A stretch of DNA of 64,000 nt from Octopus vulgaris. Its lineage: Eukaryota. The position numbers and the translations under genes are program-made. The notes under the pieces are model-generated. The model did no database searches. It saw nothing but the letters and a program-made list of their open reading frames with translations, and had not been told where the DNA came from. The DNA lies in NCBI GenBank assembly GCA_951406725.2, contig OX597819.1:36890001-36954000 (forward strand), written 5' to 3'. Every line of letters begins with the position of its first letter. Position 1 is the first letter of the stretch. Shown piece by piece: positions 1-64,000 of this stretch.

Positions 1-53
1 TTTTGATGAACGTCAGATCTGATAACAAGATTGCTTTACACCATTCAAGGCCT

Positions 54-3000
54 CAGAGATCAAAGAGGGGTGCCGACAGAGATCAAAGAGGGGTGCCGAC
101 AGAGATCAAAGAGGGGTACCGACAGAGATCAAAGAGGGGTGCCGACAGAGATCAAAGAAGGTGTCGACAGAGATCGAAGGGAGTGCCGACAGAGATCAAA
201 GAGGGTGCCGACAGAGATCAAAGAGGTGCCGACAGAGATCAAAGAGGGGTGCCGACAGAGATCAAAGGAGGTCCCGACAGAAATCAAAGAGGGGTGTCGA
301 CAGAGATCAAAGTGGGTGCCGACAGAGATCAAAGAGGGGTGCTGACAAAGATCAAAGGGGGTGTCGACAGAGACCAAAGAGGGGTGCCGACAGAGATCAA
401 AGAGGGGTGCCGACAGAGATCAAAGGGGGTGCCGACAGAGATCAAAGAGGGGTGCCGACAGCAATCAAAGAGGGTGCCGACAGAGATCAAAGAGGGGTGC
501 CGACAGAGATCAAAGAACAGGAATCAAAGAGGGTGCCGACAGAGATCAAAGAGGGGTGCCGACAGAGATCAAAGAGGGGTGCCGACAGAGATCAAAGAAA
601 GGTGCCGACAGAGATCAATGGGGATGCACAGAGATCAAAGGAGTGATGACAGAGATCAAAGGGGGTGCCGACAGAGATCAAAGAGGGTGCCGACAGAGAT
701 CAAAGACGGGTGCCGACAGATATCAAAGGGGGTGTACAGAGATCAAAGGGTTGCCGACAGAGATCAAAGAGGGGTACCGACAGAATTCAAAGAGGGATGC
801 CGACAGAGATCAAAGAGGGGTGCCGACAGAGATCAAAGAGGGGTGCCGACAGAGATCAAAGAGGGATGCAAAGAGATCAAAGGGGGTGCCGTCAGAGATC
901 AAAGGGGTGCCAACAGAGATCAAAAAGGGGTGCCGACAAAGATCAAAGAGGGTGCCAAAAGAGATCAAAGAGGGTACCGACAGAGATCAATGGGGGTGCC
1001 GACAGAAATCAAAGAAAGGTGCCGACAGAGATCAAAGAGGGGTGCCGACAGAGATCAAAGGGGGTGCCGACAGAGACCAAAGAGAGTGTCGACAGAGATC
1101 AAAGAGGGGTGCCGACAGAGATCAAAAAGGGTGCTGACAGAGATCAAAGGGGGTGCCGACAGAGACCAAAGAGGGGTGCTGACAAAGATCAAAGGGGGTG
1201 CCGACAGAGATCAAAGATTGGGTGTCGACAGAGATCAAAGAGGGGTGCCGACAGAGATCAAAGGGGGTGCCGACAGAGATCAAAGAGGGGTGCCGACAGA
1301 GATCAAAGAGGGATGCCGACAGAGATCAAAGAGGGTACCGACAGAGATCAAAGAGGGGTATCGACAGAGATAAAAGAGGGTGCCGACAGAGATCAAAGAG
1401 GGGTACCGACAGAGATCAATGGGGTGCCGAGAGAAATCAAAGAGAGGTGCCGACAGAGATCAAAAAGGGTGCCGAAAGATATAAAAGATATCAAAGAGGG
1501 GTGCCGACATAGTTCAAATAGGGGTGCCGACAGAGATCAAAGAAGGATGCCGACATAGATCAAAGAGGGTGCCGACAGAGATCAATTGGGGTGCCGACAG
1601 AAATCAAAGAGAGGTGCCGACAGAGAGCAAAGGGGTGCCGACAGAGATCAAAGGGGGTGCCGACAGAGACCAAAGAGGGTGCCGACAAAGATCAAAGAGG
1701 GGTGCTGATAGAGATCAAAGGAGGTGCCGCCAGAGATCAAAAAGGGTGCCGAAAGATATAAAATAGATCAAAGAGGGGTGCCGACAGATATCAAAGTGGG
1801 GTGCCGACAGAGATCAAAGGGGGGTGCCGACAGAGATCAAAGAGGGATGCACAAAGATCCAAGAGAGGTGCCGACAGAGATCAAAGAGGGGTGCCGACAG
1901 AGATAAAAGGGGGTGCCGACAGAGACCAAAGAGAGTGTCGACAGAGATCAAAGAGGGGTGCCGACAGAGATCAAAAAGGGTGCTGACAGAGATCAAAGGG
2001 GGTGCCGACAGAGATCAAAGATTGGGTGTCGACAGAGATCACAGAGGGATGCCGACAGAGATCAAAGGGGGTGCCGACAGAGATCAAAGAGGGGTGCCGA
2101 CAGAGATCAAAGAGGGATGCCGACAGAGATCAAAGAGGGTACCGTCAGAGATCAAAGAGGGTATCAACAGAGATAAAAGAGGGTGCCGACAGAGATCAAA
2201 GAGGGGTACCGACAGAGATCAATGGGGGTGCCGACAGAAATCAAAGAGAGGTGCCGACAGAGATCAAAAAGGGTGCCGAAAGATATAAAAGAGATCAAAG
2301 AGGTGTGCCGACAGAGATCAAAAAGGGGTGCCGCCAGAGAGCTAAGAGGGATGCCGACATAGATCAAAGAGGGTACCGACAGAGATCAATTGGGGTGCCG
2401 ACAGAAATCAAAGAGAGGTGCCGACAGAGATCAAAGAGAGGTGCTGACAGAGATCAATGGGGATGCACAGAGATCAAAGGGGTGCTGACAGAGATCAAAA
2501 TGGGTGCCGACAGAGATCAAAGAGGGTGCCGACAGAGATCAAAGACGGGTGCCGACAGAGATCAAAGAGGGGTACCGACAGAATTCAAAGAGGGGTGCCG
2601 ACAGAGATCAAAGAGGGATGCCGACAGAGATCAAAGAGGGGTGCCGACAGAGATCAAAGAGGGATGCACAGAGATCAAAGAGGGATGCAAAGAGATCAAA
2701 GGGGGTGCCGACATAGATCAAAGGGGTGCCGACAGAGATCAAAGAGGGGTGCCGACAGAGATCAGAGAGGGTGCCGAAAGAGATCAAAGAGGGGTATCGA
2801 CAGAGATAAAAGAGGGTGCCGACAGAGATCAAAGAGGGTATCGACAGAGATCAAAGTGGGGTATCGACAGAGATAAAAGAGGGTGCCGACAGAGATCAAA
2901 GAGGGGTACCGACAGTGATCAATGGGGGTGCCGGCAGAAATCAAAGAGAGGTGCCGACAGAGACCAAAGAGGGTGCCGACAAAGATCAAAGAGGGGTGCT

Positions 3001-5421
3001 GATAGAGATCAAAGGAGGTGCCGCCAGAGATCAAAAAGGGTGGCGAAAGATATAAAAGAGATCAAAGAGGGGTGCCGACAGATATCAAAGTGGGGTGCCG
3101 ACAGAGATCAAAGGGGGGTGCCGACAGAGATCAAAGATTGGGTGTCGACAGAGATCAAAGAGGGGTGCCGACAGAGATCAAAGGGGGTGCCGACAGAGAT
3201 CAAAGAGGGGTGCCGACAGAGATCAAAGTGGGATGCCGACAGAGATCAAAGAGGTTACCGACAGAGATCAAAGAGGGGTATCGACAGAGATAAAAGAGGG
3301 TGCCGTCAGAGATCAAAGAGGGGTACCGACAGAGATCAATGGGGGTGCCGACAGAAATCAAAGAGGTGCCGACAGAGATCAAAAAGGGTGCCGAAAGATA
3401 TAAAAGAGATCAAAGAGGGGTGCCGACAGAGTTCAAATAGGGGTGCCGACAGAGATCAAAGAAGGATGCCGACATAGATCAAAGAGGGTGCCGACAGAGA
3501 TCAATTGGGGTGCCGACAGAAATCAAAGAGGGTGCCGACAGAGAGCAAAGGGGTGCCGACAGAGATCAAAGGGGTGCCGACAGAGACCAAAGAGGGTGCC
3601 GACAAAGATCAAAGAGGGGTGCTGATAGAGATCAAAGGAGGTGCCGCCAGAGATCAAAAAGGGTGCCGAAAGATATAAAAGAGATCAAAGAGGGATGCCG
3701 ACAGATATCAAAGTGGGGTGCCGACAGAGATCAAAGAGGGGTGCCGACAGAGATCAAAGGGGGTGCCGACAGAGATCAAAGAGGGGTGCTGACAGAGATC
3801 AAAGAGGGGTGCCGACAGAGATCAAAGAGGGATGCACAAATATCCAAGAGAGGTGCCGACAGAGATCAAAGAGGGGTGCCGACAGAGATCAAAGGGGGGG
3901 CGACAGAGACCAAAGAGAGTGTCGGCAGAGATCAAAGAGGGGTGCCGACAGATATCAAAAAGGGTGCTGACAGAGATCAATGGGGGTGTCGACAGAGACC
4001 AAAGAGGGGTGCTGACAAAGATCAAAGGGGGTGCCGACAGAGATCAAAGATTGGGTGTCGACAGAGATCAAAGAGGGGTGCCGACAGATATCAAAGAGGG
4101 GTGCCGACAGAGATCAAAGAGGGGTGCCGACAGAGATCAAAGAGGGGCGCCGACAGAGATCAAATGGGTGCCGACAGAGATCAAAGAGGGGTGCCGACAG
4201 AGATCAAAGAAGGGTGCCGACAGGAATCAAAGAGGGTGCCGACAGAGATCAAAGAGGGGTGCCGACAGAGATCAAAGATTGGTGCCGACAGAGATCAAAG
4301 GGGGTGCCGACAGAGATCAAAGAGGGTGCCGACAGAGATCAAAGACGGGTGCCGACAAATATCAAAGGGGGTGTACAGAGATCAAAGGGGTGCCGACAGA
4401 GATCAAAGAGGGGTACCGACAGAGATCAAAGAGGGGTGCCGACAGAGATCAAAGAGGGATGCCGACAGAGATCAAAGAGGGATGCACAGAGATCAAAGAG
4501 GGATGCACATAGATCAAAGGGGGTGCCGACAGAGATCAAAGGGGGTGCCGACAGAGATCAAAGAGTGATGCACAGAGATCAAAGGGAGTGTCGACAGAGA
4601 TCAAAAGGGGTGCCGACAGAGATCAAAAAGGGGTGCCGATAGAGATCAAAGAAGGGTGCCGACAAGGATCAAAGAGGGTGACGACAGAGATCAATAGGGT
4701 GCCGACAGAGATGAAAGTGGGTGCCAACGGAGATCAAAGAGGGGTGCCGACAGAGATCAAAGGGGGTGCCGACATAGATCAAAGAGGGGTACCGACAGAG
4801 ATCAAAGGGTGTGCCGACAGAGATCAAAGAGGGGTACCTACAGAGATAAAAGAGGGTGCCGACAGAGATCAAAGAGGGGTACCGACAGAGATCAAAGAGG
4901 GGTGCCGACAGAGATCAAAGAGGGGTGTCGACAGAGATCAAAGAGGGGTGTCGAAAGAGAATAAAGGGGTGCCGACAGAGATCAAAGAGGGGTGCCGACA
5001 GAGATCAAAGACGGGTGCCGACAGAGATCAAACGGGGTGTACAGAGATCAAAGGGGGTACCGACAGAGATCAAAGAGGGATGCCGATAGAGATCAAAGAG
5101 GGGTGTCGACAGAGATCAAAGAGGGATGCACAGAGATCAAAGGGGGTGCCGACAGAGATCAAAGGGGGTGCCGACAGAGATCAAAGAGGGGTGCCGAAAG
5201 AGATCAAAGAGGGTGCCGATAGAGATCAAAGAAGGGTGCCGACAAGGATCAAAGAGGGTGCCGATAGAGATCAATGGGGTGCCGACAGAGATCAAAGGGG
5301 GTGCCGACAGAGATCAAAGAGTGGTGCCGACAGAGATCAAAGGGGGTTCCGACAGAGATCAAAGAGGGGTGCCGACAGAGATCAAAGAGGGGTGCCGAGA
5401 GAGACCAAAGGGTTGCCGAAA
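54..5421. repeat. Tandem satellite/minisatellite array, ~21-23 bp unit, consensus GACAGAGATCAAAGAGGGGTGCC (~230-240 copies)
   Basis: Unit is read directly and repeats continuously with point variants. Copy number is array length divided by unit length. Strongly purine-rich + strand. Confidence 0.97.
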
Positions 5422-5814
5422 GAGCCCGTCTGAGTATTAGCGCGCGTCTACGATGAGTCTACGATTTTAAATATAATTTAACATCATTTTTTATTCCATT
5501 TTAATGCATAATTTTTCGTGTGTCGATGGCGGCGGAGTTGGCGTCCACGCTCAAACACCTGCACCTGTGTTTGCTTCTACCCCTTCTTCCCTCCCTCGTG
5601 AAGCTGTGGGGAAGGGAGTGTAAAGAAATCAACGTCGTAAAGCGTTGTCAAGGAGACCAGCGTTCTTTTAGAACAACGACTTCATGGCTTGAAGACACCA
5701 AAACAGAAATGGCTAAGAAAGCCCGAATTGGCATCTATAAGGGAAGTAACTCTCTAAAAATGCTTATATAGTTATTTCCCTTACAAACCCGAGCAACGCC
5801 GGGCGATACTGCTA

Positions 5815-5815
<1 letters not shown>
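5422..5815 (+). mobile_element. Non-autonomous Helitron, 3' portion
   Basis: Ends in hairpin CCCGAGCAACGCCGGG (5788-5803) followed 8 nt later by CTAG|T (5812-5815), the canonical Helitron 3' terminus. The same hairpin plus CTAG recurs at 33384-33411. Confidence 0.75.
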
Positions 5816-5853
<38 letters not shown>

Positions 5854-5859
5854 TCGGGA

Positions 5860-7308
5860 GTGGCCATGGGAACGCGAATGGGCCCCAACTATGCGAACCT
5901 GTTCGTTGGCTATGTTGAGGCCCAAATATTCTCTAATTTCACTGGTCCCACTCCTGAACTATATGGTCGTTATATTGACGACATTATCGGTGCCACCTCA
6001 CTCTCCCGCGAACATCTAGATTCCTTCCTCTCTTTCGTCCAATCTTTCCATCCAGCCCTCCACTTCACTTCCACTATCTCCAACACCTCTGTCTCCTTCC
6101 TCGACATTTCGGTTAGCATTCTTCACTCCACTCTTACCACCTCCATTCACTACAAACACACAGACTCACACTCATACCTCAACTTCTCTTCCTCCCACCC
6201 AGAACACACCAAGCTTTCAATCCCCTATTCCCAATTCCTCCGTCTACGTAGGCTCTGTAGTGACGACTATGACTTTGAGACTCAGTCTCAACGTATGGCT
6301 CACCACTTCACCCTACGTGGATACCCCCTCACCACTATCCACACCGCCCTTGCCAGAGCACGGTCTGTGGACCGTGTATCTGCTCTCTCTCCCCGAACCC
6401 GCCCTGTAGTCTCCCGCCTCCCTTTTCCCCTCACTTACCACCCCACGACCCTACGTCTCCAACGCACCATTCTTCGAGCTTTCCGTCATCTCCAGTCCGA
6501 CCCGTCCACTTCACACCTCTTCCCTAACCGACCCCTCCCCTCTTTCAAACGAGCCCACAACCTTCGAGACCTTTTGGTCCATAGCTCCTTCCCTGACCCT
6601 ACCTCCCAACCCGGCTCGTTCCCCTGCTCCCGCCCACGTTGCTGCACTTGCCCTTACCTCTCCAACACCACCCGCCTCACTAGCACCCACCATCGACCCT
6701 ATCCCATCATCCACTCCTTCACCTGCACCTCCAGCAATATTATCTATTGCATCTCTTGCTCTCTCTGCAATTCCTTGTACATCGGACAAACGGGACGCCG
6801 CTTGGCTGACCGGTTCGCGGAACACCTTCGTGACATCCACCTTGCGAACGACACACCGGTCTCACGCCATTTCCGCTCCACCGGTCACTCCTTGCAACAC
6901 CTATCTGTGTTCGGTTTGTCCTTACACAGAGGCCATCCGGATTCCCGTTTGCGCCGTGAACAGGAATTAATCTTCTCTCTTCGCTCTTATACGCCATTTG
7001 GTCTCAACTCTCCCCCTCCTCATCTAACCTCCCTCTGCCCCTCCTCACCTATCCTTTCTCCCCCGACCCCTACTTCTTCAGTCCTTCATCCTTTCACCCC
7101 TACTCCCCTTCCCTTCTTCCCTCTTTCTCCCTCCCTCTTCCCCTTCCCTCTGCTCCCTCTCTCCCCTTCTCTCTCCCCCTCTCCCTCTTTCCTCCTTCAT
7201 CCCCCTCCTCCCCTTCCTTCTCCCCCATCCTCTCCTCTTTCCCCTTCTCCTCCTCCTCTTCTTCCCCTCCCCTTCTCTCCCCCCTCTTCTCCTCACTACA
7301 CCACATGA
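5860..7308 (+). CDS. PLE polyprotein C-terminal part: RT (motifs B-E, thumb), Cys linker, GIY-YIG endonuclease
   Basis: GxAMGTRMGPNYANLF and YGRYIDD RT motifs; CSRPRCCTC linker; NIIYCISCSLCNSLYIGQTGRRLADRFAEH GIY-YIG motif. The frame is uninterrupted but 5'-truncated, and the last ~95 aa are low-complexity read-through. Confidence 0.88.
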   Translation: MAMGTRMGPNYANLFVGYVEAQIFSNFTGPTPELYGRYIDDIIGATSLSREHLDSFLSFVQSFHPALHFTSTISNTSVSFLDISVSILHSTLTTSIHYKHTDSHSYLNFSSSHPEHTKLSIPYSQFLRLRRLCSDDYDFETQSQRMAHHFTLRGYPLTTIHTALARARSVDRVSALSPRTRPVVSRLPFPLTYHPTTLRLQRTILRAFRHLQSDPSTSHLFPNRPLPSFKRAHNLRDLLVHSSFPDPTSQPGSFPCSRPRCCTCPYLSNTTRLTSTHHRPYPIIHSFTCTSSNIIYCISCSLCNSLYIGQTGRRLADRFAEHLRDIHLANDTPVSRHFRSTGHSLQHLSVFGLSLHRGHPDSRLRREQELIFSLRSYTPFGLNSPPPHLTSLCPSSPILSPPTPTSSVLHPFTPTPLPFFPLSPSLFPFPLLPLSPSLSPSPSFLLHPPPPLPSPPSSPLSPSPPPLLPLPFSPPSSPHYTT

Positions 7309-7847
7309 CTTTACACATCACATCACATATGATGTGCCATACTAATACACACACCAACTAATACATACTAATACGTACTAATACATACTAGTACATACTA
7401 ATACTTACACCAACCCTATACATACACACGTCCAGACCCCGCATACGCACTTATACTCTCTCTCACACACACACACACACCTATACATACCAATACGTAC
7501 TAATACATACTAATACATACTAATACATACACCAACCCCATACATACGCACGTCCAGACCAATCCTACGCACTAATACTCTCTCATACACACACACACAC
7601 ACACACACACCCTTATACATACTAATACATACACCAACCCTATACATACACACATCAAGACCCCTCCCACGCACTATTAGCTGGTCCCTCAACCCTTTTA
7701 TCAACCCTATTATCTCCCCTTATTTCGCTCTCGCGTCTTATGTTTGATCTTTGACCTCTGGCCGAAATTAGATCGCCATGTTGATTCGTTAGCTACTGCA
7801 CGCATTTTTTTTCTCTCCTTCTTTCTGTGTTTTTCTCTCTCTGTGTA

Positions 7848-7885
7848 TCTTTCTGTTGAAGAGCGTAGGCTCGAAACGTTAAAGA
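7848..7885 (+). ncRNA. Minimal type I hammerhead ribozyme motif in PLE tail
   Basis: UCUUU-CUGUUGA-A-GAGC(GUAG)GCUC-GAAAC-GUU-AAAGA. Stems I and II pair; stem III is the palindrome AACGUU. Confidence 0.7.
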
Positions 7886-8732
7886 CTTGTTTTATTTATA
7901 TTTCCTGAGCGCCATACTAATACAATTGTTCGTTTGTTTTCCACCTGCCTTCGTCTTTTGTTTATTTTCATAAAGCTACCCGTTATATATATATATATAT
8001 ACATATATATACATATATATACATATAAATAAAAGGGGCAGGCAACATATACAATATATATATTGAACTTTACAGAAGTTCCTACCGTTAATCGGTTATA
8101 TTTACATACCGAATTCTACCAGTAAAAAATTGTTGGTTTTTTTTTAGAAAAAACCATTATAGGAATTATTTACTATTATTATTATATTACATATATATAC
8201 ATATACATATGTGTGTGTGTGCGTGTGTGTGTGATTCCTGGTTTTCATACGTTATGTAGGTTAATTTTGAATGTGTCATGTATTATGTGCATATGTGGTA
8301 TCCGCGAAGATGACTAAGATCACTGCTGTATGATGTTAAATCATGAGATAATTGTGAGAAATAATTGTTAGGAAATAAGGAATGTCTGATGAGACAAATA
8401 ACATGCGTTTAGTGCTAACAGTGTCATTGGCCTTCAAGGCATTTTCTGCGTTTTCAATGTTGTTTTCACATTAGAAATCGTTCTACTGTTATGTAATACA
8501 TCGGTGCATTCACAAACCACGTGCTTTCCACGCCAACGCACGTTGACAGGCAGAGGTCGGCTTGTTGTTATTGTTAGTAAGACGATGAGACCGTTATGTT
8601 TGTGTGTGCGCGTGTGCGTGTGTGTGTATGCATGTGTGAATGTGTGGTTCTGTGCCTGTGTCTTTGTGGGCGTGTGTGTCTATGTGTGTGGGCACGTGCA
8701 CATATACTAAATACATGTCCATATATATGTGT

Positions 8733-8769
<37 letters not shown>

Positions 8770-8997
8770 GGCGGCGAGCTGACAGAAACGTTAGAACGCC
8801 GGGCGAAATGCGTAGCCGTATTTCGTCTACCGTTATGTTGTGTGTTCAAATTCCGCCGAGGTCGACTTTGCTTTTCATCCTTTCGGGGTCAGTAAATTAA
8901 GTACCAGTTAGGCACTGGGGTCGATGTAATCGACTTAATCCGTTTGTCTGTCCATGTTTGTCTCCTCTGTGTTTAGCCCTTTGTGGGTAGTAAAGAA
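8770..8997 (+). mobile_element. tRNA-derived SINE family A
   Basis: A box GGCGAGCTGACAGAAACG, B box GTTCAAATTCC, central GTCGACTTTGC(C)TTTCATCCTTTCGGGGTCG; multiple near-identical copies in the window. Confidence 0.85.
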
Positions 8998-9008
8998 AAA
9001 AATATATA

Positions 9009-9070
<62 letters not shown>

Positions 9071-9234
9071 TGTGTGTTTGTGTATGTGAGTAAAAAATTT
9101 GTAGTATAAGATATTAGACCACGTAGTAATCCAATTCAGAGAAGTGTAATGCAGAGTCTCCATGCAGCTGAAATCCAGACGCCCGTTCAATGAAATTACA
9201 TAAGTACGTGTCATGTGCCCGCGTGAGTGTGTGA

Positions 9235-9277
<43 letters not shown>

Positions 9278-9344
9278 TGTGTGTGCGCGAGTGTGTGTGT
9301 ATGTGTGTGTGTGTGTATCAGAGAGAGAGAGAAAGCATGTCCTT

Positions 9345-9597
9345 TATCTTTTATCCTTTACTTGTTTCAGTCATTTGACTACGGCCATTCTGGGGCACCG
9401 ACTTGTAGGGTTTTAGTCGAACAAATCAACCCCAGGACCTTTTTAAAGCCTCGTACTTATTCTATCGGTCCTTTTTGCCAAACCGTTAAATATGAGGACG
9501 TAAACATACCAACACTATTTGTCAAAAGGAGGTGGGGACAAACAGAGACACAAATACACACAGATATAATACACAAACACACACACCTACACACACA

Positions 9598-9639
<42 letters not shown>

Positions 9640-9711
9640 AGCGTCTGCTAATACATTACATGTACTACGTCCTCGCGTTCTTCTTTGTTTTTGTCCTTCT
9701 TTTGGATTTAC

Positions 9712-9784
<73 letters not shown>

Positions 9785-10374
9785 CAAATAAGAAAATGGA
9801 GAAACAAATTCATTTCGTTCATCAACTTACGGATATTACAATTTTACATTATTTATTAATTATACAAGTGAGAACATCAAAAGCAAACACACATTATATA
9901 AATCAAAAGGTAATATAATAATAAAAATAATACAAATACATATTTTAAAAGTCATATCATAAATTATTGAAATTCATAAACTACTTCTTACAGCTGTTTC
10001 AGACCATAGGCGGAAACAGCTGTAAGAAGTAGTTTATGAATTTCAATAATTTATAATATGACTTTTAAAATATGTATTTGTATTATTTTTATTATTATAT
10101 TACCTGTTGATTTATATAATGTGTGTTTGCTTTTGTTGTTCTCATTTGAATAATTAATAAATAATGTAAAATTGTAATATCCGTATGTTGATGAACGAGA
10201 TGAATTTGTTTCTCCATTTTCTTATTTGTATTATAAATTTACGGTAAAAATATTTTTTTACCTTCACCCATTTAATACGATAAAAGAATTAATTGCATTG
10301 CAATTAAAAACATTTATGTATTAAAAATTGGGGTATCCCATAGTGGGTTACATTCATAACCCCTGCCTTACTTT

Positions 10375-10429
<55 letters not shown>

Positions 10430-10590
10430 GACGAGCCTCTTTCTGTTTCCGTCTACCAAATCCAATCACAAGACTTTGGTTGTCCCGAAACTTATTCTTG
10501 AAAACACTTGCCCAAGGTGTTATACAGTGGGACTGAATCCAGAACCATGTGGCCGACGTGCAAGCTTCTGACAACACATCCGCACCTATA
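9345..10590 (-). mobile_element. SINE family B split by insertions in its internal microsatellite (3' half ~9345-9600, 5' half ~10428-10590)
   Basis: The halves match the contiguous copies at 46230-46639 (-) and 62013-62475 (+). Confidence 0.7.
9778..10235. repeat. Long inverted repeat (~220 bp arms, 12 bp spacer), probable inverted PLE pseudo-LTR
   Basis: 9778-10000 is the reverse complement of 10013-10235 with few mismatches. Both arms start with the hammerhead 3' half GAAACAGCTGTA. Confidence 0.9.
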
Positions 10591-10856
10591 TAATTTTATA
10601 TACTCTTTAAAACTATATATTATTTTATACTTACTTTAGCTTCTTCATTTACTCTTTTTATCCTTTCCTGTTATTTTGTTAACATTAAGGATTGTCAACT
10701 CCTTGAAATTCTATCCAACACCTTAGTTGATATGAAACAACATACCTTTATTTTTACTGATAAAACCAAGAAGGGCTTCTATATATTTTATACAAAGAGA
10801 AAATTTTGTATGTATACTTAGATTTGAACCGTTGCTAGCAGGCATGTTCGTCTGGT

Positions 10857-11008
10857 GCTCTGATGACCTAGCTTTCCCTATTTCCATTAATTTTTAATAT
10901 CAATTTGCAGTGTATAATATATGGCATGCATGTAATGCAAGCATGTAAACATAAGTTTATTCCATATTGGAATTATTATATGAAGAAGGCCGCGAAACGG
11001 CCGTAATC
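10857..11008 (+). ncRNA. Degenerate hammerhead-like motif with long stem II
   Basis: CTGATGA at 10860 and GAAACGGCCGTA at 10994; stems I and II pair poorly. Confidence 0.4.
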
Positions 11009-11042
11009 CTAAGTATGTCCAGTGTTAGATAAATATATACAC

Positions 11043-11073
<31 letters not shown>

Positions 11074-11101
11074 GATCCTGGCTCATCGAATTTCTTCATA
11101 A

Positions 11102-11157
<56 letters not shown>

Positions 11158-11227
11158 TACATACTATATATATACATATTTACATTTACATACATGTGTA
11201 TGTATGTATATATATTTACATGCATAC

Positions 11228-11289
<62 letters not shown>

Positions 11290-11331
11290 GAAAGAATGGA
11301 GTCGAACGAAGATGTTAACAAAATTCCTTTA

Positions 11332-11413
11332 CTCTCGACACATGTTTCGAAGACAGCATATTTTTATTCCGAAGGAATAAAGGGTGCGTTATGCAATCTT
11401 CTCAACAGGAAAG
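11332..11413 (-). ncRNA. Hammerhead ribozyme motif in PLE tail
   Basis: Minus strand CUUUC-CUGUUGA-GAAGA...UCUUC-GAAAC-AUGU-GUC-GAGAG; all three stems pair. Confidence 0.7.
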
Positions 11414-11948
11414 ATAAGGAGCCTCTCTCAACCACAAGACGAACAAAAATTTCGATGATTGCCTACATGGTGACCACAGCGATAATGTGTGTTTTTTTTT
11501 CAAATCTGTTATAAGCATTGACGTCAAAAATGGGTAGAAGGAGGAGGTAAAAATAGGTAGGGGACAGTATGTTTGCTGTATGTTTGGAGATGTGCAGGTG
11601 TGTGCTTGTGTTAATGAGCGCGAGTGTTTGTGTGTGTGTATGTGTTTGTGTATATAACTGCATTTGTGTCTGTGTGTGTGATTGTGTGTGGGAGAGAGAG
11701 ACATACGTCAAATATACGTAGTAGTAAGGGGAAAAGTTGTGTCTGTGTGTTTGATTGTGTGTGTGAGAGAGAGAGAGATGAACATACGTCAAAGATATGT
11801 AGTAGCAATGGAATATATAAAGGAGTAATAGGTAGGGAAGAAGAAGTGAACGTTGATTGAAAGAATGTTTGGAGGCATAGGAAAGAATTTCTTTATGGCA
11901 GTGGTGTGGACGTGAAGCTAATTGTTAAAACTACAGTGGCTATCTTTA

Positions 11949-12278
11949 TCATTTATATGAGTGGAAAGTGTGTTTCTGCCAATGTTTACATTTGTACGAT
12001 TTTTCTATGAGTGTGTTTACTAGGGAAACCTTAGCGAAAAGAATATGGAAGAGCCCAGAGTTACAAATGTTACAAAATCTTCTGCCATTATCAAAAGGAA
12101 AGGATACAGACAATATGAACCAATCCAACTTGAAAGTTATATTGTTGTCTTTAAGACGCCAAACTAATTTACTTAGTCCTGTACTGTGCCGTTTTTTCCT
12201 ATCTCTGAATGTCGAATAGTGATTGGAAATTCTCTTGGATAACTGAGAAGTGGTCGCACCTATATAGAAGAAGACATC
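11949..12278 (-). pseudogene. PLE GIY-YIG endonuclease C-terminal fragment (element ~11285-12370)
   Basis: Manual translation FYIGATTSQLSKRISNHYSTF...STGLSKLVWRLKD...DWFIL...FCNICN...KCKH*, the typical PLE EN with CxxC and CxH. Confidence 0.8.
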
Positions 12279-12300
12279 GGACAGTTTTTGCTAGCAAAAA

Positions 12301-12338
12301 CTGTCCGATGAACGGCAACGGGAAACTCAGAGTAACAG
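12301..12338 (+). ncRNA. Hammerhead-like motif with CCGAUGA core
   Basis: CUGU-CCGAUGA-A-CG(GCAA)CG-G-GAAACU(CAG)AGUA-ACAG; stems I and III pair. Confidence 0.5.
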
Positions 12339-12419
12339 GTTTTGTTGAATTTTCTGCTGCTTTAAATAAAGTATATATATACATATATATATATATATAT
12401 TTACATACATACATATGTA

Positions 12420-12484
<65 letters not shown>

Positions 12485-12760
12485 CGACCGGTCTGCGTGT
12501 TGTGTTCTTGAGCAAGACACTTTATTTCACGTTGCTCCAGTTCACTCAGCTGTAGAAATGAGTTGCGACGTCACAGGTGCTAAGCTGTATCGGCCCTTGC
12601 CTTTCCCTTGGACAACATCGGTGACGTGGAGAGGGGAGGCCGGTATGCATGGGCGACTGCTGGTCTTCCATAAAAAAAAACAACCTTGCCCAGACTTGTG
12701 CCTCAGAGGGCAATTCTCTAGGTGCAAACCCATGGTCAGTGTCTGACCGAAGGGGGTCAC
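12485..12760 (+). mobile_element. SINE family C, 5'-truncated
   Basis: TTGTGTTCTTGAGCAAGACACTTTATTTCACGTTGCTCCAG core shared with 44929-45275, but with a different tail. Confidence 0.7.
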
Positions 12761-14496
12761 TAACTAACATATATATATATTTATACACAGAGACACACAC
12801 ACACGTGTTTATGTGCATACGTATGTATGTATGTATGTATTAGGTATGACGGCATTAGAATTCCATACAAATGAAACGCATAATACTTTGAAAGTGTTGG
12901 CGGTTCTGTCCAACGGCCGTGTAAGCGGTGACAAGTTGTAGAACGTAAACAGCATCCGTTCCCGTTTTAAACGTAAACATATTTCAAATCTTCAGTTCAC
13001 CTTACAAAATTTACTCACAATAACATACGAATGAAAACAGTTACATCCGCACCAAAACAAAACAAATAGACAAAGACATTTGTTTCATTTTGAAAGTGTT
13101 TTATTGAAGTCATTTAAATATATATACTGTGTGTGTTTTACTGATGACTCGAGAAAAGGAGAATACGTCACTTTTCAAGTCATGACCTCTATGATTTCAT
13201 CAAAGTAATATATTTATGTAAATAGGCAAATGCATACATACATATATATACAAACACAGATAACATTCACACATATATTATTGATATCCCGTTTTAAATG
13301 CGAGTGCAACGATTTTCAGCAGCAGTATTTTTATCGGGGGAAGTCATTTTAAGAGTTGAATTTTAAATAACACACTATATCTGAAAGTCAGGCGAAAAGA
13401 ATCTCCCCAGAGGTGAATAAGAATGGTGGATATCGATATTTTGCTGTTATTTCTGCTCATCAGCATTACATACTCGTTTCACCCTGAAATGAATTCAAAT
13501 CTCCCTGCTAATCTGCAACAACACTGCACAAATAAAACAAAATTAGATTATGAATTATTAGCAGCTAAAATAATGTAAACATCATTGATATCACATACTT
13601 AATCTATGATTAGTATTTAAACGGTTTTCGGCTGCTGTATTTCGTATCATGTTGCGACATGTGTAGAAAATATGCAATATATTAAACATGTATCACACTT
13701 TGTGAGATAATGCATACATCACCTGTCTAGCCACGTGTATAAAATGCATACGTGTGTAAACGAGATTGTAGAATTCATATACTATACAATATAAAACGTA
13801 ATTAGCCATGTTTGTCGGATGTATACACTACATTTACAAGCAAGAATATAAAACATATACAACTCGAATTTAGGTCAACATGTGAGAACCTCGGTGATTT
13901 TCAGAATCCGTGCTTTGAACAAATACTCGTTATATATTTGGCTCTCTCTTGGTTTCATTTTGGTTACGTCCATTGATGTCCTGCAATTTTGACTTCCATC
14001 TTCTTCCGACGTCTATGAAATGAGTTACCATACAGATTTACCGGAGGTCGATAGCTATCTAATAGATCTATTAAAAGCAATGCCCCAATATTGGCCACGA
14101 TCCAATGGTTGATACCAGTTAAACGAATAAAGAAGTACATTTAAAACAGAAAATAAAAACGGTGAAAACACAACGTAAGGAAGTTGAATTGACAGTCATG
14201 TTGTGTAGTTCTCGTTATCAGTCTGATTTTCACAAATTTACTCTTTCTTCTATAACTCTATACAATACAATACGTAATCAAAATTTATCACAGTGTAATG
14301 GAAGCAAAAGAAGATTGGCGTTTTATTGGTTTCTTAGAACATTAACGACTTTCTTTTGCATGGCGTCCATGGATGGGGTTCATTTTATTGGATAATTGGT
14401 GCATGAGTTTATTCCTGTGTGTTTTGCGTATAGCGTCGCATTGTAGGATTCATATATCGCTTCATTTTAATCAGTGACATCTGTCCATCGTTCTTT

Positions 14497-14497
<1 letters not shown>

Positions 14498-14528
<31 letters not shown>

Positions 14529-14786
14529 CATACATGCATATATACATACGCACATACATGCGTACATACATACATATATACATACATACATATATACATA
14601 CATACATATATACATACATACATACATACAAACGTACATACATACATACATACATACATACATACACATATACATATATACATGCATACATATATACATA
14701 CGTACATACATACATACATACATACATACATACATACATACATACATACATACATACATACATACATACATACATACATACATACA
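14498..14786. repeat. (TACA)n microsatellite
   Basis: Seen directly. Confidence 0.95.
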
Positions 14787-15169
14787 CTTGGTATTTTTAA
14801 GTAAATACCTTTTATTACTTCCTTGTTGTTGTCGTGGTCATCAGTTTTTCGTTCTGTTTTGGTTTTGTTATTCATTTATGCAGTGACATTAAGAGACGGT
14901 CCTCCTTTACAGCGTTAACTTTTTGAGAGACCACCGCCTCTGAGTGAGTTTATTCTTGTGTGTTTTAGGGTATAGCATTGCATTGTAGTATACGTACATC
15001 CTTTCAATATAATCGTCATTATCTCTTCAACGTTCTCTTTTAATACTGGTTTCTTTCTTCTTTATTCATTGCTTCCTACAACTCATTGCTGACCTGTGGG
15101 GTTATATCAAACAGCTGCTGTCACGTGTAGAACTATAAACAGTATTTTATAGAATTATATAAAAGAAAA

Positions 15170-15600
15170 ATTTGAAAGACCAAAATCACTCAAGAGAATT
15201 CTGACAGATTCGAAAATTACACCCAACAGCAATGGTACCAAGAGTTACAAAATGTGGGCGATCTAACTGTGGAAAGTTCGATATTCCATTTTAAACAAGG
15301 GTAAGGATTCAAAATTACGACCAAGTTTATCTATACATCCGAAAACTTAATCTACGTCATAAATTTTCGGGATGTCGACAGAACTATGTAGGGCCAACAA
15401 GAATGTCTATGAGACGGCGAACAAATTTGTTTCCCAAGATATAGGCAAATACCACTAAGTGAACACATTGAGAGATGTGCGCGGATTCTCCGACCAAGCT
15501 TTAAGATTTTCCCTATCTACCAATGCAATGGAGAAATGTCTGTTCAATGATGTTTAAATTAAGTAACTACATTTATGGAAAAATATCAACCGCGCCTTAA
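15170..15600 (+). pseudogene. Degenerate PLE linker + GIY-YIG remnant
   Basis: Broken translation PKSLKRILT...VTKCGRSNC...SENLIYVI...NYVGPT...PLSEHIERC...FKIFPIY. Confidence 0.65.
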
Positions 15601-15937
15601 TATCAAGATATAAACAATTTTGGATTAAGTCAATATTTTACTTCATAAATATATATATATATTTTAAATTTTACTTCGCAAACATGCGTATATTGAATAG
15701 ACGCTTGTGCACAAAATAAATGCATCCATTTTATTCTGAAATTTGTTTCATTAATATAGCGTTAAACTCTGTAACAGTATTACTTAAATGCAATAGTATT
15801 TCCAGGAACAATATGACAATAAAATTGGTCTAAAACGAATTTTCAGAAGAACATGTTATAAAGAATAGAAAACAAATGGTGTTATTTACACTTCAAAATA
15901 TCATACATGCACGCACACACGTACACACACACACACG

Positions 15938-16027
<90 letters not shown>

Positions 16028-16219
16028 CTAACTAAAATAAGTTTAAGGCCGTTGATGACAGTTCTATTTCTTCATTAATTTATTTTTAACAAACTGTTGA
16101 AAATTATTTTGCTTTTTACAATTTATGTAGAAATTGTTTTCTCTTTCGAATGATATAGGCGTTATATATCTTTCAACAATTTGAATAATTTTAATGCACA
16201 ATTAATTCAAATGATTAAA

Positions 16220-16900
16220 TATTGTTGGCAAAATAAGTTTAAGACAGTACCAACATTATTTTGTTTAAATTAAACGTTTATAGCACAAATGATAAACGTA
16301 CAAAAATTTATCATTAGTATCTCGTTCCATAGCCATTATTTTCAATTACGGCCTTACAACGGCGGGACATGGAGTTCGATAACTGAGCACAAAACTCAAT
16401 TGGAATGTTCTGATTCCATAAATCTTCTATCGGATTCAAATCTGGGCTCTGCGGAAGCCACTCAATAACCACTATATTTTGAGCACAATAATATGGTAGT
16501 TATGAACGAAGCAATTATGAACGAGCCTTATGAACGGGGCAATTGTCCAGCCGTAAAATATATCCCGGTAGCATCTGATTGTTTAAATATAGCTGCACAC
16601 TTTCATTTACTAATTGCAGATATCCTACATTGTTCAGTCTGCCATCAACCTTAAAAATTGGACCAACGGCTAAGCTACTGGACGCGACCCACACCATTAC
16701 CCCTCGACTTTCCACTTGCGCTGTTTTCTTGACACACTTAGGATGAAATTCTTCAGTTGGATGGCGTCTAACATAAGTCTTTCCGTCTGATGCAGAAGCG
16801 GGATTCGTCGCTCCTTTTGACAAGTTTTCGGCCGTCCATTCAATATGGTTTTTAGCAAACTTGATCCGCTTCAACCGGTTCATTTCAGAAATTATCGGCT
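16220..16900 (-). mobile_element. Tc1-family transposase pseudogene
   Basis: RIKFAKNHIEWT, GVMVW, DNCPVHKAR, then EWLPQSPDLNPIEDLWN and SMSRRCKAVIENNGYGTRY* in shifted frames. Confidence 0.85.
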
Positions 16901-17123
16901 TACAGTTATCTCTCCTGAGAATGACTTTATTTACTTACCGCAGGATAGAATGCCATGGATTATAACACCTTAAAATAAAGTTCGTACCTTTCATTACCAT
17001 GCCTATTACATTATAATACATTATTTTAAAAAAATTTTACCTAATTTATTCTATCTTATCTTATTTTACCCTACTCTATTATTCTAACTGAATTTCCCAC
17101 ATGTTAGTTTCCTAACATTTGTA

Positions 17124-17254
17124 CTTTCTGAGGAAGCCTTCAGGCTCGACGTTATCCAACATCTGCCCAATGTTTGTTCATCCCTGTATATCGCTAACGT
17201 TATGAGGATGACTTGGAAGATTTTGAGGCCTCATGGTAGAAACGGCCGTAAGGG
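17124..17254 (+). ncRNA. Hammerhead-like motif with ~100 nt stem II region
   Basis: CUUU-CUGAGGA-AGCC...GGUA-GAAAC-GGCC-GUA-AGGG. Confidence 0.55.
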
Positions 17255-17296
17255 ATTTGTATCAGTACACTCAACTATTATTATTCATTCCTCCCC

Positions 17297-17334
<38 letters not shown>

Positions 17335-17359
17335 ATATATATAGATAGATAGATAGATA

Positions 17360-17432
<73 letters not shown>

Positions 17433-17464
17433 ATACATATATACATATACATATATATATATAT

Positions 17465-17509
<45 letters not shown>

Positions 17510-17655
17510 CAATCGTTTACTTGTACTACTTGAACACATGTTTGTTATCATTTAATAAATAGATATAATGGAATGTTTACTGGCTAATGTTTGTCGATTT
17601 TATATCCTCTCCATTGTTCTTATTTACCCTATATATGTATATATAATGTACATAT

Positions 17656-17688
<33 letters not shown>

Positions 17689-17695
17689 TACATAT

Positions 17696-17732
<37 letters not shown>

Positions 17733-17739
<7 letters not shown>

Positions 17740-17851
17740 ATCACGTAACCGACCAGACCATCAGATGTTGCTACACATCGCTGGTCACAATGCGTTTGCA
17801 TTGTTTTTTAGCCCTCGAACGACGCCACCCCGCTGGCTAAGCGAGCAGGCC
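17733..17851 (-). mobile_element. SINE family D 3' fragment
   Basis: Reverse complement of the tail of 33734-34043. Confidence 0.75.
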
Positions 17852-17882
17852 ATACACATATATATATATGTGTGTATATATG

Positions 17883-17937
<55 letters not shown>

Positions 17938-17994
17938 CTATGTATGCATACTTCTACATAACAGAACGTATATTTCCTATTTAGTACTGGGGAT

Positions 17995-18150
17995 ATTTGA
18001 TTTATGAGGAGGTACTCCCGTATTTCTCTGAGTATTCGGTCCTTCGGGTGCTTAGATAAAATGCGGATGTCAAGTTGACCAATTGTGACTCCATGTTGGT
18101 CTTTGGGATACTGGTAGAGTATGGAGGACTGTTGTCGTCATATTGTCTCA
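17995..18150 (-). pseudogene. Possible PLE GIY-YIG C-terminal remnant
   Basis: SILYQYPKDQHG...IRILSKHPKDRILREIREYLLIN resembles the GIY-YIG helix containing the conserved R..I.E motif. Confidence 0.35.
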
Positions 18151-18300
18151 AATGTTAATTTAGTCTCTCTACAATACTTCTACATGAATTCAACACACAA
18201 ATTCGCACAAAAAAACTTGCAAACCAAATAAAAAAGGAAAGTATTAATCGTCACTAAATGTGACTAGGGTATTATAGAGCTAAAATGCTCTAATGCTGCA

Positions 18301-18535
<235 letters not shown>

Positions 18536-18589
18536 TGTATGTATTCAAATATAATTGCATGCATATAAGGGCATACAGGCAGACACCCC

Positions 18590-19207
<618 letters not shown>

Positions 19208-19288
19208 AATATAATATATTTATACTATAAAATTGGATTTAATCCTAAATCTAATTTTTCCCTGTAAGTTTGGATTTATTCCCTATAT

Positions 19289-19355
<67 letters not shown>

Positions 19356-19797
19356 TAGCATAAATGCATTATGCACATATACAAATGAGCCTGCTTTCAC
19401 ACATACATATATACATAGGTGTGTGCATACACACCTATAATCATGATTGCATATGTAATGAGATACTGAGAATCTATTGATTGATATTTGCAGATTAGAG
19501 ATTTCCATCAACAAAGAATTACATCTTAAAACTGTTCCAAAACTGTAATGAATTTCTTGACAAGTAAATTGCATGTTAAATCATCGATGCATTCTTCATT
19601 TGACGAGAGTAATTATATTATAAAATAATACTTTGGTATAAATTATTTTGTGAAACATTTTGATAAAGAGCAAGTCAGATGACGTATGATAGCGTTTAGT
19701 ATCTCTATGAAAACACGCGTGCCACTTACTTTCTATTCTCCAAGTGTAGCTGCTTCACTTTGCTTATGTTTTTAATGTTCTTAAGAAAGGTGCTTGC

Positions 19798-19831
<34 letters not shown>

Positions 19832-19855
19832 CCGTGCGAGTTTGTGTGTGTGTGT

Positions 19856-19898
<43 letters not shown>

Positions 19899-20264
19899 CT
19901 TAAACTTGTTTCAGTCATTAGACACCGGGCATGCTGGAGCACCACCTCAAAGTGAATTGAATTGAAACCAGTATTTGTATTTTTTAAGCCTGGAACTTAT
20001 TCCTTCTGTGTTTTGCCAAAACGTTAGGTTACAGGGACGTAAGCAGACCAACACCGTTGTCAAGGAATGGTGGTGAACAAAGACAGACAGACTTTTACAT
20101 GCTTCCCGAGCGTCAAATTAATACACCTGCTTGTTGTTCCTTTACCTGTCTTTGTCTTTCGTTTTCTTTAAATTTCTGTAAATATATATATATTTACGGA
20201 GATGTACTTGCATGGCAAGTGACTTGATATGAGATCGTGTGCTGGAACGAAAACAATTGCAGCG

Positions 20265-20428
20265 TGGAAGGTGTTTATAAGTCATTTAAGAAACACACAA
20301 AAACAATTTGCCAAAATATTTTCGTCGCTTTGAGACCGCGACGAAAATATTTTGACAAATTAAATTTAAATGTTGAAGTGAATCTAACGGTTTTTTGTGT
20401 TTCTTAAATGACTTATAAACACCTTCCA
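20265..20428. repeat. Fold-back of a PLE-like tail centred on a hammerhead-like stem II
   Basis: TGGAAGGTGTTTATAAGTCATTTAAGAAACAC and its reverse complement; inner AAAATATTTTCGTCGC-TTTGAGACC-GCGACGAAAATATTTT. Same family as 30941-31025. Confidence 0.8.
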
Positions 20429-20449
20429 TATTTAATAAAAAATATATAT

Positions 20450-21793
20450 CATTTACCAAAGTTTTAACATCATCTCCTTCGAAATAATCACTTGCGAAGA
20501 TTTACACTAGTCCCAGCGTTCCTGCCGTTCTTGGAAATCAGTCTGGAAGTCGTTTTCCGTAAGCGAGTCGGGGATCTTCTGCAACTCGCTCTTGATCTCG
20601 ACAACATTGTTAAAACGGCAACCTTTGAGCTGCATTTTCATCTTAGGGAAGAGATGGAAATCCGTAGGTGCTAAATCTGGTGAATATGGCTGGTGCGGAA
20701 GCGACAACATGTCTTTAGCGACAAATTCACAAGTGAAGAGAGCTTGGTGACAGGGTGCTTTGTCGTCGAAAAAAATCCAATTCTTAGTGCGCCAGAGATC
20801 CGGACGCTATCGCCGAATGTTCTTCAAACGCTTCAAAACTTCGCAGTGGGACTCTCGATTGGCAGTCTGGCCCTGGTAGACGAATTCTCGATGCACAATA
20901 CCACATTTTCCGGGTAACACACGTGTCCAGTCTTCCAGATCGCTCATCCTCTTCCAGGGACCTTCTTTCGTTTTTGAAGCACCCTTGCCATTCAAAACAT
21001 TGTATACGACCTATTGCCTCGTCGCCGCAAGTTTGCCAAAGCATGTTCGACGTCTTTGTAGCAGACTTCAAATCTTTAACACAAAAGGATCTTTTCGATT
21101 TGAACGGCAGTTTTTAACATAATTTCTAGGTAACTAAACACTTTTAAACTTCGTATACTGGTAGAATGTGTTTATAAAACATCTTTTTCTCTTGGCTTTA
21201 TTGAGAAAATTCTATAGTTTGTAAGATATTTGTTGTTTTTTTCTTCAATTTCTGCAATTTCAACCAATCACTGACGTCCATTGAGGTAAACAACATTCTG
21301 TGCCGTATGAATATGTCCCTCGTTTAAGAAACAGATTATGTTTATATACATTTGTGAAGAAAAAGATACCCTTCCCCCACCCCTAACGCTAACCCTAACC
21401 CTAACCCTAACTAACTCTAACTAACCCTAACTAACCCTAACCCTAAAACAGATTGAAATGCAATAGATCGATACTAGGGTCATAATTATGGGTGACAATT
21501 TCATATGACACCGCTAGAAAAAACTGCCGTTCAAACCGAAAAGATCGAAACAAAATTACGCGGGGGGACTTTGTTCCAACTTCCTGTCCATGACAAAAAT
21601 CACAGACTACAGTATATGCATGATAAAAAAAAAATAGAAATTTTACAACTGGCGAAGTAAACACAACAATATCACTCGGCTCACTGCGTCATGAAGATCA
21701 CTGCTATGTCTCACTACACATGCAGCCATATGCTGTCATCTGTTTTCGCGCTACAGAACTAGTTCGGGAACTTTTAGATACCACCTCGTATAT
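20450..21793 (-). mobile_element. mariner-family element, decayed, interrupted by a MITE
   Basis: PHQPYSPDLAPTDFHLFPKMKMQLKG mariner motif; GIVHREF and LEEDERSGR motifs; terminal TA-CGAGGTGGTATCTAAAAGTTCCCG at ~21765-21793. Confidence 0.85.
21087..21547. mobile_element. MITE with ~28 bp TIRs and internal (CCCTAA)n
   Basis: GGATCTTTTCGATTTGAACGGCAGTTTTT ... AAAAACTGCCGTTCAAACCGAAAAGATC; imperfect 8-9 bp TSD (ACACAAAA/AAACAAAA). Second copy at 48767. Confidence 0.9.
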
Positions 21794-23265
21794 AAATGTT
21801 TGTTTTGTTTTGTTTGTTGTAGTTGTGTATGCTTTTTTAAAACCTGCAAAAACAAGCTACAAATTAAAAACACAAATGAGAATTTCAAAGTGAAACACAA
21901 TGAAAAGTGTTTAAAGAATGCTCTTCAATAATTAACATCAAATGAAAATCAACACGAAAATTTTGGGGAAAAAAATTATATTTATAAATAGATAAGAAAT
22001 TTACTTTGCATATATATTTTTCGGAACTAACGTAAATTTTACACACTCAATGAGCACTCAGTGAATTCTTTAACCAAAACACAAAATGCATAAATACAAA
22101 AGACTACTGTTGTAAAGAAAATGGAACAAAGGACTTACAGTCATATAGTTGAAATTTCAAACAAAAGCAATTGGTCATATTCTTTTAAAATATTGTTGGA
22201 AACAAATAGAAAAACAAATATATACCAGTCACAATCTATCATTTATTCAACTTGACGTACCTAAATGTCGATTTACATTCTCTGTAAACAAACGAATGCA
22301 ATTTTTTTTCTCCATCTATTGCGTGGAGTGTGTTTAGGTAAATTGGTGAATTTATATAGTGAAAGTGCGTGGTCAAATGGCTAGAATGATTGGTTTATGA
22401 TCATAATGTAGAGGAATCAGTTTTTGGATCGAGCTGCATGTTCTGTCTTTGAGCAAGGCACTTCATTTTGGGTTGCTGCAATCTGCTCAGTTGTAACGAG
22501 ATTCAGCTGGATTATGACAAGACCGACTCTGTCTCAAATATTCCACTGAATCAAAGCTGAAGTTGAAGGAACCGACGTTGGATTTATATTTGCTCACGAC
22601 TACACAGGCATCTAAAACAAATTAGCGAAAGTACGAGGTATATTACAAAGTCATACACGCCACAGATTGATGGCTGCTTGTACTGTACCGTACATTCATT
22701 TACGATTTTATGTATTTATACTTGACTTGCCGAGTTCTTCCGATGGTTTAGTTAATATAAAGTCGGAATTTCATCGAGGTGATCTATTGTTCCTACACTT
22801 CATTTCATCGACAAATCGTTCTATGCGATCGTGACGAGCAAGTATCACGGGATAAAAATTTAGGTTTCGATCATTTATAGGCAGTTCTGTAAGTAGTTGA
22901 GTTCTACCAATATTGATGAATCATGGAACAACCGTTTAGGTAACGATCATGTAGTGTAGGGTAAGGTAGACGTATCTTCATCAACGATAAATAGTATGTG
23001 ATTTTAAAGGGCGTTACATAGTTAGGGAATGCCGCCTGTCAAGTGCAGGTCTTCAAGGTTTAAGGACTATTTATGCATAGTCACTCAAATACCCAAATAC
23101 ACAAACAAACACACACACCACACACACACACATGCACACACACACACACATATACACACATTCACACACAAGTACACACATACACACGCATGTATATATG
23201 TCTATATCTACATCAATATATCAATATATGTACGTATAACAGAGATAAACTGATAGACAAACAGT

Positions 23266-23348
<83 letters not shown>

Positions 23349-23375
23349 TTTCAAGCAGACAGATTTATTAGCCAC

Positions 23376-23414
<39 letters not shown>

Positions 23415-23415
<1 letters not shown>

Positions 23416-24508
23416 GTTTCTTTATTAGCACACAGACTGGACAGATTACAAAGTAGAGCTTTTCTTTTGGGAGAAGGGGAAAAAAATTAAAAGGTGGGGT
23501 AGGCTTCGATCAAAAGGATCGTAAAAGGGAAAGAAGAAAGAAAAAAAGAAAAGAAACAAAAGAAGAAAAAAACGATCAATAGGGATCGTGTATCACAGTG
23601 TCATGATGTAGGGTGTAAAGGGGAAAGCGGATAATGTTTATCCGTGGGAAGAAAAGCCTACGGAAAAGACCACGGTAACCTCGGTCAATATTGTTACATG
23701 TTACCACATTTGTTTGTAAGTAAGTAACCCTCTGTTTTAAATTTCCGGGTTCATAGGATTATGCTCAAGGTGGCTTCGTCATTCATACGTGCCATCCTTG
23801 CTACATTCACCCATCTTTTTTTAAAACATTCGCTAGACAAAACTTGCCTCTCTACTCTCACTTTCCTTTTCAAGTGATACTTGAAGAAGTTGATGAGAGA
23901 TTGACCAGAGAGGAAAGTGTTTGTCTCCAATCCTTTCAGACGCGTCCACCAGATACATTCTTTCGCCATAGCCACAAGGATGATGAAAGTAGCTCTTCCT
24001 TCCCGTTTGAAGGAAGGAAGCGTGACAATATTGACGATAGACTCGGCTGATAAACCGACTCGTCCCACACGTGACAGCAGTTGTTCGACATAAGCGCACA
24101 GGTCGGAAATTGTTGGACACTGCACGAGTGCGTGCAGAACGGTTTCGTCGCTCTGACCGCATCTCGGGCAGGTCGGTCCCGTGTTTCTCGAGCCGTGTCT
24201 GTACAGCTTATCCCGAACGGGTAGCGCTTCTCGGTAGCACTGCCAGGCCAGGGATCTCTGGAAGTTGTCCATGGGCCCTGGCTCGAAAGTCGTTCTGAAC
24301 AGGCGGGTCAGTTATTCCTCGTCGACGTCCAGGTTCGCCCCGAGCTCGTCGTCGTACCTCCCCTCCACTAATACCCTACAGAATGTTTGGGTTGTGTTGA
24401 AGTCACTCAAGGTCGACTCGGTACGGCATAGTTGCCTGAGAGCAACGCGACACTCGCGGTGTCATTCGCCCTTTTTCAGCCTCTTTTTGATCCACGACTG
24501 CAGTTCGA
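23415..24508 (-). mobile_element. L1/Tx1-like LINE 3' end (ORF2 C-terminal CCHC zinc knuckle + 3' UTR)
   Basis: ORF 23751-24272 has LAWQCYREALPVRDKL...CPRCGQSDETVLHALVQC; AATAAA near the 3' end; abuts (GATA)n. Confidence 0.8.
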
Positions 24509-24514
24509 TAGATA

Positions 24515-24742
24515 GGCGAGCGAGCTGCCAGAAACGTTAGCACGCTGGGCGAAATGCTCAGCAGTATTTCGTCTGTAGCTACGTTCTAAGTTCAAATTCC
24601 GCCGAGGTCGACTTTGCCTGTCATCCTTTCGGGGTCGATTAAATAAGTACCAGTTACGCACTGGGATCGATATAATCGACTTAATCCGGTTGTCTGCCCT
24701 TGTTTGCCCTCTCTGTGTTTAGCCCCTTGTGGTAGTAAAGAA

Positions 24743-24745
<3 letters not shown>
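24515..24745 (+). mobile_element. SINE family A
   Basis: Same A/B boxes and body as 8770-8997. Confidence 0.85.
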
Positions 24746-24827
<82 letters not shown>

Positions 24828-25213
24828 CAAACAGACAGGTAGATAGATAACTATACTTGACGTATTGAATTGTTTTTGCTCGTACATGTAAATGCAGACG
24901 TACTTCTATCTCTCTCATCTCTCAGAATATGTGTGTGTGTGTGTGTGTGTGTGTATGTTTGTGAGTGTACTTATACATAGTTCAAGGATATCTTTATAAA
25001 TATAAAAACAGTGAATATTAACAATAAATTTGATGTACTATTAGTGTAGAGTAAGATGTATTTGATAATAAGTCGAGCTTCTAAGCCTCTCCAGCAGCTG
25101 GTCTCTGACGAGAGTAACGTACGTCACTTTCACAATGACGGTGGAATAATCAACACTTGGACTTTTAAATCTCTCTCGTATCTTATCCTTTCCTTTTCAT
25201 TTCCTGTTCTGTT

Positions 25214-25258
<45 letters not shown>

Positions 25259-25452
25259 TTCTTTCTCTCTCTTTGTCTCCTCCCCCCTTTCTCTCTCTCA
25301 TACATTCTCTCTTTCCGCTACAAGAATTTAATCCGAAGCGTTAAAACTTTTCTATTACTCTGAGTGCTAAACAAATAAAACCAACAACGACGATGACGTC
25401 GACAACAAGAACAACAACAAAAACAACAAAAACAACAACAACAATAATAATA

Positions 25453-25511
<59 letters not shown>

Positions 25512-25512
25512 T

Positions 25513-27101
25513 AACCTTAACCTTGACCAGCTGAATGTCATAAAAGAGTTAGCCCCAGCGGAGAGCTACAAGTACCTAGGGGTAATTGAAGGGGACGGAA
25601 TAAGGCATTCAGTGATGAAGGAAAGGATCAGGAGAGAATGTTATCGCAGAGTAAGAGCAATACTCAAGACAGAGCTGAATGCGAGAAAGAGGATCGAAGC
25701 GATCAATGCTTTAGCCATACCAGTCGTGATTTACAGTTTCAATATCGTTAACTGGTCAATTACTGAAATATGTAATCTTGACAGAAAAATACGAAAACTG
25801 TTGACAATGCATAGAATGCACCACCTTAACGCTGATATAGAACGACTTTATCTGCCAAGAAAAGAGTGAGGCCGTGGACTTTTACAACTAGCAATAACAA
25901 TGAAGATCGCTACAATTGGCCTAGACACCTACCTGAAAAACTCTCAGGACTGGATGTTAAAACTTGTCTCAAAACATGAAAACAAGAAAGCATCATACTC
26001 AGTACAAAACAGGCAAAGGAATATCTAAGTGAATTCCGAATACAACCAATTTCGGAATTAGACGTACAAGAACCAAGCACAGAAAGAGCTAAGCGCATGA
26101 AAACCCCTGCTAAAACTGCTGCCTTAGATATTCTTACTGATAAATGGCAAGAAAAACCTCTCAATGGCAAATACCCAAAGAGAGCGAATAATGCAGATGT
26201 TGACAAAGCCCTGACCCATCAATGGCTAATGGTTTCAGGCTTAAAATCAGAAACAGAAGGGTTTATCATAGCAGCCCAAGATCAATGCCTACATACAAGG
26301 AGCTACCAGGCCAATATATTAAAGAAAGGCAGTAGCCCAACATGTCGTGTATGTCAACAACAAAATGAAATCATGGATCATGTTTTCTCTATGTGCAGTC
26401 TTCTTGCGCCTACAGAATATCTCAACAGGCATGGTAGAACTGTGCAATATATTCTCTGGGTAATTTGAAAAAAACTGGACCTACTCCATGATAAAAGCTG
26501 GTGGGAATACAAACCACTTCCAGTGCTTGAAAATGATCTTATCTCACTCCTCTGAAACTACACCATTCAAACTGGCAGAATGATAGATGCAAAGAGGCCA
26601 GAATTATATTGAAAGACTGGAGACAAAAATTATGGCTCCTCATTGATATGACTCTCCCAATGGATATGAATATATCTGTCAAGACCTACCAAAAAACTCA
26701 GCAAGTATAATGATCTTGAAATAGAAGTTGGCAAAATGTGAAACCACAAGACTAAAACAATGCCTGTTGTCATAGGCGCCCTGGGAATGATAGCAAAAGG
26801 GGCTGACTGCTACCTAGCTCATATACCAAGAAACTCCAAAATGGCAGAAATTCCAAAGATAGGACTCAGGGGAACTGCCCATATCCTATGTAAAATACTG
26901 TCTATGTAATCGGAAATTTTAAAACAAACTCGTAATATTCTTATGTTCTCTTGAACATTCTCTAGAACAATATTATGTACAAAACCAAATATATGACACC
27001 CAAGGCATAACACCAGCATGAACTTCTAACTTGTTGTCTCTTGAGGTCTGTGGGTGAGACTTGGAGCCAACTTGTACAAACGTAAAGCAAAAGTCAAACT
27101 T
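25513..27101 (+). mobile_element. Dong/R4-type non-LTR retrotransposon, 5'-truncated and decayed, in (TAA)n
   Basis: SYKYLGV, RVRAILKTELN, AAQDQ, CRVC...DHV..C..LA..EY..RH, RLE region with stops and frameshifts; homologous to 28797-30797; (TAA)n on both flanks. Confidence 0.9.
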
Positions 27102-27154
<53 letters not shown>

Positions 27155-27469
27155 TTATTTTATGTATGTATGTATGTATGTATAAATGGATATGTATACA
27201 AAATATGTGGACAGTTGTATTTAGGTGATCTTACTTGTGTGCGTGTGACTTTCTGCATACATAAATGTTTGCAGAAGCATAAGCGCTTGGACGAAAGTAA
27301 ACATATATAGCAGGAGTAGGCGAATATGGTGATATATGTACGTGGTAAACGTATATATATATATATATGCTGTAGGCATGAATGTAATGACATAATAAAT
27401 GATAGGAATAAACAAATAAGTCTATGCAACTGTGCTAGAGATTTTTCCATTATATTCAACATGTAAAAC

Positions 27470-27850
27470 TAGGAATCTAGTCTACAGGTGTAAAGTAACC
27501 TCCGAGGGTAAAGAATATAGTTTTATATAGGTGCCAGCTTTCTTTCTTTCAAAAGGAAACTGGCATGTCATTTAAATTACTTTTAGAGATAGGGGAAAAT
27601 AAATAATACAAGCTTAAGTAAACTAATTTGATCAATTAAAGACAAAAACAGTGATAGATATTCTATCGACTGGAAACTCATTAGTACTGCTAAACCTTAT
27701 CGCATAAGGAGAAATAGATGCGACCTCTGCGTAGAGGAGATTTACCAAATGTTTACAATAAAATACACATTAATCAATACAAGACAAGAACAAGCTCTGA
27801 CATGTTTACAAACACGCCGATGGACTTTCAAAATAATATAAAGGATTCTA
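27470..27850 (+). pseudogene. PLE GIY-YIG endonuclease remnant
   Basis: NLVYRCKV...FYIGA...TSLSKLI*SIKD...IDWKLISTAKPY...RCDLCVEE with frameshifts. Confidence 0.75.
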
Positions 27851-28260
27851 GATAGCTAATGCTCCAGTAAAATTTAAGCTAAATATAAATATAAGTAATA
27901 GTAGGCAAATAAAAATATATGATAAAAGTATTAATAAACATCACCAAAACAACGAACACAAGTAATGGAACAACCTAACCAAAAAAATCAATATATAAAA
28001 CGAAAAACATCTCAAAAGGAGCACTACACCCGGAATCAAAAATAATGCACACTGCTATTAAGATGGTCAAAGAATTTTACAAAAACAAGAATCTCGACCA
28101 TAACCTATTTTAAGACCAAGCCCAAACTTCGGACAACGGCTGGAGCTAAATCAAGGTCAGCAACACATACCTGTAAATAACAACGCCCTAACCTCCTACA
28201 GAAAACTGACTAACAAACCTTTATTTCAATCAGTTCACTTCGAGGAAGACCAAATGGAAG

Positions 28261-28344
28261 GATCCTGATGAAGCTGCACCGACAATATTGCAAGCTAGCA
28301 TCTGCAACAGCGAATAGTCGCTGCAGTGGAAACACGTGTAGGTC
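28261..28344 (+). ncRNA. Hammerhead ribozyme motif in PLE tail
   Basis: GAUC-CUGAUGA-AG-CUGCA...UGCAG-UG-GAAAC-ACGU-GUA-GGUC. Confidence 0.7.
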
Positions 28345-28412
28345 ATTATAATATGCCGTATATAACTCTAAAATTAATGTTGTGGATGTACACGTCTCCA
28401 TACTCTTAGTTT

Positions 28413-28549
28413 CTATTATTATTATTATTCAGTAGTTTTATTTTTATAGCGTGCTTTCACTTCACTACCGAGCGCAGCTCTGTGTGCCTTGGGTATGTGC
28501 TGTGATTTGTTGTAAAGCTCTGATGGTTATTGTATGGAAAGTGTTCTGC

Positions 28550-28550
<1 letters not shown>
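28413..28550 (-). mobile_element. Short 3' tail of a further Dong/R4-type element
   Basis: Minus strand reads RRTLSIQ* (compare LRRALSM* and LCKILSM* of the neighbours), then a UTR and (TAA)n. Confidence 0.55.
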
Positions 28551-28616
<66 letters not shown>

Positions 28617-28629
28617 CATTATTATTACT

Positions 28630-30797
28630 TTTTTTCTTCTTTCAAATTTTCTTCCATTTCTTGCCGAGTGTCTTCCCGACTCCTAGGGCAAAGAAACTCA
28701 TAGTGTATATTGGTAGGCCACTAAACCAAACTCAGTAGTTCGTTCATTTTTTTTTTTTTTTAAAGTTAAATTAAAATACATGAGCAGCAACAGTTCTCAC
28801 ATCGACAATGCTCTTCTCAATACGTGTGATGTACCAGTTAAGACAATCGTTTGCACTTCTTGCAGGGATGGTAAGCCAGGGATCATTCTCATATAATTTT
28901 CGGTTCCCTTCTTGATCATTCCTAGTGCTCCTACGATCACTGGTATTGTAACCGCCTTGAGATGCCACATTTTCTCAATTTCAATGAGTAGGTCTTTATA
29001 TTTTCTGAGCTTGTCAAACTCTTTCGCTGAGATATTATGATCACAGGGGATGCTCATGTCGATCAATAAGCAAACTTTATTGTTTTGGTCTTTCACAACA
29101 ATATCTGGTTTATTGGCCTTGATGGTTCGGTCTGTATGTACTGGAAAGTCCCACAGAATGGTTACATTTTCTCCTTCAGTTACAGCCTCAGGGTGGTGAT
29201 TATACCACTTGTCGGCAGTTTTGATATTGTAATGCCGACTTATTAGCCAGTGGAGATATTGGCCAACTCTGTCATGTCTTAATTTATACTCCACTGGTGC
29301 TAAGACTTTACATCCAGAGATTAGGTGGTCCACTGTTTCAATCATGTCGTTGCAGAATCGGCATTTTGGGTCTGCTCCATTTTTCATCACATTGGCCTGG
29401 TAGTTCCGGGTTAATAGGCTTTGGTCTTGAGCAGCCAGGATGAAACCTTCGCTCTCTGCTTTTAGCCCTGAGCTCCGCAGCCACTGATGGGTTTGCTTCT
29501 GGTCAACATCAGCTTGTTTGCTGCGGGTCACATATTTGCCGTGCAGAGGTTTCTCCTCCCACCTATCAGCCAATTGCTCGTGCGCTTTTTTCATTGCCAT
29601 CATTTTCACCTTCTTTGCAACAATAGTTGCCGTACTTCCCTCGGGTTGTTCAGTTTGGGTATCCTGCACGAGATCAATAGCAAATTTTTTGCTTTCCTTG
29701 ATGATAGAATGAAGCTTCTTTCGTCTCTCGTGATTTTCCACGAGCTTTAGCATCCAGTCATTCGATATTTCGAGATATTTGGCCAGTCCAATTGTGGTTG
29801 TTTTGTAAGCTAGTTCAAATTGGATCAGGCCTCGAACTCCTTGGGCTCTGGGAAGGTAAAGGCGATCTACGTCTGCCTTTGGGTGGTGCATCCTATTACA
29901 ACTCAGCAGCTTGCGTATTTTTCTATCTATATTCTTTACTTCACTCATATTCCAGTTCAACACATTGTAGCTATAAGTAACAACTGGAACTGCTAAGGAA
30001 TTTATAGCTAACACCTTGTTACGTGCATTTAGTTCAGATTTCAGGACTGCACGAACTCTCCTATAACATTCCTTCCTGATCTTCTCTTTCAAGCTTGCAT
30101 GCTGAATACCAGAGCCTTCATTTATCCCTAAATATTTGTATGTTTGTTCTTGCTCAAGCTCTCTTATGACTGTGTCAACATCTAACACGACTGAATTTGT
30201 GGTCTTCACTTTCCCTTTCTGGAGAGTGGCCTTGGCACACTTCTCAAGTCCAAACTCCATCCCGATGTCATCGCTGAATGCTTTCACGGTGCGCAATAGG
30301 CCTTCAAGTTCATTATTGTCTTTACCATAAAGTTTTAAGTCATCCATATAAAATAGATGGCTTATTTTTTTATTGGCAATTTTATACCCATACCCTGTTC
30401 TGTTTAATTCACTTGTAAGGGGTATTAGGGCTATGCAGAATATTAAAGGTGAAAGTGAGTCACCTTGAAAAATTCCACAGTTGATGTTTATATTTTCTGA
30501 GGCAAGTACTCCATTAGAGTGGTATAATTGGAGATTCGTATTCCACAACGACATATTGTGCTTCAGGAAGTTTGAAATCACAGGGGAAATTTTGAAGACG
30601 TACAGCGATCTCAAGATCCATGGATGCGGTATACTATCGAAGGCCTTTTTATAGTCAATCCATGCGGTGCTGAGATTTCTGCGCTTGTTGTGACAGTTCT
30701 CAAGGATCATACGATTGATTAGCAGTTGATCTTTGCATCCGTAAGAGCCTCGGCGGCACCCTTTTTGTTCAATGGGGAAAATATCGTTCTTCTCCAT
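28630..30797 (-). mobile_element. Dong/R4-type non-LTR retrotransposon, 5'-truncated, young
   Basis: Intact RT-to-RLE ORF plus 3' UTR, with (TAA)n on the sense strand at both ends. Confidence 0.93.
28797..30797 (-). CDS. Reverse transcriptase + CCHC finger + restriction-like endonuclease (666 aa, N-truncated)
   Basis: WIDYKKAFDS, GIFQGDSLSPL, HLFYMDDLKLY, YKYLG, CRFC...HLISGC, RHD, KPDIV...LIDM...K..KY motifs; no internal stops. Confidence 0.92.
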   Translation of the reverse strand: MEKNDIFPIEQKGCRRGSYGCKDQLLINRMILENCHNKRRNLSTAWIDYKKAFDSIPHPWILRSLYVFKISPVISNFLKHNMSLWNTNLQLYHSNGVLASENININCGIFQGDSLSPLIFCIALIPLTSELNRTGYGYKIANKKISHLFYMDDLKLYGKDNNELEGLLRTVKAFSDDIGMEFGLEKCAKATLQKGKVKTTNSVVLDVDTVIRELEQEQTYKYLGINEGSGIQHASLKEKIRKECYRRVRAVLKSELNARNKVLAINSLAVPVVTYSYNVLNWNMSEVKNIDRKIRKLLSCNRMHHPKADVDRLYLPRAQGVRGLIQFELAYKTTTIGLAKYLEISNDWMLKLVENHERRKKLHSIIKESKKFAIDLVQDTQTEQPEGSTATIVAKKVKMMAMKKAHEQLADRWEEKPLHGKYVTRSKQADVDQKQTHQWLRSSGLKAESEGFILAAQDQSLLTRNYQANVMKNGADPKCRFCNDMIETVDHLISGCKVLAPVEYKLRHDRVGQYLHWLISRHYNIKTADKWYNHHPEAVTEGENVTILWDFPVHTDRTIKANKPDIVVKDQNNKVCLLIDMSIPCDHNISAKEFDKLRKYKDLLIEIEKMWHLKAVTIPVIVGALGMIKKGTENYMRMIPGLPSLQEVQTIVLTGTSHVLRRALSM

Positions 30798-30837
30798 ATT
30801 ATTATTATTATTATTATTATTATCATTATTATTATTA

Positions 30838-30890
<53 letters not shown>

Positions 30891-30903
30891 GTTATTATTA
30901 TTA

Positions 30904-30942
<39 letters not shown>

Positions 30943-30950
30943 CACGAAAT

Positions 30951-31000
30951 TTTGTTAGTGTACAGGTCGCGGTCTCAAAGCGATGAAAATATTTTGGGAA
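30951..31000 (+). ncRNA. Hammerhead-topology motif with swapped G3/C8 core (GUGUACA)
   Basis: UUUGUUA-GUGUACA-G-GUCGC(GGUCUCAAA)GCGAU-GAAA-AUAU-UU-UGGGAAA; the sister copy at 20338-20361 gives better pairing (GCGAC, UGACAAA). Confidence 0.4.
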
Positions 31001-31279
31001 ATTAAATTTAAATGTTGAAGTGAATATACATGCATATACGTATATATAAAATACATATATATATGTATATGTGTATATGTATGCATGTATGTATGTACAG
31101 TACTTTACAATATACTCAGATGTTGTATATCGCTTCTGTTATCTTTTCCTGTTTTAAATGTTGCAATCTCATGCAACGTAGAGCATGCCAACATAGTTTT
31201 ATCAAATTTGTGCATTCTTTACTACATGTGTGTGTGTGTGCATGTATTTGCCTCTACTATAATTTAATACATTCAATAA

Positions 31280-31318
<39 letters not shown>

Positions 31319-33411
31319 CCTTTCTGTCTGCCTGTCTATTTGTGCGCTTATAACTCGAGTGTTGTTCATCTGATCGCGCTGAAATTTTAAACATGGATAT
31401 ATGAGAGCGTGGAGCGTTCCGTAATCTAAAATGATTTTCAAAATTGTTAGTTTCAAAGTGAGATCGCTATTTTTGTAATATTTTTCTCCTGCTTGTTCCG
31501 CCATTAAAATCAACGTGTTTGTTCAGAGAGCCAGCACATACCATTTCGCTAGCAACAAGGGAAGTACAGGATGAGTCAGCCAAAACCGCCGCTATGCTGT
31601 CTCTCTTCTTTCCTCTTTCTGTCTCCCTTACGATGTCCGATTCCACTTGAAGTTGTATATATGTTGTGTTGAGATTCGTTATCAATCAATTATCCTTTTT
31701 GAGAAGAAACAGTCTAAAGTAATCACCGCATACAATCACCAAACATATCCACTACGTAACACCGTCCAAGTTTGGGGTTAATAATCCTAATCCTTAGTTA
31801 AAGTTTCTCATTAAAACTACATAATAGGCAGAATGGTCGGATTAAGATAGTAGGATGTTTTGATGGAGATTTCGCTGTTATTTCTACCAGGTCTAGCTAC
31901 CATGTAGAGGTCTCCCCCATTGGCTCATACATACATATATACACACATATATACATAAAATCGAAATAAAATACTTAAGGCAACAGTCGTCAAATACAAA
32001 AGTCAAGGTCTATGCTGTATCATGGGCCAAATAAATTTCCAACTTCTTGCCTAATGCGAGCCCAGAGCAATCACTTATCTCTTACACTATTTCAGTATTA
32101 CGTCTCTATTGTAATGTGTGATAATACTTTCTGTTTGAGAGAAGTCTGTCATATATATATATATATTCCTTATATATACGATGATGTCGCGTTTTCAACG
32201 ATGACGTCACATTTTCTATATGTGTATTTACGTTAAAAGACATCAGTCATCAAGACACACACCTTCACTCATTCACTCTATCTCTCTTTTTCACCCTCTT
32301 TCTCTCTCTCACACACACACACGCACATGCGCACAAACATACACGCGTCCATTTCGTATAGACGTACATATATCTTTCACTTTCTTTCTCTGTCTTTTTC
32401 GCTTTCTCTTCTTTCAATTTCTGCTCTCTTCAAAGAAATTTTTACGGAATAAGCGGGAGAAACAAAGAAAAGACGTAATCGCTCCATAAACAAGTACAAA
32501 CCAAGGAGGGTTGTAGAAAACTGAAGGCAAGATTATGAGAAGATATGAGATTTTCTCAAGAACAGGAAATGCTTGTTGCAACACTTAAATTAATGTTTTA
32601 ATGATTAGACAGAGGTCCAGTAGAATAGCTCTCAGAAACAGACTACGTACAAAATCGTACTTCACAACTCTTGAAGCTGTTTTCAGATATGATCCATCCC
32701 ATTCTTATAAAAATGATAACTCTGACCAAATTGGTGTGCTAAACACAAATTGTCGTTTTTGTAGAGCTTTAAAATTTTGAAATGAAACAAATGGTATGTG
32801 CTGCTCAGGCAGTCAGGTAACATTGCCAGCATTACTAGCTCCTTCTCAGCCTCTTATGGATCTTCTAGAAGGTATTTCCATACTGTCAAAGGATTTTCTG
32901 AACAATATCAGGCTATACAAATCTGCATTTCAAATGACATCGTTTGGTGCATCTAAGAAGAAAGATAAACATGAATTTATGCCGACGTCAAAGTTCAAGG
33001 GCAAGTCTATTACCTCATTGGTTCCCTGTTACCCACAAATGAACAATCACAGTTCCTCCAAATTTACTTTATGAGTAATGTAAGAACAAACCCGAAGGAG
33101 GTGTTAAAATTTCAGATGATGTGTCGTGTTAGACACAGCGCTGACTGCTGCAAAAGAGAGTATATCCGCTGACATCTTTTCGGTGCGTTCAAATATCACA
33201 TAACACCCCATCTCCAATTTTCCATGACAGGTTAGTGTCTGAAATACTCAAAACGAACGCATAGTATGTTGCTTAGCCGAGTTAGCCCAGCATTTACTCC
33301 ACAAATTTTTTATTGTCTATGCTGCGCTTTCCCATATCACCTGTTTCAACATAACTGCCATTTACAAACTATGCCATTTTAATCCCGAGCAACGCCGGAT
33401 ATCTCTGCTAG
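31280..33411 (+). mobile_element. Helitron, internally deleted
   Basis: Candidate A|TC 5' end at 31280 followed by TA-rich and TCTG repeats; RepHel fragment inside; 3' hairpin CCCGAGCAACGCCGGA + CTAG|T at 33408-33412. The 5' boundary is uncertain. Confidence 0.7.
32676..33074 (+). pseudogene. Helitron RepHel N-terminal region fragment
   Basis: FRYDP...IG...CRFCRALKF*NETNGMCCSGSQVTLP...SKDFLNNIRLYKSAFQMTSFGA, then frameshifted KVQGQVYYLIGSLLP...FLQIYF. Confidence 0.85.
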
Positions 33412-33608
33412 TAAATGTATATGAAACAAACATATTGATATATTTATTTGTGTATGAGTGTCTAAGTATGTGTGTGCCTGTGTGTCAGTGTGCATGCATT
33501 TTAAAATTTAGACTGTTTTATTTTGTCTCGGCTACATTCGAGAAACAACGTTAAAGAAACATATTTTCATATTTTATGATATTCTCAAATTTACGAGATA
33601 TATGTAAC

Positions 33609-33679
<71 letters not shown>

Positions 33680-33693
33680 TAGATAGATATATG

Positions 33694-33733
<40 letters not shown>

Positions 33734-33735
<2 letters not shown>

Positions 33736-34039
33736 AGGTGCAATGGCCTAGTGGTTAGGGCAGCAGACTCATGGTTGTAGGGTCGCGGTTTCGATTCCCA
33801 GACCGGGCGTTGTGAGTGTTTATTGAGCGAAAACACCTAAAGCTCCACGATGCTCCGGCAGAGGGTGGTGGCGATCCCTGCTGTACCCTTTCACCACAAC
33901 TTTCTCTGACTCTTTCTTCTGTTGGCCTGCTCGCTTAGCCAGCCGGATGGCGTCACTTGAAGGCTAAAACAATGCAAAGCGCATTGTGACCAGCGATATG
34001 TAGCAACATCTGATAGCCTGGTCGGTCACGGTGATCACG

Positions 34040-34043
<4 letters not shown>
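33734..34043 (+). mobile_element. tRNA-derived SINE family D, full length
   Basis: A box TGGCCTAGTGG, B box GTTTCGATTCC, tail ending GATCACGGTGAT; within (TA)n. Confidence 0.85.
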
Positions 34044-34108
<65 letters not shown>

Positions 34109-34157
34109 TAATTAGAGAATCATCTAGGAGTACGAAAATAAGTTTCTTCGATGTTGT

Positions 34158-34200
<43 letters not shown>

Positions 34201-34799
34201 TGTGATACACAGACACCTTAATTTCCCAATGCACACTGGATGCGGAAGTTCCTATTTGCATCGGACAGGCCTCTGTATCCTATGCATGGCTCAAAAAGAA
34301 ATTGTCTAAACAATTGTCTCAGCGTCCATACGAACGTTCTTACTGTTTTTCTGTTTTACTTACTGCGTTTGCAGAAAGGGTACCCATGTCTATTGCAAAA
34401 CCTCCTTTAGCCCCTGAAGTCGATACCATTGATGATTTTATTAAATCATTGTAAGTCAATAAAATGGTAAGATGATTAGTGAGAGGATACCAGAAGGGAA
34501 ACTCACTGAAGAAAGGACTGGGCGTACTGCTTAATATGGAACTTTGTGGGATTAAACGGAGGGATACGATGAGGAGAGCCTTGTATAAAATGAGTGCCTG
34601 ATTAAAGTCCCATTAACCGAATCAGGTTCAAAGAACAGAGACTTATAGTGACGATAGAAATGGCAGAGAAAGAAAGCAATACATTTACTTAGAAGTCTGT
34701 GTTACCGCTCTTCTGTACAGGAATTACATACAGCCGACACACTAAACATGGGAAGTCTTTAAGATCATCTATCACTTGGTGAAATATTATTATATACAA

Positions 34800-35215
34800 G
34801 GTGGTGAGCTGACAGAAACGTTAGCGCACCGGGCGAAATGCTTAGCGGTATTTCGTCTGCCGCCACGTTCTGAGTTCAAATTCCGCCGAGGTCAACTTTG
34901 CCTTTCATCCTTTCGGGGTCGATAAATTAAGTACCAGTTACGCACTGGAGTCGATATAATCGACTTAATCCGTTTGTCTGTCCTTGTTTGTCCCCTCTGT
35001 GTTTAGCCTCTTGTGGGTAGTAAAGAAATAGGTATTTCGTCTGCCGTTACGTTCTGAGTTCAAATTCTGCCGAGGTCGACTTTGCCTTTCATCCTTTCGG
35101 GGTCGATAAATTAAGTACCAGTTACGCACTGGGGTCGATATCATCGACTTAATCTTCTTGTCTGTCGTTTGTTGGTCCCCTCTATGTTTAGCCCCTTGTG
35201 GGCAATAAAGAAATA
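34800..35215 (+). mobile_element. SINE family A tandem dimer
   Basis: Full monomer followed by a head-less second monomer from ~35031; flanking direct repeat AAATATTATTATA. Confidence 0.85.
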
Positions 35216-35859
35216 AATATTATTATACACATAGAAATCCTATTTTTAACTAACACAGCAGTTATTGAGCTGAGATGGCTTGGACATACAGTGTGCATTC
35301 CCGATTGGTCTTCAAAATGGTCATGAGCTAGACATTGAATCGCTTCTTTGGTCCTGAACGGCCAGGCGTTGATCGTAGTTTAGCTTGTTGTAGAATTGCC
35401 TGCAGGGGTAAAACCATCAGCTTTACAAGTGTGGAAGACATCGCTATCGACCGTTCTCACTGAGAAATAAGGATTGCTGATGTATAGAAGAGAAACGCAT
35501 TCTGAACTGCCAGAAACAAAGAGACATGCACAAACGGATACGCCTGAAAACCCAATGGAATATTTATATTTGTACGGAAGTCTGATTGGCCAAAACGAAA
35601 GTGAAACAGAGATTAATGATCGGATAACGTTGACAGTTGTATGCAAATAAGTAATGTGTGGGTTTCTCTCTCGCCCGCTCCCCCTCTCTCTCTCTTTCTC
35701 TGTCCTTCCATTTGTGTGAGTACGTGTGGGCGTGGAGATATGTACGTATGTATCTATCATTGTCAGTATTTGTGTGTGTGTGTGAGTGTTTATGTGCGTG
35801 TGTGTTTGCTAGTGTGGGCGAGTACTTATTCATATAAATGTTGTGGTTTGTAGACTTCT

Positions 35860-36083
35860 TAGACGATGACGTTGGTGGTATTAACGATTGTGATGACGAC
35901 AACGATAGTGACAGAGTACAGGAGGAGGAGGAGGAGAAAGAGGGAAGAAAGAAGTTAAGAAAGAGAGGAGGATGAAAAGCGGCGAATGAAAAGGCGGATA
36001 AAGTGGAGGACGAGGAGGAGAACAGCAAAGACGGAGAGAAAGGTGTGGACGCCGTCGACGATGCCGGTTTTGATGATGATAAC

Positions 36084-36117
<34 letters not shown>

Positions 36118-36330
36118 CCCAAATGGATACAATTACTACAAAAAGAAATAACTTATAAATTATTTCTTTTTTGTTATTGTTATTCTAATAAGTGAAAATG
36201 TGTTAAAGAAAGCAAAACTCATGCATCAAATCATTGCGTTGTCTTCTGTTGTTGTCGTTATTGTTGTTGTCGTTATTGTTGTTGTTGCTGTTGTTGTCGT
36301 TGCCACTGCTCTTGTTACTGCTGTTGATGG
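35860..36330. repeat. Low-complexity GGA/GAT/GTT trinucleotide region
   Basis: Seen directly. Confidence 0.8.
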
Positions 36331-36486
36331 TTTCCAGACACTAAGCGAAATGCCATTATAAATCACATTTTCCCATTTTATGCATTTTCCATCATTATCT
36401 CTTACAAAATACAGGTTGTTAGTAAGTATCTCGTGTTCATCATGTTTTATTGGCTTTCATCCAGATGTTATTTTAGTTATATTACA

Positions 36487-36544
<58 letters not shown>

Positions 36545-37010
36545 GAGTGAGAGAGCAGTGCATGCCATCAAAGTGACACAGGTAAAATATACGAGACCCA
36601 GTATACCCATCATGATTACTAGGTACATGCATCACAACCATATGTGCGCGAGATGATGATCTCATATCAAGATAAACTGCACGTGACCTTGCAGATGGGG
36701 ACCAGTTTAGAATTTTCTTCCGGTCGAGTAGCCCATCCCGCTCAAAAGGTCCCTGAATAAGGGTTGTTTAAGGATGTTGAACGAAACACCAATGTTTCCA
36801 AAGGTGAATTATTCAAACCCCAAAGAATCCCTCTCAACACATGGCTATGATGCTCCCCCACTACTTCTGCTTGTGATCAGAGATGCACATATCATCAGCC
36901 ACTAAGAGACATGCTCAACTGGTTAAGGTGAAACAACTGACAAGCAAATCTGTGGTATTGAGCAGAATATTTACTGTAGCCCATCTTTTATACCAAGACA
37001 AAACAATGTA
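36545..37010 (-). mobile_element. Unclassified retroposon-like segment ending in (TAA)n
   Basis: GC-richer block abutting (TTA)n at 36488-36544; no ORF recognised. Confidence 0.35.
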
Positions 37011-37369
37011 CTATTATTCAATGTTTGTCAATGGTTCAATTTTTTTTCCTTTTCTTAGAACGAAAATGAAGTACCTTTCAGAAAACAAGCATAAAAATGT
37101 GTTAGTTTAAGAAATTTGATCACGGTTTTATGCGAGAATCCTCAAACAATATTTGGCTGCTGGAACATTTACAGATTTAACAGAACAAATATTTTTTTCA
37201 TAAAATGATGATAGAAAAATGTTTATCACAGGAAAATATGGAAGTATGTAGCTCTTCAGCACATACACATATGTGTATATGCATGTCTATTTCTATATGT
37301 GCGCATGCATATATGTATATATATATACACATATATATATATGTATATATATATAATATATATATATAT

Positions 37370-38030
37370 ACAAAATTAGAGAATGGAGAAACATACTTAA
37401 ATCAGTAAAACATCAACTATCCGATGATACTCAATCCATACTTTAATACACCATTACATATGAGTAAAGGCAATATATAAAATGAAATGAGATATACAGT
37501 AATAGTAAAAAGATAAAGAGATATAAGTAAAAAATTTCAAATATAATATGCAAATAAATCAAAACTGACAGCTGTTTCGGCAGTGAGGACAGTCATACCT
37601 CATTTAACCTATAAGCCATAAAGGCAGGTATAAATGAGGCATTAACAAGGATGCCCCACGGCCTCTTCAGAGAATTAAATTAAATTTGTTATAATAGTGA
37701 AAAATATTATATAATCATATATATATAAATATAAAAATATAAAAATATAAAATATAAAAACTTATACATCATAATGCTACACTTATATAATATAATACAC
37801 ATTTGTACAAAAAAGGAAGGTAAACAGAACAAAATAAAACAAAATATATAACAGTGTATATATTAATATTAATAAGTACCGATATTATACATATTTGGCT
37901 AATAGTTTTTTTTAAAAAAAAAGGCTAACACATATGGAGATGAAAAATAATAATTAAATCCGTGGTACAGTTCATAAAGTTCTAAAGCTATAAAAGTTAA
38001 TAAAAATTACTATTAATAATAATAATAATA

Positions 38031-38071
<41 letters not shown>

Positions 38072-39917
38072 TAATAAAAATAGATACAGTTAAGTTAGCA
38101 CCAAGTCCATCCTTTCAAGATCGAAATAACTATGAGTTAAGAAATGCTGACCACTAGGTAAAGAAAATTTAGATTAATTCGATTGGCTATTGGTTTGAAA
38201 TTTAAATCACAAAAGAAAATTATACGGTTGGTTAGTCAGGGAACGCCAATATTCACACACGCATCTACAGATCAATCGCACATACACACATAGTTATATG
38301 TATATACATACACTTATACACATACATAATCACAAGCAACAACTAGCACTTAGATAAACAAAAAGGGAAGCAAACTATGCTACTATTTAGTCCTTCAAAA
38401 TTATAACTGTGCCTCAATAACAAAAAGAGAACCATCCATGCATTCCATAAAATATTTAATTTAGATATAAATATATTTTTAAATATCAGTATGTTACTAA
38501 TTCAGATAATTATTTCATGGGTAACTTAAAATTTATAACACCGGTTTGTTGCAGAGTAAACATACGGTTGTTAGATTTATCGTAAGTTTGTTATGATTTT
38601 AAGTACGCTAAATTATAAAATATAAAATATAAAATATATATTAATTAAATATTATAAATAAGTCACTTATTAACTTAATAAATATAGTGCCATAATATAC
38701 CAGTTTAGGCATTAAAGAATAGAAGGGGAAGTATTAATGTAAACGCTTATGAGAACATCACAGAAATTTTAAATAAATTTTATATTATAAAGACTTAAGA
38801 TGAAAAGAGATAAAATAAATAAGAAGGAATAAATACGAAGGAATAAATACGGTTATACACATAATTATAAGTACAAACCAGTATATATGTATTCATATAT
38901 TATTAAAATTAAATAAAAATAAATGATAGATATGTATGTATAAAACTACCCCAGTATAAGTAAATAAGTAAAAAATAAATAGGTAACAAATTAGATGACT
39001 TGATATGTATGTAAACATCTACACTTAAATAGGCAAATAAATAAATAAATAGAAGACTAGATGCAAAGATTGATAATATTACAATAAAATGGAAAATAAA
39101 TAAAAAATAAATAAAGTGAATATATATGTTATATTGTTGAAAGTAAATATGTATGGAAGGATAGTTTAAAGTACAGATCCAGAGGACTATAGATATAAAC
39201 TAAATATATGAGGCTGGTAATAATTATAAAGCAAAATGCATGTAAATGAGAAAATGAAAAAAATGAAAAAGGTTTATCAGTGAATAGCATAAGATACAAA
39301 TTAAGGTGAGTACAAAAAGACCAAATATACAATAAAAACCTTCCAAATAAACACATACAAAAAACCTATAATCTCAACCTAAACCCACCAAACTCACAAA
39401 AGGCTCTCATACATTATATAATATACAATATCATTACATTATCCAGAGCTAGGTATCTAACCAAGATATATATATATACTATGCAATATACTATGCAATA
39501 TTGGAAAACTTCAAAAATCACACATTACAAGGCAAATACCAAAATGAATATGTTATTTTATGTCATATTGCATTTCTCTTAAAAAACAAACAAAAACCCA
39601 CATACAGAAAACAAGAAACCAATAATACTAGACACATCCATTAATTATTATACAAATGTAGCTATAAAAATTATAAAATTATAAAATGTATAAATTGTAT
39701 ACTTTAGGATTATAGAAGACCACAGGTATATTTAGTTAAAGAAGGGAATTAAAAAATAATAATAGTGGAAGTGCTAAGTTCTATTTGAATCTAGAAAAGG
39801 TGAACGGTAGCCTATGAATACAAAAGAAGTTTTTTTCATTAATGTTGTTAATAATTTGCCGACCCGCTTTAATAATGAAGAAAATTTCATTAATACATAG
39901 AGAGCATTTTTTATTTT
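37370..39917 (-). mobile_element. PLE remnant(s): GIY-YIG C-terminus, long AT-rich 3' region, hammerhead tail
   Basis: Minus strand [15 protein letters not shown]...[13 protein letters not shown]...* at ~39780-39917; a second CLLCN remnant at ~38545-38575; hammerhead at 37565-37672; (TA)n flanks. Confidence 0.65.
37565..37672 (-). ncRNA. Hammerhead ribozyme motif with long stem II
   Basis: CU-CUGAAGA-GGC...GCC-GAAAC-AGCU-GUC-AG; canonical core and GUC triplet. Confidence 0.7.
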
Positions 39918-40253
<336 letters not shown>

Positions 40254-40259
40254 ATACTT

Positions 40260-40752
40260 AGAAAAACTTAGAAAAGGTTTTGGCCAGTATTGGCCCAGGC
40301 CATGTCTAACTTAATAGCACCACCTAGCGAAACTTTCAATTCAGGATTTGGACACCGAGGCCCATTCGAGCAGAGAGTTATTGTTTGCGGAGACATATCC
40401 GGGTGTGGGTGGTTTGTCCGGGACTGTTTGAAGGAATTTGTCCAAAGACTTCTTGAATTTTGTGTGGTCAGTTTCTGTTTTGACGTGTCCTGGTGTAATG
40501 TTGAAGAGAGCGGGTCCAATTGAGGTGAAATAATTGTGCCATATTGTCGTTATGTGATGCGATTTAGATTTTTGTTGTGGACGGACGGCACGTGGTCCAA
40601 GCCTTGGATGTATTTTGAAGGTGATTCCAACATAATTCGGACAGTGCTGATGGAATATTTTCCACATCATACTGATAATGTAGCGTTCATGGCGTCGTTG
40701 GAGTGAATACAGTTTCAGTTTCTCGAGTCTACCCCAGTAGTCAAGGTCTGAC
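40260..40752 (-). mobile_element. CR1/L2-group LINE 3' end
   Basis: [21 protein letters not shown]...GPALFN...FKKSLDKFLQTVPDKP, a typical ORF2 C-terminus. Confidence 0.8.
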
Positions 40753-40803
<51 letters not shown>

Positions 40804-40908
40804 GACATACTTTTTTCTAACTTTCTATCATTCTATATGTATATATGTATATATATGCATATATATATACATCATATACACATATTATATAAGTCTGTAT
40901 ACATATAC

Positions 40909-40946
<38 letters not shown>

Positions 40947-40959
40947 GCATATATATATG

Positions 40960-41200
<241 letters not shown>

Positions 41201-41401
41201 ACTGAAACAATTTATACAAAAACACTTTGAGAAAAAAGTGATAAATTTTCATGAGCACAATTGGGTTATGTTGATTTAAAATTAATAACAATAAAATATG
41301 AGTTTTAGTCCCGTTATACATTGACTGCATGTTTCTTATGTTTATAGACTGACAGAGTTGACACTTGTCCCGTTAAAATTATAACCTCCCCAATATTAAA
41401 T

Positions 41402-42190
41402 TACATGGAAAAATGCGAGCAAGAGAAATAATATTCTTAAGATTATAAACCTGCAAAATTACAGGAGAAGTTACTACACTTGGAAAAGTTCAGGACAACT
41501 TATGACATCTGGTAAAGAACAGAACAAGAACATTTTTACTTAAAAATATCACAGCTAAGGATAACATTTCAAATAAAATATTTAGATTTAGAAAATATTA
41601 GCTTTTATGAAAACTAAAAATGTTATTATAAGTTATTACCTTTATTTGTTATTACTTAATACTTCTATCAAAATAAAAAATAACTCAAAATATTTTTTGC
41701 ACTTTAAAAAAGTTCATTTTTTAAATTATCAATTAATAATTAGAAATTAGAAAATAGGTTATAAAAAATAATAGTAGTAGATAATTAGTTAGTACAATAA
41801 ATAGAATAATACGAAAATTAGTTATATATTACAGTAAAATCTACGCATAACAACAAATTCACATTAAAATTTGCCTAACATTTATACTATTCTACATTGC
41901 ATAAAACGTTAGCTGTATTTGTACTTCTGACTCTCAGTTTTTAAGTATTCTAGTGTGTCAATATTTTAACAAAATGATGGTACGGTTTTTTTAATTATAA
42001 TGTTACTTTGTAAATTAAAATCAAATAATTTTAATGTTCAAATTTTATCCTTAGCTGCAATATTTTAAATAAAAATTTCTGTACTTTACCAGATGTAATA
42101 AGTTTTCCCGAACTTTTCCAAATGTAATAACTCGTCCTGTAATTTATAATCTTAAGAATATTATTTCTCTTGCTCACATTTTCCCATCTA
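41402..42190. mobile_element. Foldback/MITE-like element with ~115 bp inverted arms
   Basis: GAGCAAGAGAAATAATATTCTTAAGATTATAAA...CATCTGGTAAAG (41402-41523) is mirrored at 42077-42190. Confidence 0.7.
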
Positions 42191-42949
42191 ATCCATATTT
42201 TTTCCAGGGTATGCTATTATGCTAATTAACAATGTCAAATGTGCCAATTAACGGTGCCGTTGATAATTTTGTTCCTTACCTCAATGAGGCTGGTGACATA
42301 TATAAAATGTCCCATTAAAGAACTATATTCATAAAAATGTATAGAAGTATATTATCACCCTCAAATTTGAGAAACAGACACTCATAACTTTTTTCTTTTA
42401 AAACTTCATTGCATGAAATTGATACCATGACATTTTTCGAATTGAGCTCAATCATTTAAGCTTAATTAAAATATAGTTTGTTTTAGAATAAAAATAAATA
42501 GTTCATTATACTTAAATCCAACTTTTTGCCACACTTATATTTGTTTTCATAATGTTTTACCTCACAACTTTTTTTATACAAATTTTTGTTGCATAGGACC
42601 AAAACTATGAAATTTTCCATGCTTTCTTCTATCCTTGAAGCTAAGATAAACATAGTTTGCTTTGAAAATAAAAAAAAAGTTATTTAAATTTAAACTTGAT
42701 TGGTATCGTTACTTGCTCTCCTATAACGTAGCTTCAAATTTTGATGTAAACTTTTTTCTACTGGATCAAATCTCAATTTTCGTATGCCAAAATGAAGTTA
42801 GAGACCAATCCACTTCCAAAATGTTAATAGTGTTCAGTTTGGTTAAGAACTGGAACTGAGTTAGCGACAAACTCTGAAAGGTGCTGCGTGTGAGTAAAAT
42901 ACGGCCTTAAGAATATTATTCAACTACTACCGTAGTTGAATGATAGGCG

Positions 42950-43480
42950 TTTGTCATGATTTAAAGCTATTAATGCAGTTCGTCTTTCAAAACTCCTTCC
43001 AAATTTAATTTATTTTCGCACTGTTACACATGAAGTAGGAATAATCATGTTTTATAAAAGATTTGAATATAGATAAGGAAATATTGAACTACCTTTATCA
43101 TAAGTTTCTTGGCACCATGAGTCGATATTTTTAAAAAAAGCTGCTATTTTTATTAAACTACAAATCGGGGAACTGATGAAAGGTGTCGATTTTGACAACT
43201 GTGTTTAAAATTATGTTGAAAAGCTGGCAAGTATTTAAGAATGCTCTTCGAATCTTCAGTGAAGTGCGAAAGTTTGAGATATATAAAAAGATAGTTTAAA
43301 ACGATTGATAGATTTCATCATCTTCCATGTAAGAATAATGTAAAGATGAATCTTTCCATATAATCAATTTGACTATTTTCCAAGAAACGTTAACAAGAAC
43401 AGCTACTGAGCAAATTAAACGTTTACTGGCAGATGTATACTAAAGGCTAGTTGAAAATTAGTTTGGCAGATCATTTATTT
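42950..43480 (+). pseudogene. Highly decayed Chapaev3-like transposase remnant
   Basis: KKAAIFIKLQIGELMKGVDFD, WQVFK and FDYFPRN...EQ segments are collinear with motifs at 54900-56107. Confidence 0.45.
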
Positions 43481-43750
43481 CCGATGGTATTTGAAATGTA
43501 AAATATCCATTAGAAATATTATATATATTAGATTCGTATGTTTTATTATTTCCGTTGTAAACATATTTTGGGGGATTATATCGTATCATTTTAATTTTTA
43601 ATTAAACAGGAAACCGAAAGTTATTCACAGCATGAAGAACATTCAGAACAGCGTTAAAACTAAGTAGAATGAGATATATTTCCATTCAAAAGGTTTCCAA
43701 AGTGCAGACCGGTGCTCGGTGTGCTATTATTAGCCTATGTTTTATAGTTA

Positions 43751-43960
43751 AGGTGGCGAGCTGGCAGAATCGTTAGCACGCCGGGCTAAATGCTTAGAGG
43801 CATTTCGTTCGTCTTCACGTTCAGAGTTGAAATTCCGCTTAGGTCGACTTTGCCTTTCATCCTTTCGGAGTTGGTAAAATATGTACCAGTTGAGTACTGG
43901 GGTCGATGTAATCGACTAGTTCCTCCCCAAAATTTAAGGCTTTGTGCCTTTAGTAGAAAG
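43751..43960 (+). mobile_element. SINE family A variant with a different tail, followed by (TTA)n to 44175
   Basis: Same head and central domain as the other family A copies. Confidence 0.8.
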
Positions 43961-43961
43961 A

Positions 43962-44024
<63 letters not shown>

Positions 44025-44034
44025 GTTATTATTA

Positions 44035-44076
<42 letters not shown>

Positions 44077-44109
44077 TTATTATTATTATTATTATTATTG
44101 TTATTATTA

Positions 44110-44175
<66 letters not shown>

Positions 44176-44928
44176 GGAAGAATTAAAAATTGAAAATATT
44201 GTAAATAATTTTAGATATGCTGTGTACTTGTGCAAGCCTTCAGGTTTTTAGCATGTATTTGTCTACATATTGTATTAATCATTCCCGAAGCGTCGGCCCT
44301 TTTTTTTATTAAGCACCTTCACTCTGGTTTTCTCTGTTTCTATATCGTTGTATTTGGATACTTTCTCTAGTTCTTTTGGAGACCGTATTGTCGTATATTG
44401 GAACTCATTATGAGATATTTCTTTCCCTGTTGATAATAGTCAATTATATCAGATCAAAGTACTGTAATTTCCCTGTCTATGTGAATTGACACGCTCCAAG
44501 GAATAGTCGCTTGGCCATTTTTTGACAGCCTTTGTGGTAAATGTTGGAATAATCACTTCTCTGATGGATTTCTTTATTCTAGCCTAATTTCCTAAATTCA
44601 ATTCCGTGAAGCTCCTAATCGTTTGGCTAAAACTTGGAGATTTGGAAAGAAAAACAGAGTGACTTAAAAATACTAGGTGTACACAGCTCAAGCGGCAAAA
44701 ATTATAAAGCCATCATGTTTCATATTTTATGTATATATGCTGTTATCTTAGAGAACATCTCTTTAAAGACATGTTGTGTTAAAAGCACAATATATTTCGG
44801 AGCACCACAAACATCGTCTCAGCAGTGTCCCACGAGAATGTCTGATGCGCTTCGGTTGTCTTGTGTTTTGTCAATAATGTTTCCTCGCTAATCATATGTC
44901 TAGATGAAATATGTTCCCTCTGATGTAT

Positions 44929-45275
44929 CTAAAGACTCCGCCGGTTACGGCGACGAGGGTCCCAGCTGATACGATCAACGGAACAGCTTGCTCGTGAAAT
45001 TAACGTGCAAATGGCTGAGCATTCCACAGACACGTGTATCCTTAACGTAGTTCTCGGGGATAATCAGCGTGACACAGAGAGTGACAAGGCTGACCCTTTG
45101 AAATACAAGTACAACTCATTTTTGCCAGCTGAGTGGACTGGAGCAACGTGAAATAAAGTGTCTTGCTCAAGGACACAACGCGTCGCCGGGAATCGAACTC
45201 ACAACCTTACGATCATGAGCCGAATGCCCTAACCACTGAGCCGAATGCCCTAACCACTAAACCACGCGCCCTCAC
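44929..45275 (-). mobile_element. tRNA-derived SINE family C, full length
   Basis: A box (duplicated) and B box GAGTTCGATTCCC; 13 bp TSD CCCTCTGATGTAT at 44916-44928 and 45276-45288. Confidence 0.9.
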
Positions 45276-45446
45276 CCCTCTGATGTATAGGAAACAATGA
45301 ATAATATATTCACTTGTATTGCGGGTAGCCGCTGGGCTGAATAAAGATTCGATGTATGCGATTGAAACAGCCAAACAGCATAGAATTAAAATAACCATCA
45401 ATATATCATACTTGACATATATACACTGTTGACAGGTACGTTATTG

Positions 45447-45858
45447 CGGCGAGCTGGCAGATACATTAGCACGCCGGGCGAAATGCGTAGCCGTATTTCG
45501 TCTGCCGTTACGTTCTGGGTTCAAATTCCGCCGAGGTCGACTTTGCCTTTCATTCTTTCGGGGTCGATAAATTAAGTACCAGTTACACATTGGGGTCGAT
45601 GTAATCGACTTAATACATTTGTCTGTCCTTGTTTGTCCCCTCTATGTTTAGCCCCTTGTGGGTAGTAAAGAAATAGGCATTTCGTCTGTCTTTACATTCT
45701 GAGTTCAAATTCCGCCGAGGTCGACTTTGCCTTTCATTCTTTCGGGGTCGATAAATAAGTACCAGTTACACACTGGGGTCGATGTAGTCGACTTAATCCG
45801 TTTGTCTGTCCTTGTTTGTCCCCCTCTATGTTTAGCCCCTTGTGGGTAATAAACAAAT
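45447..45858 (+). mobile_element. SINE family A tandem dimer
   Basis: 13 bp TSD AGGTACGTTATTG at 45434-45446 and 45859-45871 encloses both monomers. Confidence 0.9.
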
Positions 45859-46229
45859 AGGTACGTTATTGTGGGTTTCTTTTTATCTGGAAATACTTCT
45901 GCATAGACATTCTCTGTCTTCCATTGCTTCTAATTCTTTATTTAAACCTTAGGATTATTTTCGTATTCAAAATTTTCATCCTTAGAATTTTCAGGTCTTG
46001 CAAGTTAATTATATTCCCCTTTATTCATATTTTAGCTTGTGCTGTTCTGGTTTGTATTTTCTTGGTCGGTATTCCGCAGTAGACTGGGATTTCGCATTGA
46101 TGAGGCTTTCTTATTTATTTCATTTGTTTTGCTTGCGCTAAATTTATCTTAACGATTCATGTTATCAAATTTTGTGCTTTATGTTTGTAAAGAACATTGT
46201 TTACATTTTGATTACTTACTTTTTTTTTT

Positions 46230-46447
46230 ACTTTTTACTTGTTTCAGTCATGTGACTGTGACCATGCTGGAGCACCGCCTTTAGTCGAGCAAATCGACCC
46301 CAGGACTTATTCTTTGTAAGCCTAGTACTTATTCTATCGGTCTCTTTTGCCGAACCGCTAAGTTACACACCAGCATCGGTTGTCAATCTATGTTGGGGGG
46401 GGGGGGGACAAACGCAGACACACAAACATATACACCTATCCCCCCCC

Positions 46448-46478
<31 letters not shown>

Positions 46479-46639
46479 TACGACAGGCTTCTTTCAGTTT
46501 CCGTCTACCAAATCCACTCACAAGGCTTTGGTCGGCCCGAGGCTATAGTAGAAGACAGCTGCCCAAGGTGCCACGCAGTGGGACTGAACCCGGAACCATG
46601 TAGTTGGTAAACAAGCTACTTACCACACAGCCACTCCTG
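46230..46639 (-). mobile_element. SINE family B, full length with internal microsatellite
   Basis: Head GGAGTGGCTGTGTGGTAA...GGTTCAGTCCC; tail GACTGAAACAAGTAAAAAG. Confidence 0.85.
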
Positions 46640-47507
46640 TTCATCATTATTTAGTTATGTTTTATTTCTTTTAGGTGCTCTATGGCTATATCTAAAAGAT
46701 TTTTTTTCTTTTCTTTTGAGAATGTATCTAGCTACTAAAGTAGCTAGTCTTATAAATTCTAAAGTTATTTTATGTTAGATATACATTTTCCAGATATTAT
46801 AGGCACGTGTAATAATTTGGGTTTATATTTTAGAACGTAACTGCAGAATGAGCATATAATGTAGGAAGATGTTCTTCTCATATCGATTTATACGTCTTCT
46901 GTTTTATTTGCGGGACATAAAGAAAAGCGTATAGCCCTTTACTTAGATTATCATTTTTTTACCATCGAGTTTACCATGTTAGTTTCTGGTGATGCAGAGA
47001 TTTCCACGCTCCATTTTTCGTACGTTTTACGTGTCAAATCGAAAGCACGCATTTTCTTATAACCGTGTATGAAATTTAAGTTATAACTAATTTATATTGT
47101 TTGCCATTTTTATTTGGAGGCGAGGATAAATCTACCTGGTGGCTATTTTGCCTTGTGTTCCGTTAGTGCATTTATATGTCATGGTTAGTCGACCATTAGT
47201 GCCAACATCGGTCGGAAATACATTATACATATATGAGAAAAAACGCAATGCAATCTTTGCTAACAAATTAAACTATTACCTAGTATCTTCGTCGTTTATT
47301 TTCTTCGGAGCAATGAAGTAGAGTTCTCTTTTGTTATTTACTCTCCGATATTATTTATATTATTCTGCCAGACCAGGTATCATGTCTTCGAATGTTGCGC
47401 TTGAAACAGATCTAACAATAGAACGAATTTGAAAACATAATGAACACTTTGAGATAAAGAAGCAAGTTTGAGTGTTACCCATTTGTTTTATGATGAATAT
47501 TTTATTT

Positions 47508-47734
47508 TTTTATTGCCCACAGAGGGATAAACATAGAGGGGACAAACAAGGACAGAGAAAGGGATTAAGTCGATTGCATCGACCCCAGTACGTAACTGGT
47601 ACTTAATTTATTGACCCCCGAAAGGATGAAAGGCAAAGTCGACCTCGGTGGAATTGGAACTCAGAACGTTACGGCAGACGAAATACCGCTAAACATTTCG
47701 CTCGGCGTGCTAACGTTTCTGCCAGTTCGCCGCC
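47508..47734 (-). mobile_element. SINE family A
   Basis: Reverse complement of the family A consensus. Confidence 0.85.
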
Positions 47735-48766
47735 TTTGAAAGAATGTTTTATAATGAATGTTTAGATCTATAAAATTATGCATCAAAATAGAAATAGAGA
47801 ATTTTATAAAGTCAAAATTATCCACGAAACCCACAAGTTATTATTGTTTTAGTTGTTATTATTCGCAGATGCGTTGTGGCCGAACGCTTCACAACCCCGA
47901 GGTTCTGGATTCGATCGTACTGTGTGGCATATTGAACAATAGTCATTTTCTAAAATCTCGAGAGGATCCTTACCTTGTGAGTGAAATTAGGCGGACGAAA
48001 GCTACAGAAAAGCTCTTTGGGTAGAAAGGACTTGTGATTCAAATTTACAACTTTGTCACATGCACTATGTTGTACTGATTCTGCCTCACAATTATGGTTA
48101 AGTGTACATGTATCTGGGAAATGCTCAGCCTCTTTCACATTAATTCAGGGGTAGGTGATTCAGTTGAGCTAACAACAGGATTCATTCTCGAGTGACTGGG
48201 AGCCACCCAGCTATCCTGTTGCGAGCTTTCACTGCACAACTGAACAAAACATTACCTCTCAGCGATCTGGATACGCACATATTTTTATATATTGTATTGT
48301 AATTCAGCTAAGTAATATATCTCCAGTGTCTGGTAAAGCTATTTTTATATACTGTATATGTGTTCTCCAGATACTGTTATTTTGGGTATTATCTCGGCTT
48401 TTATTCCACATTTTCTGGTTCTAAAACACACTTAAGTTGCTGGCTAAATGTTATATCGCTATTTATAAACAACATTCCGTTCTGTCGATACTGCTTTATG
48501 CTGTTGATTTCTCCCCTGCCATTGCTTTCAATTTGCTATTCTTCATTCACAAAATGTTCTTCTTCTCTCCGATTATGTTCCATTCTATTACTTCACATAC
48601 CTTAACTCATGCTCTTTTTCTTTAAATCCAATACCTAATGTCAACGTCGATGCCCATGTCCACTCTCTCCCCCTGTTTCTATTGCTATCTCAATTTCTGT
48701 TCCTGTTTCTCTCTGTCTTGCGCGCTCGATATGTGTGTGTGTGTGTGTGAGTGTGTGCGCGCGTGG

Positions 48767-49198
48767 GGATCTTTTCGGTTTGAACGGCAGTTTTTAACAT
48801 AATTTCTAGGTAACTAAAAAATTGTAAACTTCGTATACTGGTAGAATCTGTTTATAAAACATCTTTTTCTCTTGGCTTTTTGGGGAAAATTCTATAGTTT
48901 GTAAGATATTTGTTGTTGTTTTTCTTCAATTTCTGCAATTTCAACCAATCACTGACGTCCATTGAGGTAAAAAACATTCTGTTCCGTATGAATATGTCCC
49001 TCGTTTAAGAAACAGATTGGGTTTATTTACATTTGTGAAGAAAAAAAGATACCCTTCCCCCCAACCCTAACCCTAACCCTAACTAACCCTAACCCTAAAA
49101 CAGATTGAAATGCAATAGATCGATTCTAGGGTCATAATTATGGGTGACAATTCCATATGACACCGCTAGAAAAACTGCCGTTCAAACCGAAAATATCC
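48767..49198. mobile_element. MITE, second copy of the (CCCTAA)n-containing family
   Basis: Same TIRs and body as 21087-21547; perfect TSD GCGCGTGG (48759-48766 and 49199-49206). Confidence 0.92.
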
Positions 49199-50339
49199 GC
49201 GCGTGGTAAATGCAACTCTACAATATAGTATGTCATTGCTGTTTGTTTTTGTACTTTCTCCTACTACTTTCTTTTCTTGACACAACCGTTTTCTGCGTTG
49301 ATAACTTTCCCTTAGTGTTTTTAATTCCCTAATCCATTTATATTGCTCCTCCAATATTTCTAAATCTTTAGTCTAAAAATTATTTATTACCATTGTCTTC
49401 TTTCTCGTTCAACTTTGTCACTTTCGCCTACAGTTAATCTGCTTAATCTGTTGTTATTGTTAAAAGAAATTTGGACAGTCATCGGGCTCTATCACCTTTT
49501 CTCAGACACGCTTCTCTTCACTCTTGGGTCACGGAACACTAAGACTGGATGCCCACTACATAAACTGTTCTCGGGTGCTGAAAGGATTGGGCAATGCGGC
49601 TGTTAGAGCTCCTGTATTAACTTTCTATAAAGAACAAGTGACGGGGAAAAGCCACGATGCTTTATTAGAAACTCTGAAAGTTGACAAAGAATTAGCAGGT
49701 TTGTCTTTTCTGGAGAACTTTCGAGCTAGATACTGTAGAAAAATTCCAGAAACCTCTGCTACAGACGTGCATTTCAAGTTTCAGATGAACTCTACAGACA
49801 TTGAAATACCATCTGCCGACTTTGCCAGAAGATATGTGCAAAGCGACTAAAGCATCCTGTGCATATTCCTTCAGTATCCCCAGCCTTTTTAATAGATGGA
49901 ATTATGCTGAACAACTAATTTTCCGTGTAGAGCGCAAACCCAGCTGTCATCGAATCCACCGTGATAATCATTTCACTGTCTTCCTTTGACTAGGAAAGAC
50001 AGGCAGTTTTTCAGTCTGGTGGCGAAAGCGTAAGAAGCTGCATGTTAGGCTGAAGGCAGACAAAAATTTTCTTATCCAACCTTGCTTTATCACCTTCGTC
50101 GAACTCTTGAAATTCCTTTTGCGATGGAAGACGAGTATGAAGCAAAAGGTAATTAGATTAAATCTGGGTATGAGAGATGAGCATATTTGAAGTGAGAGGG
50201 CCTATTCTTAGCGTATACCTGTATACAGGGCAATATGTCTGGGAAACAACATGTATCCACGATAGTCTCAGTAATCCTAGACATATGGAATTCCATGACT
50301 GACCATTAGTGATAGACCTCCTCTTGCTGTTGTAATAAT

Positions 50340-51206
50340 GTTGTATATACTGTGTATATATTCAGGTAATCATTGCTGTCCATCTTACCATGCAGGGCAA
50401 CGATTGGATCAAGAGAATTTCAAGAAATGTCTGCCCAAACCATTACAGACCCTCCTCCATGCTTCACTGCAGGAAGAAGACAGTCAGGATTAAAAGCTTT
50501 CCCGGGCTGTCTCCACACATGCAATCACTCGGCAGTGGGGAAGCTTGCTTCCTAATCATATGGTTCCGCCCTGTAGTGGAGAAAAGTGAAAAACTGGACT
50601 CGTCGGAGAATATTACTTGCATCTATTGGTCTGACGACAAGCCCTTGTGATCTCTACACCAGTTTAGCCTTTTCTGAATGTTTTAGTGAGAAAGCAGGTT
50701 TGCTGATGGCGGCTTTTCCATGATATCCGCTTTATTGAGCTCACAGCAAACAATTTTGGTCGAAACTAGGCTAGGCAGTTGTTCGGTGATTTTTTATCAC
50801 AATACGATTCAACATTCGTCGGTCTCTTTCAGTGAGCTTCGAAATCCTGCCGAACTTACTCCTCCTGCTGGAGGTTTTGCCCTACTTCTCAAATTCAGTC
50901 ATGGTCCTTGATATGGTAGCTCTCTAAAAACCAAGGAGTTCAGCTGTTCTGGTGAAGGAAGCTCCTGCCATTCGAGCTCCAACAATTTTCCCTTCTTCGA
51001 ACTCAGTGAGATCCCGCATCTAAGCTTAATTCATACTACGATCTGAAAAAATGATATAAATATCCATTAAATTAGATAAATAAAACCATCTACGGTACAA
51101 AAAAAGAAACACTCTATGAAATTTGGGTAGATATTCGTAATATAATGGCTCATAGAAATATTGGCGTTAAATTTCTACTCTTCCAATTATTTTGTCCAAC
51201 CCCTGT
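50340..51206 (-). mobile_element. Tc1-family element, 5' part
   Basis: TA-CAGGGGTTGGACAAAATAAT terminus; VIFSDESSF, PDCLLPAVKHGGGSVMVW motifs with stops. Confidence 0.85.
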
Positions 51207-51407
51207 ATATATATATGTATACTAGTTTTGGGTAAAATGTTGAACGGTTTCAGTGAATACGTCTATTCTAGTTCTTATTCAGTCAGTCTCTTTTGCTGAA
51301 GTACTATTTTACGAAGATATAAACAAATTAAGGCCGGTTGTAAAGTGGTGGAAGAACAAACACTAATACACACATACATAGAATCATACACACACACACA
51401 CACACAC

Positions 51408-51518
<111 letters not shown>

Positions 51519-51846
51519 CAAAATAACAACAGATGAATAGTGGTTTACTCACTATAGATGTTCCAGACGTGTGTTTTTTTAATTTATGAAAAGAGTTATT
51601 GCATGAGGTGAAAAAAAAATTACATCAGGTGAATATAAGCACGAATTAAACATTTAGAAATACTTTCCGACGAAACCGAACATGAGCGATTTCATGATTC
51701 CCTGGCGAACTTCACTTGAATACTGAAATGCGATGGGCTTCCGCATAGTTCCCTTCTACCAAATTCACTAGGTTGGCCTGAGGTGATACCAGGAGATACA
51801 AAGTAACCTGAAACCATGTGGTTGCAGAGATTCTTAACCACATAAC

Positions 51847-51890
<44 letters not shown>

Positions 51891-51958
51891 CAGTAAATGG
51901 AGAAAACCTGAGACCAACAAGCACATCAATTGGACCACATTTATACGACGTAGCAAAT

Positions 51959-52068
51959 CTTACGGCTGTTTTCGCATCCTTTGCTGATAAATGTTTACAA
52001 ATAATTGAGAAAATAAAATTCTTCATCTTCATAGGACATTTGAATCAGGGCAAGATCCTTCATCAGAG
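51959..52068 (-). ncRNA. Degenerate hammerhead-like motif in a (TA)n-flanked PLE-like tail (~51888-52335)
   Basis: CU-CUGAUGA-A-GGAU...AUGC-GAAAAC-AGCC-GUA-AG. Confidence 0.45.
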
Positions 52069-52330
52069 TAAAACAAAAGCATCCAAAATAAACAAAAGGG
52101 AGAAGGAATAGGAAAGAAAATATGGCCTAGAAAAAAGGTCAAGAAGTCCAAAATATCAAAAGTATATAATCTACCCTCTTAGGGCTATGAAGTCTGTAGG
52201 TAAGAGAGTGAACTAGTTCTGGTCTAGGGACCATAAAATAATTTACGGGTAATTCCAATATAAAGGAAGAATCAAGATGTTTTAAAAGTTATGAAAAGAA
52301 ATTAGGCTTTTTAGGCTATATTAACTACTA

Positions 52331-52394
<64 letters not shown>

Positions 52395-53037
52395 CGTTGT
52401 TTATTTAAAAGCAAGAGTGTACTGATAAACGTTATATCTGTTTGCGATTCCAACTATATAAGAACAAAAGCAGAATATTTCCACTCATTTAAAGTTAAGT
52501 TTAACACAAACATCTTTAATTAACGTAACGAAATTACACAGGTCAACAAGTAATTTTAATCATAGTTGTTTTTACTTTATAATCAGTCTGAAAATTTTGG
52601 CATTAATTATGAGAGTAGTTTTAGCACATATATATTTGGACATGTGACCAATTGTTTATTGGTTCATTGCCTATTTTATAATTTAAAGATAAGATTCAAC
52701 TTAAGTGTTTTATATTCCCATTTATGTATTTACTCGGAAATGCATACATATAATGGTCCATCTGTTATATAGTGAACATGAACATATTTCTTTTCAATTA
52801 GGATTATTCAATATCCTAGAAGAACAATTGATATACCGACCGAATATATAAATCGACCAGATTTAAAAAACATTTTTGGCTGTTTTTGAGATCTGTGGTA
52901 CCTTCACAGTATTTCAACAGCGATTTATTAAATCTTATTGATAAAATCTATAGACTGGCTGCCAACTATTTATACATGCACGCACTTATACATATATATA
53001 TGTTATAAATATACTATAATATTATAGTGTATATATA

Positions 53038-64000: not shown

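What the first reader, a model, noticed from the sequence alone, without database searches (positions are those of the whole stretch)
54..5421. Satellite built from ~230 bipartite TCF/LEF-like sites, a natural TOPflash-like array
Seen: nearly every unit contains AGATCAAAG (minus strand CTTTGATCT) and GCCGACA, occasionally GCCGCCA (e.g. ~1726, ~3021, ~3644). Many units read AGATCAAAGGGGG. Established: AGATCAAAG(G) is the high-affinity TCF/LEF HMG-box site multimerised in Wnt reporters, and invertebrate TCFs also use a C-clamp to bind a nearby GC-rich helper site (GCCGCCR/RCCG). On the minus strand the reversed helper lies 5-6 bp upstream of the HMG site. Inference: the array could be a Wnt/beta-catenin-responsive mega-enhancer, a TCF/Groucho sink, or a TCF-organised chromatin domain. 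A chance 9-mer match in one ancestral unit, later amplified, is a real alternative.
Basis: partly seen in the sequence, partly recalled or inferred. Interest (0 to 1): 0.75.

Follow-up and report, generated by a model that had tools for sequence, protein, structure and literature searches.

The report
Transposon carrying a Wnt-site satellite
This 5.4-kb repeat is one copy of a genome-wide satellite whose unit matches the binding site of the Wnt-pathway protein TCF; here it sits inside a Helitron-type transposon found at 15 places, and the mutations that spread through the arrays avoid the site, which suggests TCF binding likely shapes the repeat, though binding and any effect on genes are untested.

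Summary
The array is real: 239 units of 22-23 bp, 157 with the exact 9-bp TCF word (not ~230), 101 with the paired helper word. It is not a locus-specific enhancer. It is cargo of a 7.06-kb non-autonomous Helitron present at 15 places (3 on this contig, 12 on another), each with its own flanks, in a stretch where only transposon domains were found. The unit belongs to a much larger dispersed satellite family holding at least 9,235 of the genome's 44,477 exact TCF words. Across 50 loci, rare variants fall evenly along the unit, but variants that rise to high frequency avoid exactly the TCF word (1 of 18 types, 5.8 expected); the helper is not protected. The host encodes a C-clamp TCF. Best reading: a TCF-binding satellite whose site is kept by binding-linked amplification or retention, now spread further by a Helitron. 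Binding, chromatin state and Wnt response are untested. The scan found this satellite family before on other DNA of this genome (five notes); the Helitron carrier is what this window adds.

The parts
1..53 (+). End of the Helitron's 1.3-kb head. The element begins 1,241 bp before the window (G000:C6:36888760). Head = a short non-autonomous Helitron, the 5' part of a second one, then a captured SINE-like plus single-copy fragment that ends at window base 53.
   Evidence: The captured fragment matches an array-free locus, C14:65.44 Mb (L044), at 94-95%. SINE label is recalled, from no call.
54..5424 (+). Minisatellite array, 239 units of 22-23 bp; unit positions 4-12 are the TCF HMG word, 13-18 a variable purine spacer, 19-23 plus 1-2 the helper-like word.
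5425..5815 (+). 3' part of an abundant non-autonomous Helitron family (its first ~125 bp missing), joined to the array over 3 bp of shared sequence; supplies the element's 3' end here and in the sister copy 87 kb upstream.
   Evidence: 1,088 candidates, 40 scored at 98-100%; 18 of 18 other fetched copies lack the array.
5788..5815 (+). Helitron 3' terminus: 16-bp hairpin at 5788-5803 and terminal tetranucleotide at 5812-5815, followed by target T at 5816.
   Evidence: Fold (-5.8 kcal/mol, z -1.8, weak on its own); same terminus followed by T in 15 of 15 copies with different flanks.
5816..7000 (+). Flank, not part of the element: TA microsatellite and a Penelope-like retroelement fragment.
   Evidence: Differs from the flank of every sister copy. 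Penelope label is by eye and recall; Pfam gave no hit for this ORF.

Best explanation
The array is one member of a dispersed 22-23-bp satellite family whose unit matches a strong TCF site, and it sits inside a composite non-autonomous Helitron found at 15 places, which likely captured it by reading past a weakened internal stop and then copied it around; the site is likely kept intact because a bound protein, most likely the host's C-clamp TCF, favours the amplification or retention of units that carry it. Shown: the family, the 15 element copies with Helitron ends and separate flanks, the array-free donor of the head, the deficit of high-frequency variants in the HMG word, the host TCF exons. 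Inferred: capture by read-through, recent activity (heads 96.5-98.9% alike), TCF occupancy, and the link from binding to amplification (for example open, TCF-bent chromatin in Wnt-active germline or stem cells raising conversion and unequal exchange). The array would therefore act as a TCF/Groucho or TCF/beta-catenin docking platform wherever it lands, without being an enhancer evolved for a gene at this locus.
For: Helitron: 17 matches to the head-array junction = 15 full elements, one internal partial repeat, one array-free donor; 15 of 15 end hairpin-CTRR then T, 10 of 15 begin A then TC, 5 blur into TA runs; arrays 1.2-5.4 kb; 8 of 9 aligned heads carry a stem change in the internal terminator. 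Family: 9,235 adjacent HMG-word pairs at period 22-23 against 2 for the control. Constraint: discovery set 37 loci, 5,980 units: 0 of 13 substitution types at 15% or more fall in positions 4-12, 4.5 expected, P about 0.001, and that window is the lowest of 23; 13 further loci, 2,148 units: 1 of 14, 4.1 expected, P 0.03; pooled 1 of 18, 5.8 expected, P 0.003; singletons (13-34 per position) and low-frequency variants show no such deficit. Fetched loci hold 46% of HMG-free pairs but 28% of HMG pairs, so unseen arrays keep the HMG word more, not less. Host TCF: HMG-end exon and two C-clamp exons in order on C6, 42.73-42.76 Mb. The helper word fits the worm consensus GCCRAnW fully and the 23-bp unit has the spacing of the POPHHOP reporter unit (PMC3916239); AK0-6 pairs are the enriched class in fly TCF peaks (PMC4154663). 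6 of 9 other satellites beside family arrays match a signalling-factor motif, 0 of 9 control repeats do.
Against: No binding, accessibility or reporter data. The variant types are few and shared by descent; the second set added only 3 new types at 10%, one of them inside the HMG word (G5C, allowed by the element consensus), and several loci are neighbours or duplicates, so the P values overstate independence. Most arrays were found with patterns containing the HMG word. The helper is not protected although a C-clamp TCF should prefer it. A third of the window's units have a broken site. The spacer is a G-rich run where slippage and AT-biased change could raise variants without selection. The motif list for neighbouring satellites was recalled and written after the units were seen, and the controls were mostly low-complexity. 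No autonomous Helitron partner was searched for, and no tree or date of the copies was computed.
Confidence: 0.5

Rival explanations
1. Chance motif in a neutral satellite: the founder unit happened to contain a TCF word, and the quiet core reflects mutation and slippage mechanics (G-run slippage, CpG decay, AT bias), not protein binding. The Helitron is an ordinary carrier.
For: 0.76% of same-composition shuffles hold a Wnt element, and a large genome has many repeat families; A/T positions vary less than G/C positions everywhere in the unit; the helper decays; Helitrons often carry satellite arrays (PMC12628747); transposon-only neighbourhood.
Against: The deficit holds under nulls matched for reference and new base; low-frequency variants are as common in the HMG word as elsewhere; the quiet window coincides with the site named beforehand; neighbouring satellites also spell motifs.
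Confidence: 0.22
2. Host-selected regulatory DNA: the family as a whole is kept by organism-level selection as Wnt-responsive enhancers or as a sink that sets free TCF or beta-catenin levels, like Human Satellite 3 for TEAD; Helitron copies add new responsive sites.
For: At least 21% of all exact TCF words in the genome (9,235 of 44,477; about 30% by extrapolation) lie in this family; precedent in PMC11526998 and PMC6927752; constraint on the HMG word.
Against: Selection on one unit among many thousands is weak; array length varies 4-fold among near-identical element copies; no host gene domain among 144 ORFs tested near this copy; only very close relatives could be checked.
Confidence: 0.15
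3. Another protein binds the core: a SOX-type or other HMG protein, a nuclear receptor or one of the many cephalopod C2H2 zinc-finger proteins (families recalled), acting as a satellite silencer or stabiliser.
For: The helper, the TCF-specific part, is not protected; dense motif clusters in tandem repeats can recruit repression (PMC13373173 abstract).
Against: The protected window equals the 9-bp TCF consensus (PMC3916239); common changes at flanking positions 3 and 13 (G3A, G3T, A13G, loss of A13) mostly move toward the 11-bp TCF optimum, with A13T in one locus the exception.
Confidence: 0.08
4. Element-level selection: the Helitron that captured the array spreads better because TCF opens it in Wnt-active germline cells.
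For: 15 young copies; the reporter-like variant lacking A13 makes up 18-35% of units in all 16 Helitron-borne arrays.
Against: The constraint is already present in arrays outside this element; the array-free family that gave the 3' end is far more numerous; the variant is one inherited event.
Confidence: 0.05

Closest known systems
Helitron-acquired heat shock elements in Caenorhabditis (PMC6927752; search listing and passages read)
   Same: Dense tandem binding sites of one signal-regulated factor carried inside Helitrons and spread through the genome.
   Different: There binding and gene rewiring were shown; here the factor is TCF, binding is untested, and the satellite is far larger outside the Helitron than in it, so the element is a late carrier.
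Human Satellite 3 as a TEAD/multi-factor platform (PMC11526998; abstract and Discussion read)
   Same: Satellite DNA that spells signalling-factor motifs in bulk and could gather factor and co-activator.
   Different: HSat3 forms megabase blocks and binding is shown; this family is many kilobase-scale dispersed arrays with a full 9-bp site per unit and a site-avoiding variant spectrum.
Satellite arrays inside Helitron/Helentron elements, e.g. oyster Cg170 (PMC12628747; passages read)
   Same: The same array type found both inside Helitrons and standing alone, with variable length and mixed array types.
   Different: Those passages name no transcription-factor site in the monomers.
Synthetic Wnt reporters TOPFLASH/POPTOP and the HMG-Helper reporter POPHHOP (PMC3916239 passages; PMC4154663 abstract, sections 7, 10, 14 and passages)
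   Same: Head-to-tail HMG sites; the 23-bp unit has the reporter's 5-bp spacing between site and helper.
   Different: Natural, about 240 units rather than 4-7, no promoter shown, two thirds of sites intact, helper of worm type rather than fly type. The paper states such dense perfect clusters are not found in endogenous Wnt elements.
MORC3-repressed tandem-repeat enhancers (PMC13373173; abstract and outline only)
   Same: Tandem repeats with dozens of homotypic factor motifs that may be silent but potent.
   Different: Single-locus mammalian repeats with tested function; not transposon-borne by the abstract.

Membership tests
Non-autonomous Helitron (features recalled; capture and 3' terminator as in PMC12628747 passages) | 5'-TC start, inserted after A | tested here: met
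   10 of 15 copies, this one included; 5 of 15 blurred by TA runs.
Non-autonomous Helitron | 3' hairpin then CTRR, followed by target T, no target duplication | tested here: met
   15 of 15 copies; hairpin 5788-5803; no duplication seen in the printed flanks.
Non-autonomous Helitron | Dispersed copies with the same ends and unrelated flanks | tested here: met
   15 copies on two contigs, heads 96.5-98.9% alike apart from one hit diluted by flank microsatellite.
Non-autonomous Helitron | An autonomous Rep-helicase partner with matching ends | not tested
   No search made.
Wnt-responsive cis-regulatory module | HMG site matching the TCF consensus | tested here: met
   159 element matches, 157 exact 9-mers in 239 units; consensus from PMC4267635 and PMC3916239.
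Wnt-responsive cis-regulatory module | Helper site in a working orientation and spacing | tested here: inconclusive
   Worm-type helper in 143 units at 4-5 bp, fly-type in 4; orientation class inferred from text, the figure was not seen; helper not conserved across loci.
Wnt-responsive cis-regulatory module | Host TCF with HMG box and C-clamp | tested here: met
   Three exons in order on C6; found with recalled motifs; the N-terminal Pfam search rang nowhere.
Wnt-responsive cis-regulatory module | TCF occupancy and Wnt-dependent activation of a target gene | not testable with these tools
   No ChIP, ATAC or reporter data; no host gene domain among 144 ORFs tested nearby, which does not exclude small exons.
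Satellite transcription-factor platform (HSat3 type) | Bulk copies of a factor motif in tandem repeats | tested here: met
   9,235 adjacent pairs genome-wide.
Satellite transcription-factor platform (HSat3 type) | Factor and co-activator shown on the arrays in cells | not testable with these tools
   Needs imaging or CUT&RUN.

The most novel reading that the evidence does not exclude
The octopus-type genome breeds satellites out of signalling-factor sites: TCF binding itself selects which repeat units multiply, the resulting arrays hold a fifth to a third of all perfect TCF words and gather TCF and beta-catenin, and a young Helitron has picked up one such array and is now scattering ready-made 50-240-site Wnt response modules along chromosomes, a Wnt counterpart of the nematode heat-shock Helitrons.
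Probability: 0.3. Interest if true: 0.85.

Novelty: new variant of a known kind. Interest (0 to 1): 0.56.

Why it matters
If binding is confirmed, a conserved developmental transcription factor would be steering satellite evolution at the level of single repeat units, and a transposon would be moving very large Wnt-site clusters, which the TCF literature says do not occur naturally (PMC3916239). The 15 near-identical insertions with arrays of 56-239 units form a natural dose series for asking whether such arrays activate, silence or merely soak up factor, and presence-absence between individuals would make the effect on neighbouring genes directly testable.

Tried and rejected
Array as the standard internal repeat of the abundant Helitron family: rejected, 18 of 18 other copies lack it. 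Reporter-plasmid contamination or assembly artefact: rejected, units are diverged, copies sit in separate genomic flanks, and contigs of four public runs hold the satellite and the head, two of them bridging head and array in the listed pieces. Coding repeat: unlikely, mixed 21-24-bp units. One shared carrier for all stand-alone arrays: not found; only small groups share flanks. TCF gene by Pfam PF08347: nothing rang. Expression: no RNA holder listed. Deep conservation: labels A-D differ by only 1-2 letters plus small gaps in about 140 bp of head, so they are too close to test it. Insertion polymorphism at this site: one contig in 1 of 4 runs leaves the 5' flank into other sequence that I did not find by eye in window 6960-9100; inconclusive. 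Loci L100 and L101 had no array, as the 2 control hits predicted; L087 (32 units) and other loci under 40 units were left out of the variant test; one script mis-parsed the second array of L040, corrected. Literature searches listed no paper on this octopus family; the library lacks most subscription papers, and no supplements were read (repeat libraries in those of PMC13282606 could name the element). A tree and date of the Helitron copies were not computed.
Full report
Observation. The window opens with one tandem array at 54-5424, period 23, 237 copies by TRF, 239 units by alignment. The exact 9-bp TCF word named in the finding occurs 157 times, the helper word 143 times, the perfect fly helper 4 times and the reporter-like G-run form 27 times; 101 site-helper pairs stand against 0 in shuffles. 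The title's ~230 sites is thus the unit count; two thirds of units have an intact site.

Setting. The window is G000:C6:36890001-36954000 of a 2.8-Gb assembly. An octopus is inferred from size (PMC13282606 passages give 2.8 Gb for O. vulgaris and 8 recently active Helitron families), from recalled SINE look and from earlier scan notes; no tool named it. Of 266 long ORFs in about 187 kb around the array, 144 were scanned: hits were reverse transcriptase, zf-RVT, GIY-YIG, zf-BED and one DUF. Small host exons are not excluded.

The carrier. The 391 bp after the array are the 3' part of an abundant repeat (1,088 candidates, 40 scored at 98-100%) ending in a hairpin and CTRR; 18 other copies fetched have their own 5' end and no array. 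A search with the single-copy stretch before the array gave 17 matches: 15 elements with the same 1.3-kb head and an array (3 on C6, 12 on C8, 11 of them within 54-78 Mb), one partial internal repeat in L040, and one array-free locus on C14 that matches the last 560 bp of the head at 95% and then goes on in other sequence, the likely donor. All 15 end in the Helitron terminus followed by T with unrelated flanks; 10 begin with TC after A. Thirteen have a 40-bp terminus right after the array; this copy and its inverted sister 87 kb upstream (L012, 98.9% in the head, 99.3% in the tail) have the longer tail. This copy spans 7,056 bp from 1,241 bp before the window to 5815. Heads are 96.5-98.9% alike, arrays 1.2-5.4 kb. 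In 8 of 9 aligned heads the internal terminator hairpin has a stem change, which fits capture by read-through (mechanism from PMC12628747 passages, and recall). No tree or date was computed.

The family. A spacer variant led to arrays on many contigs, often near their ends. Genome-wide there are 9,235 adjacent site pairs at period 22-23 (control 2) and 2,637 pairs of the rest of the unit with the site left free. Exact TCF words number 44,477, so at least 21% lie in the family, about 30% by extrapolation from the fetched arrays. The Helitron carries a small minority of it.

Is the site constrained? Per-position rates in the Helitron-borne arrays alone mostly track base identity. Across loci the pattern is sharper. 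In 37 loci of 40 units or more (5,980 units), distinct substitutions reaching 10%, 15% and 25% of a locus fell in positions 4-12 in 3 of 27, 0 of 13 and 0 of 10 cases, against 8.7, 4.5 and 3.0 expected under a null matched for reference and new base (P 0.0005, 0.001, 0.018); at 15% positions 4-12 are the lowest of 23 windows. Thirteen further loci (2,148 units) gave 2 of 20, 1 of 14 and 0 of 9 (P 0.025, 0.032, 0.048); pooled 4 of 30, 1 of 18, 0 of 13. Singletons and variants under 5% show no deficit. Against: types are shared by descent, the second set added only 3 new types, several loci are neighbours, and most arrays were found with the site in the pattern. Two checks limit the last worry: all 8 arrays listed by the site-free pattern on C1 and most of C2 keep the site in at least half of their units in most segments and as consensus in all, and fetched loci hold 46% of site-free pairs but 28% of site pairs. 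The helper is not spared: G19A in 23, C20T in 14, C21T in 6 of 50 loci; G19A keeps the short RCCG helper (PMC4267635 passages), the other two break it.

Could TCF bind? The host has exons for the end of a TCF HMG box and for a complete C-clamp, in order on C6 about 5.8 Mb away (found with recalled motifs). The helper word fits the C. elegans consensus GCCRAnW, and the 23-bp unit has the spacing of the POPHHOP reporter (PMC3916239). AK6 is the best-bound geometry and AK0-6 the enriched class in fly TCF peaks (PMC4154663); my assignment of the unit to AK5/AK4 is inferred from text. Binding in vitro is therefore likely; binding in vivo is unknown.

Wider pattern. Stand-alone arrays abut or interleave with other minisatellites: 9-bp and 59-bp units with TEAD-like, 10-bp with Grainyhead-like, 52-bp with STAT/NF-kB/ETS-like and 34-bp with CRE-like words (motif names recalled). 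Six of 9 such families match a 20-motif list, with shuffle chances of 0-17% each, against 0 of 9 repeats in 554 kb of control loci. The list was written after seeing the units and the controls are weak. None of these partners is in this Helitron. Five earlier scan notes describe the same family elsewhere in this genome; they are not independent support, and as displayed none names a Helitron carrier.

Other runs. Four organism labels hold the satellite and the head nearly unchanged, so the element predates their split or they are one species; deep conservation could not be tested.

Verdict. A real, motif-constrained satellite riding in a young Helitron. Best explanation (0.5): binding-linked amplification or retention, most likely by TCF, giving a portable docking platform rather than an enhancer for a gene here. 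Rivals: neutral chance motif (0.22), host-selected platform or enhancer (0.15), another binder (0.08), element-level benefit (0.05). It works like the nematode heat-shock Helitrons and like HSat3; it is a member of the non-autonomous Helitrons by the three structural tests run, and not shown to be a Wnt-responsive module. Five literature searches listed no description of the family. New variant of a known kind; interest 0.56.

Noticed in passing
L098 (G000:C15:40684000-40693999): A 10-kb mosaic interleaving TCF-type units with TEAD-like 9-bp, Grainyhead-like 10-bp and STAT-like 52-bp satellites (motif names recalled).
   Followed up: partly
L097:5868-9553: 59-bp satellite whose most conserved stretch is the TEAD-like word (95-100% against about 90% elsewhere).
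   Followed up: partly
L046, L069, L073: Three loci on different contigs share a block of TCF-type array, 9-bp satellite and about 560 bp of other sequence (90-96%), so a second carrier or duplication moved arrays too.
   Followed up: partly
L053, L056, L062, L090, L094: Family arrays with internal inversions (head-to-head blocks), some embedded in other satellites.
   Followed up: no
L040:4700-4910: A Helitron copy with a partial head-to-tail repeat: a cut terminus runs back into the end of the head over a few shared bases, as rolling-circle or recombination products do.
   Followed up: partly
G000:C6:42728000-42758000 (L047, L049, L050, L052), minus strand: Exons of the host TCF/pangolin gene with HMG end and a C-clamp split by an intron.
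   Followed up: partly
window 28800-30974 (-): 725-codon open frame with a reverse transcriptase domain, a LINE-type fragment.
   Followed up: no
window 57226-59405: Long degenerate trinucleotide tracts with strong strand skew; no Pfam hit in the one ORF tested there.
   Followed up: no
window 34847-35215 and 45495-45861: Two tandem pairs of a 184-bp SINE-like repeat (label recalled).
   Followed up: no
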